Shown piece after piece: positions 1 to 64,000 of a DNA stretch of 64,000 nt. Positions within the stretch are counted from its first letter, which is position 1; every line of letters begins with the position of its first letter. Both the position numbers and the translations under genes were made by a program. The notes below the pieces were generated by a model, which ran no database searches, had not been told where the DNA came from, and saw only the letters and a list, made by a program, of their open reading frames with translations. Location: contig CM000432.1 of the NCBI GenBank assembly GCA_000165345.1, positions 96,001 to 160,000 of the forward strand. The letters are read 5' to 3'.

Positions 1-2
1 CA

Positions 3-257
3 TTTTCAATTCTTTGTATTACTTTTATTTTCCTTAAGATTTCAAAATTACTCATTAAGAAGCCAACTCGCTCTTTCATCACGCTTATTGGTGCTTCCTT
101 AATTCCAAATATAACAACTAAACTTTTAGTTTCTGTATTTGAAATTAACCAAAATTTGACTATTTTTATTCAATTCTTAATATGGGCTTTACTTGTCTAT
201 GAATTTGCTAATTATCTTGATAGCCCATGCGAAGATGCTGAGGACAAGAAAAAATAA
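3..257 (+). CDS. Partial CDS (3' end only): C-terminal hydrophobic segment of a membrane protein whose 5' part lies left of the window
   Basis: Frame 3 is open from position 3 to the TAA at 255-257 with no stop and no Met, so it is absent from the ORF track. It translates to ...FSILCITFIFLKISKLLIKKPTRSFITLIGASLIPNITTKLLVSVFEINQNLTIFIQFLIWALLVYEFANYLDSPCEDAEDKKK*, i.e. hydrophobic stretches ending in an acidic/basic tail. Confidence 0.3.
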   Translation, partial: FSILCITFIFLKISKLLIKKPTRSFITLIGASLIPNITTKLLVSVFEINQNLTIFIQFLIWALLVYEFANYLDSPCEDAEDKKK

Positions 258-311
258 TTTCTTATATTAACACTGCTTGACTATATACATATATTGAAAA
301 GAGAAAAAGGA

Positions 312-331
312 GAGAGAGAGAGAGAGAAAAT
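312..331. repeat. (GA)n dinucleotide microsatellite
   Basis: ggagagagagagagagagaa read directly. Confidence 0.8.
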
Positions 332-777
332 AAGTGAGGAAGAGCTTAGTAACAAAAATAGTGAACAAACTCAATTACATACTTTAATTTTTATCATTTT
401 CCTACTCTGCTTCTATCTTCTTACTCTATTGCATTATTTCCCCCCTGCATTACACTCCGGTACCGATATTTGGCGCCTAGTGCATTTAACATTTTGTGAG
501 GTGAAAATAGCAACTTAAAAGCAAAAAAGGTATGAAATAAATTGCATTTTACTTGTAATTTGACAATGGATAAATAATATTTTGAAATATTCGTGGGGGA
601 TTCTTTAATTAATTTTTTATTACAAAAATAACAAATAATATTGCAAAGAATCAAACAACTTTTATTCTCTTTAAATTAAAATTACTAGAAATACATAGAA
701 ATAGTAATCGAATTAAAAACTTAATTTAATGTTAATTAAGTGCAAAATCTATAACCTGAAAAGAACTGAATAATAAA

Positions 778-2277
778 ATGATTGAAAGTACAGAATTTTA
801 CACTGAAGTTATTCAAGGAATTGATACTAAACTTGCTGTAATAGCAGAAAATGAAACTATATTAACCGAGCAAGCTATACTACTAAGAAAAGAGTATGAA
901 GCTAGGAAGAAAGAAATTGACCGAATAATATCTGAGATTTGCGATGATCGAGTGAAAAAAATATATGAAAAGGTTGGGTCAATGATTACAACTCAAAGGA
1001 AGTTATGGAGTATTTTGGTCAACACAAAGATTTCTACTCAAGAACAAGAAGAAAATATATTAACAGAAAAAAAACAAATTAATGAATTAATTCTAAAGGA
1101 GCTTAACAATATTGAAAAAATGTATTGCGAGAATTCTGAATATATTAATAAAATAGAAGAAGATTGGAAAGATGTAAAAAAAGCATCTATTGATGGAGTT
1201 AAATTATCAAGAGAAATTGACTGGGATAGTATTCCTGAAGAAGAATTAGGAAAAAGATTAAGAGGAGGTGAAGTATTACATAGGGATGAATGGATACCTA
1301 CTCAAGATAATAATACTGGCCGTAAATTATCTCCTGCTGAATTTAAATCTCACTTAGAATTTGGAGAAATGATTCTTAAAGAAGGTAAAGATCAATTTGA
1401 AAAACAAGATTTTGAATTATCTTATACTAGATATACTCAAGGAGTAGAATTATTATGTTGGGTTAGAGGATCTGATCAAGAATCTGAAACACTTAGAATT
1501 GAAATGTATAAGAAATTTTTAAAGAATCAGGCATTATTAGCACTTAAACTTGGAAAATATAATGATTCTATACAATCATGTAATAAAGTCTTAAAAATTG
1601 ATGAATGTGATGAAAAATCTATCTTTAGAAGAGGAGAATGCTACATGATGTTGGGACGATTTGAAGAAGCAAAAAAAGACTTTAGATATATTTGTGAATT
1701 TGATTACTTTTCTAGAGATGCTAAATTACAATCTAGAAAGAAGCTTGTAGAAATGATGAAAAAATCCAAATCTAACAATTATGTTAATAAAACCATTATT
1801 AATAATTTGGATGGTTTAATGCAAAATAATAGACAAGAAGAAGATAAAAAAAAGGTTCAAATTCAAGATCATTATTCTCCTGCTATTCATCATTTTAGCT
1901 CTGATTATCAAGAAAATCAAACTCATTCTACTAGAAATGAAATTCAACCCCATTTTGATTTAGATACTACAAAAGACATTCTTGATGAGATGCTTTTTAA
2001 ATACTCATCTGAAGAGTTCGAAAAACAACTATTTGAACTTAGAAAGCTTTCAGATTACGATGAAAAGAGATTCTTAAGAAGGATTAGAAATGTTCTCCCA
2101 GGAATCAACACTCCAATCTACGAAAAATACGGTCTAGATCTACAATCTATGAGTTATGACAAAGCAAAACGTATTATAGAGGAAAGTGTATCGTATTGGA
2201 GAACTAAAGATGATCAAGTAAAGACATTATCTAAAGAGATTTATAAATATATCATGGGAGACACCATTGCTGAGTAA
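778..2277 (+). CDS. TPR-repeat protein with an FKBP52/Cyp40-type three-TPR (Hsp90-binding-like) module and an N-terminal coiled coil
   Basis: 499-aa ORF with ATG at 778. The central segment KSHLEFGEMILKEGKDQFEKQDFELSYTRYTQGVELL...KNQALLALKLGKYNDSIQSCNKVLKIDECDEKSIFRRGECYMMLGRFEEAKKDFRYI matches the KxxGNxxFK...A..Y / NLA.C.LKL / A...C..AL.LD..N.K.LFRRGEA pattern of TPR-clamp cochaperones. No PPIase domain is seen. Confidence 0.6.
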   Translation: MIESTEFYTEVIQGIDTKLAVIAENETILTEQAILLRKEYEARKKEIDRIISEICDDRVKKIYEKVGSMITTQRKLWSILVNTKISTQEQEENILTEKKQINELILKELNNIEKMYCENSEYINKIEEDWKDVKKASIDGVKLSREIDWDSIPEEELGKRLRGGEVLHRDEWIPTQDNNTGRKLSPAEFKSHLEFGEMILKEGKDQFEKQDFELSYTRYTQGVELLCWVRGSDQESETLRIEMYKKFLKNQALLALKLGKYNDSIQSCNKVLKIDECDEKSIFRRGECYMMLGRFEEAKKDFRYICEFDYFSRDAKLQSRKKLVEMMKKSKSNNYVNKTIINNLDGLMQNNRQEEDKKKVQIQDHYSPAIHHFSSDYQENQTHSTRNEIQPHFDLDTTKDILDEMLFKYSSEEFEKQLFELRKLSDYDEKRFLRRIRNVLPGINTPIYEKYGLDLQSMSYDKAKRIIEESVSYWRTKDDQVKTLSKEIYKYIMGDTIAE

Positions 2278-2626
2278 TCAAAAGAATCAGATATATCAAA
2301 TGAGGAAATTCTACATTTTTTTTTTGGAAAAAAATATATCCGATACCTTTTGATACCATATAATACTTTTTTAAAATTTTATCCATGAATTTATTATTCA
2401 AATTTAGAAATAATATCCTACTTAAATGGATAATATGTCATAAAGACACTAAAGTCTCTCTCATATTATATGGAAGTCAGTAGGTGAATCATTAATTACA
2501 ACAATTCCTTTATTATATGTCCAATGCCATCATTCCAAGTTATTACTTTCCTTAAACTAAGAATTTTGTAAATTGGACAATACAATTTTTCTCTTCAAAT
2601 GATTAATTCATTAAATATATAATTCC

Positions 2627-2745
2627 ATTCAGAAAGTTAATGAACTCAGATAATGGCAAAATAAGTATCAACACTGGATTTACAATAATTTCAGAAGCCA
2701 AGCGTTAATTGGAAGTTTATCATCATAGTAATTAACTTTCTGAAT
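2627..2745. repeat. 15-nt perfect inverted repeat (ATTCAGAAAGTTAAT ... 89 nt ... ATTAACTTTCTGAAT) in the convergent 3' intergenic region
   Basis: The arms at 2627-2641 and 2731-2745 are exact reverse complements. Both are followed by a TGAACTC word. Confidence 0.5.
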
Positions 2746-2929
2746 TATGAGATTTGAACTCCATAATAATTTGTATTCACTTTCCAAAAAAAAAAGAAAT
2801 AGTTTACATTTAGGATTGATAATTTAAAAATATAACTAATAATTTACTTGATGTCAAAGTGTAATGTACTTATGTATATATATATATAAATATATATAAA
2901 GTTAATTAATATTAATTAATTCTTTATAT

Positions 2930-4087
2930 TTATTCCAATAAAATATCCAAAGATCCTGTCTCATCCATAATAGTTTGTAATCCAACAATACAAGATTCTG
3001 CTACAATAATATCGAGATCATTGGAGTACTTTAAAAGTGTTTCAATGGATAATTTTCTAACTCTATCTAATTCTTTCTTTGTACATAATTTATCCATTTT
3101 CTCCAAATTCTCACTGCATCTAGGATCATTAGAACCAACAGATCCAAGTGCAAAAGCTGCTTCATGTCTAACCATTGATTCCTCTGATTGATTTGATAAA
3201 ACTCTAGAAAGTGTATCAGCAGTTGAAATTACTTGGATTTGACCCAAAACAAATGCACATTCATGCCTAAATACTGCCGAAGATTTATCAATTTCCATAG
3301 CTTTAGCAATTTCTCCTGCGATAAAATGAACCTTATCATTGTCAATTTGCTGATCATACTGATCACTAAGGCTTTTTCTTTGATTTGAATCAATGATACC
3401 TGTTAAAATGTTTCTTAAAGCAAATAAAGCAGCATATCTCTTTTCCAATTGAAGGTCTTCATTTAAAAGATCGGAAGCTAATGATTCTATATGAGAAACT
3501 TCACATGAAGATTTTGGTGGAGTTGGATCTCTTGTATTAAAAGCATTAATATTTGATATATTTGTATCTATGTCTTGCTTATTACTTTCCTTCAATCTCT
3601 TTTCTCTTTTAAGTCTAAGAGAGTGAGCAGCTAAATAACATGTCTCTCTCACAGCTGGAGAATTATCGTTTAAGTACTTCTCTACAATCTCCAAACTTTC
3701 ATCGTCTCCAATAGCTGCAATAGCCTCTCCAGCTTCGTGTCTAACCATAGGATGCTCGGTCTCATCAGCCAAAATTTCATAAAGACGGGTTAATGGGCTT
3801 TTCAAACCCATTTGTCCAAGAACATAAAGGACTTCATGACGAAATAATACGCTTTCTGAATAATCCAATGACTTTGATAACATCTCTGCCGATTCCTCGT
3901 CTCCATGAAACCTTCCAAAAAATAAGCATCTAATTTTACTTGAAATATCAGTATCATGACTTAATAATAATTCCCTTATTTTTTCCTTTGAGTATATATT
4001 AAAGGATGAAAATTCCCCTCCGCCTAAAGGCTTTACAGGGCATCCTGGTAGCATTGCCTTGGGAGTGATTTCATTTATAACTACCAT
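2930..4087 (-). CDS. DOHH: Deoxyhypusine hydroxylase (HEAT-repeat metalloenzyme with paired His-Glu motifs)
   Basis: 385-aa ORF with ATG confirmed at 4085-4087. It has four HE-containing HEAT hairpins typical of DOHH: FRHEVLYVLGQMG, VRHEAGEAIAAIGD, FRHECAFVLGQIQ and VRHEAAFALGSVG. These are arranged as two dyad halves separated by a low-complexity insert. Confidence 0.85.
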   Translation of the reverse strand: MVVINEITPKAMLPGCPVKPLGGGEFSSFNIYSKEKIRELLLSHDTDISSKIRCLFFGRFHGDEESAEMLSKSLDYSESVLFRHEVLYVLGQMGLKSPLTRLYEILADETEHPMVRHEAGEAIAAIGDDESLEIVEKYLNDNSPAVRETCYLAAHSLRLKREKRLKESNKQDIDTNISNINAFNTRDPTPPKSSCEVSHIESLASDLLNEDLQLEKRYAALFALRNILTGIIDSNQRKSLSDQYDQQIDNDKVHFIAGEIAKAMEIDKSSAVFRHECAFVLGQIQVISTADTLSRVLSNQSEESMVRHEAAFALGSVGSNDPRCSENLEKMDKLCTKKELDRVRKLSIETLLKYSNDLDIIVAESCIVGLQTIMDETGSLDILLE

Positions 4088-4263
4088 CTCTTCTAGTCAG
4101 TAAATAGTGACAAGGGTTGATGAAAAAAAGACTTTAAGTAGATTATCACTTTAAAGTATATATTTTGATTCCAAAAAAACAGTCAATTAAAATTTTCTTC
4201 GAGATATTTTACATTTTCATTTTTGACATTAAACTTTGTCAATGGATACCCAATAAAAAATTA

Positions 4264-4288
4264 CACGTGGCGCCGTTTCTTGGCGCCA
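4264..4288. promoter_or_regulatory. E-box CACGTG overlapping GGCGCC plus a second TGGCGCCA box in the divergent DOHH/GDT1 promoter
   Basis: The sequence reads caCGTGGCGCCgtttctTGGCGCCAcc. GGCGCC(A) is the E2F-like upstream motif known to be over-represented in Cryptosporidium 5' regions. Confidence 0.45.
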
Positions 4289-4625
4289 CCACTGTGTTTT
4301 TTTTTTATGAAGCCACTCATTAAGTAAAACGGAGATTTTTGTCATCCATAATTCTGGTAAATCAAATTACTGATACTTGGTTAAAAAGAGAGATTTTTTA
4401 GTATAATTAGGCAAGGAAACTTATGATATTTGTGATAACTTGAAACTGTGATAGTTTTTCTTTGAGTTGTATGGCTAATTTATAATTGAGAATTTGATAA
4501 AAAAGAATTTGTAAGATTAAAAGTTGACTTCAAAGTGAATTTGAGTGTTTAGCCTTGTTATATATTGATTAATAACCAAATAAAATTAATTGCCACTTAC
4601 TAAAAGTAAAAATTCTTTGAAAAAA

Positions 4626-5411
4626 ATGGCAAATATAATTAAATCATTTTGGATGTCACTAAGTTCGATATTCCTATCGGAACTAGGGGACAAAACTTTC
4701 TTTATATCAGCAATCTTATCAATGAATAATTCTGCATGGATAATCTTTGCTGGGAGTATGTTTGCATTAGCTGGAATGACCTTATTTGCATGCTTGATAG
4801 GATTTATTTTACCAAATCTATTCACTCCAAAATATACTCATTATGCATCTTGTGTACTATTTTTCATATTTGGACTAAAGAGTCTTTATGAAGGATTGTT
4901 TTTAATTGAGAGTGGAAATGCAAACAATGAATTTTTGGAGGTAAAAGCTGAGTTAGATAAATCCAGAAAAAAAATGAGTTCAATAACCATAGATAATAAA
5001 TTAGAAGCTCTTGATACTGGAAATATGTTATTTAAAGATGTTGAGCTTTGTAATACCAGAAACAATGAAGAAGATTTAAATGTATCAAGTAGTAAGATCT
5101 GTATGGATGAATGTATCAAGCATAGAGGACTCTTCCGTATAATAAAAAACAAATCCTTTATTCAAGCATTTACTCTTACTGCTTTAGCTGAATGGGGAGA
5201 CAGATCTCAAATTGCTACAATACTCTTATCAGCTTACAATGATCCATTTTCAGTATTTTTTGGATCAATTATTGGACACTCAATTTGTACAGGCTTGGCT
5301 TGTTACGGTGGTAAATATCTAAGTAAATTTATTTCCCCTAGGATGGTTACAATTTCTGGAGGAATCTTATTTTTTGCATTTGCTATTGGGGGAATTGTAA
5401 TGGGGCCATAA
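4626..5411 (+). CDS. GDT1/TMEM165 (UPF0016) family cation (Ca2+/Mn2+):H+ antiporter-like membrane protein
   Basis: The protein has two copies of the family signature E-x-G-D-(K/R)-(T/S): ELGDKTF and EWGDRSQ. Each lies at the start of a block of hydrophobic helices, with an acidic central loop between them. The ORF-track start at 4590 is TTG; the first ATG (MANIIKSFW...) is at 4626. Confidence 0.8.
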   Translation: MANIIKSFWMSLSSIFLSELGDKTFFISAILSMNNSAWIIFAGSMFALAGMTLFACLIGFILPNLFTPKYTHYASCVLFFIFGLKSLYEGLFLIESGNANNEFLEVKAELDKSRKKMSSITIDNKLEALDTGNMLFKDVELCNTRNNEEDLNVSSSKICMDECIKHRGLFRIIKNKSFIQAFTLTALAEWGDRSQIATILLSAYNDPFSVFFGSIIGHSICTGLACYGGKYLSKFISPRMVTISGGILFFAFAIGGIVMGP

Positions 5412-5523
5412 TTTAATTTATTATATACTGAAAATAAATTTTTTTTTTTACTTTGTTTTGTTTACCCCCAAGTTATTTTCCTTAATATTTAGGTTATTTT
5501 AGAAAATGTTCCCTAGTGAAAAA

Positions 5524-7743
5524 TCAATTTTCTGGAATAATTTCCTTGAGAACTACACCAATTTCTATTGAAAATGTTTCAATCATCTCGCTTGGAGCTT
5601 GCATTATATATAATGCTCGTGGATCTTCCATATTTATGGGGGATTCCAAATATGTTAACTTCAAATTGTTTGTAGAAGCTGGGTTAGACGAGCCGTTGAG
5701 TCCAGAACAATAATTAAATCCAGCATTCCCCTGTTTAAACATTGCAACTTCAAGCCCAATATTTTGGCCAAGAGTTAAATCTTGAAGAGGTGAAATGTTG
5801 AATAATGGTCCACCAACATCTCCTTTTGCTAATACTAACTGGCTCCACTTTCCTGAAACAGGAATTACTAGCCCAAGCCTAACAATATCATTTATCTGCT
5901 CAAGTATAGGTACTGATAATTCTATCCCTTGTTTGCCAGTAATGTGCAAAGCAATACAATCAGCTATTGCAATCCAACGAATTAATGAAAATGCTTCCTT
6001 GTTTCTAGATTTAACTTTTTCCGAACTTTGTTTATTAATTTTTCTTCTACCTCTTTTTGATTTGAGTTTTGAAGATACCAAATTATGAAAAAGTGTTTTG
6101 TCATCCTTCTTTGAAACCTTTGAAGCAACATATGCAGAAACAAGTAGTAATTTAGTGAAATAAGGCATATTGATTTGAGAAACATTTTTCAAGAATTCAT
6201 AGTTTAATATCCCATTAGTATTAATATTACTTGAGATTAAATCTCCTTGAAATAACTCTGGTAAAAAGTGAGAATATATATTCTTTGTTAAAGTACCATA
6301 ATGCCTTTTAAACCTATTTAATAATGTTTGTACAATAGAATACACTTCATCTTCATAGTTTTCATTGATTGTGAAGAATAATTCACCAGAAACAAGTGGA
6401 AGTAAGAATACTGGCCATAAACATTGAACTTTAAAGATAATTTCTCTAAAATCTGATCTTAAATATGGATGTAAAATAGTGATAATTTCTGCGATAAATT
6501 CTGTCCATATTGAGTAAAGTATATCAATTGGGATAAAGCTTTGTTTATTTGTATCATCTTTTAATAAATTTAGTTTTATCCCATTTGAATTTGTATCAGT
6601 TTTGGGAATGAAATCTACTGAGCCCTTAATATATGAATTTAGTAGTGTATTTACTAAAAATGATTGCGAACTTTTTCTGTCATAAACTTTTAATATTTCA
6701 TAATTTAGATCTATATTTTTGATATCAGTATTTAATCTTAAATTTGCCATAATGTCAAAACTTTGTATATCATCATAATTTGAAAACCATATTACTGGAA
6801 AAGGAGAGTGAGAACAGAAAAAATCTTCTGGAATTCCATAATTATCTATAAATATCAAAGAAAAATTTATATTTATTATAAATTTTTCTTTTTTAGCTGG
6901 AAGTATTAATACATCTCTCAAATGTTCATGTAATTTTATTAGTGTTAATAGTAAGTCTGGCCTATTTTTTGAAATAGTTGTTACATCTTTTACAATCAAA
7001 AAAATACTTCTCGATTTCACCTTATCAACTTCTTCAATCTCTCCATCATATGTACTTCCTCCACTATTTAAATCATCATCTAGGTCACTATCCCCCTTAC
7101 TGTTATGCTTTTGCAAATACTCAGTATATTCTTTTTTAATTAATCTTAATTCGTCTATAAATTCAATAATATTGTTCGCTGATGAAGAGCTCTCTAATTC
7201 GCTCTCAAACAAACCAATTCTGGATCTTCTTTTTTTACTATTAAAAATCCCTTTTTTAATTAATTTCTTTCTAATTTGTTCGACTGGCCTTACAAATAAG
7301 TTTTCGATAGAAATTTTATTAATACATCCTCCTTTTGAATTACATAACCACTTTGTGTAAGCTCCATTCATATACCCAAAAATAGAGTCATTTTTTTTAA
7401 GCATATCCTTTACAAGTGAATATTTTCCTGTTCCTGGCATTCCTATAACTTGTAAATATGGAATTGAATTAGTATTACTTCCTATTGTATTTGCCAGTTG
7501 GAAAATTTCTTGAAATCTTGAATTTCCATATTTTCTACATAATGAATGTATTGTGGGCTGAATTTCTTCTGGATAATATTTGAGTAAATCTTGAATCAAT
7601 TGTTCACTTGCATCAATATTTCCTAAATCTTCTTTACTTGACTCTATACTATGTATTCTACGAATATTTCCCGTAAATTCATTTTCATTATTTTCATAAT
7701 CAGTTTCAACTTGGCTTGTTCGCTTCCTTTTTTCACCACCCAT
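5524..7743 (-). CDS. P-loop NTPase-like protein with a deviant Walker A (GMPGTGKYS); possibly an origin-recognition-complex subunit (ORC5-like)
   Basis: 739-aa ORF with ATG confirmed. The N-terminal LQVIGMPGTGKYSLVKDMLKK is followed by a long alpha-helical body. It is divergently paired with XPG. The family assignment is only a guess from the Walker A context and the size. Confidence 0.35.
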   Translation of the reverse strand: MGGEKRKRTSQVETDYENNENEFTGNIRRIHSIESSKEDLGNIDASEQLIQDLLKYYPEEIQPTIHSLCRKYGNSRFQEIFQLANTIGSNTNSIPYLQVIGMPGTGKYSLVKDMLKKNDSIFGYMNGAYTKWLCNSKGGCINKISIENLFVRPVEQIRKKLIKKGIFNSKKRRSRIGLFESELESSSSANNIIEFIDELRLIKKEYTEYLQKHNSKGDSDLDDDLNSGGSTYDGEIEEVDKVKSRSIFLIVKDVTTISKNRPDLLLTLIKLHEHLRDVLILPAKKEKFIININFSLIFIDNYGIPEDFFCSHSPFPVIWFSNYDDIQSFDIMANLRLNTDIKNIDLNYEILKVYDRKSSQSFLVNTLLNSYIKGSVDFIPKTDTNSNGIKLNLLKDDTNKQSFIPIDILYSIWTEFIAEIITILHPYLRSDFREIIFKVQCLWPVFLLPLVSGELFFTINENYEDEVYSIVQTLLNRFKRHYGTLTKNIYSHFLPELFQGDLISSNINTNGILNYEFLKNVSQINMPYFTKLLLVSAYVASKVSKKDDKTLFHNLVSSKLKSKRGRRKINKQSSEKVKSRNKEAFSLIRWIAIADCIALHITGKQGIELSVPILEQINDIVRLGLVIPVSGKWSQLVLAKGDVGGPLFNISPLQDLTLGQNIGLEVAMFKQGNAGFNYCSGLNGSSNPASTNNLKLTYLESPINMEDPRALYIMQAPSEMIETFSIEIGVVLKEIIPEN

Positions 7744-8415
7744 TTCTACGTTATCAATATATAAATATTGTTAAATAAATATATATTTATATATTTATTT
7801 ATATAAATTTTCATGCTTTTCAAAATTATTTTATTTTTTCCGCTAACTTTCCCCCGAAATAACTTTCCGCTTAATTAATATATTTTTATTTTACATTTGA
7901 TAAATCTTAAATATTAAAAAAAAGAGTTTGAATAGTTTGCCTAATTAGAAATTACAACAAAACTCTATTATATCTTTGTCCTTAACTTTTTATTATTTAT
8001 CTGTTCACCATTTTCTTCTTTCTTATGAAATATCTTTAAAAATTCATATTTATTATATTTATATTTGTAAATATACTTTTCTTTTTTTTAAAAAAAAAAA
8101 AAGTCATTCTTAAAATTGTAATGCAACTTTAACTTCATGTGGATGAGCACCGGTATATGATTTTTTTTTTCAACAAAATGTAAAAATGTTAGAGCATGTC
8201 AAAATTAGTCATTTAGGCGGTAATAATTTTGTCATTTGGACAAAAGAATCCAATAATAAAAAAAGTCAAATAATAATTACAATTAATTGATAAATAAATA
8301 AATATGAAGAATGAAACAACAAAAGTTTATTGATTAAGTTTATTAAGTTGATTTGAGTAAAATTGTTTGAAAATATTCTTAAGAAGCTGATAATTTTGCA
8401 AGTTTAATAAACAAA

Positions 8416-11400
8416 ATGGGGGTTAAAGGTTTGTGGGACATTGTTGCTCCATCTGGAATAAGAGTTAAGCCAGAAACTTTAGAGGGACAAATATTGGCTA
8501 TAGATGCAAGTATTTGGCTAAAGCAATTTTTGATGGGATTAAAGGACAAAGAAGGAAAAATACCTCAAGGTGCGCATTTATTGGGTTTTTTTAAGAGACT
8601 ATGTAAACTATTATACTATGGTATATTACCAGTAATAGTTTTTGATGGAACTCCTCCAGATATTAAGAAGAGAACTTTGGAGTTAAGAAGAATGCAACGA
8701 GAAATGTCAGAAATTAATATGAGAAGAGTAGCAAATAAATTATTATTAAATACAATAAGACTAAGAGTTGCTAAAAAGGTTAAAGATAAGGTAAGAAAGA
8801 GGAAAGATAAAAAGCTCTCAGATGAAGAATATAAAAACCAAATTGATAATGGTGAGAGTGAGGAAGAAAAAGAAGAAGAACAAGTACAAGAACAAGAGGA
8901 AAGTGAGAGCGAGGAAATTAATCAATCAGCTACAATAAATGATAAAAATAAAGTTGAATACAAGAGTAAAAGAAAAGCTCACCATTCAATTCAAGAAAAA
9001 ATTAGTTTAACTCCCAAATTATTTTCTTCAGAAGATGAGAATAATATTACTGATGATGATGAAGATGTATATAATAGACCAAATCGTAAATTTAAGAAAT
9101 ATGGAAGATACCAACAAGTTCATCACTTAATCAATGAAACAGAAGAAAATTCAGAAGCACCAACAAGTTATTTTCCAGTAATGGGATTTTTGAGTGAGAG
9201 AAGAAGATTAGATGAAATGCCTGAAATAGATACAAATTTATTTTCAATGCCAATTCAAATTAGCTCAAGTCAAAAAATAGCTTCAAAAAAAATGACCAAA
9301 ATTGAAGATTTAAATGCATTTCTCAGAGCAACTGAATCAAGCAATGATGAAAGAAGATTAATGGATCTACCATTAGATACAGAAATAGATCCACAAGTAT
9401 TTGAGCAATTAAACTCAAAACTTCAATATGAAATTTTGATCCAACTTAGAGATGCTTGGATTAATGCATTAAGAAGTAATGCTGTTGATACTAAAGATAA
9501 TATGAGTCAGTTTAGTAATTCTCAGATTGAGTGTTATTTGAGATATTTGAGAATTAATCAAGAAATAGAGAGATTAAAGGTGAGAATGGCTAAAGAATGT
9601 GAAGAAGAGCAAATGGAATCAGTTAATGAAGAAATTAAAGTTGTTGAATATGGTCAAATTTATGATCCTGACAATAATGATTTTAATAATAATATTCAAG
9701 ATTGTTCATCTTCTAGTATATTTGAAGATCAAAGTAAAGAAACTATCAATGAAGAATTTAATATTGATCTTAATATAGATGATTCTACATTTACTGGTAA
9801 AATTATTAACTTTTCAAAGAAAATTGGTATGGATAATAAAGATATTGATACATTTAATCGTAATGATACATTATTAAGTAGTGATACATTATCAATGAAA
9901 GGATATCATAATTTATCTAAAATTACAAAAAAAGAAAGAATTAAATTTCTTCAAAGTACTGATTACACAAAAAATGATAATATTGTATCCAATCCACTAA
10001 ATACTCCATTATTTGAACTTGAGAAACTTTTGAATAACGAAAATATACAAGAAAGTCAAATTCAAAATAAAGTAAACAATACCTTTAATGATATTAATGA
10101 TATTGAAAGACTTGAATTATTAAAAGAAAATGTGGATGAATTGTTTAAAATTAATGAACCAATTCAAAAATTTGAAGAAAAAGATGATGGATTTATTGTA
10201 GATATTGAGAATCGAGTTTATCAAAATGAAGATGATAAAGAAGTGAATAAGAAAGATGATTTTGGTAATGAAGGTTTTGATGATAGTTGTGATGATGATG
10301 ATGATGATGATTGGCAAGACATTGAATGGGAAAGTGCTAACACAATTCTTACTAAACCACAAGAAAATAATTTTGATTCTTTACAAGTTATTAAAAGTAT
10401 TATTCTTTCTAATGATTTAGTTTCCAATATTGAGCCAAAACTCGATAGTATTTTGGGATTAGAAAAGATTGAAGAAAATGATGAATCAAAACAAGAACAA
10501 GTTATTTTAATCGACTCTGAGGAAATTAAAGAACAAAAAAATGATATATATTTGATTGAAGATTCAGGCAAACATGAAGATGGCTTTAAAAAAACGGAAG
10601 TTGGTCAATTCGAAGGTCAAATACAAGATTTGGAACCAGAAAAAGAACAGGAACAAGAGCACCAATCAGAACAGGAACCAGAACAAGAACCAGAACAAGA
10701 ACTAGAACATGAACCTGACCAAGATCAAGATCAAGAACAAAAACCAGAACAAGAACCCGAGCGCCAACCAGAACTTGAGCAAGAACCAGAACCTGATCAA
10801 AAACAAGAACACCAACCAGAACCCGACCTAGAACCAGAACTATTAGACTATTCCTATTTGGAGGATATTAAAGAAATCATCCAAAAGGAAGATGAACAAA
10901 TCATGGACATGAACCTTTTTAGTGACCATTATGCAATATATGACAAAAATTTGGATGAAATTCTTTTTGAATTGGAAAAAGAACAAGAAGAATTAAGCTT
11001 AGAATTTACTAAGCATGATATCATTTTGAATTCTGAAATAACAAAAGAAATGCAATATCAAATATGTCTGCTTTTAAAAGCTCTTGGAATTCCTTGGATT
11101 GATTCACCAGGTGAAGCAGAAGCTCAAGCTTCTATTTTAACTCAATTAAATATTTGTCATGGTGTATTATCTGATGATTCTGATTGCTTAATTTTCGGAG
11201 CAAAAAAAATCTTTCGTAATTTCTTTTCTGGAAATAGTGTTGAAATGTATGATCTAAATCAAGTTAAAAAGTATCTTGGAATTGAAAAACAAGAACAATT
11301 CTATATTCTAGCAATCTTACTTGGTTGTGATTATACTGTTGGAGTTAATGGAATTGGACCAGTTAATGCTGTTGAAGTACTTAAAGCATATCCTGAACTT

Positions 11401-11859
11401 GAAGATATGATTTTATTCCAAAATTGGTCAATGAATAAGTTTCAAGATAAAAGTAATGATCTAATTAATGATACTTTTGAAAGAGCTGAATTTAAAAGAA
11501 ATCATTCCAATTATAGACACTCTTGGGTATTTCCTCCAGATTTCCCATGCTTTGATGCAATTCATGCAATGAAAAATCCAAATATTATTTCAAATTTTAA
11601 ACCAACCTTTGGTAAAATTGATAAAAATTCAACTATTGAATTAATTACAAATAATACAAATCTAACTCATGAAAAAGTATCTCTAATTATTGATCCAATC
11701 ATTAAAAATCAAAATAATAAATACAAACAAACAAAAATTGATGAATTCTTAATTCAAAATCAATCTATTAAATTTAATCATCATCATATTCAAAAAGATG
11801 AAAAAGTTGCATCCATTATTTCTAAAAGAATGAAAAAGGCTCTAAATCATCTCAAGTAA
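8416..11859 (+). CDS. XPG: XPG/RAD2 (ERCC5) structure-specific nucleotide-excision-repair endonuclease
   Basis: The N-terminal XPG-N domain is MGVKGLWDIVAPSG...ILAIDASIWLKQF. The C-terminal XPG-I plus H3TH is LGIPWIDSPGEAEAQASIL...LAILLGCDYTVGVNGIGPVNAVEVL. The two are split by a long acidic spacer, as in XPG but not FEN1. The spacer contains poly-D and EQEPEQEP repeats. Confidence 0.9.
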   Translation: MGVKGLWDIVAPSGIRVKPETLEGQILAIDASIWLKQFLMGLKDKEGKIPQGAHLLGFFKRLCKLLYYGILPVIVFDGTPPDIKKRTLELRRMQREMSEINMRRVANKLLLNTIRLRVAKKVKDKVRKRKDKKLSDEEYKNQIDNGESEEEKEEEQVQEQEESESEEINQSATINDKNKVEYKSKRKAHHSIQEKISLTPKLFSSEDENNITDDDEDVYNRPNRKFKKYGRYQQVHHLINETEENSEAPTSYFPVMGFLSERRRLDEMPEIDTNLFSMPIQISSSQKIASKKMTKIEDLNAFLRATESSNDERRLMDLPLDTEIDPQVFEQLNSKLQYEILIQLRDAWINALRSNAVDTKDNMSQFSNSQIECYLRYLRINQEIERLKVRMAKECEEEQMESVNEEIKVVEYGQIYDPDNNDFNNNIQDCSSSSIFEDQSKETINEEFNIDLNIDDSTFTGKIINFSKKIGMDNKDIDTFNRNDTLLSSDTLSMKGYHNLSKITKKERIKFLQSTDYTKNDNIVSNPLNTPLFELEKLLNNENIQESQIQNKVNNTFNDINDIERLELLKENVDELFKINEPIQKFEEKDDGFIVDIENRVYQNEDDKEVNKKDDFGNEGFDDSCDDDDDDDWQDIEWESANTILTKPQENNFDSLQVIKSIILSNDLVSNIEPKLDSILGLEKIEENDESKQEQVILIDSEEIKEQKNDIYLIEDSGKHEDGFKKTEVGQFEGQIQDLEPEKEQEQEHQSEQEPEQEPEQELEHEPDQDQDQEQKPEQEPERQPELEQEPEPDQKQEHQPEPDLEPELLDYSYLEDIKEIIQKEDEQIMDMNLFSDHYAIYDKNLDEILFELEKEQEELSLEFTKHDIILNSEITKEMQYQICLLLKALGIPWIDSPGEAEAQASILTQLNICHGVLSDDSDCLIFGAKKIFRNFFSGNSVEMYDLNQVKKYLGIEKQEQFYILAILLGCDYTVGVNGIGPVNAVEVLKAYPELEDMILFQNWSMNKFQDKSNDLINDTFERAEFKRNHSNYRHSWVFPPDFPCFDAIHAMKNPNIISNFKPTFGKIDKNSTIELITNNTNLTHEKVSLIIDPIIKNQNNKYKQTKIDEFLIQNQSIKFNHHHIQKDEKVASIISKRMKKALNHLK
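10618..10840 (+). repeat. Imperfect GAACMA hexanucleotide tandem repeat encoding an EQ/EP/DQ acidic repeat inside the XPG spacer
   Basis: The DNA reads gaacaagaaccagaacaagaaccagaacaagaactagaacatgaacctgaccaagatcaagatcaagaacaa... It translates to EQEPEQEPEQELEHEPDQDQDQEQKPEQEPERQPELEQEPEPDQKQEHQPEPDLEPE. Confidence 0.8.
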
Positions 11860-14800
11860 AGTAAGTTGGTCTTCCTTTATAAGTATCTAAAATCTCCAAT
11901 TGATACTGATTAAATTTATGTTTATGAATAAAGTTCCACCCATCTTGATGAGTTTTAAAGAATTCTTGAATACATTCCTGAATTTGTTTTTTTAATATTT
12001 GAGAAATATTCCTATTACCACTATAATTTGCTAAGAAAGTTATTGTCTCTGGAAGCCAAAATGGAATATCATATGGATGACTTAATATTATTGAAATAAG
12101 TCCTAGTACTCCAGCTCTATTATATCTTTCATTATTTTTACTAATATTATTCTCACTTGATTGAGATTGAGTTTTATCTTCTATTAAAGAAAATATATCT
12201 TCCAAATTATTGAAATTTATTAATTTCAAAATCTTCATTTCATCAAGATTATTATTATTATTCACTTTTTCCATTCTATTAATCCATATTTTGAACAATC
12301 TAATATAATTAATACATCTTGAATTATTTAAAGCTCTAAATAAAGTGCATAAAGCTAATTTTGAAATATATTTTATTTCTGATTGATCTTCAAATAATCC
12401 ACTTATTATATTATTTATTATATCCAATTCAATTCTTGTTCCATTTAATAATGGAGAATAAAATTCACCAATTATTGTATTTAATCTTATTTTAAATAAT
12501 CTATTCTTATAATTATTGAAATCTAATCCTTTTATATTATTCACAATATTATCCAATCTATCCATTATTGGAATTTCATTATGATTTAATTGAGTAATTA
12601 ATAATGACATTAAAGATCCATAAGAAAGTCCAAGTATATCATTATTATTACCACTAATTATTTGTAATCTATTAATCAAATTTAAAATATCATTAAATGG
12701 AATCATTTCTTCTATTATTAATTCTGATCTTCTACTTGAATATAAATCTCTAAGTAAACAATAATATAATATTACTTCCGAATTTGAAATAATCTTGGAA
12801 TCTATATGGTTATTATTACTCTTTTTATTATGATCTATCATTTCTTCTTCTTTTATTATTATATTATTTAAATTATTTAATTCATTATTTAATTTTAACA
12901 TAATTAATTTAAATTCTTGAATTAAATTATCTCTTAAAGATCTTTCCAAATCATTTCTATATTTTGAATAAATTAAATTACTTGCAATTATTAAAGAATG
13001 AAGCATATTTGACATTTCTTCTCTTAATTGTTTATAATTATTATCCTTTTTTAACATTAAATTAAAAATATTTAAACCATTCTTGAGATAATCTTTAACT
13101 TTCTCTGAAACTTGGAGATTATTATCATTCATTATTAATTCAGTTAAACCACTTTGATAAATTCTTAAATACTTTATCATTTCAAATGTTGATAAATCAT
13201 TATTATCTTCAATAATTATATTATTATCTTCATTATCCACCATTTTTGAATATTTGAATGGATTTAAAATAAAATTTAATAATATATTTAAAGTTGAATT
13301 ATTATCCATCAAATTTGAATTAAAAGATGAATAATATAATAATAAATCATTTTCTAATTCTTTTCTTCTTATTGATTTATTACTACTATTATTACTGTTG
13401 TTATTATTAATATTATTATCATTATCATTATTGTCAAAGTAATAATAATAACTTAAGTTCTGTCTAATTACTGGAGTTAATGAATGCTTAATAAAATCCA
13501 TATAATTGAAAATAAAATCTTGATCACTTTGTTGAAATTCACTATATAAGATTTGTATCAATTTCTTTCTATTCAAATTGTTATTATTTGAAATAAAATT
13601 ATCCATATCTTTTGAAATTGTTGAAATTGAAAAAATTGAAGATAAGATCTCCAATATTAATATATGTTTTTCTTTCTCTAAATTCATTATACTATTATTA
13701 CACCATTCTTGTAATACTTCCAAAATTAATTCAATCTTATTATTACTATAATTCAAATCTTTACTTTCAAATTTTGTTTTTATCATAAATAAAAGTAATT
13801 GGAAAAATATTATACTTACAATTGATAAATTATTTGAATAACATTTAAAACGATGATATGGAAATGAATTCATTATTGATGTATAATTCAAAATCAAATT
13901 ATTGATTGTTATACTAACATTTGTTGAATTCATTATCTTTCTTTCTGTTCTTGAAGTAATAATACTTGTTTGACTTGAATTTGGATGATTATTAGATATT
14001 TGATGACGATAAACTGTAATATTGACCATATTTTCTAATAAATTTCGTATCTTATGATCTTCATCAATAAAATTTGATTCTTTCATAATTAATTCAACAA
14101 GAAATTGTTTATCATTTTCATAAAGTTTCTTAAATAATGTTGTTAAATTAAAGAAAATCATTGAATAAAAGCTAGTATTATTAGATTTATCAATATCCAA
14201 AAATATATCCCATAAGTAATTCCAATAATTTGAAATTAACATTCTGATAGATTTTAATTCATCTTTAAATTCATCTCTTTTGAATTGAGATATAAATGTA
14301 ACTAAAACTCCTTGTATAAATATTAAAGTTATAAGTGATCTTCTTATTAGTGAATTATTAATCAATAATTCATTTCTCATATCATTCAAATTACTTAATA
14401 GAATTTTGATTGAATTAACAATATAATTAATATTGTAATTTTCTGATTCCATATAATTCAAATTAATTCTTGAAATCAGTTCTAAATTATCATCAATATT
14501 ATTATTATTATTATTATTATTTTGGGATTGACTAAACAATTTAATAAGCTTATCAAGTTTAATTTCCAAATTATTTCTGTATTTTTCAACTTTATGATTA
14601 TTTAAACCAATATTATTGGATAAATATTGGAATAATAAATTATCAAAATCTCGATTACTAATTATATGATTTAATCCATTAAATAATCTTACAGGAATAT
14701 TTTCCTTACTTAATTTAAAAGATGATGAGTAAGATATGATATTAATAAATTGAATTAATAAATCAAAATTATTCCATAGAAAACGATGATATGTTGAATT

Positions 14801-17800
14801 ATTAACAATAATATAAGAAAATCCAGATAAATGATTAAATAGAAACTCTTCCATTGGATCAAGCTTATTATCAGAATAGTTCTGAAAAGTTGATTTAACA
14901 TAATCTATGTTAGATCTTAAAATTGTTTCAAAAGTTGGATAATTAAGATCTTCTTGAACAATTTGAATTTGATTCTTTGTAATTTGAGATATAATACAAT
15001 CTGATAATTGATCATATTTCTTATATATAAAGATTGAGAAATATACTTCAAATAAAATGAACTGTAATACATTATTTCTAGAAGAAATATGAGAATTAAT
15101 AGATTCTTTTAAAGTTGTTTGAGCAGATTTTCTAATTACATTATAATTACCCAAACTAAATAATGTAATTAAATAAATCAATTTTCTTCGATATCCATAA
15201 AATCCATATTCATGTCTTCTCATATTAATTCTTTTATTCCAATAATATTGTATATTCTTAAGCCAAAAGATTTTTGGAGAATTTATTAAGCTTGATTGAT
15301 GATATAATCCATTTGTATATGATAACCAAGCTAAAACTGAATCTGAAAAATCAATATTGTAAAGAGAAGATAATGATAAGTTACTAGAAGATGAGTAATA
15401 ATGGTTCAAACATTGATTAATAGTTTTAATAACTTTTGATTTGAATCTGATTTCTTCAGTATTAGTAATATTGACCAAAGGATTTGATAATTTATAATAT
15501 GTATTAGTATTAGTGACTTGTAAATTACTTGACTTGTTTTGATCAATAAGATCAAACATTTCATCTTCTTGTTTCATATTGTATTCAAGATTGGTTACTT
15601 CAAGCATTTGTATACCGGTAAATACTTGTACTAGAAACAGAACTAAACGATAAGTATCAGAATAATACTTTGAAAAGAATGGTTCAAATTCTTGAAAGTT
15701 TTCTTGATTCAAAGTTAATAATAATAATTGTTGATTATTATTAAATTCAGTTTTTTTTTGAAATATTGAAGAATCATTTCTTACAATTGGTAATATATAA
15801 GATACTGATTTATTTAAAATACGAAGATTATTTAAACAAAATGATACAGTACCAATAATATCAAGATTAACTGATTGTTTATTAGTTTCATCATTTCTTT
15901 GAATTATATTAAGTAAAATCTGAAAATTTATTGAATTGTCTTGATCTTTAGGAATCTTTTCATCTTGAGTAAGGAAATTATCAATAGAATCTTTAAAAAT
16001 TTGTAAATATTCCTGATATAAGTTATCCAATAAATTAGAAATCCCAGAACTAGTAGATTCTATTTGAATAATTTTTTTCAAAAGCTTGATAATAAACAAA
16101 TAATTGAAAATGATTAAAGACTTAACTTCAAGTAAACATTTTCTGTGAGGTATAAACCAAATAGGTTTTTGAACATGATTAAGAATAGATTTTTCTTGTA
16201 CATAAAATGGAAGTCCCCAAAGAATTATTCCTTTTACAATAGAATCAGAACTCTTTAAAACTGGAACTAAACATGAATCTTTATAATCAACAATTTGTAT
16301 ATGTATTAAAGATTCAATAAATCTTTGTTCTAATTTAAGTCCAGCTCTCTTAATTTTTCTTCTAGAATCAGAAAGAAGTTCAATAATTAATGAATAGATT
16401 CCAAAATAGTAGACTCTATTTTCGTTCTTTAATAGGTGATTTTGAGTATATCTGATTAAACTTGAAACCAAGTTAATATAATACAATATAAAGGATTCAT
16501 CCTCAGATTCCAAACTATTTTTATTGTTAATGAATTTTATCCCATTAAATTGTTCTTGTATGAAAGAATTATCATGATTGATGTTTTGAGTATATTCTGA
16601 GCCAGCTTTAACCTTTAATAATAATTTTGAAAGAATAAACTCAAAAGAAAGACTTGGATCACATGATCCCATTGCAGAAAGTATCTTAGAAAGATGTTTG
16701 TAGTTGTCAGGAATATAGTTATTAGAAATCCAATTACCAATCATTTCATAACAATCTCTTAAAAGTTGATTATATCCCAGTTGTTTACATTTAGTGAAAA
16801 TACTAATAATTAAAGCTCTTAAAGCATAAGAAATTCCAAGATCAACAGAGGATGAATAACTTGCAGTTTCTGAAGGTTTAACAACATTTTCCAAAAGGTT
16901 TAAAACTCGTTCTAAAAATTCAAAAATCCAATATCCAAAAAATGAATCAATCAAAAGTTTTCTTTGTTCAAATTTTTCCATCAAAGTTTCTTTATCGAAT
17001 TTACCATTAAAAATAAAGTAAAAGTTTTTCTTAATATCCTCATCAAGAAGAAAATTATAATCTCCTTCCATATTATTTTTAAAATAAAAGTTTAAAGGTG
17101 ATTGTCCATAAATATCAGTTTGGTCTAGAATAACTTTTGGAATTTCTTTTCTATTTTGTAAAGATTTGTCAGAAAGTGGAATTATATCTTTTGGATAATT
17201 ATAAAGTGAATAGTAGCTCTTTAAATTTTCAATTTCTTGAGAATTATTTTCCATACATAAGGAAAGTTTCTCGATTGCTTCGTATTCATCAAAATCCAAA
17301 GCTTCAACTTGATAATTTTGTAAGTTATAGAATAAAACTGTTAAGAAAAACAATGTTTGATTGATTTTCATAGGATCAGAAATATCTATTCCTTGTAGTG
17401 AAACTTGCAGAAATTTTGGTAATTCTTGTGGAGTAAATTGGATTACCAATGGAACAATAGTTGCTAAAATTCTAAAAGCAATATAAACTTGGTGAGTTTC
17501 AGTATCTCCTTCTAATGCTGGCATTATTTTAATATTTAATAAAAATGATAATAAAATATCAGGTAGAATGTATGTCCATCTTTTTAGAGAATCTTCATAT
17601 CTGCTTGCAGCCTGAATATCTTTACTATAAATTCCTTGTTCCATTAGTGGAAATAAAATGGTCATCAAATATTCATCATCAAATCTACATAGACTCACTT
17701 TTTGAATATATTCCTTTTCTATTTGACTAATTTTTTCTGATTTAATAATCACTCTTTCTCTGTATATCCTTTTGCAATATTGGTATGTTAAAGCCTGAAC

Positions 17801-19123
17801 AAAAATAGAAATTCCATGTGACCATTTTCCGATATTTGAAGGATGGTTAAGTGGGTAGACAATATTAACCAAATTAATCAAAGAATTTGGGATTAATTTA
17901 ACATGTTCAACAATTTCTTGATTGCAATCTGAAATCTTCTGATTCTCAATATCATGTAAACAATTTAATGATTTAATCAGATGAATGAAAATAATTGCAA
18001 ACTTGTTAAATACATTTACAGGTTTAATTGTTAAAGCTGATAATAATTCGCTTGATATAATTTCTTTAATAATAGATGGAGCTTTAGTCTGTAATACTTG
18101 GGAATTAGATGTTCCAGAAGAAACTGAAGAATTACTAGAAGTTGCACCTGTGTTAATAGAATTTGGCACTACATTATGTAGAATGGGTATTCCCAGATTA
18201 ATATATAATACCTCAAATAAATACGGAATTCTTTTATATAAACCATCTAAACTCTTACCAATTTTCCAAGAGTATCTTACTCCCCTAGAAATGACTGCTA
18301 TCATAGCAGAATCCCAGTGATTTATAAGCTGTCCATTCAAAATTTCCCAAATTTCAAAGATTCTCTCAGAACTCAAAAGTTTATATGAACAATACGGACT
18401 GCAAATTAGGACAAATAATTTTGAATAAACAAAAAATGAAAAATTGCTCGTATTCAAGGATAGCCATTTACTAAGAAATCTTTCCAATTCAACTTCTCCA
18501 ATATAAGGATTATATGCATTCAAAATTCTTGAAAGACTAGAAACATAATTTCTAACCTTTTGAGAATTTGTTATTGGTCCGTCCAAGTAATCCCTAGTGA
18601 ATTCTTCTTCAATTGTATTAATAATATACTCAAAATCGATTAATCCACAGATACAATTTTTATCTTTATTTCTTCCTTGTTCTTCAAGAGCCTCATTTTG
18701 GCAATTGCATTTAAAGTCAGCTTCCGTAGTATTATTTTCAAGATCTATTTGGGAAACAAATTCACTATGCCACCATGGTCTCAAATATAACTTCTTATAA
18801 TAATTAATATGTGAGGCTAAAATATTAGCAAATCTTATTTTTGTGCTCATTGGGACTTGTTCATTCTTTATAATATTCCATATGTTTTGAATAATGTTAA
18901 TTCTTTCGCTTCTTTTAACAAATCTAATAAAAACCAAATCTTCAAATTGATTTAGCTGCTTAATTAATCTTGCTAAACTTTGCATTGAATTAATGCTAAA
19001 TAATTGATCATTCTTAAAAAGTTCGAATATCTCCTCTACTGCCTCCCTAGTTTCTCTCCTTTTTACATCATCGTCAATAAATTCTGGAAAAAAGTCCTTA
19101 TAATCTATAGTTTTCTCAAACAT
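11852..19123 (-). CDS. Giant HEAT/ARM-like protein, probably the proteasome activator Blm10/PA200 orthologue
   Basis: 2423-aa single ORF with ATG confirmed at 19121-19123. The C-terminal LGLISIILSHPYDIPFWLPETITFLANY...EFFKTHQDGWNF...TYFT resembles the conserved Blm10/PA200 C-terminal block (LGL..IS.FPY..P.P.W.P ... EFKK...W.F ... YYA), as far as I remember that family. The 3' end overlaps XPG by 8 nt, with a TGA stop at 11852-11854. Confidence 0.45.
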   Translation of the reverse strand: MFEKTIDYKDFFPEFIDDDVKRRETREAVEEIFELFKNDQLFSINSMQSLARLIKQLNQFEDLVFIRFVKRSERINIIQNIWNIIKNEQVPMSTKIRFANILASHINYYKKLYLRPWWHSEFVSQIDLENNTTEADFKCNCQNEALEEQGRNKDKNCICGLIDFEYIINTIEEEFTRDYLDGPITNSQKVRNYVSSLSRILNAYNPYIGEVELERFLSKWLSLNTSNFSFFVYSKLFVLICSPYCSYKLLSSERIFEIWEILNGQLINHWDSAMIAVISRGVRYSWKIGKSLDGLYKRIPYLFEVLYINLGIPILHNVVPNSINTGATSSNSSVSSGTSNSQVLQTKAPSIIKEIISSELLSALTIKPVNVFNKFAIIFIHLIKSLNCLHDIENQKISDCNQEIVEHVKLIPNSLINLVNIVYPLNHPSNIGKWSHGISIFVQALTYQYCKRIYRERVIIKSEKISQIEKEYIQKVSLCRFDDEYLMTILFPLMEQGIYSKDIQAASRYEDSLKRWTYILPDILLSFLLNIKIMPALEGDTETHQVYIAFRILATIVPLVIQFTPQELPKFLQVSLQGIDISDPMKINQTLFFLTVLFYNLQNYQVEALDFDEYEAIEKLSLCMENNSQEIENLKSYYSLYNYPKDIIPLSDKSLQNRKEIPKVILDQTDIYGQSPLNFYFKNNMEGDYNFLLDEDIKKNFYFIFNGKFDKETLMEKFEQRKLLIDSFFGYWIFEFLERVLNLLENVVKPSETASYSSSVDLGISYALRALIISIFTKCKQLGYNQLLRDCYEMIGNWISNNYIPDNYKHLSKILSAMGSCDPSLSFEFILSKLLLKVKAGSEYTQNINHDNSFIQEQFNGIKFINNKNSLESEDESFILYYINLVSSLIRYTQNHLLKNENRVYYFGIYSLIIELLSDSRRKIKRAGLKLEQRFIESLIHIQIVDYKDSCLVPVLKSSDSIVKGIILWGLPFYVQEKSILNHVQKPIWFIPHRKCLLEVKSLIIFNYLFIIKLLKKIIQIESTSSGISNLLDNLYQEYLQIFKDSIDNFLTQDEKIPKDQDNSINFQILLNIIQRNDETNKQSVNLDIIGTVSFCLNNLRILNKSVSYILPIVRNDSSIFQKKTEFNNNQQLLLLTLNQENFQEFEPFFSKYYSDTYRLVLFLVQVFTGIQMLEVTNLEYNMKQEDEMFDLIDQNKSSNLQVTNTNTYYKLSNPLVNITNTEEIRFKSKVIKTINQCLNHYYSSSSNLSLSSLYNIDFSDSVLAWLSYTNGLYHQSSLINSPKIFWLKNIQYYWNKRINMRRHEYGFYGYRRKLIYLITLFSLGNYNVIRKSAQTTLKESINSHISSRNNVLQFILFEVYFSIFIYKKYDQLSDCIISQITKNQIQIVQEDLNYPTFETILRSNIDYVKSTFQNYSDNKLDPMEEFLFNHLSGFSYIIVNNSTYHRFLWNNFDLLIQFINIISYSSSFKLSKENIPVRLFNGLNHIISNRDFDNLLFQYLSNNIGLNNHKVEKYRNNLEIKLDKLIKLFSQSQNNNNNNNNIDDNLELISRINLNYMESENYNINYIVNSIKILLSNLNDMRNELLINNSLIRRSLITLIFIQGVLVTFISQFKRDEFKDELKSIRMLISNYWNYLWDIFLDIDKSNNTSFYSMIFFNLTTLFKKLYENDKQFLVELIMKESNFIDEDHKIRNLLENMVNITVYRHQISNNHPNSSQTSIITSRTERKIMNSTNVSITINNLILNYTSIMNSFPYHRFKCYSNNLSIVSIIFFQLLLFMIKTKFESKDLNYSNNKIELILEVLQEWCNNSIMNLEKEKHILILEILSSIFSISTISKDMDNFISNNNNLNRKKLIQILYSEFQQSDQDFIFNYMDFIKHSLTPVIRQNLSYYYYFDNNDNDNNINNNNSNNSSNKSIRRKELENDLLLYYSSFNSNLMDNNSTLNILLNFILNPFKYSKMVDNEDNNIIIEDNNDLSTFEMIKYLRIYQSGLTELIMNDNNLQVSEKVKDYLKNGLNIFNLMLKKDNNYKQLREEMSNMLHSLIIASNLIYSKYRNDLERSLRDNLIQEFKLIMLKLNNELNNLNNIIIKEEEMIDHNKKSNNNHIDSKIISNSEVILYYCLLRDLYSSRRSELIIEEMIPFNDILNLINRLQIISGNNNDILGLSYGSLMSLLITQLNHNEIPIMDRLDNIVNNIKGLDFNNYKNRLFKIRLNTIIGEFYSPLLNGTRIELDIINNIISGLFEDQSEIKYISKLALCTLFRALNNSRCINYIRLFKIWINRMEKVNNNNNLDEMKILKLINFNNLEDIFSLIEDKTQSQSSENNISKNNERYNRAGVLGLISIILSHPYDIPFWLPETITFLANYSGNRNISQILKKQIQECIQEFFKTHQDGWNFIHKHKFNQYQLEILDTYKGRPTYFT

Positions 19124-19460
19124 CTTTTCCTTTATTTCTTAAACTAATATTTCTCACTGATTAAATTCTATTTTACTGTAACCTTTTTTATTTATGATAA
19201 TTAAAAACTTTAAAAAGAAAATACATATATGTTTAATAATATATATATTACATACGTAAATACATACTTGTTAGTAAATTATTTCCAAGACAAATTAGAG
19301 AATAAAATCCATTCATCCAATTACTGAATTAATATTCACAAAGTCCCACTTACAATTTACCATATATATCCTGAAAGTCTTCTTTATAAAGAAAATATAT
19401 TATTTATTACTAAATTTCTTTTTTTATTCACACCCCGAGGGTATAAACCTATTAACCGCC

Positions 19461-19468
19461 TGGCGCCA
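19461..19468. promoter_or_regulatory. TGGCGCCA E2F-like box in the divergent promoter between the Blm10-like gene and the nucleoporin gene
   Basis: ccgccTGGCGCCAcag; it sits about 340 bp upstream of the minus-strand ATG at 19123. Confidence 0.4.
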
Positions 19469-19863
19469 CAGTCTTTAATTATCATTTTTTTTTATTATTT
19501 CTTGATTTTCATTTTTTCTTTCCTTTTTTGGCTTTGTGTCAATTTATCCTTTAATCAATTCAAATTTCTGTATAATGTTGAAAATTGTGCTCTTTATTTA
19601 TTCTATTCTATATTATATTTTCCTTCCAATATTTTTGCATGTGGACAATACTTGCATGCATGTTTGCAGTTAATTTATTGTATAAATTACGTGTCAAAAA
19701 TAGTAATTATATACTTATTTTTCAAATTTATGATTAATTAAGTAGTTAAAAATAATTAATATTATTTTAGTAATAATTCGAAGCATTAATTTTAATTGGG
19801 TTAATATAAATAAAACAAGTATAAATTTTACTTATACTAACTAAAACATTTAACTATGAGATC

Positions 19864-19906
<43 letters not shown>

Positions 19907-20401
19907 TAGGGATGTATAAATAAGTTTTCCTTATTTTAACTTGTGAATCTATCTATATTATTAATTCATATTTTTGCTCTTTCAAAATATTTTTTTCTTT
20001 TTGCGGCTAATATTTTATTTTAGCTGAAAAATTTACTATTTTTTTAATTTATTTTAAATATTTACTATAAAAAAAAATTAATCATAAAAGTAACCAATTT
20101 TTTGGCGGGAAATTGACTTAATCTTAATGCCTAATTAACTAAATGAAGGGAAAAAAAAAAGAGAATATATAAGACAAAGAAAAAAGGCTAGTGATAATTT
20201 ATCACTTCAGTAAATTATTTTGATTGTTGGATTTATATAGAACAGTATTGGATTTTCATGCAGTCTGTTGCTTTCGAAGTTTCGAAATAATAATCAACAA
20301 AGAAGCCACTTTGTTTTATTTAGTAGTCATTTAAACAAAAAAAAAAGTGTGTAAAGATATTCTTAATACTTAAAGTTCAATTCACCTACTACTAAGAATA
20401 T

Positions 20402-21709
20402 ATGTCGTTTTTTAATAACCTTTCTACTAGTGGAGGGCAAGGACTCGGGTTTGGTGGAGGAACTACAAGTAACTTCAGTTTTGGAAATCCCTCATCTACA
20501 AGTACTAATTTATTTGATAACAAGTCCTCCTTATTTCCAACACAATCAACACTTAATAGCTCAAATAATGCTTTATCTACTAGCTTTCTAAATTCTAATT
20601 CAACAGGTACCAATTTATTTGGTACGTCAAATTCAAATCAAAGTCAAGGAACTGGATTAAATTTAGGAACAAATTCGTTTTCAATGAATAACACACAGTT
20701 TAGTAGCCAAACTCAATCAGCTACTTTGAATATGATGAATTTGCCACTCCAACAAAGACAAGAACTTGAGAGAATAGAGAAACGAAAAGTGTCTTTACAA
20801 AAAGGACTCTCTTTACAAATGAATCCTACTATGACAGCATTGACATACCAATTGGATGAAAAGGCTCCAGAAAAACAGCAAGAAGTGGATAATTACATAT
20901 ATTATAATTTAAATGACGAAGGAATTATTAAGAACTTAAACGATGCGAAAAAACTCAACCCGAATCCAAGTAAGTGTTATACTCTCCCAATTAAGGGATT
21001 TGGAGAATTAGTGCAAAGAGAACAACAACAAAGAAAAGAGTTAGAAAACTTATTATGTGAAATGAAATCTGTTAAGGATGAAAATGTTAAAATTCTTCAG
21101 ACATTGAATACCAGTACAATTAAAAGAGTCGAAGAATGTAAAAAACGTCATCAAAGTATAATTCACCAACTTGTTCATATTTCATGTATGATTGAAGAAT
21201 ATGGTGAGAAAAACCATTTTGCCCAAGTTAACTACCAACTTGACAATCAATTGAACCAAGTTTTACATCAAATTCAAGAAAACCATATGAAGCTTGGAGC
21301 TTGGCAATCTTCAATTAACCAAATTGAAACTAATATCAAGTATATTGATGAGCAATTGAATGATAATGACTCAAAAAATTGTAACGATCTAAAGAATCTT
21401 CTTGAGAGTTCTCCTAATAAGTCGGGTAATAATTCTTTTTCTGATCATCTTAATTCTTCTGATCAAAAAGGATCTGAAAATAATCATTCAATTTCTGACT
21501 TAAACAACAGATTACAACAGAATCAGCAATTATCTTCCACAAATGGAATATATTCTGATATCTCAAAGAACTCAAGGGAGACCTCAACTAACTCTCCAAG
21601 TAATGTAGAAGCCATTTTTGAAACTCTCGATAGTCAGCAACAACTATTAGAGTCCTTAAGTGATACTGTCAGAAATGACTCTCTATTAATTCAACAATTC
21701 ATTTCTTAG
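20402..21709 (+). CDS. FG-repeat nucleoporin of the Nup62/Nup54/Nup58 type (N-terminal FG/Ser-Thr-Asn region plus C-terminal coiled coil)
   Basis: The N-terminal about 110 aa contains GFGGG, FSFG, NLFG and LFD motifs in an S/T/N-rich context. The remainder is heptad-rich (QQRQELERIEKRKVSLQKG...), the architecture of central-channel FG nucleoporins. Confidence 0.4.
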   Translation: MSFFNNLSTSGGQGLGFGGGTTSNFSFGNPSSTSTNLFDNKSSLFPTQSTLNSSNNALSTSFLNSNSTGTNLFGTSNSNQSQGTGLNLGTNSFSMNNTQFSSQTQSATLNMMNLPLQQRQELERIEKRKVSLQKGLSLQMNPTMTALTYQLDEKAPEKQQEVDNYIYYNLNDEGIIKNLNDAKKLNPNPSKCYTLPIKGFGELVQREQQQRKELENLLCEMKSVKDENVKILQTLNTSTIKRVEECKKRHQSIIHQLVHISCMIEEYGEKNHFAQVNYQLDNQLNQVLHQIQENHMKLGAWQSSINQIETNIKYIDEQLNDNDSKNCNDLKNLLESSPNKSGNNSFSDHLNSSDQKGSENNHSISDLNNRLQQNQQLSSTNGIYSDISKNSRETSTNSPSNVEAIFETLDSQQQLLESLSDTVRNDSLLIQQFIS

Positions 21710-21990
21710 GTTTATTTATAAATTCACCTAATAACAAAATACCCTATATAGGAATTCCAATAGTTATATTCATATATACATTAATTAACTAATTCTACTA
21801 CCTCTTAATCTCCTCTGTCTCACTAGCAATAAACTAATTTCAATTAATTAAAATACCCCATATATTCAAAGATAACAACTAAATAATTAAATATAAAAAT
21901 TTAATCTGACTACCTATTAATAATACTAATATTATTATTGAGATGTTACACTTAAACTGCAAGGAATAAGAAAAGATGAAATCTACATGC

Positions 21991-22554
21991 TTATGCCTTG
22001 TATGCTCTAGAGGCTCTTCTACCTCTTGCCTTCTCGAACTTGCGTCCCTTTGATTGTACGCGAGGTCTTGATGTGCTCTTTGGCAAACCTGGAGCTCTAC
22101 CGAAGTATTTCTCCTGAATTCTAGCCTTTGTCTTTCCTCTGAGTAAGACAACATTTGAACCCTTTGGAGCTCTTAAGGCGAGCTGATCAAAAGTCAAGCA
22201 TTCACCACCATACTTCTCAATATGTTTTCTAGCTGTCTCAGTAAATCTCAAAGCGCATACTGTCAACTTTGGGATCTTTAAGACTCTAGTATCATCAGTA
22301 ACAGTACCAACAACTGCTGCGATCTTGCCTTCTTTTCCGTTCATGAATTGAACAAGACGAGATACAGAGATTGGTGCTTGGAATCTTCTAGCCATCTTCA
22401 AACGATGGAGAACAGTGTCATTGAAAGATGAGTCTGTTCTACGACCCAAGAATGTATAGAGTTTTGACAACAATATACGATATGGGTTTGTCGAACGAGT
22501 TCTCTTAGACTGAGTCTTCTTGACACGACCACCTGCCTTTAAATCAATACCCAT
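21991..22554 (-). CDS. RPL18: 60S ribosomal protein eL18 (L18e)
   Basis: [42 protein letters not shown]...[13 protein letters not shown]...[21 protein letters not shown] is the canonical eL18 sequence pattern; 187 aa; ATG confirmed. Confidence 0.9.
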
Positions 22555-22758
22555 GTTTAATTCCTAGCAACAAAGAAAGTTCTTATTTAGACTTTAGTCG
22601 AAAAAAATCAAATCTAGTTTCCTTAAAGAAACTTTTTCCTTTTTACTATGAAAAAAAAATTTACTACTCCCACGCTTAATTTAATTAATTATATTTGCCT
22701 TTTTGTCTCCATTATTTAATTATATATTATTTTTAGAGACGCCAATTATTTACATCAA

Positions 22759-22778
22759 GGCGCCACAACTATGGCGCC
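22759..22778. promoter_or_regulatory. Tandem inverted GGCGCCA / TGGCGCC boxes about 200 bp upstream of the eL18 start
   Basis: The sequence reads aaGGCGCCAcaactaTGGCGCCttg. Confidence 0.45.
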
Positions 22779-23045
22779 TTGCTCGGTATTTAATTTGATC
22801 TGCAGTAGTAATTAAAAGAAAAGGTAACTGAAATAGACGTATAATTACTTTAAACTAGAATATAAAATGAGAATATACTTAGAATGTACATGTTGTGTTA
22901 TTTTTGACTATAATATTTTTCTTTTTAATTAATATAACAGAAACTAGCTTTTTTGGTGTCTTAGATACTAAAACACAACACTATCGGAGAATTTATAAAG
23001 TTCTTTTAGATTTTCGTTGCTATATAAAGTAAAATCCTGATATTG

Positions 23046-26000
23046 TTATTTTTGTAAAGCAGCAGATATTCTCCTCTCTAATTTTTTAGCAATAACTTGC
23101 ATCTGCTGATCTAGGAATTGTTTCCAAGCGATTGCCTCTTCCTGTTTATTGTGGGAAGATGCTGAGAATTCTGAGTCCCATTGCTTCATTCCTTTCTTCC
23201 ATTGCCTTAAACTATGGAGTTCGTGTTCCAGTAACTTTCTGGCAATATCCTTGTTTGGCACAACAGAATTGCTTGTGACCGACCCACTATTTGGACGCAA
23301 ACTTTGGAGAATTGATGCAATCTTGGAAGCTTGAGCGTTAATTTGGTTTTGCTCATGAACGCTACCTCCCATAACTGATGATGAAATGGATGGGTAATGT
23401 AAGTTTGTATTGTTCATAAGTGAGCCTGGTGGTGGAGGATTAATACTGGAAGAGGCTGGAAGATTGTTGGTGTTCATATTGGGGCCATAACCATTTGATA
23501 TACAGTAATCCATATTTAAGTTATTGTCATATATTTGAGAAGAATTCGTATTCGTTACTGCATTGTTATGAGCTGGTTGGATGAAGCTAATCCCAGTTAC
23601 GCCATTAGTTTTCTCTCCTGGTCTTGAAATGTTTCCATTAAACTTTTCATCAGTTTGAACGGTTCTGTTTATATTTGATTCATTACTCCTCTTTAATTCA
23701 TTCAATTCGTTCTTAATGTCCGTAAGTAGTGGCATTAAGACCATAGGTGACTCTGGATACATTATAGGGGAGTTGTTTGTTAATGTTGGGAGGATTTGCT
23801 GATTTGAAGAGGAGTCACTTGTTGATATGTAGGTAGACTTTAAGAGTGTTGGTACTCTTGCATCCTGTGGTTTTGACATTTCAGGAACTACTTGAACTTC
23901 ATTTGGATAACCTGGCAGAGCTGAAGAGTCACAGGCATGCTCTCCTACATCAGACCCTCCCATATTTTTAACTGCAGGAGAAGTAGAACTTGCTCTTATC
24001 CTAGAGCTCTTACTCTTTTCTGTGAATTGCCTTAGCTCCTTTAAAAGATTCTTCTCTCGGCTTTCTGTGGCCTGGAGCTTCTCATATAGCTTCTTCATGG
24101 TTTTTTCCAAAGAACCGATTACATCACTGTTCTTTTTATATACTTCTGAAATTTTTGCCTCGTTTATATTTTCGTTTGCGGTTGAACCCTTATTCGACTC
24201 TCCCCCATTCATGCAGGGTGTCTGAACGCTGGCAGTATTCTGTCTTATATCCCTACTATCATGTGGCCCAGCTCCGTCTGATGAGCCACAACCAAGAGAG
24301 CTTCCAATACTATTAATTTGCTTATGGAGATGCAAGATTGTATAAAGGAGTTCTTCTTTTTGTTTCATCTCTTCTTGAATTTGCTGTTGGAGAACTTGGC
24401 AAGTCTTCTGAGTTTCTCTTTCAATATCCCGGTTCCTCAATTCTAAGTCTTCAATCATTCTGCGTAGCTCACAAATTTCCTTATCCTTATTGGAAAAGCT
24501 CTTTCCTTCATATAACTCTTTTTCACGACTCTTTATCACCCCCTCCATCTCTTGTAAAAGGTCCTCACTTCTTTGAATAGCCAGCTCTCGCTCAAAAAGT
24601 TGTTTATCTCTTTCTTCAATCCTAATCAACTCATCAAGGAGAGGTTTTCTCTCCAACTGGAGTTGTCTCTCCTTCTCATCCAACTCTCTCTCGCGATCTT
24701 TAAGCTCCAAATCTCTCTCCTTCAAATCTGCCTCTCTACGATCCATGGAACGCTCTCTCTCGATCAATATAGCCTCTCTTCTACCTAAATTGGACTCTTT
24801 AGTTCTATGTGTGCTCTCTTTCTCCTCTATTTTTACCTCCCTTGCAAGGAGACTTTCCTCAACAAGCTTGGTTCTCTGCCCTAAACTGCTCATTTCTCTC
24901 TCCAAATCATTCAAACCCATCTCCCTCTCTAGTAAGCCCTTCTCCTTCTCCATTAACTTATTCTCACGGTCAATTAACTTATTTTCTTTTTCAACCAACT
25001 TACTCTCACGCTCTATAAACTTCCCTTCCCTATCTTTAAGTCTGCTTTCCTTTTCATACAACTGTCCTTCTCTCTCCTCAAGAGATCTTCTCTCAGACTC
25101 GCTCAGAGCAGCTCTCTGACTATTCAATAGAGCCTCTCTGCCATCCAGCTCTTTTTCTCTTGTTGAAATATTCTTCTGACGCTTATCCAACTCAAACCAA
25201 AACTCTTCAAACTCCTTTTGGCGGCTCTCAAGCTCATTAATATAAACATCAAATTCCTTTTGCTTATTCTCCAAATCCACCTTCTGTGAGCTTAACAAGC
25301 TCTCCAAATCTTTTACTGATTTTTCTCTCTCCTCAAGCTCTCTTAGACGAGACTCCTGATGAGCCACTTGAGACCTCCTTGCATCTTGGCTTTCTCGCTC
25401 CTCCTTTAATGCTTTTCTGCTTTCATCCAACTCCTTTCTGATATCTCTCAATTCCATTTCCAAACTTCTAAGTTGTGATTCATATTGCAGGCTCATCTTC
25501 TGTAAACTATCATTATTTGCATGCTCCAACTTTACATATATTTGGCGCTCATCCTCTTCAATCTGTTTTGACTTTACCGCCAAAGCCTTCTCCAGGCTTA
25601 CAAGCTCGTCCTTGAGTGAATCTAGGGACTTCTTTTTTTCGTTAAGTTCAAGTTTCTGAGACCTAAGTTCAATACCTTGTTTATCTAGTTCGTCTTTTTG
25701 AGAGTTAAGCTCTGCTCTGAGTTTCTCTGTTTCAGCTTTTCCGGCATCAACCTCTTTCATTTTGTGTTCCAATTCACTCTTAATTTGCTCCAAGTTTCTT
25801 CTTTCAGCCTCTATTTCGCCACGATTTTTCTTTACCTCCTTCTTCAATCGATCATATTCAGCCTTACCATTCTCCAGCTCTAATTTTGCATTTTCGATTT
25901 CAGCTAGCCTCTTTTTATAGTCTGAATCCTGTTCTAACTGAACCTTTTCCATATTCATTGAATAATCTTCAACCATCCTGTTGAAACTTTGTTCTCTTAA

Positions 26001-27077
26001 ATTTAGATCATCAACATATGACTCAAATTCCTTCTGCTTTTCCATAATTTCTTTCTCTAGGTTGGAGACTGTTAAGGATCTTTGGTCGAGATCTTTAGCT
26101 TTGTCATTCAGATTCTGCTCCTGGAGCTTCAGTTTTTCTTCCAGATTAGATAGAGATGCTTCTTTTCCATCTAAGTATCCTTCTTTAGATACAATTGAGA
26201 TTTCTCTCTCGTGCAGCTCTATTTCTTTTTCACTGGTAACTCCTGCTGTAGACTCTAAATTATGAAACCTATTCTTCCATGATTCAATTTCTTTACACTT
26301 AATTTGAACAGTATCAATTAGCTCTTCCAAGGAAGAGTACTCATTTGATTGCAAAGTTTTGTTCATCTCAGCCAAGCTCGTCTTTACGTTAGTATACTGC
26401 TCTAAAAGTGATTCATGTTCAATCTTTTCAATCGCCAGCTTTTCATTCAAATCCTGAATCACCTCATCATATTCTTTCTTAACATTTTGTAAATCGCTGA
26501 CACCCAGATCTCTAGCTTCCTTTAGAGAATTAATTTCATTAATTAACTTTTGTTTATCAGACTTATATTCTGAAATCACATCCTTGTAACTATCCAGCTC
26601 GTTTTCTAGTTGTGTTTTTTCTAACTCAAGTTCTTCAGCACGTTTATTATTTTGTATTGAGCTTTCTAATTCATCTATTCTATTCAGTGCTTCCTTATAT
26701 AAATTCCAGTAATTATCAGCTTCTTCAGAATTAACTGTATTGTTGATATCAGTCTGCTCAGAAAGCAATTTTTCTAGCCTATCCAATTCCTGAATAAGCT
26801 GGGAATTTCTTTCTTTCTCTAAATTTAGTTCAGTCTCAAACCTTCTACTTTGAGATTCTGCCACTGATAATTCATCCCTACTTTTGTGATACAATGAGCG
26901 CTCAGTTTCTACTTGGTGTTGTAAATCTTCCATAGCATTTCTAATCAATATCATAAACCTAGCACTATCAGGGTCATTCTCATCCAGTACCCCCTGTGAA
27001 AGCTTTATATCCGGCGCATTAGTGCCAGTCTTCAGACTGTCATGTTCCATCTCCTTTATATCCTGATTAATAGGCAT
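23046..27077 (-). CDS. Large coiled-coil protein (about 1000 aa of E/K/R/L heptad repeats) with a Ser/Asn-rich C-terminal tail; function unknown
   Basis: 1343-aa ORF with ATG confirmed (cat at 27075-27077). Its amino-acid composition and periodicity are typical of long coiled coils (golgin/myosin-tail-like). No catalytic motif is seen. Confidence 0.6.
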   Translation of the reverse strand: MPINQDIKEMEHDSLKTGTNAPDIKLSQGVLDENDPDSARFMILIRNAMEDLQHQVETERSLYHKSRDELSVAESQSRRFETELNLEKERNSQLIQELDRLEKLLSEQTDINNTVNSEEADNYWNLYKEALNRIDELESSIQNNKRAEELELEKTQLENELDSYKDVISEYKSDKQKLINEINSLKEARDLGVSDLQNVKKEYDEVIQDLNEKLAIEKIEHESLLEQYTNVKTSLAEMNKTLQSNEYSSLEELIDTVQIKCKEIESWKNRFHNLESTAGVTSEKEIELHEREISIVSKEGYLDGKEASLSNLEEKLKLQEQNLNDKAKDLDQRSLTVSNLEKEIMEKQKEFESYVDDLNLREQSFNRMVEDYSMNMEKVQLEQDSDYKKRLAEIENAKLELENGKAEYDRLKKEVKKNRGEIEAERRNLEQIKSELEHKMKEVDAGKAETEKLRAELNSQKDELDKQGIELRSQKLELNEKKKSLDSLKDELVSLEKALAVKSKQIEEDERQIYVKLEHANNDSLQKMSLQYESQLRSLEMELRDIRKELDESRKALKEERESQDARRSQVAHQESRLRELEEREKSVKDLESLLSSQKVDLENKQKEFDVYINELESRQKEFEEFWFELDKRQKNISTREKELDGREALLNSQRAALSESERRSLEEREGQLYEKESRLKDREGKFIERESKLVEKENKLIDRENKLMEKEKGLLEREMGLNDLEREMSSLGQRTKLVEESLLAREVKIEEKESTHRTKESNLGRREAILIERERSMDRREADLKERDLELKDRERELDEKERQLQLERKPLLDELIRIEERDKQLFERELAIQRSEDLLQEMEGVIKSREKELYEGKSFSNKDKEICELRRMIEDLELRNRDIERETQKTCQVLQQQIQEEMKQKEELLYTILHLHKQINSIGSSLGCGSSDGAGPHDSRDIRQNTASVQTPCMNGGESNKGSTANENINEAKISEVYKKNSDVIGSLEKTMKKLYEKLQATESREKNLLKELRQFTEKSKSSRIRASSTSPAVKNMGGSDVGEHACDSSALPGYPNEVQVVPEMSKPQDARVPTLLKSTYISTSDSSSNQQILPTLTNNSPIMYPESPMVLMPLLTDIKNELNELKRSNESNINRTVQTDEKFNGNISRPGEKTNGVTGISFIQPAHNNAVTNTNSSQIYDNNLNMDYCISNGYGPNMNTNNLPASSSINPPPPGSLMNNTNLHYPSISSSVMGGSVHEQNQINAQASKIASILQSLRPNSGSVTSNSVVPNKDIARKLLEHELHSLRQWKKGMKQWDSEFSASSHNKQEEAIAWKQFLDQQMQVIAKKLERRISAALQK

Positions 27078-27317
27078 GGAGTATTCTGCTATTTAATACT
27101 TGACCATCCGAAACAGGTTTCTTGTTTATTCTAATACTTGAAAAAAAAATTTGGGTAAGATAAGGATTTTCTTACCCTTCAGGTTAGAAGAATTTATTAT
27201 TATTAATGTTTCTTCTCTACCTAATTTTTATATTTAAATATATTTTCCCTCTTGCTCCTTTTCGTTTTTATTAGCTATTACCCCACACTGTATGTCTATA
27301 TTGGAGTTAAATCAGTT

Positions 27318-27350
27318 CAGCGCCAAATTTTGCATGCATGTGATGCCCGC
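27318..27350. promoter_or_regulatory. Composite element GCGCCAAA + TGCATGCATG + CCCGCC about 250 bp upstream of the coiled-coil gene
   Basis: The sequence reads cagCGCCAAAttTTGCATGCATGtgatgCCCGCC. Confidence 0.4.
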
Positions 27351-28452
27351 CTTAAATTAGGGCAACTTTGCATATAATTAGGGAGCAAGAATATTAATTT
27401 AAGATTAAACAGATAATACTAAAAAATAAATTAAGCATATGAAAATGTGTTGGAATATTTAAATAAAAAGGATTCAATATATTAGAATGTTTTTCTGAAA
27501 AAATGAGTTGGGTATATTGGCCTTGATTAAAATAAGAAAGTATCTACTCTGAAAGAATAAGTTGTTAAAACTGCATCTACGAAATTGAATAAACTTTTGG
27601 AATAAAAACTAGCTATTTTAATTAAACAAGAAACCCCCACAAAAAATATATGTGGAACTCACATGCACTAAAAAGGATAAGTTGCAGGTACCGTTGTAAT
27701 AATTTGCATGGAACTGTGTAGGTATCGAAACAATTGTGGTATCTTATTAAAAGCGCAATTGATCAGTGTGAAAGAGCTTAACACCCACTATTATGCTTAA
27801 TGCACAACCCCCTAAAAGCTAGAAAACGAGCAATACCAAATAAATCATGATATCTAACACAAATAAAAAAGGTTTGTCAAGTTAGACGTTACGTCTTGTA
27901 GAGCATTGCACCTATACAGGACGTTACGATGACGTCGTCCCAAAGAGACAGAGACAAAATAAGATGCAGCTTCCTGATGTAAGAATCTTTCCAACTCCGT
28001 TGTCCATCTAAGAGCGAAATCATGAATCACAATCTCAATTTTTTCTGAAAAAAATCAATGTTTGGATGATATGCAATAAATTTTATTTGATCAGTAATTT
28101 TATATTTAGCGCTTCATTTTCGTGAGATTTGTGTTGCGCTATTATTTCTTGATCCAAATTCATGCCCTCCAGTAATGCTGATTTTAAATATGTTTGTCAA
28201 CTATGTCCAATAAATTTGGTTTGTTACCTTAATTTTGAAGCTATCTATATCAATAAAACTGAGTAAAGGTAAATGATGTGAATATATTAACATTTACAAC
28301 AGTTCAAAAATGTTTTAACTATGAAGAAACGATACAAAGATATTATGGGTTTATTAATTAATTCAAGGTGTTTTTCCAATTTTACTTATCGCAATATTTG
28401 ATAATTTAATATCATTAAATCAATTGTAAATCATCAAATTTGAAACTAAAGT

Positions 28453-28753
28453 TTGGCGCCAATTGATTTTTTTTGCCACCATTTTTTAGAGGTTACAGGT
28501 GAAATTGGAGGATGAAGTGAACCATATAACACCGAATATTGAGGGATTGTAGAATCTTATTTGCTATATTCTCAATTTGTTACAATTACTGCTTCCCTAT
28601 TCATCCAGCCTAGCCTTTCTTTTGTTTATAATCATACCTCTTTAACAATCCACATGGTTGCCGCCAAGCATGTTCCGATATTGCCAATAGTGCAAACTTC
28701 CACATACCCATGGCGGCACATTTGTTTACGTTGTGTCTACATGTGGCGCGCCA
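28453..28753. promoter_or_regulatory. Cluster of E2F-like boxes (TTGGCGCCAA at 28453-28462; tGGCGGCa at about 28712; GGCGCGCCA at 28745-28753) 0.5-0.8 kb upstream of the 29283 gene
   Basis: Motifs read directly. The GC-richer block at 28600-28760 stands out from the AT-rich flanks. Confidence 0.35.
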
Positions 28754-29282
28754 GCGGTTGTATTGTTATTAGAATTAATTGAATTAGCAAGGGAATCTTA
28801 ATAATATTTTGAAAATAAAATCAAAGTAGAATAGGAAGTGTTTGTGGGCAAGGTAAGGATATTGAAACTGGAATATATTCATATTTTGGAGAGTGATCAA
28901 ATCCTGAGCACTTCCCCACCTGTGCATTTGAACAGCATAGAGCATATTTTTGTATTATCTATAATATCAAGTTGCTGAGGTGAAAATTAAGTGGTAGCAT
29001 AATAGGAAGAAGTGATCGTTTCATTATACTTAATCTTTTCTAATACAACAACTATTCTTTATATCAGTTTATGCAAGAATTCTTGGTTTTCTTCTGAAAC
29101 GGACTATTTTGTGTATTATAAATACAAATCAACTCGATGATTTATTGTTGAAGCAACTATCTGTGGTAATAAGTATAATATATGTTTTGATTAACCCGAT
29201 CAATTAGGGGTTTTGCTTTAAACTTTAGAAATAATCCTTGATTGAGAAATCAGGCGAGGATAAGAATTTTTACATTACTATA

Positions 29283-32200
29283 ATGAATGGTGGTAATAAC
29301 ATCCTACCAACAATGTCAACTTATGGAAGGGAAATGGACCACCACCACTACAATGGAGTTCCTTCATCAGGGAATTCTAATATGTTAACAGGCTATCCTA
29401 TTTTATACCAAAACAACCACCACAATCACCCGGCAGGAGACTTGCTTACATTGCAAATGCAGCTTCAGGGAAATCCATCAAATAACGAAAATGAAAACAC
29501 TTTAGCAGCCTTACAGAGAAACTGGATCGCCTTGCAGCAGAATAATGGTAATGTTGGTGGAACAGGAACTGGGACCAATAATGGTATGTTGCATTCATCA
29601 ATTCATCACCCATCTGCTATGACATTACAAAATGACGATATGGGATATATGAGGAATTTGATTCCAATTGGTGGAAGCAACTCATCCCCGCTCCATTCTA
29701 ACCAATCTACTCTTTTGGATTCATTAAAGTTTGGAGGTGGTTTGGAGCCCCCACAAGTTTCTCAATATGGCCATCATCATCATTTGGCAAACGGGAACTT
29801 GCAGCCAAGTATTTTGGACAATGGAATATTAGGGAACAACGTGGGAATTCCAGGTATATGCCGTAATAATCCAATGAATGTTGGAACATCTCCTAATGGT
29901 AGATTACAGATGCAAATGAATCCTAATAACGGTCTGGGTGTGAATGTAGATATGGTTCCAAACAATGGAATGCTCCCAATGAATTGTAATAATTCCATTG
30001 GTGGAAATGTAATTGTAAATACAAATCCAAACAATAATATTGAATGGCAAGGAGGAATACCAATTCGTAACATTCCTGATCTAATGACAATGTTGGATCT
30101 TTCTGATATACCACCTCATGTACAAATTCCGAAATACTACGAGGGCATTAAAATATCTCTAGGAGAGGCAGGGCGTGAAATTTTAAGATGTTATATTAAT
30201 CAAAGGGGTATTAGGGGAAAGTTTATGAGTTCTAGTAATCTTCAGCAATTATTGAGAGTTGCACATCAATGTGGACTATGGAATGCAGCAGTAAGGTTGC
30301 ATTTGGAGTTTATTGGAGAGATTCCTATGACAGCTAGTCATGCTGAAATGAGGAAGTATAAGAGCCTTCAGACAAAGCGTAGGTTATCAAAAAGAATCTC
30401 AGTTTTGTCTAAGTTTGGTGCTCCTGTTGTTCGTAGAGCTGATGGAGAGGAAACTATTGAATATAGAGATGGTATGAAGCTTTCTCTTGGGGTTGATGGG
30501 AGGAAATTACTATTAAAACGAATTAGAGAAACCAGAAGTTCAAGAGAAAATGAGATAAATAATCTGTTTTCCAAATATGGATTAAAATATAGTCAACTTA
30601 GAAATGCTACTATCCATGAGTTGTGTAGAATGGCTTATGTTTGTGGTCTTTGGGAAGAGGCTGTTAAGCTCCATTTTCAACATATTAGGAAGAAAGCCCA
30701 TGAAAATACCTCAAATCAGCAGGAATCTGGAAGTGATCTTGATAGTGAAATGGACTTGAATAAGGATAGAGGAGACGACGAAATGATATCTAACAACTTT
30801 TTGCAGCAGCTTCATACTCCTGGTATTGATATATTAAATGTGAATGGTGCAAGTAACCCTGGAGGTATGGCAGGAGGTAATGCAGGAGGGATTTCTCAAA
30901 ATCCTGTCATGGGAGCTATGGGTGCTGATCCTGTTCATGTTGGAAATTCTGCTCCACCAAATGCAGCTCATCATGTGCATCAGCATCCCTCAATACATCC
31001 AGTTTCACATATTCAGTCTGGATTGGGTCGCTTTGGTATGTCGTCTGTTGGAGGATCTGTTCCAAATGGTGCTGGAAATAAGTCTGGTAGTGAGGGTGGA
31101 AATGCAAATTCGAATGTTAATACTAATAGAGGCATATCTGGTGCGAATTCAATGATTGGAATTGTAGATAATAATGGTGGTATTCATCCATCAATTGTAC
31201 TATCTAATAATGGGGGGTCAGCTGGTAATAATGCTGATACTCATGCATTAACAGGAGACCATTTGAATTATGATGATTATAGGAATTATATTCTAGATGG
31301 AGGAAATAATGCTGGAAATATTGATAATACTGGTTTGTCATCTATGAGAAGTGGAGCAATGACAAATATAAGTAGTCGTATTATTAGGCATGATGCAAGA
31401 GGAGGTAATATGGGAACGTCTTCAAATGGTATTGATAAGGTATTGGGTAGTAACCCTAATGCTGTGAATGGGACAGGAGGTAATAGCTCTGGAAATGGCG
31501 TTAAGAGTGTTGGTGGAAATAATCCAGATGTGGATGATTTGAATAGAAATAATATCTTAACCGGTATTGAAAATGATGGTCTAATCGGTATGTCATCAAC
31601 AGGTGCTTTAGGAGCTTTTGTTGGTTCGAGTTCTTCAGGAACAAGAAATGGTCTTTCAAATTATGATAGTATTGGTGTTCCAACAACATCAAGTACAGGA
31701 TATGATGATTATTCATTATTATCTGCGTCATTAAGAAAGAGAGGAAAGGTTAATAATATGGTTTCAGGTCTTGGAGGAGTAGATGACTCTAATTCTAGTG
31801 ACTTGACAACTCATAATATTGTCTCACACCCTAATACATCTTCATTTGTTATGGAGACAATATCAGGTATTCTAGGAGATGAACCTTTAGGTAACAATAA
31901 TATTGGTGATAAAGTGAATAATTATAAAGGTAACAATTTGTCCTCAGTCCTGGGAAATGATATTGGGATTTGTCAAAACAATGAAGCTCCTCAATTATCA
32001 GCGGTAGTTGTGTTAGCAGCAGCAAAGGCAGCAGAAGCAGCACAAGGTTATGATAACAACAATAACAATAATAATGTTAAAGAACTTTATGAAGAGAGCG
32101 AAAATACGGCAAATCAAAGATTAGAAGCTGTTGATTCAATGTTAAAAAGTCACCACTCAGCGTCTAATTCTCCAGTTTTATCACGGGATGGAGAAAAGAA

Positions 32201-32846
32201 TGAATTATCATCTGTTACTGTCTCAAAGCCGTTAGAAAATAATGAGGGACTTAACAAGGATTTATCAGTGACTGCTGAATGTGAAGAAATGACAAGTTAT
32301 CAGAAAGATTACTCAAATAACAATAATAGTAATGGTAATGGTAATGTTAATGGAATAGAAATTCCTTTAGAGTCAAATATGTTATTGAATAATCATCACA
32401 ATAACCATTTATTAATGGATACAGTTAATTCCAAGATGGTATCATCAGGAATTTGTATAAATGGCAAGTATGAATTAATAGGAAATGAAATAAATATTGT
32501 TCATACGAACAATAGTAATGATGATGGTATTATTTCAACTGAAGGTGTAGGAGGTGGTGTTGTTTCTACTTCCTCTGCCACAGTAACATCTTCTACGTCC
32601 TTGGAAGTATCTGATCCATTTTGTTACCCTACTCCAATAGCTTTATCTTCAGCATCGAACCATATAGAAAAGAATGAAATTAACGATGGCCGTAGTAATG
32701 GTGATCCCACTATTAATAATAGTATTGATAACAGTACTAGTAATACTGGAAATACTAGCAATACAGAAGGTGGTGTTTCATTGGTTTCAAGAGGTTTGAC
32801 AACTCAATCAACAACTGATACAAGTATAGAAACACCAGGGAACTGA
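29283..32846 (+). CDS. Asn/Gly/Ser-rich low-complexity protein carrying two copies of an about 65-80-aa helical module (SLG..GR..L ... CGLW..AV.LH..I); function unknown
   Basis: The ORF-track start at 29238 is TTG; the first ATG is at 29283 (1187 aa). The module copies lie at about 30120-30330 and 30460-30700: YYEGIKISLGEAGREILRCYINQRG...LLRVAHQCGLWNAAVRLHLEFI versus YRDGMKLSLGVDGRKLLLKRIRETR...LCRMAYVCGLWEEAVKLHFQHI. The rest is N/G/S homopolymeric. Confidence 0.55.
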   Translation: MNGGNNILPTMSTYGREMDHHHYNGVPSSGNSNMLTGYPILYQNNHHNHPAGDLLTLQMQLQGNPSNNENENTLAALQRNWIALQQNNGNVGGTGTGTNNGMLHSSIHHPSAMTLQNDDMGYMRNLIPIGGSNSSPLHSNQSTLLDSLKFGGGLEPPQVSQYGHHHHLANGNLQPSILDNGILGNNVGIPGICRNNPMNVGTSPNGRLQMQMNPNNGLGVNVDMVPNNGMLPMNCNNSIGGNVIVNTNPNNNIEWQGGIPIRNIPDLMTMLDLSDIPPHVQIPKYYEGIKISLGEAGREILRCYINQRGIRGKFMSSSNLQQLLRVAHQCGLWNAAVRLHLEFIGEIPMTASHAEMRKYKSLQTKRRLSKRISVLSKFGAPVVRRADGEETIEYRDGMKLSLGVDGRKLLLKRIRETRSSRENEINNLFSKYGLKYSQLRNATIHELCRMAYVCGLWEEAVKLHFQHIRKKAHENTSNQQESGSDLDSEMDLNKDRGDDEMISNNFLQQLHTPGIDILNVNGASNPGGMAGGNAGGISQNPVMGAMGADPVHVGNSAPPNAAHHVHQHPSIHPVSHIQSGLGRFGMSSVGGSVPNGAGNKSGSEGGNANSNVNTNRGISGANSMIGIVDNNGGIHPSIVLSNNGGSAGNNADTHALTGDHLNYDDYRNYILDGGNNAGNIDNTGLSSMRSGAMTNISSRIIRHDARGGNMGTSSNGIDKVLGSNPNAVNGTGGNSSGNGVKSVGGNNPDVDDLNRNNILTGIENDGLIGMSSTGALGAFVGSSSSGTRNGLSNYDSIGVPTTSSTGYDDYSLLSASLRKRGKVNNMVSGLGGVDDSNSSDLTTHNIVSHPNTSSFVMETISGILGDEPLGNNNIGDKVNNYKGNNLSSVLGNDIGICQNNEAPQLSAVVVLAAAKAAEAAQGYDNNNNNNNVKELYEESENTANQRLEAVDSMLKSHHSASNSPVLSRDGEKNELSSVTVSKPLENNEGLNKDLSVTAECEEMTSYQKDYSNNNNSNGNGNVNGIEIPLESNMLLNNHHNNHLLMDTVNSKMVSSGICINGKYELIGNEINIVHTNNSNDDGIISTEGVGGGVVSTSSATVTSSTSLEVSDPFCYPTPIALSSASNHIEKNEINDGRSNGDPTINNSIDNSTSNTGNTSNTEGGVSLVSRGLTTQSTTDTSIETPGN

Positions 32847-33352
32847 TAGAGCAATAGTAATTAGTGATTATATTTGAATTTATTGATAATTAGTTTATAT
32901 AATTAATATTATACTTTTTTTTTGGATGATCATGAATATTAAATTAGGTCTTGAAAGAAAGAAAAACGCCAAGTATAATTTTAAAATGAATGTTAATACA
33001 ATTTTGATCAGGCGATTATTGTGATCTATGTTTATATAATTTTTTCTTTAAATAAATAAATGTAAATTTTAATAATTAATCATTAAAAAAAAGAAGAAAC
33101 TTGGCAGAATTAATAGCGATAACTAAATGATTTATAAGACAAACATAAATATGATGGAAGATATCACTGTTTTTTATTAAAATTTTAAAAAAGTCATTTT
33201 TTTTCTCTTTCTCATCTTAAGCAAAATTTTTTCTCGTAGCTTATTTATCCAATATTTTAATCAATAGCCATTAATTATACTTTTTTGAATTATTCATGTG
33301 GAAAATTTTTGTGATACAATACCGGTATTGAAAGTGCGAAATTTCAAATGAT

Positions 33353-33390
33353 TGCATGCATGTCCACATAATGCATGCAAATATGCATAA
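33353..33390. promoter_or_regulatory. Cluster of three TGCATGCA-type boxes upstream of the COWP-like gene
   Basis: The sequence reads atTGCATGCATGtccacataATGCATGCAaatATGCATaa. Confidence 0.45.
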
Positions 33391-33777
33391 GAAAATTGAG
33401 CGCAAAAAAGTTGATATTTAAGTTATTAGAATAAGATATGATGAATTAATAATATAAAGTTCTCGTCATCGAGTGCTGATGCATAGAAAAAAAAAGGAAA
33501 TGAGATTAAAATATTAATTACAGGAAAAAAAAGATTGGATAAAGATATTTATGCAAGTAACATTAAGTTTTGCAGAAAAGCTGAGACCACATTTGAGAAA
33601 ATGTGTGTCTTTGTTTATATTATCAATACTGGTATTTAATGGTAGGTTGAAAATAAAATGAGGGAATTTTTTCTAGTCAAGAGAGAATTTACTATGAATA
33701 AAGAAAAAATTTCCAATACAAATTGAAAAATTAAAAAACAATTTATCTTTGAACAAATTGACTAAAATTTTAATTAG

Positions 33778-36704
33778 AACCAATTAATTCAGAGAATGGA
33801 CCACAATTAAGAAGATTAGGATCTCATCATCTTCATCACTCGCATCATCATACCCCTGTTCAAGTTCAGGGAAGTATTGTAAGAACGCCAACTGCTCAAG
33901 GATTAGCAAGAGAACTTCCTATTCCAACGCCTTTATATTCTCAAGTTCCAGAAGTGAATGGATCTGAGGAAACTGTTACATCAATACAAGAAACTGTGGT
34001 TGAAACAGGCCATCCAAAGTATTCAAAAAGAGATGTGATTGTTACAAGAGATCCCTTTTACACATGTCCTATGGGATTCAATTTCGAAGGTAAGTTAATA
34101 GGTTTTTTTATTTTCATTTAAACTTTGGAATAACTTTTATTTTAAATTAATTTTTTTTTATAGTTCCTACAATTGATGGAATATCATCATCCCCTCAGCA
34201 AAAATGTTTCAAAATGGAAGTAGCAGATTTTGTATTGGGATGTCCAAATGGTTGGGCATTTAATGGGATTAAATGCACGGGAGTTTTAACAGCAGATGCA
34301 CAGAAAGCATGTGATGAAGGTTTGGATATTTTAATGGACGAAAATGTTGGTATTCAATGTGTACAAAATTTGGTTGCCCCAAAACTTATTTCTTGTCCAG
34401 AAAATTACTTATTATTAGAAAATGAATGCGTTTTTCCAATGCATTCAAAACCTGATTTGATTTGTCCGGAATCCTTTGTTCCACTAAGTAATGGAAATTG
34501 TCAGAAAGATATAAGAGTTCCCGCAGCACTGGAATGTCCTCCAGAATACATTTTAAATAATGGTGAATGTGAAAAAAGAGTCGAAGTTCCAATATCACAA
34601 TTTAATAAAATTTGTCCATTAGGTTTTAATTTGGATACTGATGGAAATTGCACAAAACAAGTAAATATGAATGCTTTATTTACTTGTAAAGAAGGTTATG
34701 AAAAATCTCCAGTTGGAAATGGAGAAAATGGCTGTGTTAGATCAATTGTAATAGATGCAAGATATAGATGTCCACAAGAGTAAGTTTGGATTTGATTAAA
34801 AGTAATTATTTTAATTCATCATAGATATGAACTTATAGATAATAAATGTGTAAAGAAGATGACAAAGCCTCCAATGGTTTCTTGTCAAGAAGGTAAGTTT
34901 TTCATATCATTATTTCAAATAAATAACACTTAAATAAAAACCATTTACAATGCTTTATTTCTTAATCATTATTTTAACTAAATTAGGTTATTCTTTGGAA
35001 AATAATATTGAATGTGTTAAACAAAGCAAGTTACCAGCTAAATTTGAATGTCCAAAGAAGAAAGATTATATGTATAACCCACAAACAAAGTTATGTCATT
35101 CAATGAGTCATCATCATTCTCGTAAGTTATTAATTTGAAAATATATCAAAGAGACTAAAACTAATAATAACCTTTTTAATATCAGAGAAAACACATCAGC
35201 CATTAGTAGTATGTCCAGCTGGATCTATCCCACAAGACAATAGTCACTGTTTATCTATTGAAAGGTCACCTCCAAAAGTGGAATGCCTTGATTCAGGTAA
35301 GTTATTTCGACGGAAAAATCTTTTTGAAAAGAAAGTTTGAATTTGACTGTTTTTAATAATTTATAGGTTGGATTTTTGATCAGAGCATGAAATTATGTGT
35401 ATACAATGAATATACAAGTGTAAATTTTGAATGTCCCATGAATTCTCAAAATATAGGTAACGGAAAGTAAGTTGAAATAGGAAATCAAATAGTAAAAATA
35501 AAACACTTTACTTTAAAAAATACAAAGATGTAAAGTAATGGAAACTGAAAGTACTGATATTGAATGTCCACCTGAATTTGTATATGAAGGAAATGGACTA
35601 TGTATTAGCAGAATACAAGCGGATCCCCAGATTAAATGTCCAAATGGTAAGTTTTAATTGAGTATTTGTAAAATTTTTCCTAATTACAAGTCTTATTTAA
35701 ATAATATTAACTTTATTAAATCATTGAAAACAGGGTCATCTGCTACTCCTCAAGGAACCTGCTTAAAAATTGAATTAATATTACCAAAACCAATTTGTCC
35801 AGAAGGACTTAGACCATCAATAACAGTAATGGATGGACAAATTCCATTGTGTATAGGAAGAGAAACAGTACCAAAACAAGAAACTTGTCCTTCAAATTAT
35901 GAACTTGTGACAGCCTCTGATACTGGGTTAAGAAGATGCAGAACATATACAAAAAGTGAACCAATAATAGCTTGTGCAAATGGATTTGTAGAGGATGCTC
36001 AAGGTTGTGTACAAACTATTACATCTTCTCCAAGACTACTATGTCCAGAAGACTATATACTTCAATATTCTAGATGTATTAAACAAATTGAGGATATGCC
36101 AAATAAAATGTGTCCAGCAGGATTTGAATTGATTGACGATGACCAATGCAGTCAAACAGTTTACTCGAAACCAATTCCAAATTGTCCTGACGATTATATG
36201 TTTGACAATATTGTTAAAAGATGTTATAAAGTAGATGTCCAATATGATTTTGCATCTGTAGATACAGGTATTTACAAGCAAAATTTTACAAGCATTGTAC
36301 AGACAGGAGAAAAGGATGATGATAAAGATGAAAAAACAAGTGAAAATGAGACAATTAAAGAAACTTTTCAAACAAATAATCCTCCTTTCCAGAATCAAAT
36401 TCCAAATTATCCTGGTGGAAGGTATCCTCCATATGAGAGAATGCTCCCTCCTCAAACTCAATCTCAATCCATAAGGCCTCCTCCAGTTCAGACAATGTAT
36501 CCACCACAAGCATATTTACAAAATGGAGTCTATTCAAGCTACGGAGGAATGATGCCTCAACCTACACAACTTAATACTGGTGCTGCAGGCTACGGCTACC
36601 CCTTTCCTGGCTTCCAACAGTATGCGCCTGCTCCAAGGTTTACAAATAGTCCATCTTACCCAGTTTATATGAGAAGTCTTTCGGAAGAAAAAAATGAGTT
36701 ATAA
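33778..36704 (+). CDS. Multi-exon cysteine-repeat secreted protein resembling Cryptosporidium oocyst wall proteins (COWP-like), with a Pro/Gln/Tyr-rich C-terminal tail
   Basis: More than 14 CP.(G/E/D)(F/Y/W)...C modules occur: CPNGWAFNGIKC, CPENYLLLENEC, CPESFVPLSNGNC, CPPEYILNNGEC, CPLGFNLDTDGNC, CPQE|YELIDNKC, CPAGSIPQDNSHC, CPPEFVYEGNGLC, CPEGLRPSITVMDGQIPLC, CPSNYELVTASDTGLRRC, CPEDYILQYSRC, CPAGFELIDDDQC and CPDDYMFDNIVKRC. The frame is broken seven times by short introns (45-94 nt), each starting GTAAGT and ending AG. Approximate exons are 33778-34089, 34164-34779, 34825-34892, 34987-35121, 35186-35296, 35367-35466, 35528-35646 and 35734-36704. Splice phases were checked by hand and reconnect the ORF-track pieces 34214-34783, 34950-35138 and 35658-36704. 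The first listed exon has no in-frame ATG, so at least one more 5' exon exists. A candidate is ATGTGTGTCTTTGTTTATATTATCAATACTG|gt at 33601-33631, which is phase-compatible. Exon boundaries may be off by 1 nt. Confidence 0.6.
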
Positions 36705-37110
36705 AATAATGTTAGATATGTTAATTGTGGAGTGATCTTTTAGCAATAAAATATAGCTTCACTAAATATAAATAAGTTTAATAGTCTTATTTTCTCCATT
36801 TTAATTTCTATCCTCCCTTCTATTTTTATGTATTTAGAATTGATTAAGGATTGATTGTAAAGAAGAATTTTCAAGTTAATTTTTAGCTTTTTTTAGTATC
36901 CAAGAAATTATATTTACATCTGTAAACAAAATTATACCTTTTATTTAAGTAAATATTATGTTTGATCAGAATTGAACAAGAAAATACAAAAAAAATTTCC
37001 AATGGAGAAAGGAACAGGAAAATTTCTATTTAAACAAGTATTTTTTTTAAAGATTCCAGTCGTAATCATTCTTTTTATCTAAAAATTCACTAAGTAATTT
37101 GTTTTTTTCC

Positions 37111-37185
37111 GCATGCATACATGTTTTGTGCTACAACATGCAACATAATTTGTCCACATGCATTATTAAATATATGCACACAAAA
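37111..37185. promoter_or_regulatory. GCATGCAT / CATGCA box cluster 0.65 kb upstream of the Eaf1-like gene
   Basis: The sequence reads ccGCATGCATaCATGttttgtgctacaaCATGCAacataatttgtccaCATGCAttattaaatATGCAcac. Confidence 0.4.
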
Positions 37186-37827
37186 ATTTTTCGATATATT
37201 TGGGAATGGAATATGATGATTAGGGGGGAAAAAAGTGAGAGAAGCAAACAATAAAGATAATCTTCAAAAATGTTGGGAGTTATGTGATCTGGAACATAAA
37301 TATATAAGTTTGGTGAGAATAAAAAGAAAATGGACAGAGTATATTGAAAATTAAACTATGGGGGCATCAAGTGAATCATACCAGGTTTTAAATATCAAAG
37401 AAAATAAATGAACATTAACCTCAGGTGCGAAAAACATTTAATACAATCAAAAAACTTAGAAAAAAGCGGTAAACGTGCAGTAAGAATATTTATATTTAAA
37501 TAGTCAAGAATAAATAGTAATTTGAATAATTGGTAAGGAACTAAACGGCGGGAAAATAAATGTAGACAGATACCAAACAAAAACAATTTTTGGAAAAAAA
37601 AGCTGAAAAAGGGCCCACAAGAAGGTATAAAAATTGATCAAGATTATTAAAGTTTCAGAGAGTTCTTGGAAGTTTTTACGGCATTATTGCCAGAAAGTGG
37701 GTAATCTATCTGAAATCAGTGAAATTTTTGGAAAAAACAACTGTGTGGATTGTATTGTAGAATTAGCGAAAAATCGATGACAAGAATAAACTAAAAGAGC
37801 CTGGTGCAATATTTAGACTTGAATTCA

Positions 37828-40800
37828 ATGCTGAATCGACTGTATATGGCCGAGAAGGCCTTATCTATACTTCGCAGTGGCAATGCTATACCTTATCCTG
37901 AACCACAAGGTAGTGTAAGAAGCCAGTGGGATTTTTTACTACAGGAGATGACATGGATGTCAAAAGATTATTATGAAGAGCGAAGATGGAAAATTTATGC
38001 AGCCAGACGTTTATCACAAATGGTTCAGAATTATTGGAGGAAAAAGATGCTCAATTTGGAACGCCATATTTCATCTAAATGTAGCGCATTAATTCAGTCA
38101 TTTTGGCTTGGGATTGCTGATAATGTAGATCCTGAATTAATACCAAATGATTTGAAGCCATATACAATGGTTGTTCAGCCTGCACCCGTTGGTGAGGATG
38201 GTCAGGCAAACGCTTCTAAAAGGCGTTTATATAATTATTGCATAAGACAATTTGAAAGGAGTTTATATGAGTGTGAAAAGCTTAATGAGTTGACTAAAAC
38301 TTCTAACGATAATAATAAGGAGAAGAACGTTGAGAATGTTTCAGAAAATGAGATTCCAGCCTCTCCAATGAGCATTGACATCGACCACGATAACGAAAGT
38401 TGTCAGTGGGTAGTAGATGAGGATTTATTGCTACAATTGGATCCACTAGTCTTTGTAAAAACTGCAATTCCACCGACTGCATCATCCACAGATATAATTG
38501 ATCTAGATAACATCCAAAATAAGGGTTCATCAACCAATCAAAATATAGGATCTTCGGCATTAGGTGGTACAAATGCAAATACAAATGCAAGTAATACGGG
38601 AAATACTGTTGGAAGTTCTTCCAAATCTTCATCAAACAATTCGGCCATAACCAAATATTCAGAAATATCCGATTTATTTAACGAATTTTCAAAGAAGCAG
38701 GAAACCGTAGTGGATTTGAATGATTATCGTAAATATCTTGAGAATTGGGCAGATACTGTTCAAGTACTACTTCAAGGACCTGGAATAATTAATACAAGAG
38801 CAGAGTATCGCCCACCTAATTTTCATTTGGATTCAAAGAATTATTTGGTCGCTCCCAGGTCAAACTTTCTGGAGATGGAAGATATATCTCTCATTCTTTC
38901 TCTGTTTGTACTTGCAGTGGATCACTTACCAGCATTCTTAAATCGTTATATGGCATCATCTCCTTCTAATGTTGTATATAGATCTTCAGGAGGAATGATA
39001 TCAGGTTCTTCGTCTCATGAATCTATGGTAAACGACTTTAATGTAGAAAGTAAAAGGAAGAGTAGAAGAAGAGCAGCTTCAAACACAAAGAAGATATCTG
39101 GTGTAATGCCTCCACCCATTCAATCCTCAGTTTCAATGCCACATGGAGTTTCTGGTGGTATTGGTCTTCCACAATCTTCTGCGGTGTCTTCAGTTGGAGG
39201 TGCTATGGGTGGAGGAGTTGCAGGAGGAGCAGTTTCTGCTTCTGGAGGGATTTCAGGTCCTAGCACTGTTCCAATGGTAGGAGACCAATCTACAAGCTTT
39301 GATATTCTTGCATATGCCGATACTTGGGATACTTCCGAAGACATTATATTAGTTTATTTCGTTTCTCAATACTCTTCAACACCTAGTTGTGGGGTTTTGA
39401 GCAAAAAGTTGGTTCCCACAACAAATTGGAACTTGATTGCATTATCTCATAATTACTTTTTTGGTGCTTTATATGGGAGGATGAAAACAGCAAAGCAATG
39501 TCAGGAAAGGTGGAACTTTTTGAATAGGGATGAAATTGATGGATCATCTATTGAGCATGTTGAAAAGAATGTTAGCAAGGATAAAGCTACTGAGGAAGAA
39601 GCTGTTAGTAACAATGGAGAATTATCTGGGAATGCAAGCAACAAAGAAGCAGCTAGCGCTATAGTTATGACTGAAGGCAACGATACAGGTAATGTTACCA
39701 AGAGCGATATAGATCGGTTGATGAAAAGGGAGAAGCAAATCCGGATAATGCCTAATTTGAACAAGCGATATATTATAAGCAGTACTCTTTTGAAACATTT
39801 AAAGGAGTTTAGTAAATCTTTGGAAGATTCCGAGGGATCTGAAAACAAAGCGGAGAATGGATGCCCTAAAGTTGCTTCAGAAGAAGTTGGAGGTGAATTG
39901 ACCGGCACAATAGATTCATCTTCAATGAAAGATTCAAAGGAATTAGAGAAAATGGAAAGTAATGTTACTGATGGTAAAGCTATTTATGGAGACAACTTGC
40001 TATATTTCAAGAAAAAGATCATTCCTAAGATGACTATATTGGATTTAATCGAAAAGAGCAACAATGTGAGAAGTAAGACGGAGAATCATTTAGAGAGTAA
40101 TTCGGGTTCTAATAATGATAATAGTACCGGCTCTAGTATATTAGCTTCTCAGAATAATCAGGGATCTGAGGGTACCCATAACGAAGTTAAAAGCCAGAAT
40201 ATTGTTTCCAATAATGAAGATGGTGAATGCACTAATAGGGGAAATAACAAGGGGTCAAATAATATTAAGACAGTAAGCTCTTATCAGAGAGAGCAATTGG
40301 AGCTTTTGTCTTCAATAGTGAGCAAATTTGGTGCAAACATGAGAAAGAGGTCATTACAGAATCAGCAGTTTCAAGACTCTTTCCAGATTACTTCTTATCT
40401 GCAGACAATTCAACAAAATTATGGGTCAAACATCCTTCAGGACGGGGTATTACCACCTCACCAGAGCCATGCAAATCTAGTAGCACATGTTAATCAGATG
40501 CTAAATCAACATATAGAGTCTACAATGGCCAATTATAATAATACTGGAGGTGGTAATGTTGGCAACAATACTTCCACAAGTACTAATACTGGTGGTGTAA
40601 ATACTAATCCCAATAATGCTGGGACTTCTAATGCTAATGCTGGTGGGAATAATATCAATGGAAATGTTAACAACAATATTGGCGGTGGAGGTAGCATTGT
40701 TGGAAATAATTCTAATGGAGTAATTAACTCAGGCTCAGGTGGTCCTAGTACCAGTAGTAACATGCCAAATCATACTCAAGGTAATTCGGGTACTCAAATG

Positions 40801-43245
40801 GGAGGTGGAGCTCAATTAGGATCTTCCAATTTTACTCCTCTTCCAAGCGGAATACCTGCCCATTTATTAGCTCCAGGAAATCTTCCTTCTGCAACTAGTG
40901 TTGAGGAGTATCTATCTCGTTTACCTGGGATTGATATACAGCTAAAGCTGATCGATTATTCCCTGGATAGGTATCGCCAGAGTACAATGGGAGGAAGATA
41001 CGGAGGCACTGGGATTTTGATGTCGACTTCTTCAACATGTAGAAAGCCTCAATTACCCGAGTTTTTGCTACAGCGCTCGGTAATTAATAGCGGAGCTAAT
41101 TCAGGGATAGTTGGTGGTGGACAACAGGGGGCCAATATTCATGGAGTTGGTCAACATGTTGGAATGATGCCCCCTCAACAGGGGATGATTCATCAGGGAG
41201 GAGGCGTCAGTAGTGGTGTGGGAGGCGATCAGCAAGTTCCTTTGCAACAGTCATCTTACACCCCTCCAGTAATCTCCGGACAACCCGGTCAGATGATTCT
41301 TCCAAATAACCAGATGATTAAGATGAAAAAGAGAGAGATTAACCAGAAACAGGTGGTTGCTCAGGCAAGCAATATAAAGAGGAGGAAAACCAATATGATT
41401 CCTCCCAACTCCCAACCAAATAGCATGATGGGGCCAAATGGAGTTCAAGGGGAAATGATTCAGTCTCATGGAAGGATTGGGATGATGCAGGGAATACCTC
41501 CACATATGGGGGGAGCAGGCCAGGGAATTCCACAGCCACATTCCCATCCTCATTCTCATCACCTTCAACAGCAACAACCTGGTTCCTCTTCTCAGTTACA
41601 GCCTCAGCAATATCAGGCTCAACAGTACTATCCACAACAACATCCGCAACAACATCCACAACAACAACAGCAGCACCCACAACAGCAACATCATCAACAG
41701 CAAATACAACAGAACCAGCATTCGATTCCCCAAGTTCAACATCATCACCAGCAGTACCAGCAACAACAGCAGCAGCAACAACAGCAGCAGCAACAACAGC
41801 AGCAGCAACAGCAACAGCAACAGCAGCATCAACAACAACAGCACCCTCACTCTCACCCCCATGTTCAGCAACAACCAATCCAGGGACAAACACACACTCA
41901 ACATACTTCATCTCACCCTTCATTAGGTAATTCCCAAATGCACCTCTCTATGCAACAAATGCAACAACAAAAATACAATCAGTATCACTCACAACAGGTA
42001 ACTCCCCAAGCCCAGTCTTCCCACCAACAACATCATATAGGTAATCCATATCAACAAACCCAAAATCAGGGCCAATATCATTCTCAGCAAATGGGAATGA
42101 TGCAGGGTCCAGTGGTTGGACCTGATATGCATGGAGGAAATTCTACTGCAGGAGCCTATGGCCAGAGTATGGGCACTAAGAGGGGAGTTCAACCTGGAGG
42201 AATGAACCACCCCTCTGCACAGATGATGAATACTCAGGGTTCCCATGGAGCTGTAGGCGGTATCGGGAGTGTCTCATCTTCGTCTATAGTCGGAAGTAAT
42301 GGTAATAGCGGTAATAGTGTTGGTATTGGAAATAGTGGGAATGGAGGAAGTATGTCTAGGCAGGTGAATACTTATATGGGATACTCTGGTATGCAAAACA
42401 GAGGAGGGAACGGGCCCGGCGATATGAACTCCGGGATGGGAGAAGGCGTAATGGGAGTTGGGATAAACGTGAATGGGCCTGGACAAGCTCCAGGGGTAGC
42501 TTCGCACCAAGTTTCTACAAGCGGCCGACTTATTCCTCCATCTTCGTCAATGGATGGCCAGAGGTACAGTAATGCAAGCTCAAATGCAAGTAGCATGAAT
42601 GGGGTTGGAGTAGGAGGAGGTGGAGTCTCTGGATCAAGTTCGGGATTACCATCAAATGAGAATAGCATTTCAGGAACTCACAAGATGGTGGCGGGAGGTG
42701 TCCCTCAACATCAACAACAGCCTCAGTCAATGCAGAAACTAGGAGTATCCAATCCTGGATATATTGGAGGTGGGAGTACTGGTACAATAGGAGGAAATAA
42801 CTCCGAAATGTGGGTTGGCGCTGGAAATGTAGATTTGGTAACAGGAGGAGGCCCTACTTCATCACAGTCTCTTCCAGTAGTTCGCCATCAATCACACTCA
42901 AATATTGGAAGCGGAATTCCTCATGGTACGGGTATGATCAGTGGAGGAGGTGGAGGAATGCATTCTGATACACACTTAGGACCTTCTATTAAGCAAAACT
43001 CAATGAATCAGCATTACAGTAATTTGAATGGAGATTTGAATTCTAATATTGGAGCAGCAGCAACTTCAGTAGGAGGAGCTTTGAATGGAGTCCAGGTCAC
43101 TGGTGGTATGGATGAAGGGGTAAGTATTACTGGAACTGGTCATAGTACTACAAATTCTACTAATACAGGAGTAATTTCGACTTCTAATTTAAACATTAAT
43201 ATTGCTGATAAAACTAATAACAACATCAATAGTAATTCCCAATGA
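37828..43245 (+). CDS. HSA + SANT/Myb domain chromatin protein, i.e. Eaf1/Vid21-like scaffold of the NuA4/TIP60 acetyltransferase complex (p400-like without an ATPase), with a long poly-Q tract
   Basis: The N-terminal HSA signature is RSQWDFLLQEMTWMSKDYYEERRWKIYAARRL (compare HWDYLLEEM.W...F..ER.WK). The SANT-like segment is WDTSEDIILVYFVSQYS...NWNLIALSHNYFFGALYGRMKTAKQCQERWNFL. There is no SNF2 ATPase motif anywhere in the 1800 aa. The ORF-track start at 37804 is GTG; the first ATG is at 37828. The C-terminal half is a Q/G/N/S low-complexity region including about 80 consecutive Gln/His codons. Confidence 0.6.
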   Translation: MLNRLYMAEKALSILRSGNAIPYPEPQGSVRSQWDFLLQEMTWMSKDYYEERRWKIYAARRLSQMVQNYWRKKMLNLERHISSKCSALIQSFWLGIADNVDPELIPNDLKPYTMVVQPAPVGEDGQANASKRRLYNYCIRQFERSLYECEKLNELTKTSNDNNKEKNVENVSENEIPASPMSIDIDHDNESCQWVVDEDLLLQLDPLVFVKTAIPPTASSTDIIDLDNIQNKGSSTNQNIGSSALGGTNANTNASNTGNTVGSSSKSSSNNSAITKYSEISDLFNEFSKKQETVVDLNDYRKYLENWADTVQVLLQGPGIINTRAEYRPPNFHLDSKNYLVAPRSNFLEMEDISLILSLFVLAVDHLPAFLNRYMASSPSNVVYRSSGGMISGSSSHESMVNDFNVESKRKSRRRAASNTKKISGVMPPPIQSSVSMPHGVSGGIGLPQSSAVSSVGGAMGGGVAGGAVSASGGISGPSTVPMVGDQSTSFDILAYADTWDTSEDIILVYFVSQYSSTPSCGVLSKKLVPTTNWNLIALSHNYFFGALYGRMKTAKQCQERWNFLNRDEIDGSSIEHVEKNVSKDKATEEEAVSNNGELSGNASNKEAASAIVMTEGNDTGNVTKSDIDRLMKREKQIRIMPNLNKRYIISSTLLKHLKEFSKSLEDSEGSENKAENGCPKVASEEVGGELTGTIDSSSMKDSKELEKMESNVTDGKAIYGDNLLYFKKKIIPKMTILDLIEKSNNVRSKTENHLESNSGSNNDNSTGSSILASQNNQGSEGTHNEVKSQNIVSNNEDGECTNRGNNKGSNNIKTVSSYQREQLELLSSIVSKFGANMRKRSLQNQQFQDSFQITSYLQTIQQNYGSNILQDGVLPPHQSHANLVAHVNQMLNQHIESTMANYNNTGGGNVGNNTSTSTNTGGVNTNPNNAGTSNANAGGNNINGNVNNNIGGGGSIVGNNSNGVINSGSGGPSTSSNMPNHTQGNSGTQMGGGAQLGSSNFTPLPSGIPAHLLAPGNLPSATSVEEYLSRLPGIDIQLKLIDYSLDRYRQSTMGGRYGGTGILMSTSSTCRKPQLPEFLLQRSVINSGANSGIVGGGQQGANIHGVGQHVGMMPPQQGMIHQGGGVSSGVGGDQQVPLQQSSYTPPVISGQPGQMILPNNQMIKMKKREINQKQVVAQASNIKRRKTNMIPPNSQPNSMMGPNGVQGEMIQSHGRIGMMQGIPPHMGGAGQGIPQPHSHPHSHHLQQQQPGSSSQLQPQQYQAQQYYPQQHPQQHPQQQQQHPQQQHHQQQIQQNQHSIPQVQHHHQQYQQQQQQQQQQQQQQQQQQQQQQQHQQQQHPHSHPHVQQQPIQGQTHTQHTSSHPSLGNSQMHLSMQQMQQQKYNQYHSQQVTPQAQSSHQQHHIGNPYQQTQNQGQYHSQQMGMMQGPVVGPDMHGGNSTAGAYGQSMGTKRGVQPGGMNHPSAQMMNTQGSHGAVGGIGSVSSSSIVGSNGNSGNSVGIGNSGNGGSMSRQVNTYMGYSGMQNRGGNGPGDMNSGMGEGVMGVGINVNGPGQAPGVASHQVSTSGRLIPPSSSMDGQRYSNASSNASSMNGVGVGGGGVSGSSSGLPSNENSISGTHKMVAGGVPQHQQQPQSMQKLGVSNPGYIGGGSTGTIGGNNSEMWVGAGNVDLVTGGGPTSSQSLPVVRHQSHSNIGSGIPHGTGMISGGGGGMHSDTHLGPSIKQNSMNQHYSNLNGDLNSNIGAAATSVGGALNGVQVTGGMDEGVSITGTGHSTTNSTNTGVISTSNLNINIADKTNNNINSNSQ
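41590..41830 (+). repeat. (CAA/CAG)n trinucleotide repeat encoding poly-Gln inside the Eaf1-like CDS
   Basis: The sequence reads caacaacagcagcagcaacaacagcagcagcaacaacag... The antisense ORF 41596-41904 (poly-Leu) is an artefact of this repeat. Confidence 0.85.
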
Positions 43246-44287
43246 GAAGCTTTTATAGAGAAGACATAAATATTGTTGATTATTTGTAAATAGAGGTATT
43301 CTATATATTGCTAATTTATTGGGTCTTTCTGTAATACAGAATCTTTTTAGAATTAATAATATAAGGTGAATGACTTTGAAATTCTTTTTCAAATAATATT
43401 ACAGTAGCATACACAAATTAATGAAGAATATAATCTTCTCTTTCTATGATATTTATACTTTGACAATGTGAGAGGACAAAAGATGAAAAGGAGTACGAGT
43501 TTTAAAGTTACTTTTTGCAAGTATACATATTATAAACGCATTATGAAAGATATTAAAGGCTTAATACTTCTTTAAATTTCTAAATGTTCTTAGTTAAACA
43601 TCTTGAATGGGAAGAAGAAGAGTAGAGGAAAAAAAGAACCATTTATGTTTGGTTTTACTTGCTATTATATTAAACTTGCATACAAAATTGTGAAAAATTT
43701 ATTCTATAATTAAGTTAAATGTAAAAAGAAAAATGGATAAAGGAATTAAATTAATTGTTATATTGTTATTTTTTAAAATAGAAAACTATATATTAATTAC
43801 ATCTTAAATACTATTTACTACTTAGCATACGATGAGAACATAGAAAGTAGATTATTAGATATTAATTTAAACATAATACTTATAATTTTTTTGCGATTTT
43901 AATTCAAATAGACTTGAATTTCATTACTCAAGGTAAGTCCCTAATTGATCTCTTTCTCAAATTTGGTTTCTATTCTATTTAAATTAATATAGTGGGAACT
44001 AAAAAAAAAAGGAAAAAATAGTCACAATTTCAAATGAAGTAGAATGGATGTTTTTTCAATTAGAAAAGTAGATAATCTATGAATTTCAGCAATTTTCATT
44101 TCGCAAAATTTAGAAATATCACCCAGGAAAAGAAAGAACTACTTATATATATGAAAGCAAAAATGCACACACGTATTCTTTTGGATTCTAAGATAGAAAG
44201 TATGAGCTTAAGAATTCCATAAATTTTATCTTAGACTTCCCGAATTTTCTATAACACAGATAATCTGAAACATAAAGTTAATATATC

Positions 44288-44340
<53 letters not shown>

Positions 44341-45203
44341 TAGTGAAATGAAATATTTATATCGTTCATTATCTCAACTTGGTTAAAAAAACAATGACGT
44401 GTTTTGGCGGCACATGTGGGGAAAGGATTTTTTGTGGGATTGCAAGTATTGAAGAGAAATAAGTATTATGGGTGTTTAAGTGAGAAATATTTAATGAGTG
44501 TTTTTTTTAAATAAATTAGTTGAGCAGGAAAATTGAAGTTTTCCTTTAATATTCGACGGAAGGCAGAGATAAGAGAGAGAGAGTTATCTCACCTCAATCT
44601 TTTTGATTGGAAAGGGTCAGAAAGAGTCTTAGCTAATGTCGTGTTGAAGCGGGGAAAGTTTCCAAATTGTTAATTATACGATTTCAGAATATTGTTTGAA
44701 CAATAGCAGGAGGAAGCATTTCAATCTTTTGAAACTTTAATGGCTATCATTTACAGAAATTGAAAGGGCTATTGTTCAAATTAATAGATCAATTCTTCAA
44801 GATTTAAGTGGCAATATAATAATAATATTATTATATTTTGAACATTAAAAGTATTTGCATGCAAATTTACTTGAGCTTATTTAAATAAATTTTTGGATAA
44901 TAAATAAATTTGTTATATTATCTAATTACTTTAGAACTAGAGGAAAAAGAAAGTTGTAAAAGATATTTGGATAAACTAATATATAAAGACTTATCTTGTT
45001 TCTTCTTGGGTAAAATATGGAATAAGAGTTTGTTCAATTTCATTGGAGTAGTTAAAAATTCTGATTAAGCGAATAATAAATATTTAAATAATAAATTGAT
45101 AATTAATAATTACATGTATTAATTTATAAATATTGATTAATTAACATATTATACCATTCCCGAGATTCCATTAGAAGAAAAAAGATAGAGATATTTTGAA
45201 TCC

Positions 45204-46361
45204 ATGATGAGAAGCAAAAGATTGAGTTATATCCCAACTTTTGAGGATGAAAATGATTTTAAAAGCAATGATTTGAAAAAGGAAATGAATGATCAAGCTA
45301 TGGAAATTGATAATGACTGTGGTTGTGATTACGAAGACTTGGTCACTCGTGATAATACTGAGAATGAAAGAGAAGATGGAGAAATTGAGATGATTGATGA
45401 AAATGACGAAAATGAGCAAGAGGAGGGTTTATACAAGGATATTGATGGTGACGATGAAGATGATTATGAAGAAAGTGAAGAGGGAAGCGATACTATTTTT
45501 CCATTAATTTCTGAACCTTTGAAAACTTTTGTTACAGTAAATCCAGCAACACTTGAAGATGAAGAACTTTGGCCATTATCTAGTTTGAAAAGCTTATGCG
45601 AATATGTGGGAATTTCGGTCAAGGGAAATAGGAGGTGCATATTAAATAGATTACAAGCTTGGAATGGAGCTCCATTATCTGGAGCTGGCCATCCAGACTC
45701 ATATGATACGCGTTCAGCAAGATTTCATACTGTTCCAATGGCGTTTTTAGAAAAAAATAAGGTAGATCAGAGAAACAAAACAAGAAGTTGTTTAGAAAAT
45801 AAGATGGAGAAGAACAGAAGCTCTCTAGGAATGAAAGATTCTTTAAATGAAAATGGGAATATAGTTGGTGAACATCGAGAATTTGATGAGAGTGAAGGCA
45901 AAAGTAATAATCTTAAAAGCTTTCATTCTCCTTGTATTATTAAAAGAATGGAGTCATTAACTTCAACCCCCGTAACATCTTCTAAAAGAGAAATAAAGTC
46001 GTGTTTGAATACCACAAGTACTCCTAGAAAGAAATTAACACAAACCTCAAAGTCAGCTGGGAGAATTTGTTTTTCACCTTACAACCATGTAAGAGTTTTT
46101 GTATCGAACCCAGGGGAGAGAGAACTCAATATGGATCCTGACTCAATTTTAAGGCTGATTGACGATTATGATTATGAGTTTGAAGAAGATGATAATCGGT
46201 TATTAGGAGAATCTTGCAATACAAATACAAACAATTTAGTGAACGAATTTCAAAATAAGGAGACTTTTTTGATAACTAATAAGGATTATGTTGATGAAGA
46301 GAATAGTAACAAGAGCAACTTCTGGAGTAATTCTGCAAGTGTTTTTGCATCAAATGAATAA
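45204..46361 (+). CDS. Acidic protein (D/E-rich N-terminus) with a SAP-like helix-extended-helix motif; function unknown
   Basis: 385 aa with ATG at 45204 (tandem ATGATG). LSSLKSLCEYVGISVKGNRRCILNRLQAW fits the SAP consensus L..L.V.EL...L...GL...G.K..LI.RL. It is preceded by a DEDDYEESEEGSD acidic tract. Confidence 0.4.
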   Translation: MMRSKRLSYIPTFEDENDFKSNDLKKEMNDQAMEIDNDCGCDYEDLVTRDNTENEREDGEIEMIDENDENEQEEGLYKDIDGDDEDDYEESEEGSDTIFPLISEPLKTFVTVNPATLEDEELWPLSSLKSLCEYVGISVKGNRRCILNRLQAWNGAPLSGAGHPDSYDTRSARFHTVPMAFLEKNKVDQRNKTRSCLENKMEKNRSSLGMKDSLNENGNIVGEHREFDESEGKSNNLKSFHSPCIIKRMESLTSTPVTSSKREIKSCLNTTSTPRKKLTQTSKSAGRICFSPYNHVRVFVSNPGERELNMDPDSILRLIDDYDYEFEEDDNRLLGESCNTNTNNLVNEFQNKETFLITNKDYVDEENSNKSNFWSNSASVFASNE

Positions 46362-46555
46362 TTAGTTAATTAGATACCATTTTCAAAACAAATTAATATT
46401 TAGTTTTGAAGGATAAATAGTAATTTGTCGATTAGTAGAGTAATATATCAATCAGTTGATAAAATTTAAATTCTTTAACAATCTACAATTAGGAAAGAAT
46501 AGTAAAATTAAAGAAAAATGAGTAATTAATATCTACTTGTTATAATTAAAATAAT

Positions 46556-47707
46556 CTATTGTTTATCCTTTTTATCTTCTGAATCACTCTTATTAAGCTG
46601 TCTTAAAGCATCCTGGATTCTTGGATCATTAATATCAACTCCTGGGATTCCTTGAATAAGTCCTTCAATAGAGTTTGGATCACTTGTACTTCCAGCTTGA
46701 GCATTATTCCCTTGGTTAGGATTTGTAGAAGTATTAGATGTATTTTCAGAAGTGGATGTACCTTGTTGCTGATTACTAGTATTAGTGTTATTGGTGGAAT
46801 CATTGCCAGAAAAGTCTTGAATAGAGAGCAAAAGAGCTTGCCTAAGCTCATCATCAACTTCCATAGCATTAATCTCATTGATAGTTGGGATAGAGTCAAA
46901 ATTATTGGTTGTTGATTGTCCTTGTGCAGAGTTAGCAGGCTCTGCAGATGAGGGATTTCCTTCAGTATTGCCTTCGAGCCTCATCTGACGGTTTCTTTCC
47001 TCCTCCATTGACATCCTAAGTGCCATATAAAGCTCAGGATCAGCGTTAGGATCAATTCCAAACTCAAATCCAGAAGTTTCTCCAGCAGCTCCAGCAAGCC
47101 CATCTGCATAAACTCCAGAGGAAGTTCCTTCTCCAAGAACAATGGGAGATGCCATGAGTGCATCAGTTAAGTTTGTAGGAGCAGCAACCTCTACGAAGTT
47201 ACTGGTATTATCATTATTTGCAGCATTTACTAATGCTTGGAGTCTTTCTCTATTCACGAGAATCTCTCCAAAACTAATAATATCGATAGAAACATTGTTC
47301 TTCTTCAAAACTTTTCCAAGCTTCTCTAGCTGTTTCTCAGTTAAGTCGTCTTCTAGAGGACTACCAACAAAACATACAATTCTTTGCCTTAGATTTTTAT
47401 TAAGTCTATGCTTTAGAGCCAATTGTGCGATTTGTATTCCTCTGAGAAGATCAATCTTCCCATTAAGCCGAATCCCATCCATTGCATGCATGGTCTTACT
47501 TAAATCTGATGTTGGTGTTACCCTCAATTCAATTCTTTCGCCTGCCATTGATAGTATTCCAACAAGATTTTCTGGATTCTGCTGAGTTTTGATTCCGGAG
47601 ATAAAGTTAGTTGCATCTTGCTGTTGGAGCATTCTTGATGTTCCGTAGTCACCATTTCTTGAATAGTTTGAATTATCCAAACAAATTACTGTTGCTTCCA
47701 AAGTCAT
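46556..47707 (-). CDS. RPN10: 26S proteasome regulatory subunit Rpn10/PSMD4 (VWA domain plus two ubiquitin-interacting motifs)
   Basis: MTLEATVICLDNSNYSRNGDYGTSRML... is the canonical Rpn10 VWA start (compare [20 protein letters not shown]). The UIMs are DPELYMALRMSMEEE and DDELRQALLLSIQD. The ORF-track start at 47773 is a TTG codon; the true ATG is 47705-47707. Confidence 0.85.
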   Translation of the reverse strand: MTLEATVICLDNSNYSRNGDYGTSRMLQQQDATNFISGIKTQQNPENLVGILSMAGERIELRVTPTSDLSKTMHAMDGIRLNGKIDLLRGIQIAQLALKHRLNKNLRQRIVCFVGSPLEDDLTEKQLEKLGKVLKKNNVSIDIISFGEILVNRERLQALVNAANNDNTSNFVEVAAPTNLTDALMASPIVLGEGTSSGVYADGLAGAAGETSGFEFGIDPNADPELYMALRMSMEEERNRQMRLEGNTEGNPSSAEPANSAQGQSTTNNFDSIPTINEINAMEVDDELRQALLLSIQDFSGNDSTNNTNTSNQQQGTSTSENTSNTSTNPNQGNNAQAGSTSDPNSIEGLIQGIPGVDINDPRIQDALRQLNKSDSEDKKDKQ

Positions 47708-47916
47708 TGTTACTAATTTTCTAACCTTTCCAATGTATTCCTTCGTTTCTTTAAGTTTAGTTCTTCCTTTCAACGTACTTTTACTGGAATGATATCAGTC
47801 CAAGGCTATTGCCATTCTATTTATATATTAATTTTATTCAAAACTGATAAATCTCGTAAATTGTACACTAGCTTATTTTACAAGTATTATTTAAAAATAA
47901 TATTTAACTCCCCTCA

Positions 47917-47927
47917 ATGGCGCCAAT
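47917..47927. promoter_or_regulatory. aTGGCGCCAat E2F-like box in the divergent Rpn10 / V-ATPase-C promoter
   Basis: Read directly; about 210 bp upstream of the Rpn10 ATG. Confidence 0.4.
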
Positions 47928-48702
47928 AATTGTGTATAAAATAATTATTATTTTAGCAGAAAAAAAATTGCATATAAAATCTAAATAAGATTTAGGGGGA
48001 AGGTAAATGAATTATCAAAAAATTTAGTATATTTATTAAATCATACAAAAACAGTTAGAGCATTGCTATTATTAACTTCTCTAGGATTAATGAATTAAGA
48101 TTTGAACCTCGTTAATTATTTTTAGTTAAATGTAATTATATATTAATAAGTAACTAGATTCTAATTTAATACCAAATAATTATTGATCTATACCAATTTA
48201 AAGTATTTAGCTTCCCTGTTCAATATCGATTGCTTAAATTATTTATCAGGAAGTGTTTTCTTTTTTCTAGAGCAATCCTTTTTCTTAGTAAAAATTGCTT
48301 ATTTAAGTAGGCAGGTTGAAAACTTTAAACCTTGGAAAAAATATGGCGGCAACCGGGGAATTTTTTTTTAATTATAAATATTTTATTGATATATATTTTT
48401 TTTAAAATATTATTTACAAGTTAATAGGGGCGAAAAAAAATAAATATATTTGGGACGAGGGAACAAAAAAAAAAAAAAAAGTTAATTATTACAAGTTATC
48501 TAAGCAAAAAGGAATATTTTGTAATAAATCAACAAATATCTAGGTCAATTTATGGAGGAAGAAAATAAACAGTGATTAATTAAAAGCGAGTATTTATTAC
48601 AATATAAAGGATTAAAAAAATTGGATAACGCCATTATTATTAATCATTATTTAAACAACTAAAAGTTTTAGTAGATATTTGTTAGTGATTTAGTGAGCTA
48701 AT

Positions 48703-49974
48703 ATGGGATCATCTGATAGCAATAAGGAATCTCAAACTCAACAATATTTGATAGTGGCATGTGCCTTAACTGAAAATAGTAAGGATTCGATTAAAGATGA
48801 ACTTATAAAGAGTTCAAAGAATATTAGCTCAAATGTGAGTGTACTGGATTTTGACGTTCCATTTTCACTAAAGTTTGGAGCATTTGACGATTTAGTCAAG
48901 TTAGTGGACGATTTAGCCAAACATGATACCGGTGTAGAGGTTGTTTTGAGGAGAGTAGAAAGATTGGGTCTAGAACTAGACCCTGGAATGGAATTGAGAA
49001 TCATTTGGCAAAGAAGTTCATATACAATACAACAATATTTGAGAAGTTTCTCCTGGGATCATGCTAAATTTCCTAAAGAAAGATCAATGAAGGAGAATTT
49101 GGCAGCATTGTTACAATCAGTCTCTAAATTGGATACAGATTTAAGAGCAAAATCTGCTCAATTTAACGAGGTAAAGGCTTCAGTTCAAAATAGTTTTGGG
49201 AAATCAGCAACTCAAGGTTCTTCAAATTCAGGTAATGGCGCAGAAAGTGGAACTTCTAATACTAGTGGCAACAATTTAATAGTAGTATCTGGAACTTTGA
49301 ATACAAAAGACTTAACTGATGTAATTACACCAGAATGTATTGAAAGTGGCGACATTGTGGATACTGAGCATATTATTACTGTTTTTGTGATTGTTCCAAA
49401 AGGAAACAAGGAAAACTTCTTAAGTAGTTATGAAAGCTTTGACAAATATGTTGTTCCAAAGTCTGCCAAATTCATTAAAGGGATTACTGACAAGGATGGA
49501 AATGAAATAACTCGGGTTTTAATATTCAAGTCTTCTGTTGAGAATTTTAAGACAAACTGTAAAAATCATAAATTTACTGTAAGAGATGACTTTAAATACT
49601 CACAAGAGAAGTATAACCATTTAATGAGTACTCGTCAAAAGCTTTTACAAGAGAAGGATAAGCAAGAAAAGTACCTTAAGAGAATGTGTTTTGCTGGATT
49701 CTCTGAAATTTTCATTTCTTGGATACATGTTAAGGCTATGAGATGCTTTGTTGAGGCTGTATTACGCTATGGAGTCCCACCACAATTTGCCTCATTCATG
49801 ATTAGTATGGATTCAAATCAGTCAAAATTGAAGAAGGTCCAGAATTCTGTAGAGAAGGTATTCACTGAAATGGGTAGAATTGGCGCTACATTCAAGTCCA
49901 ATGAGAAGGACGTTGATGACGAATACACTCCATATGTATTTCTGCAATTCTCTCCATATCAGCAATCTCTTTGA
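48703..49974 (+). CDS. V-type proton ATPase subunit C (Vma5/ATP6V1C family)
   Basis: There is collinear similarity to the V1 C subunit along the whole protein. The most diagnostic block is FSEIFISWIHVKAMRCFVEAVLRYGVPPQFASFMI, compare [30 protein letters not shown]. Others are RSFSWDHAKFPKERSMKENL, compare RFQWDMAKYPIKQSLKNI; and KFTVRDDFKYSQEKYNHL, compare KFIVRDFQYNEEEMK. Confidence 0.85.
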   Translation: MGSSDSNKESQTQQYLIVACALTENSKDSIKDELIKSSKNISSNVSVLDFDVPFSLKFGAFDDLVKLVDDLAKHDTGVEVVLRRVERLGLELDPGMELRIIWQRSSYTIQQYLRSFSWDHAKFPKERSMKENLAALLQSVSKLDTDLRAKSAQFNEVKASVQNSFGKSATQGSSNSGNGAESGTSNTSGNNLIVVSGTLNTKDLTDVITPECIESGDIVDTEHIITVFVIVPKGNKENFLSSYESFDKYVVPKSAKFIKGITDKDGNEITRVLIFKSSVENFKTNCKNHKFTVRDDFKYSQEKYNHLMSTRQKLLQEKDKQEKYLKRMCFAGFSEIFISWIHVKAMRCFVEAVLRYGVPPQFASFMISMDSNQSKLKKVQNSVEKVFTEMGRIGATFKSNEKDVDDEYTPYVFLQFSPYQQSL

Positions 49975-50201
49975 GTTTTATATTCACCACATAATTCAAT
50001 CTATAATGAGAGGTGGAGATCTTAGAATTCAGATAGAATATTATCAATTTGTTTTATAATAGAGAGAGATGTTCTTTAATACTAATAATTTTTTTTTAAA
50101 TTTTAAATATTCAAATTAATCCTTATTTGATATCTATACTTATATTTATCTATGATTTTGTTTTTTTATGCCTAATTCTAACTATATTTTCTTTCAGTAT
50201 C

Positions 50202-51293
50202 TTAGTTTGAGTCTATGTTTGAGGATGCTGAAGCTGAAGATGGAGACCAAAGTATATCATAGTTTCTTAGTACATGCTGGCTTTGCTCACCAATTTCTTT
50301 ACTATTCATATTCTTTCGATCTTCATTTGCTCTATCTTCATCATCGTCCTTATCAGATTGCAAAATATCTCTACTAAACAAAAAGTAATTTCCAATACTA
50401 TCCTTGTTGAAATTATTAGTTTCTGTATCAACAGAACTAAAGTAGTGACTTCCATTATTCTCTGGTAAGTCGGTAGTGTTATTATCATAGAGAGCTTTAA
50501 TTTGTTGACGGACCTTTTCTTGCTGTCTTCTAATTCGTTCAATTCTCTGGGCTGTTGTATTACTTTCCTGATTCTGGTTAGTAATAACTTGAGTTTTTAC
50601 TGACTCAACTGGAGTAATAATGTTATCCTCATTAAAGCTTGTAACACAAGGTTGAGTTTCCTGCTTATATTTGGCTTCTTTTAATACTGAGGTCCAAGGT
50701 GTGTCTATATAAGCTTCCAATACGTTAATAAAAGTAAAGATAGTCTCTTGTAAGTTTATTAAGTCTTCATGAAAAAGTTCTAATTGGTCAGAAAGTCTGG
50801 ACTCCTCATTATGAGTAATATCCTTTTTAATTTGTTCAATTCCCTCTTCAAATTTAAAGTTTCCTTTCCCAAATTTGGAGGGAATGTCCCGATTGCACCA
50901 ATCTGGAACCTTATTCTGTTCAATTTTCTTTGAGCTCCCCGAAAAATTCCTTTCTTTGCCAATTAGGTTGTAGAGCTTTCTTATTTGCTCATTAAGAACA
51001 ACACTAATACTCTCTAGATTTGAAACTGAATTCTTTACTTGTTTACATTGGTATCTAAACCCTTCAAATGAAAACAATCCTCTTTTACATTCTATACATA
51101 ATAACTCAGGAATAACATTAGGCAACTCAGTTCCTAGACCCGTAGCAACACCAAACTTATCTCTTTTACAAATCACACACTCATTAGAGTCTTCAAAATT
51201 CCAAATTCCTCCTTTTGGGAGCTTTCTTTTATTATTCCCAAATAATAAATCATAAATTAGCTCTTGTTTTGCATAGTTCCTCTGACTCTGCAT
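50202..51293 (-). CDS. Hypothetical protein with an N-terminal paired CxxC motif (CVIC...23 aa...CIEC) followed by coiled coil and a Ser/Asp-rich tail; function unknown
   Basis: 363-aa ORF with ATG confirmed. The architecture is reminiscent of Atg14/Barkor-type proteins (N-terminal Cys repeats plus coiled coil), but no sequence-level match can be asserted. Confidence 0.45.
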   Translation of the reverse strand: MQSQRNYAKQELIYDLLFGNNKRKLPKGGIWNFEDSNECVICKRDKFGVATGLGTELPNVIPELLCIECKRGLFSFEGFRYQCKQVKNSVSNLESISVVLNEQIRKLYNLIGKERNFSGSSKKIEQNKVPDWCNRDIPSKFGKGNFKFEEGIEQIKKDITHNEESRLSDQLELFHEDLINLQETIFTFINVLEAYIDTPWTSVLKEAKYKQETQPCVTSFNEDNIITPVESVKTQVITNQNQESNTTAQRIERIRRQQEKVRQQIKALYDNNTTDLPENNGSHYFSSVDTETNNFNKDSIGNYFLFSRDILQSDKDDDEDRANEDRKNMNSKEIGEQSQHVLRNYDILWSPSSASASSNIDSN

Positions 51294-51390
51294 TGTGAAT
51301 AAAGGTCTGCTAACCTGATTTAGTTTTTACTTTACTTTTAGGAAAAGTAGAAACTTTGGAGAGCTGTTTTAGTCCTTTATTAAATTTTTT

Positions 51391-51417
51391 CATGCAAACC
51401 CCATGCAAGGCGCCAAT
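51391..51417. promoter_or_regulatory. Composite CATGCAA-CATGCAA-GGCGCCAAT element about 100 bp upstream of the 51293 minus-strand start, shared with the divergent 51999 gene
   Basis: The sequence reads tCATGCAAaccCCATGCAAGGCGCCAATat. Confidence 0.4.
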
Positions 51418-51998
51418 ATATACACTGAAATAATAAATTTAACTGAATAGGAATTGAAAGGATGCAAATTTTTACTAAACATTCAGAATCAAATAATTAT
51501 ATTTAATTAACCAATTTAAACAAGAGTAGCCATATGGAATCACAGGTTTTAATGCTTTAACACGAATGTTTTTTTTAAATTTGTTGTACCTTTAAAAATT
51601 TAGCAAAGCCTAAATTGTCTCACATTTGACCCGCCTATGTGGAATTATTACATGCAAAGTAAATTAAAATATAAATTTAGAAGTAAATAAAGAAATAAGT
51701 TCATTAAAAAATAAAAGAAATCTAATAAAGGATTTGAGCTAATAATAATAAGGATCACTCTGATTGAGGTTGTTCTCTGCTTTTCCAGAAACATATTGAA
51801 CTAGTATCTACTAGTTTGAATTAATCATAAATATTCCTATATTAAAAATATTCTCCTGGCTAATGTAGCATAAATTGGGTGCCTTTTTGATTAGTATAAA
51901 ATATATCTCTATTTATTTATTTAAAAAAGGTAAAAGTTGTTTATTTGTTGTTCTCAGAATTAACAACTGGTAAATTAGAATGTAAAGTAATATTAAGA

Positions 51999-52916
51999 AT
52001 GAATACTCCAACTAAAAAGAATACTCAAGATAAGGTTAATGATGAATCTTTATTAGGTTCATACTACAGACTAAAGTCTTATAAAAAGCTCACAAGTAAT
52101 AAGAAGTCTACGATAAATGGAGAAGTTTCCAACCAAAATATAGATGAAAACGCAATTTATACAACTCCAATAAGAAGCTCTCGAAGAATAAGTTCACGCA
52201 AGAATTATGCAAAAGAAGAGCCTAATCTTTTGGATTATTCACCAGATTCCAAGAATGGGAAAATTTTAGTCACTCCGAATCCATATATCGGAGATGATAT
52301 TGTTGAGGAATTGCTAAATGATATGCTTTTGAAGTATAAAGACAAAATTCAAATAATCAATTTTAATAAACAACCTCAAATACTTGATGAGATCAATAAA
52401 GATGAAATTGAGGATTTATATACGAAGTTTGATTCAAAACTACAAATTAATGATTCTAATACAAGAACAATCCATTCTATTGAAAAAGAGACCTTTGAAA
52501 GCCAGGAAGAAATTAATTGTGAAGACAAAAATGAAGAAAAAAATCAAGAGATAGAAGATAAGAAACTTAAGCCTATCTTACCAAAACTAGCAGGAAAGAA
52601 AGAGTATTTTGTGTGCAGAAATAAACCAAGAAAATTCATTGGGGGTGGTACAGTAACTAACTCAATATTGGTAAATAATACATGCAAATACGAAATTATT
52701 GCAGAAAACGAATATTGGATGGTTGTTGAGTTCCCAAAGAACAGCAGTCTATATAGAAAACATAACTGTCCACGTGTACTCACTCAAAAGAGAATATTTG
52801 GGAGTCCAGTTAATTTCCCAGCAGTACAGTCTATTGACGAGTACAAAACCTTACATTCAGAACTGAAACAATTGCTAGAACTTAGTAATTACTGTTATTC
52901 CCCAGATTTGTTTTAG
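51999..52916 (+). CDS. Hypothetical protein, Lys/Asn-rich, no recognisable domain
   Basis: The ORF-track start at 51945 is TTG; the first ATG is at 51999 (MNTPTKKNTQDK...), giving 305 aa. It runs with consistent codon usage to the TAG at 52914-52916. Confidence 0.4.
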   Translation: MNTPTKKNTQDKVNDESLLGSYYRLKSYKKLTSNKKSTINGEVSNQNIDENAIYTTPIRSSRRISSRKNYAKEEPNLLDYSPDSKNGKILVTPNPYIGDDIVEELLNDMLLKYKDKIQIINFNKQPQILDEINKDEIEDLYTKFDSKLQINDSNTRTIHSIEKETFESQEEINCEDKNEEKNQEIEDKKLKPILPKLAGKKEYFVCRNKPRKFIGGGTVTNSILVNNTCKYEIIAENEYWMVVEFPKNSSLYRKHNCPRVLTQKRIFGSPVNFPAVQSIDEYKTLHSELKQLLELSNYCYSPDLF

Positions 52917-53349
52917 TTTGAAGCAAGAATTTATTTATAATAACTAATTGTAAACATTCTTTAATATTTATTTGTTTTGCGAGACAAAGAGAACAATACA
53001 AGTTAGAGTGATCGTAGTTTTTCTCGAAAAATAAATAATTATATTTATTTGTTTTCAAAAAAAAAACTGAATAAAAAAAAAACTCTTATTTCAAATAATA
53101 TTTGTGTGCATGTATAATTAATATTCAAAATCCCAGATTTTTTTAAATTCTTGCAAAAATTCTAAATTTAGGAAAAAAATAACTTAACAAAAATTTGTAA
53201 AATATTTTCTTTCTTTATTCCTCTCTCTCTTGAAAGCATTAGCAAATATTTGCAATTTTATTGGTCTTTCTATTTTATTCCATAGTAATCATTTTGTGAC
53301 AATTTTCCCAAACTTTAACAAATTTTCCACTTTTTACCCACATCAACAC

Positions 53350-53395
53350 AATTCCCGCCTTTTGTACTAAACGGGGTGGCGCCTTTGGGGCGCGC
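53350..53395. promoter_or_regulatory. E2F-type box cluster upstream of the UBC gene (TTCCCGCC, TGGCGCC, GGGGCGCGC)
   Basis: The sequence reads aaTTCCCGCCttttgtactaaacggggTGGCGCCtttGGGGCGCGCagcg, about 220 bp upstream of the ATG at 53599. Confidence 0.45.
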
Positions 53396-53598
53396 AGCGT
53401 AGATTTTATTGATATTTTTGTTGTTCAGCTATTAGTTTAAATAAATTTGAGCAAAGGGGGAAAGCTAAGGAAAAAATCGTAGCTTTAAAGTTGGTCAATA
53501 AAATTATTTTTCAAAGCTTCAAAGCAATATAGAATTAGAGTCATATATTTGCGAGAATATTTCTTCTAACCCAAGATTAAACAGAAAGGTCAAGAAAG

Positions 53599-54454
<856 letters not shown>

Positions 54455-55948
54455 ATAAAATTTCAAGGAGAGATAGGAGGGGAAATAGATTTGAAAGAAC
54501 AGGAAAAGGCGATTGGTTCGAGGTTATATAAAGAGAATATTATATTTTCCCATTATTACTATAATTATATTATCCTTTTCTTTTGTGAATAGAATAATCG
54601 GCCTAGTAGCAGTTCCATAAAAATGGTCTTCAAAATTCCTTGATTAGTACTTGTGAAGTTGTTAATATACAATTCACAATTAGCAGGATTAGGAAAGTTT
54701 GATACTAAGGCTGTTACTCGACTAATCTACTCACATGTATTCCCACTCACTTTTCTATAAGGGCTTTAATAAATTTCAAGGTATTGAGAGTATTATCACC
54801 ATACATCCTAATTCAAACAGAAGAATTTAACACCTAATTCCCATATGAAGATTTTATACTTTGGTACATTTACCTATTTATTTAATCAGATTTGGGATAT
54901 TAATGTATTCCTTGTCCTCGTATGCCTTAATTATTGAAAATGCGCGGCAATTTATAACTAATTTAGAATGTGGGCCTCACTGCAATTTTACTGCTTAAAA
55001 ATTTATTCGGTTCCTTTTCTTTATCTTAAGGAGTTGGATATTATACAGTATTTTGGTTTAAATTGAGTTACACCCACATGTTTCTTTAGCTTGATTTTTT
55101 AGTATGTTGGTGAGTAGTTTTGTTGGTCTAAGTATATATGCGCATATATGTAGAAGTATACTTGCGTATGTAGGGTTTTTAAGAAGAGATACGATTTCAA
55201 GTTGGCATGAGGTGTTTGGTAGACCTAGCGGGGCAATTCATTATTGTGTTGTTCCAAAGTGCGAGACATCCTATTTTTTTGCTCAGTTAGATGAACTTGC
55301 GTTTTTCCATGCTACGTTTGGAAAATTCGCAAAACGATTCCATGTTTGATTTGCCAACGCATTAAAACTGTTTTTTTGATGTTGACTTAACCATTAAATT
55401 ATCTACAGTGGCTAATATTCATTTAATTTATTCGGTTAATAACATTTTGTATTTTTATTTCGAGGGGAAAATCATAAGAAATTCAAGTGTTTTCTAGTGA
55501 ATAAATGGGACCTTACTGGTTAATTCATCGAAATCTGATAGTTCCTTGTTTTTTAAGCAAATACACTTAATTGCAATACAAGATATTTTCTTTATTTGAT
55601 TAATTTGATAAAAAGATTAACTCAGATTTTACAAAAATCAATATTTATGCTAAAGTTAAATAATTAAAAAAAAAAGAGAAATCAATGGCTTGACCTTTAA
55701 TTATGATAAAATTACATTGGTCTGTTTACACGCAATAGAGATTATTATAAAATTAACTTTGAATTTAATCATGTGGATAAATGTATTATTCGAATTACTC
55801 GAATGGAATTAAAGGTTATCATTAAAGCTCAGTACAATTACTATTCCAACATAATCGTAGTTCTCTTCTTAGATTAATAAGCCTTATACTTCCAATATTG
55901 TGTTTCTCGAATACAATTATTAACCTGTAAAACGTCCACATAGAAAAT

Positions 55949-55993
55949 TGCATGCACATGCAATGTAATAACTATTGTGCAATGCATGCAAAA
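55949..55993. promoter_or_regulatory. Triple TGCATGCA/CATGCA box cluster inside the 1.76-kb gap between two convergent 3' ends
   Basis: The sequence reads tTGCATGCACATGCAatgtaataactattgtgcaATGCATGCAaaaaa. No annotated 5' end is nearby, so it may mark an unannotated transcript. Confidence 0.35.
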
Positions 55994-56211
55994 AAAAAAT
56001 TAACCAAATTTTAAATTAGAAAAAAAAATTAGCTAAAATAGTTAAGTCTATGATAAATAGTAATTATATGTAAGTATTGGTTGTTTATAGTGTTTTTACT
56101 AATAGTTTATAAGTATTCAAGTATCTATTAATAATAAATTAATTATTAGTCTCTTGATATTGGACTATTAAATTGAGAATTTATTCCATACTGTTTAATA
56201 AAATATATGTT

Positions 56212-58452
56212 CTAGCACGTCATCTCAGCATCTAGATATGAAGCATTCCTTGGAATGGATCTGTTAGTTGGATTTTGGTTTCCAGTAGAAAATCCAGCTG
56301 CTGAATTGGTATTATTTACCCCAATGACAGGATTTATAGGCATACTAGCAGCTCCGAGGTTAGAATTAGGATTATTCATTGCGCCGGAAAGTCTAATAGT
56401 CGATTTAGGAAGATCATTCATTGAACTGTGATGGATACCAGTATTATTAGAGCTTGAGGAAATACTGACTGAGATTCCTTGTGTGTTGTTTCCATTGCTA
56501 CTATTACCAAAAGGATCAAAGTTACCTTCAGTGCAAAGCTCATCAATAAGATCGCACATGGAGGCGGTTTTCCTAAAATATGAACTTATAATAAATTGGT
56601 TACTCCCCCCACAGTTACTAGCGAGATCGAGTTTATCCGGATCAGTGAAATATGGTTCAAAATTGTCTTGAAATAGTAAATGGCGATCAAACCATATTCT
56701 TCCTCCTCTCCCTCGTCTACGAACAAGCCTATGAGGTCTGCATGGAGTTCTCAGACTTTGTAGAGGCTCCAATCTGGCAAGGTCAACCCCATTTTTATAT
56801 ATAGACTGAATATAATTCGGAATAGCAATCCTACAGAAAGCGGGTGAAGGCCCAGGTTGTGCTTGGTTTTCCTGGCTCTGTTGGCAATCTTCATTTAACT
56901 TTGCAGGCTCTATATTAGAATGGCCAGGGGTTTGAGGCATTATGACCTCTCCTTTATTGCCATCACTCATCACCGAAAAAGATTGATCCGTGTTTTCTCC
57001 ATTCTTAATGGCTTCTGTATGATCTTGTTTACCAGCATAAGTCCTAAAAACATTAAAAATAGAAGAGGTAAGTTGTAAAGAACCATAGTAATAGTAAGAA
57101 AGAAGTGACGTTTCATTTTCCCAAGAATACTTAAGAAGCATATCTAGGTTACCAATCTCTGAAGATAGCTTTTTAATGAACATACTCAGATCTCCAGGAT
57201 TAAAACTAGAAGAAAAATCTCCACCCTGGATAAATAACGGGGAGCCTGCCGTTAAGCCCATAACTCCACCGCCAGTAAAAAGCTGAGCAATAGAACCCCC
57301 TGCTCCTGTTCCAATAGAAAGCTGGGAAACTCCTCTCATTTCTTTCTTATGTTGTCTCTTCTGCTGCTTGTAGTTCTTTAGCCTATCCCAGATCGGGCAT
57401 CTATAGAACGGATCGGTGATCTCGTGCCGTCTCTGATCGAAAATGCAAGTGTCCAGCTCTGCCAGTAGAAGCTTCTTTTCATCCCTTTGTCTAAGCTTCC
57501 TAAAGCTTTTCTCAACTTTACGGAAGTCGTCCAAAAGCTTCTCCAACTTTTCCAAAGTCTCCTTGTTATTCCGCCTTGGCCGTCTCAAAGTCATTTTTTC
57601 TCTCACTCGAGGCCTAAAGCATGCATATGGAGATGAATCATGAGGTGAAGTAATTGGCCAAAAATGACGTAATAATGGCTTTCCTAACTTATGACGACGC
57701 ATCCTCCAATACTTATAAATTAACAAGGCCTGTTGATTTTTTATGGATGACAAGCCCCTCTCCCTGCATATTTGCAAAGCCTCATCGAAGCTTATCTCAC
57801 TTCCTCTACCAGTACTCTTCTCCATAAAATCGATCATCTTAATAAAATCTGACTCAGAAACTCCAACCTTCATGTGTTCAGACAAACTCTGTAAGAACTC
57901 CTCATCTACCTTGACCATATTATAATGCACCACAGTCCCATCCTCCAAGCGAATCCCAGAAACAAACTCTTTATGAACCGGAAATCTTATATAGTGTTCA
58001 GGCCTTTGAAATGCTATCAGCTTTGGAACATTAAGTGGGCAAATCTCTACTGGAGGAACCAAAATCGATGAAGCTGTAGCTCCCGATAAAGAACCTGACG
58101 ATCCTCCCAGCCCACCTGCACACGAGCTCCCGCCAGATGACGTGGCAGAACCTGCATGTGTGTTCGTATTAGAGTTATCTTTGTCCTTAGAAGTTGATGA
58201 AGATACCGAGGAATCATTTCCAGTAGACTGTCTCTGTGAAGATTTTTCTTTTTCCTCCGCTCTCATTTGATTGATCACCTCTTGGATCCTCTGCTTCTCT
58301 TCGTCGATTATGCTGCGAACTTCATCAGGCTCAAGTTTGTCATTGCTTTCTTCAAGAGCCTTTTCTAATTGGCTAATGGAAAAAACTACTTGGAGCTTTT
58401 TCTGTGGGTCCAGTGTCTTTGGCCTCGCATTACGTGTTGAAGTCTGCGACAT
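56212..58452 (-). CDS. Enhancer-of-polycomb-like protein (Epl1/EPC family; EPcA domain), a NuA4/piccolo-NuA4 subunit
   Basis: 746 aa with ATG confirmed. The N-terminal RPKTLDPQKKLQVVF and the later QRPEHYIRFPVHKEF...YNMVKVDEEFLQSL follow the EPcA pattern (R.R.l..k.l.v ... hYIrf ... YdMDEeDE.wL). The C-terminal half is Ser/Gly/Asn low-complexity. Confidence 0.6.
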   Translation of the reverse strand: MSQTSTRNARPKTLDPQKKLQVVFSISQLEKALEESNDKLEPDEVRSIIDEEKQRIQEVINQMRAEEKEKSSQRQSTGNDSSVSSSTSKDKDNSNTNTHAGSATSSGGSSCAGGLGGSSGSLSGATASSILVPPVEICPLNVPKLIAFQRPEHYIRFPVHKEFVSGIRLEDGTVVHYNMVKVDEEFLQSLSEHMKVGVSESDFIKMIDFMEKSTGRGSEISFDEALQICRERGLSSIKNQQALLIYKYWRMRRHKLGKPLLRHFWPITSPHDSSPYACFRPRVREKMTLRRPRRNNKETLEKLEKLLDDFRKVEKSFRKLRQRDEKKLLLAELDTCIFDQRRHEITDPFYRCPIWDRLKNYKQQKRQHKKEMRGVSQLSIGTGAGGSIAQLFTGGGVMGLTAGSPLFIQGGDFSSSFNPGDLSMFIKKLSSEIGNLDMLLKYSWENETSLLSYYYYGSLQLTSSIFNVFRTYAGKQDHTEAIKNGENTDQSFSVMSDGNKGEVIMPQTPGHSNIEPAKLNEDCQQSQENQAQPGPSPAFCRIAIPNYIQSIYKNGVDLARLEPLQSLRTPCRPHRLVRRRGRGGRIWFDRHLLFQDNFEPYFTDPDKLDLASNCGGSNQFIISSYFRKTASMCDLIDELCTEGNFDPFGNSSNGNNTQGISVSISSSSNNTGIHHSSMNDLPKSTIRLSGAMNNPNSNLGAASMPINPVIGVNNTNSAAGFSTGNQNPTNRSIPRNASYLDAEMTC

Positions 58453-60222
58453 TCTTTCGATGCTTGCTTCTCTCCCTCGTATAAATACTTAAAAGTGACG
58501 AGTAACCAACACTCACGTTGGGTACTCTTATAACAATTTCTAAGCCAGAACTTTTAAAATATTCTTAATTACTTCTTTAAATAATATCAAGATTAAAGCA
58601 ATGCCTCCTTTTTAATTTATCCTTGCTTTTAGCACCTAATTCTTCATCCATTAAATCTCTACTTGTGGCACTGAATCCAATCTTTCTTTTTGTTTCTTCA
58701 CCAATAATCCCTCAAAAAACCTGCTTCTCACACCCTCTTTTAGCTCCTCCTTTTCCCTTGTAATGCTTACAACACAAATTTTTATCAGACAGCCATTTCT
58801 CGAAATCTCCTCCTCAGTCCTTCTACCGCCACTATTCACCTCTTCAAAACTTTGCTTAAAATAATGATTTTAAAGCTCTCCTATTGAGCTTCTTTCTTTC
58901 TCTTCTTCCTATCCTTTTCCTCGCCCTTTTTTCTTTTTCCTTATTTTTCCCCCAATTTTTATGCCCCGGTACCCCGATTTTATATTGAGACGGATTCTAT
59001 AATTTCCCCGCCTAATTTTATATTATTCGTGCAAGAAAAAAAAATCCTTTTTCCCACATTAAATAAATGTTAAAACTAATTCTACAAATTTTATCACTAA
59101 AATAGTCTATTCATAGTTATCATTTCCTTCTATTCATTCGCTCCTTCTTATTTTATGATTATTTCAACCAGAAACTGACCTCTATATTATTTCTGTCTAC
59201 AGATTTATATCCTCCCCACACCCTTGGATACGTCCACAAATCACCCAGTCTGTTTTTAATTTAAAACTCCACTGATCAAAACACTATTTCATCTGAAAAT
59301 AACCAGAAATAATCTTCCTAACTTACTTCACACAGTTCGCAATAGCCATAAATATAGTGAACCCTAGTCAAAACCAGAATTTCTTTTTTCTTTGAGAAAA
59401 AAAGTAGAAAAAAAAATGAGTAGATATTAAATTTAGATCAATCGGTTAATTGATGGATAGATTCAATAATTAATTTACAAGAAATCGACAAAATAAGCAA
59501 AATTCTAATTTTAAGTACTTCTTTGCCCTATTATCAACTAAAAACTTACTTGTATAATATACTTATAATTCATTCTTACAAGTAAAAATCCTTCATCGTC
59601 TCCTTACTCTACTCCGATATTAATTTAACTTTTATAACTAATTCTAAGTCAATTAATAAATTAGAATCCTCAAAATTAGTCGTCTTACCAATCATTCATC
59701 CTCTTTTTCATCATTTCCTACTATGGAGAAAATAAAAATAAAAAGCCATTTCTTTCATATTCAAAATGATGTATAAATAATGGCTCTTATAGACTCTAAT
59801 CATCCCTATTATTACTATTGTTCATATTCATTTTTGACCTCAATTTATTATTATTCTTTTTTTCAAGTTACCAAATCCAATTAATTTAAAACAAGCCATT
59901 TTCATGCAAAAGTTTTAATGAGTAAAATTTTCGTCATACATTAATTGAACATATTAGATTTATTTTCAACTCTTTTATTTAATGTCTAATTACCTTATAT
60001 AAAATCAAATTTCCAATCATTAACCGAAGGTAATATATATATTCATTATTTTGTCCATTTCGACAATTAATCACATATTCAATTTCACCATATTACTATC
60101 CATTGCAATGGTCCAAATAATATCTTCTATTTCTCTTGCTCACTCTTAGGCACACACCATTTTCTTATTGATTCTTATTGTTATCCGTCCTCGATTAATG
60201 AAAATTGTGAAAAAAAAAAATT

Positions 60223-60232
60223 TTGGCGCCAA
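60223..60232. promoter_or_regulatory. TTGGCGCCAA palindromic E2F-like box about 170 bp upstream of the NTF2 ATG
   Basis: Read directly; preceded by an A10 tract. Confidence 0.4.
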
Positions 60233-60396
60233 CAATTCCATTTGCTCTTATTAATATTTAATTATTAAATTTACTATTTTTTTTATAGAAATAATAATTT
60301 TGTTTTCATAGCAATAAAAAGACTTTAAACTTTTTTTGTTAAACTTGAATTAATCCAAAACCGTTTCTCATTTTTTTTTTGATTAATAGGAAAAGA

Positions 60397-60786
60397 ATGG
60401 ATCAAAGCATTAATCTGAACCCTCAATTCGACCAAATTGGTAAACAATTTGTACAACATTATTACCAAACATTTCAAACAAATAGACCTGCTCTTGGAGG
60501 ATTATATGGTCCCCAATCAATGTTAACATGGGAAGATACTCAATTCCAAGGTCAAGCCAATATTGTTAACAAGTTTAATTCTCTTAATTTCCAAAGAGTC
60601 CAATTTGAAATCACTCGTGTAGACTGCCAACCTTCTCCAAACAATGGTTCAATAGTTTTTGTTACTGGAGATGTTAGAATTGATGATGGCCAACCTTTGA
60701 AATTTTCACAAGTCTTCAATCTTATGCCTTCTGGGAACGGTGGATTCATGATTTTTAACGATCTATTTAGACTAAATCTTGGTTAA
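60397..60786 (+). CDS. NTF2: Nuclear transport factor 2 (NTF2)
   Basis: FDQIGKQFVQHYYQTFQTNRPALGGLYGPQSMLTWEDTQFQGQANIVNKFNSLNFQRVQFEITRVDCQPSPNNGSIVFVTGDV...FSQVFNLMP..GGFMIFNDLFRLNLG is collinear with NTF2 (compare [27 protein letters not shown]...[41 protein letters not shown]). The ORF-track start at 60379 is TTG; the ATG is at 60397 (129 aa). Confidence 0.85.
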   Translation: MDQSINLNPQFDQIGKQFVQHYYQTFQTNRPALGGLYGPQSMLTWEDTQFQGQANIVNKFNSLNFQRVQFEITRVDCQPSPNNGSIVFVTGDVRIDDGQPLKFSQVFNLMPSGNGGFMIFNDLFRLNLG

Positions 60787-61276
60787 AGAAATTAAGCTTT
60801 ATTATTATTGCATTGTTTTTACAAAAGTTTATTAATTTTGAAGGCTCCCTCCATTTTAATTAAGAAGAAAAATTCTTAATATTACGCCAAAAAGATATTT
60901 TAATCTTCACGATAATATTGAGAATTTTATTTCAAATAAGTAGACTAACATTAAGAATAAAAGTGTAGATTTTATAGAAAGTTAATCAAAAGAAAAACGA
61001 TTCAATTTGAACCCGAGTTTTTTCTCTTATGATTAATTCACTATCATTTACCCATATCTCTTTCATTGATATTAACATTTAGAAAATATCAATAATTTTC
61101 CATTTACATAATTGTGAGTTAATAAGAATATTAAATACATATAATACCCTTTTAGAATCAACAATTTATTATTATTTGACTAGTAATTTGTATCATAGAC
61201 CCAATATGTAATTTGTAAATCTATAATAAATCCCATAATCAGTTTTTGGAAGACAGTAAAAAACAAGTTTCAGACT

Positions 61277-63193
<1,917 letters not shown>

Positions 63194-64000
63194 TTCTACG
63201 AAATTAATATTTAATCCAAATTAATTTTAAAATCGAATTTTCTTTATTCTATAATTCTTCTCCAATAAGAACTATTAATAAAGATAACAAGTATTTACGA
63301 TTGTTTCTCAAAACTTTTGGACTTTGCTTAAATTATTTTACCAATGTTTGTCCTCAATGTTTATTATACCTATTATCTTTTTGAAATAATTATCTAATTC
63401 TTCTAAAACAAAAGTTAATTAAATTAAAATTCTTTTCTTTAATGGTTTAATCTTCCAAGTCTTATTTTAGTTATAACAAAAGCTTTGTTTGTTAAAAACC
63501 TTTTTTCTCGCACACACTACTGTTTCAATTTTCTTTCTTTCAATAGCAAGAGCATAGCCTCTTATTACACTCAACCAACTTTTTCTCTTAAAGTTAGAAC
63601 TTCCCAATCCTCACAGTCTTCTTCCTCTAATAGTTTACTCAAATGTCAGAAATCCTCTATATGTCGACATTACGCCGAATGCAACTTTCTATGCAACTGG
63701 CGTCTTGTCGGAAGATCCAAGCTTGTCGTGTCTTCATGTATTTTTTTTCTTATCAAAACAAGAGGTTTTGACTGAATCTATCCATAGAGAAGTTCTGCCG
63801 ACCTTTTTATAGCTTTTCTTTAATAAATTCTATCTGTTTTTTTTACTTTAAAAATTCTTTTTTTTTTTTTTTAACCCTAGTAGTAATGGTTATTTTTCCC
63901 ACAAACAACCACAAATTGACATGAAATGTTTCCCGCCAATTTGTGCATGTACTAATTAACGGTATTAGGTCTTCCACATGGAAATAATAATCGGAAATGT

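What the first reader, a model, noticed from the sequence alone, without database searches (positions are those of the whole stretch)
33600..36704. Intron-rich, modular COWP-like cysteine-repeat gene in an otherwise almost intronless window
Among about 22 genes here, only the UBC E2 has a single intron, yet this gene needs at least 7 GTAAGT...AG introns of 45-94 nt to join its ORF pieces. Most internal exons (34825-34892, 34987-35121, 35186-35296, 35528-35646) each encode roughly one Cys module and end in phase 1. This is the symmetric-exon layout expected from exon duplication or shuffling of an extracellular repeat. The CP.G(F/Y)...C spacing matches Cryptosporidium oocyst-wall-protein repeats, but the long P/Q/Y-rich C-terminal tail (PPFQNQIPNYPGGRYPPYERMLPPQTQ...) is not a classic COWP feature. 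The gene is also missing its start codon in the visible first exon, so the 5' structure (signal-peptide exon) is unresolved. A short candidate exon at 33601-33631 (MCVFVYIINT) is phase-compatible.
Basis: partly seen in the sequence, partly recalled or inferred. Interest (0 to 1): 0.65.

Follow-up and report, generated by a model that had tools for sequence, protein, structure and literature searches.

The report
Cryptosporidium oocyst wall protein 7 gene
This is the already catalogued Cryptosporidium parvum gene for oocyst wall protein 7 (COWP7, cgd4_500), a secreted cysteine-repeat protein of the parasite's environmentally resistant shell. Its eight introns are real and unusual for this genome, but they are already annotated.

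Summary
Window 33551-36704 (+) is one gene of 9 exons and 8 introns. The spliced product is 840 aa with 45 Cys. It is identical, residue for residue, to C. parvum Iowa II COWP7 (EAK87738.1 / Q5CQJ2 / cgd4_500).

The proposed 5' exon is wrong. The real exon 1 is 33551-33641, in another frame, with a GTAGGT donor and a 136-nt intron, and it encodes a signal-peptide-like N-terminus.

A published intron-spanning RT-qPCR primer matches only the spliced exon 2/3 junction. The eight-intron layout is conserved as far as C. andersoni. COWP1 is intronless. COWP7 relates to COWP1 (E 1.5e-27) and COWP2 (E 4e-33). Pfam has no model for it.

"Symmetric exons" is only partly right: three of seven internal exons are 1-1.

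Four of the seven repeat-region introns sit in the same codon of the 24-aa two-Cys unit (CPx|G). Six of nine do so in a Vitrella OWP homolog with the same overall layout. This suggests, but does not prove, ancient exon-unit duplication.

The P/Q/Y tail is conserved and ends in -EL in the 10 Cryptosporidium species sequences examined.

Verdict: a known gene and an ordinary finding, with a small evolutionary footnote.

The parts
33353..33379 (.). Two palindromic TGCATGCA sites (33353-33360 and 33372-33379), about 175-200 bp upstream of the start codon. They are candidate ApiAP2 (AP2_1) promoter elements.
   Evidence: 8 sites in the window against 0.68 expected. PMC3734150 reports that ApiAP2 cgd2_3490 binds [T/C]GCATGC[A/G], and that AP2_1-like motifs are over-represented upstream of the late (72 h) class of COWP genes. 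A regulatory role at this locus is inferred, not tested.
33551..33641 (+). Exon 1 (91 nt, ends in phase 1): start codon and signal-peptide-like N-terminus MQVTLSFAEKLRPHLRKCVSLFILSILVFN.
   Evidence: This exon is needed to reproduce the 840-aa COWP7 on record. The peptide is conserved in C. hominis, C. meleagridis, chipmunk genotype I and C. ubiquitum. It is the only strongly hydrophobic stretch in the protein.
33642..33777 (+). Intron 1 (136 nt, GTAGGT...AG).
   Evidence: An intron at the equivalent place and in the same phase is present in C. andersoni (122 nt) and C. bovis (74 nt).
33778..34089 (+). Exon 2 (312 nt, phase 1-1): non-repeat N-terminal region (RRLG motif, His run SHHLHHSHHH) and the start of Cys unit 1 (CPMGFNFE).
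34090..34163 (+). Intron 2 (74 nt, GTAAGT...AG). This junction has experimental support.
   Evidence: The published RT-qPCR forward primer CTATGGGATTCAATTTCGAAG|TTCC (PMC8305202, Table 2) is absent from the genomic sequence. It is present at spliced CDS positions 383-407, across the exon 2/3 junction. The predicted amplicon is 97 bp, equal to the published size. The paper reports no amplification from genomic DNA.
34164..34779 (+). Exon 3 (616 nt, phase 1-2): Cys units 1 to 8 and the first three residues of unit 9.
34780..34824 (+). Intron 3 (45 nt, GTAAGT...AG), phase 2, in the 4th codon after the first Cys of unit 9 (CPQ|EY).
34825..34892 (+). Exon 4 (68 nt, phase 2-1): about one 24-aa unit.
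34893..34986 (+). Intron 4 (94 nt, GTAAGT...AG), phase 1, in the Gly codon of CQE|GY (unit 10).
   Evidence: The orthologous junction is also available in C. bovis.
34987..35121 (+). Exon 5 (135 nt, phase 1-1): rest of unit 10, unit 11 and part of the His-rich linker (HSMSHHHS).
35122..35185 (+). Intron 5 (64 nt, GTAAGT...AG), phase 1, in the His-rich linker after unit 11.
35186..35296 (+). Exon 6 (111 nt, phase 1-1): unit 12 and the start of unit 13.
35297..35366 (+). Intron 6 (70 nt, GTAAGT...AG), phase 1, in the Gly codon of CLDS|GW (unit 13).
35367..35466 (+). Exon 7 (100 nt, phase 1-2).
35467..35527 (+). Intron 7 (61 nt, GTAAGT...AG), phase 2, in the codon immediately before the second Cys of unit 14.
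35528..35646 (+). Exon 8 (119 nt, phase 2-1).
35647..35733 (+). Intron 8 (87 nt, GTAAGT...AG), phase 1, in the Gly codon of CPN|GS (unit 16).
35734..36704 (+). Exon 9 (971 nt): units 16-22, the terminal CYKVDVQYDF motif, an acidic linker, the P/Q/Y-rich tail and the stop codon TAA (36702-36704).
36261..36701 (+). Non-repeat C-terminal region (residues 694-840). Its last 104 residues are 18% Pro, 11.5% Gln and 11.5% Tyr. The final block 36567-36701 (QLNTGAAGYGYPFPGFQQYAPAPRFTNSPSYPVYMRSLSEEKNEL) is nearly invariant across the genus and ends in KNEL.

Best explanation
Window 33551-36704 (+) is cowp7 (cgd4_500) of Cryptosporidium parvum. It has nine exons and eight short AT-rich introns and encodes an 840-aa secreted protein.

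Protein layout:
- a signal-peptide-like N-terminus (exon 1);
- a roughly 95-residue non-repeat region with a His run;
- 22 tandem units of about 24 aa, each with two Cys (C-P-x-G-[FYW]-x6-C-x11; three units make one six-Cys 'type I' repeat of the literature);
- a conserved closing motif, CYKVDVQYDF;
- an acidic linker and a roughly 100-aa Pro/Gln/Tyr-rich tail.

Shown here: the gene structure, the identity of the product, conservation of the intron layout across the genus, family membership by sequence, and the absence of any transmembrane-scale hydrophobic segment apart from the N-terminus.

Taken from the literature: the mRNA peaks late (72 h, sexual stages); the protein is among the 20 most abundant in purified oocyst walls; and a C-terminally tagged version localises to the oocyst wall at low level.

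Inferred mechanism: like other COWPs, it is made in the macrogamont, stored in wall-forming bodies, released after fertilisation, and locked into the inner wall through intra- and intermolecular disulfides of its beta-hairpin Cys units. The conserved aromatic and Pro-rich tail would provide a second, non-disulfide interaction surface.

Inferred origin of the introns: they are old, predating the split of gastric and intestinal Cryptosporidium. Some are probably relics of an ancestral exon-per-repeat organisation that more highly expressed paralogs such as COWP1 have lost.
For: - Gene model: the nine exons give 2523 nt in frame and 840 aa. An independent spliced-alignment search recovers the same exons.
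- Identity: exact look-up finds this sequence as 'oocyst wall protein 7 [C. parvum Iowa II]' (EAK87738.1, Q5CQJ2) and CPATCC_001529.
- Orthologs at 97-54% identity occur in C. meleagridis, felis, canis, bovis and andersoni.
- PMC12548878 states that cowp7 (cgd4_500) 'is predicted to contain 8 introns' and shows wall localisation of tagged COWP7.
- The exon 2/3 junction is supported by a published intron-spanning primer (PMC8305202).
- The same nine-exon layout and phases are found in C. andersoni and C. bovis.
- Family: phmmer against CpCOWP1 gives E 1.5e-27 over 15 stretches. COWP2 gives E 4.2e-33.
- Wall proteome: COWP7 is in the top 20 (PMC9508764). The mRNA spikes at 72 h (PMC3305300).
- No Kyte-Doolittle window exceeds 1.6.
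- The AF2 model is poor overall, but residues 240-540 (pLDDT 60-80) are all short beta-strands.
- COWP1 is intronless.
Against: - No RNA-seq was available here. Seven of the eight junctions rest on frame continuity, consensus splice sites, cross-species conservation and agreement with public annotation, which is itself largely predicted.
- No signal-peptide predictor was run.
- An earlier wall mass-spectrometry study did not detect COWP7 (Chatterjee 2010, as cited in PMC3734150).
- COWP7 mRNA also rises in oocysts under oxidative stress (PMC8305202). A purely macrogamont-made structural protein would not be expected to do this.
- The disulfide pattern and the role of the tail are untested.
Confidence: 0.95

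Rival explanations
1. Intron origin, rival A: the recurrent introns at CPx|G are independent gains at proto-splice-like sites. The repeated motif keeps regenerating such sites (codons ending in AG or G followed by GGT or GGN). On this view they are not relics of duplicated exon-intron units.
For: Exon-side junctions are AAG|GT, CAG|GT and ATG|GG in C. parvum, and AGG|G, ACG|G, AAG|G and CAG|G in Vitrella. Phases are mixed (1 and 2) at the same codon in both species, which simple duplication of one intron-bearing unit does not predict. Units encoded by small exons are no more alike than other units, and the introns share no sequence similarity above shuffled controls.
Against: Cryptosporidium genomes are strongly intron-poor and no ongoing intron gain is evident. 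All eight introns were already present before the C. parvum / C. andersoni split. The same register is used in a chromerid alga (6 of 9 introns, permutation P about 1e-5).
Confidence: 0.3
2. Functional rival B: COWP7 is not primarily a wall building block. It would instead be a protein held in the ER or in ER-derived wall-forming bodies by its C-terminal KNEL. The wall signal of the tagged strain would then be partly an artefact of masking that signal.
For: The C-terminus is -EL in all 10 Cryptosporidium sequences (KNEL in six, then KTEL, NGEL, YEEL and EDEL). KNEL fits the PROSITE ER-retrieval pattern [KRHQSA]-[DENQ]-E-L (from memory). The published tag was fused to this C-terminus and also changed the invariant Pro827 to Ala (PMC12548878). 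Signal was weak.
Against: Untagged COWP7 is among the 20 most abundant proteins of purified walls (PMC9508764). Four of the ten species' tetrapeptides do not fit the classical pattern. The whole last 45 residues are conserved, so the -EL is not independent evidence. The non-Cryptosporidium relatives that were aligned (Rhytidocystis, two gregarines, Vitrella, Chromera and three unassigned transcriptome or assembly sequences) lack it.
Confidence: 0.07
3. Functional rival C: the Tyr-rich tail is a substrate for peroxidase-driven dityrosine or DOPA cross-linking, as in the Eimeria and Toxoplasma tyrosine-rich wall proteins.
For: The last 104 residues are 11.5% Tyr and include an invariant GYGYPFPGFQQY block.
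Against: Cryptosporidium oocyst walls are reported to lack dityrosines (PMC3760245). The tails of the Rhytidocystis, gregarine and unassigned relatives counted are Pro-rich but Tyr-poor (1-3% Tyr).
Confidence: 0.07
4. Artefact rival D: the frame breaks are sequencing errors, or the pieces are separate genes.
For: None found.
Against: Every break coincides with a GTAAGT...AG interval of 45-94 nt at 14-23% GC. The same structure is present in independent assemblies of three other species. One junction is verified by RT-PCR.
Confidence: 0.01

Closest known systems
C. parvum COWP7 (cgd4_500; EAK87738.1; UniProt Q5CQJ2)
   Same: Identical over all 840 residues. The intron count matches the published figure legend ('8 introns', PMC12548878).
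   Different: Nothing. This is that gene.
C. parvum COWP1 (CAD98498.1), founding member of the COWP family, with type I and type II Cys repeats
   Same: Signal peptide, a Cys about every 12th residue, CPxG[FY]-type units, and significant similarity (E 1.5e-27). Both are oocyst-wall proteins (PMC12548878).
   Different: COWP1 is 1623 aa, intronless and highly expressed, and its source annotation lists type II as well as type I repeats. The literature describes type II repeats as alternating with His stretches (PMC4514997). COWP7 has only type I-like units, two short His runs, eight introns and a P/Q/Y tail, and is expressed at low level.
Vitrella brassicaformis 'oocyst wall protein' CEM28898.1 (P0176), and the related proteins of Rhytidocystis, Gregarina and Chromera
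   Same: Vitrella, Rhytidocystis pertsovi and the two gregarine proteins share the N-flank ...DP[FY]Y.CP.G[FY], about 42-46 array Cys (22 units in Vitrella) and a Pro-rich tail of 110-160 aa. The closing C[YF]K.x.xY.F motif is present in the Rhytidocystis and gregarine proteins but not in Vitrella or Chromera. Vitrella also places 6 of 9 repeat-region introns in the same codon of the unit.
   Different: Identity is 23-31%. The tails are Tyr-poor and lack the -EL end. The G. niphandrodes gene is intronless. Unit-by-unit orthology with Vitrella could not be established (diagonal no better than permuted, P = 0.31).
EGF-like / cEGF hairpin modules (C-x-C-P-x-G-[FY]-x-G-x-x-C)
   Same: A short disulfide-bonded beta-hairpin with a P-x-G-aromatic turn. 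NCBI sources name COWP1 'growth factor receptor cysteine-rich domain containing'.
   Different: No Pfam family matches COWP7 at E <= 1. There is no PDB relative by sequence or by fold. The unit has two Cys, not six.
Giant bacterial surface proteins with COWP-type units (e.g. Shewanella algicola WP_188927108.1)
   Same: The same ~24-aa two-Cys periodicity and C-P/x-x-G-Y motif. Matches are E 7e-45 to 1e-118 over 10-18 stretches.
   Different: They are 2,800-4,500 aa. Only the Shewanella protein is assigned to a bacterium by its source. It also has PKD and Big_3_3 domains and a different N-terminal module, and its function is unknown.

Membership tests
COWP family (Cryptosporidium oocyst wall proteins; Spano 1997, Templeton 2004, as summarised in PMC12548878 and PMC4514997) | Significant sequence similarity to the founding members COWP1 and COWP2 | tested here: met
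   phmmer against CpCOWP1 (P0038) gives E 1.5e-27 over 15 stretches. COWP2 of C. ubiquitum gives E 4.2e-33.
COWP family | Tandem Cys-rich repeats with a Cys about every 10th-12th residue (type I repeat: six regularly spaced Cys) | tested here: met
   There are 44 array Cys with spacings of 11-18, mostly 12, forming 22 two-Cys units. That is about seven six-Cys type I repeats.
COWP family | N-terminal signal peptide | tested here: met
   By inspection only. Exon 1 encodes a basic n-region (K10, R12, R16, K17) followed by CVSLFILSILVF. This is the top hydropathy window of the protein and a predicted helix at residues 2-27. No SignalP run was possible.
COWP family | No transmembrane domain | tested here: met
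   No 19-residue Kyte-Doolittle window exceeds 1.6. The maximum is 1.4, at the N-terminus.
COWP family | Made in the female stage and located in the oocyst wall | not testable with these tools
   Literature only: COWP7-mNeon on the wall (PMC12548878), top 20 of the wall proteome (PMC9508764), and mRNA spike at 72 h (PMC3305300).
COWP family | Type II (shorter, His-interspersed) repeats. These are present in COWP1 but, by analogy with TgOWP1-7, which lack them (PMC4514997), are not taken as required for family membership. | tested here: not met
   There are only two short His runs (residues 46-55 and 403-406) and no type II array. This is consistent with a type I-only member.
COWP7 orthogroup (cgd4_500) | Identity to, or co-linear orthology with, cgd4_500 | tested here: met
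   Exact-sequence look-up. The downstream HSA-domain gene is syntenic in C. andersoni and C. bovis.
Pfam EGF-like / cEGF domains | Match to the Pfam model above its gathering score | tested here: not met
   No families at E <= 1. Pfam has no model that recognises COWP repeats, so this null result does not bear on COWP membership.
Soluble ER-resident proteins (KDEL-type retrieval) | C-terminal [KRHQSA]-[DENQ]-E-L (PROSITE pattern, from memory) | tested here: inconclusive
   KNEL fits the pattern in six species. KTEL, NGEL, YEEL and EDEL in four others do not fit strictly. Function is untested.
Tyrosine-rich, dityrosine-cross-linked oocyst wall proteins (Eimeria GAM56/82 type) | Tyr-rich region that is cross-linked in the wall | not testable with these tools
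   The tail is 11.5% Tyr, but Cryptosporidium walls are reported to lack dityrosine (PMC3760245). Sequence similarity to GAM proteins was not tested.

The most novel reading that the evidence does not exclude
The eight introns of cowp7 may be relics of the way the OWP repeat array was first built. In an ancestor that predates the apicomplexan-chromerid split, repeat blocks would have been separate exons bounded by an intron in the 4th codon after the first Cys (CPx|G[FYW]), and the array would have grown by duplication of exon-intron units. On this reading COWP7 is the one Cryptosporidium paralog that escaped complete intron loss, perhaps because it is the least expressed.

Support:
- Four of seven C. 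parvum introns and six of nine Vitrella introns hit this codon. P is about 1e-3 for C. parvum when the site is fixed a priori from Vitrella, and about 1e-5 for Vitrella by permutation.
- If the 22 units are numbered 1:1, units 9, 13 and 16 carry such an intron in both species, and units 9 and 16 agree in phase.
- A His-rich linker follows unit 11 in both species.

Against:
- Unit orthology is not statistically established (P = 0.31).
- The 3-of-4 unit overlap is my own hypergeometric estimate of about 0.05, not a tool result.
- Phases are mixed.
- Proto-splice-site-driven parallel gain is not excluded.
Probability: 0.4. Interest if true: 0.4.

Novelty: already known. Interest (0 to 1): 0.2.

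Why it matters
For the scan, this shows that the first-stage reader can recover a correct multi-exon gene and its family from raw sequence. The object itself is a catalogued gene.

Practical by-products:
1. The correct exon 1.
2. Probable mis-annotations of the ortholog in C. bovis (exon 4/5 junction) and in C. felis, C. canis and C. tyzzeri (missing exon 1).
3. A caution for the published C-terminal tagging of COWP7. The tag masks a genus-conserved -EL terminus and mutates an invariant proline.
4. A testable idea about how apicomplexan wall-protein repeat arrays were assembled, and why one paralog keeps its introns in a genome that has lost most of them.

Tried and rejected
- Pfam scan of the spliced protein: no family at E <= 1. 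This is uninformative, because Pfam has no COWP model.
- PDB sequence search with the ortholog profile: only a chance hit at E 0.87.
- AlphaFold2 with nine orthologs: mean pLDDT 45, usable only for residues 240-540. Foldseek against the PDB gave nothing at E <= 0.001 and TM scores of about 0.04. No fold assignment was made.
- Recent exon duplication: unit-to-unit scores show no excess among small-exon units and no higher-order period. Intron-to-intron alignments are no better than shuffled. Rejected for recent events.
- Unit-level orthology with Vitrella: MAFFT inserts extra Vitrella units, and then no introns coincide. A unit-score DP and a permutation test cannot discriminate (P = 0.31). Left open.
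- Profile search (alignment A2) to reach coccidian OWPs returned the same eight proteins.
- Chromera OWP has no genomic record. Two GC-rich OWP-like hits (P0106, P0048) sit on transcript-like contigs, so they give no intron information.
- 'cgd4_500' in the virulence-cross preprint is a text artefact for cgd7_4500.
Full report
**What is there**

The window is AT-rich (about 30% GC) and is mostly long uninterrupted ORFs. Between 33778 and 36704 on the plus strand the coding signal jumps between all three frames. Each jump coincides with a GTAAGT...AG interval of 45-94 nt at 14-23% GC.

Joining the pieces, with a first exon at 33551-33641, gives a 2523-nt reading frame of nine exons and eight introns. 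It encodes 840 aa with 45 Cys. A separate exhaustive spliced-alignment routine recovers exactly the same exons from the protein sequence.

Seven of the 20 plus-strand GTAAGT hexamers in the 64-kb window lie in this 3.15-kb gene, against about 0.5 expected (Poisson P about 1e-6).

**Identity**

An exact-sequence look-up finds the 840-aa product in public collections. It appears as 'oocyst wall protein 7 [Cryptosporidium parvum Iowa II]' (EAK87738.1, UniProt Q5CQJ2) and as CPATCC_001529. The window is therefore C. parvum DNA carrying cgd4_500.

Orthologs at 97% to 54% identity exist in C. meleagridis, C. felis, C. canis, C. bovis and C. andersoni. C. hominis, C. tyzzeri, C. ubiquitum and chipmunk genotype I sequences sit in the same 90%-identity cluster.

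A 2025 paper on the family targets 'cowp7 (cgd4_500)' and states that it 'is predicted to contain 8 introns' (PMC12548878). The gene, its name and its intron count are thus already known.

The four exon coordinates listed are exact, and each ends in phase 1. Three points need correction.

- The proposed 5' exon (33601-33631, MCVFVYIINT) reads the right DNA in the wrong frame. The real exon 1 starts at the ATG at 33551 and ends at 33641 before a GTAGGT donor. It encodes MQVTLSFAEKLRPHLRKCVSLFILSILVFN, with a basic stretch followed by a 12-residue hydrophobic core. This is the only strongly hydrophobic segment of the protein, and it is conserved in five species.
- Exon-end phases are 1,1,2,1,1,1,2,1. 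Only exons 2, 5 and 6 are symmetric 1-1.
- The small exons carry 2, 3, 3, 2 and 4 Cys, not one module each.

The context claim is correct. The UBC E2 gene has a single intron, with exon 1 (MALKRIHK) ending at 53622 and a GTAAGT intron running to 54034.

**Support for the junctions**

No RNA-seq could be aligned here, but one junction has published experimental support. The intron-spanning forward primer used for COWP7 RT-qPCR (CTATGGGATTCAATTTCGAAGTTCC, PMC8305202) is absent from the genomic sequence. It is present in my spliced CDS at positions 383-407, straddling the exon 2/3 junction. The predicted amplicon is 97 bp, the published size. The authors report no product from genomic DNA.

The other junctions rest on three things: frame continuity, an unbroken Cys periodicity across every junction, and conservation. 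Mapping the annotated orthologs onto their own genomes gives the same nine-exon layout, with the same phases, in C. andersoni and C. bovis.

The one apparent difference is in C. bovis (exon 4/5). It is probably an annotation slip, because the orthologous GAAG|GTGAGT...AATAG|GATTTGAG junction is present and restores the conserved G-F-E-L motif. The C. felis, C. canis and C. tyzzeri models lack exon 1.

The eight introns therefore predate the split between gastric and intestinal Cryptosporidium.

**How unusual it is**

CpCOWP1 is encoded by one uninterrupted 4872-nt ORF. A G. niphandrodes relative is also intronless. Even the most intron-rich Cryptosporidium genome described has 0.5 introns per gene, and 72% of its genes are intronless (PMC13125899). 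Eight introns in one gene is a genuine outlier for this genus, though a documented one.

**Family membership**

Pfam returns nothing at E <= 1. This reflects the absence of a COWP model, not non-membership. An exhaustive phmmer search finds 301 cluster representatives at E <= 0.001. Among them is CpCOWP1 at E 1.5e-27 over 15 stretches. COWP2 scores E 4.2e-33.

The array consists of 22 units of about 24 aa (C-P-x-G-[FYW]-x6-C-x11), with Cys spacing mostly 12. Three units correspond to the six-Cys 'type I repeat' of the literature (PMC4514997). There is no type II array, only two short His runs.

No solved structure is related by sequence. The AlphaFold model was poor (mean pLDDT 45). Its better part, residues 240-540, is a string of short beta-strands, and Foldseek found nothing meaningful.

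**Function**

From the literature:
- COWPs are secreted Cys-rich proteins made by female stages and deposited in the oocyst wall.
- COWP7 tagged at its C-terminus labels the wall weakly (PMC12548878).
- COWP7 is among the 20 most abundant proteins of purified walls (PMC9508764).
- Its mRNA spikes at 72 h (PMC3305300).

Two TGCATGCA sites lie 175-200 bp upstream of the ATG. This is the ApiAP2 site reported as enriched upstream of the late COWP class (PMC3734150).

The disulfide-locked structural role is an inference from composition and family, not something tested here.

Two facts do not fit neatly. An early wall proteome missed COWP7 (cited in PMC3734150). Its mRNA also rises in oocysts under oxidative stress (PMC8305202).

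**The tail**

It is not an oddity, though. The last 45 residues (QLNTGAAGYGYPFPGFQQYAPAPRFTNSPSYPVYMRSLSEEKNEL) are nearly invariant even in C. andersoni.

Relatives from Rhytidocystis pertsovi and gregarines share the same overall plan. This comprises the N-flank DP[FY]Y.CP.G[FY], about 42-46 array Cys, the closing C[YF]K.x.xY.F motif, an acidic linker and a Pro-rich tail of 110-160 aa. Vitrella shares the flank, the unit count and the Pro-rich tail, but not the closing motif. Chromera is similar but less complete.

The Tyr richness and the terminal -EL are specific to Cryptosporidium. The termini are KNEL in six species, then KTEL, NGEL, YEEL and EDEL.

KNEL fits the classical ER-retrieval pattern (from memory). 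This raises a low-probability alternative about trafficking, and a caution. The published tag masks this terminus and changes the invariant Pro827 to Ala.

Dityrosine cross-linking of the tail is disfavoured, because Cryptosporidium walls are reported to lack dityrosine (PMC3760245).

**Exon duplication?**

Seven introns lie in the repeat region. Four of them (introns 3, 4, 6 and 8) fall in the same place in the unit, the 4th or 5th codon after the first Cys: CPQ|EY, CQE|GY, CLDS|GW and CPN|GS. A blind permutation test gives P about 0.02-0.04.

The Vitrella brassicaformis OWP (CEM28898.1) also has 22 units, a His-rich linker after unit 11 and a Pro-rich tail. It has ten introns, and six of the nine in its repeat region lie in exactly this codon (permutation P about 1e-5). 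Taking that site as a prior, the C. parvum count has P about 1e-3.

With simple 1-to-22 numbering, units 9, 13 and 16 carry such an intron in both species, and units 9 and 16 agree in phase.

However, unit-level orthology cannot be demonstrated. MAFFT shifts the units, and the 1:1 diagonal scores no better than permuted orders (P = 0.31). Phases are mixed. Exon-side junctions resemble proto-splice sites. Nothing in the unit or intron sequences points to recent duplication.

Attempts to add a third intron-bearing lineage failed.

**Verdict**

The interpretation as a COWP is correct. The object is the known gene cowp7, so novelty is nil and interest is low. The intron-register pattern shared with a chromerid, and the conserved -EL tail, are minor leads.

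Noticed in passing
not in the window; proteins P0029, P0023, P0025 and others: Giant proteins carry long arrays of the same two-Cys ~24-aa COWP-type unit. Examples are Shewanella algicola WP_188927108.1 (2829 aa, E 7e-45, with PKD and Big_3_3 domains), a 4088-aa JGI protein (E 1e-118, 49 CP.G[FYW] motifs) and a 3386-aa Logan protein. Only the Shewanella one is assigned to a bacterium by its source. Many further hits share an N-terminal '...K[AT]LAVD..L' module. The COWP repeat therefore seems not to be confined to apicomplexans and chromerids. The direction of any transfer is unknown.
   Followed up: partly
window 33353-33360, 33372-33379; also 19653, 27331, 44856, 47483, 55949, 55983: There are eight exact TGCATGCA palindromes (the ApiAP2 AP2_1 site) in the window, against 0.68 expected. 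At least six of the eight lie between the long ORFs listed, and two sit as a pair upstream of cowp7.
   Followed up: partly
window 53600-54451 (+): This is a UBC E2 gene with one intron. Exon 1 ([32 protein letters not shown]) ends at 53622. A GTAAGT intron of about 412 nt runs to 54034, and exon 2 begins [10 protein letters not shown].
   Followed up: yes
window 36567-36701 (COWP7 residues 796-840): The C-terminal block is nearly invariant across the genus and ends in -EL in all 10 species sequences (KNEL in six of them). The published COWP7 tagging fused mNeon or mScarlet to this end and replaced the invariant Pro827 with Ala (PMC12548878). Localisation of the native protein may therefore deserve re-checking.
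   Followed up: partly
L002 4400-4500 (C. bovis FG379_000988); L003 (C. felis); P0003, P0017: These look like ortholog annotation errors. C. bovis uses a GTTTGT donor instead of the orthologous GAAG|GTGAGT...AG|GATTTGAG junction. The C. felis, C. canis and C. tyzzeri models start downstream and lack the signal-peptide exon 1.
   Followed up: partly
window 60349-60783 (+): An uninterrupted ORF that looks like an NTF2-like protein by eye (MDQSINLNPQFDQIGKQFVQHYYQTF...). It was seen while scanning gaps between the long ORFs, and no family search was run on it.
   Followed up: no
literature (PMC8305202): COWP7 mRNA is reported to be strongly induced in mature oocysts by xanthine-oxidase oxidative stress. 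This is unexpected for a gene thought to act only during wall construction in the macrogamont or zygote.
   Followed up: no
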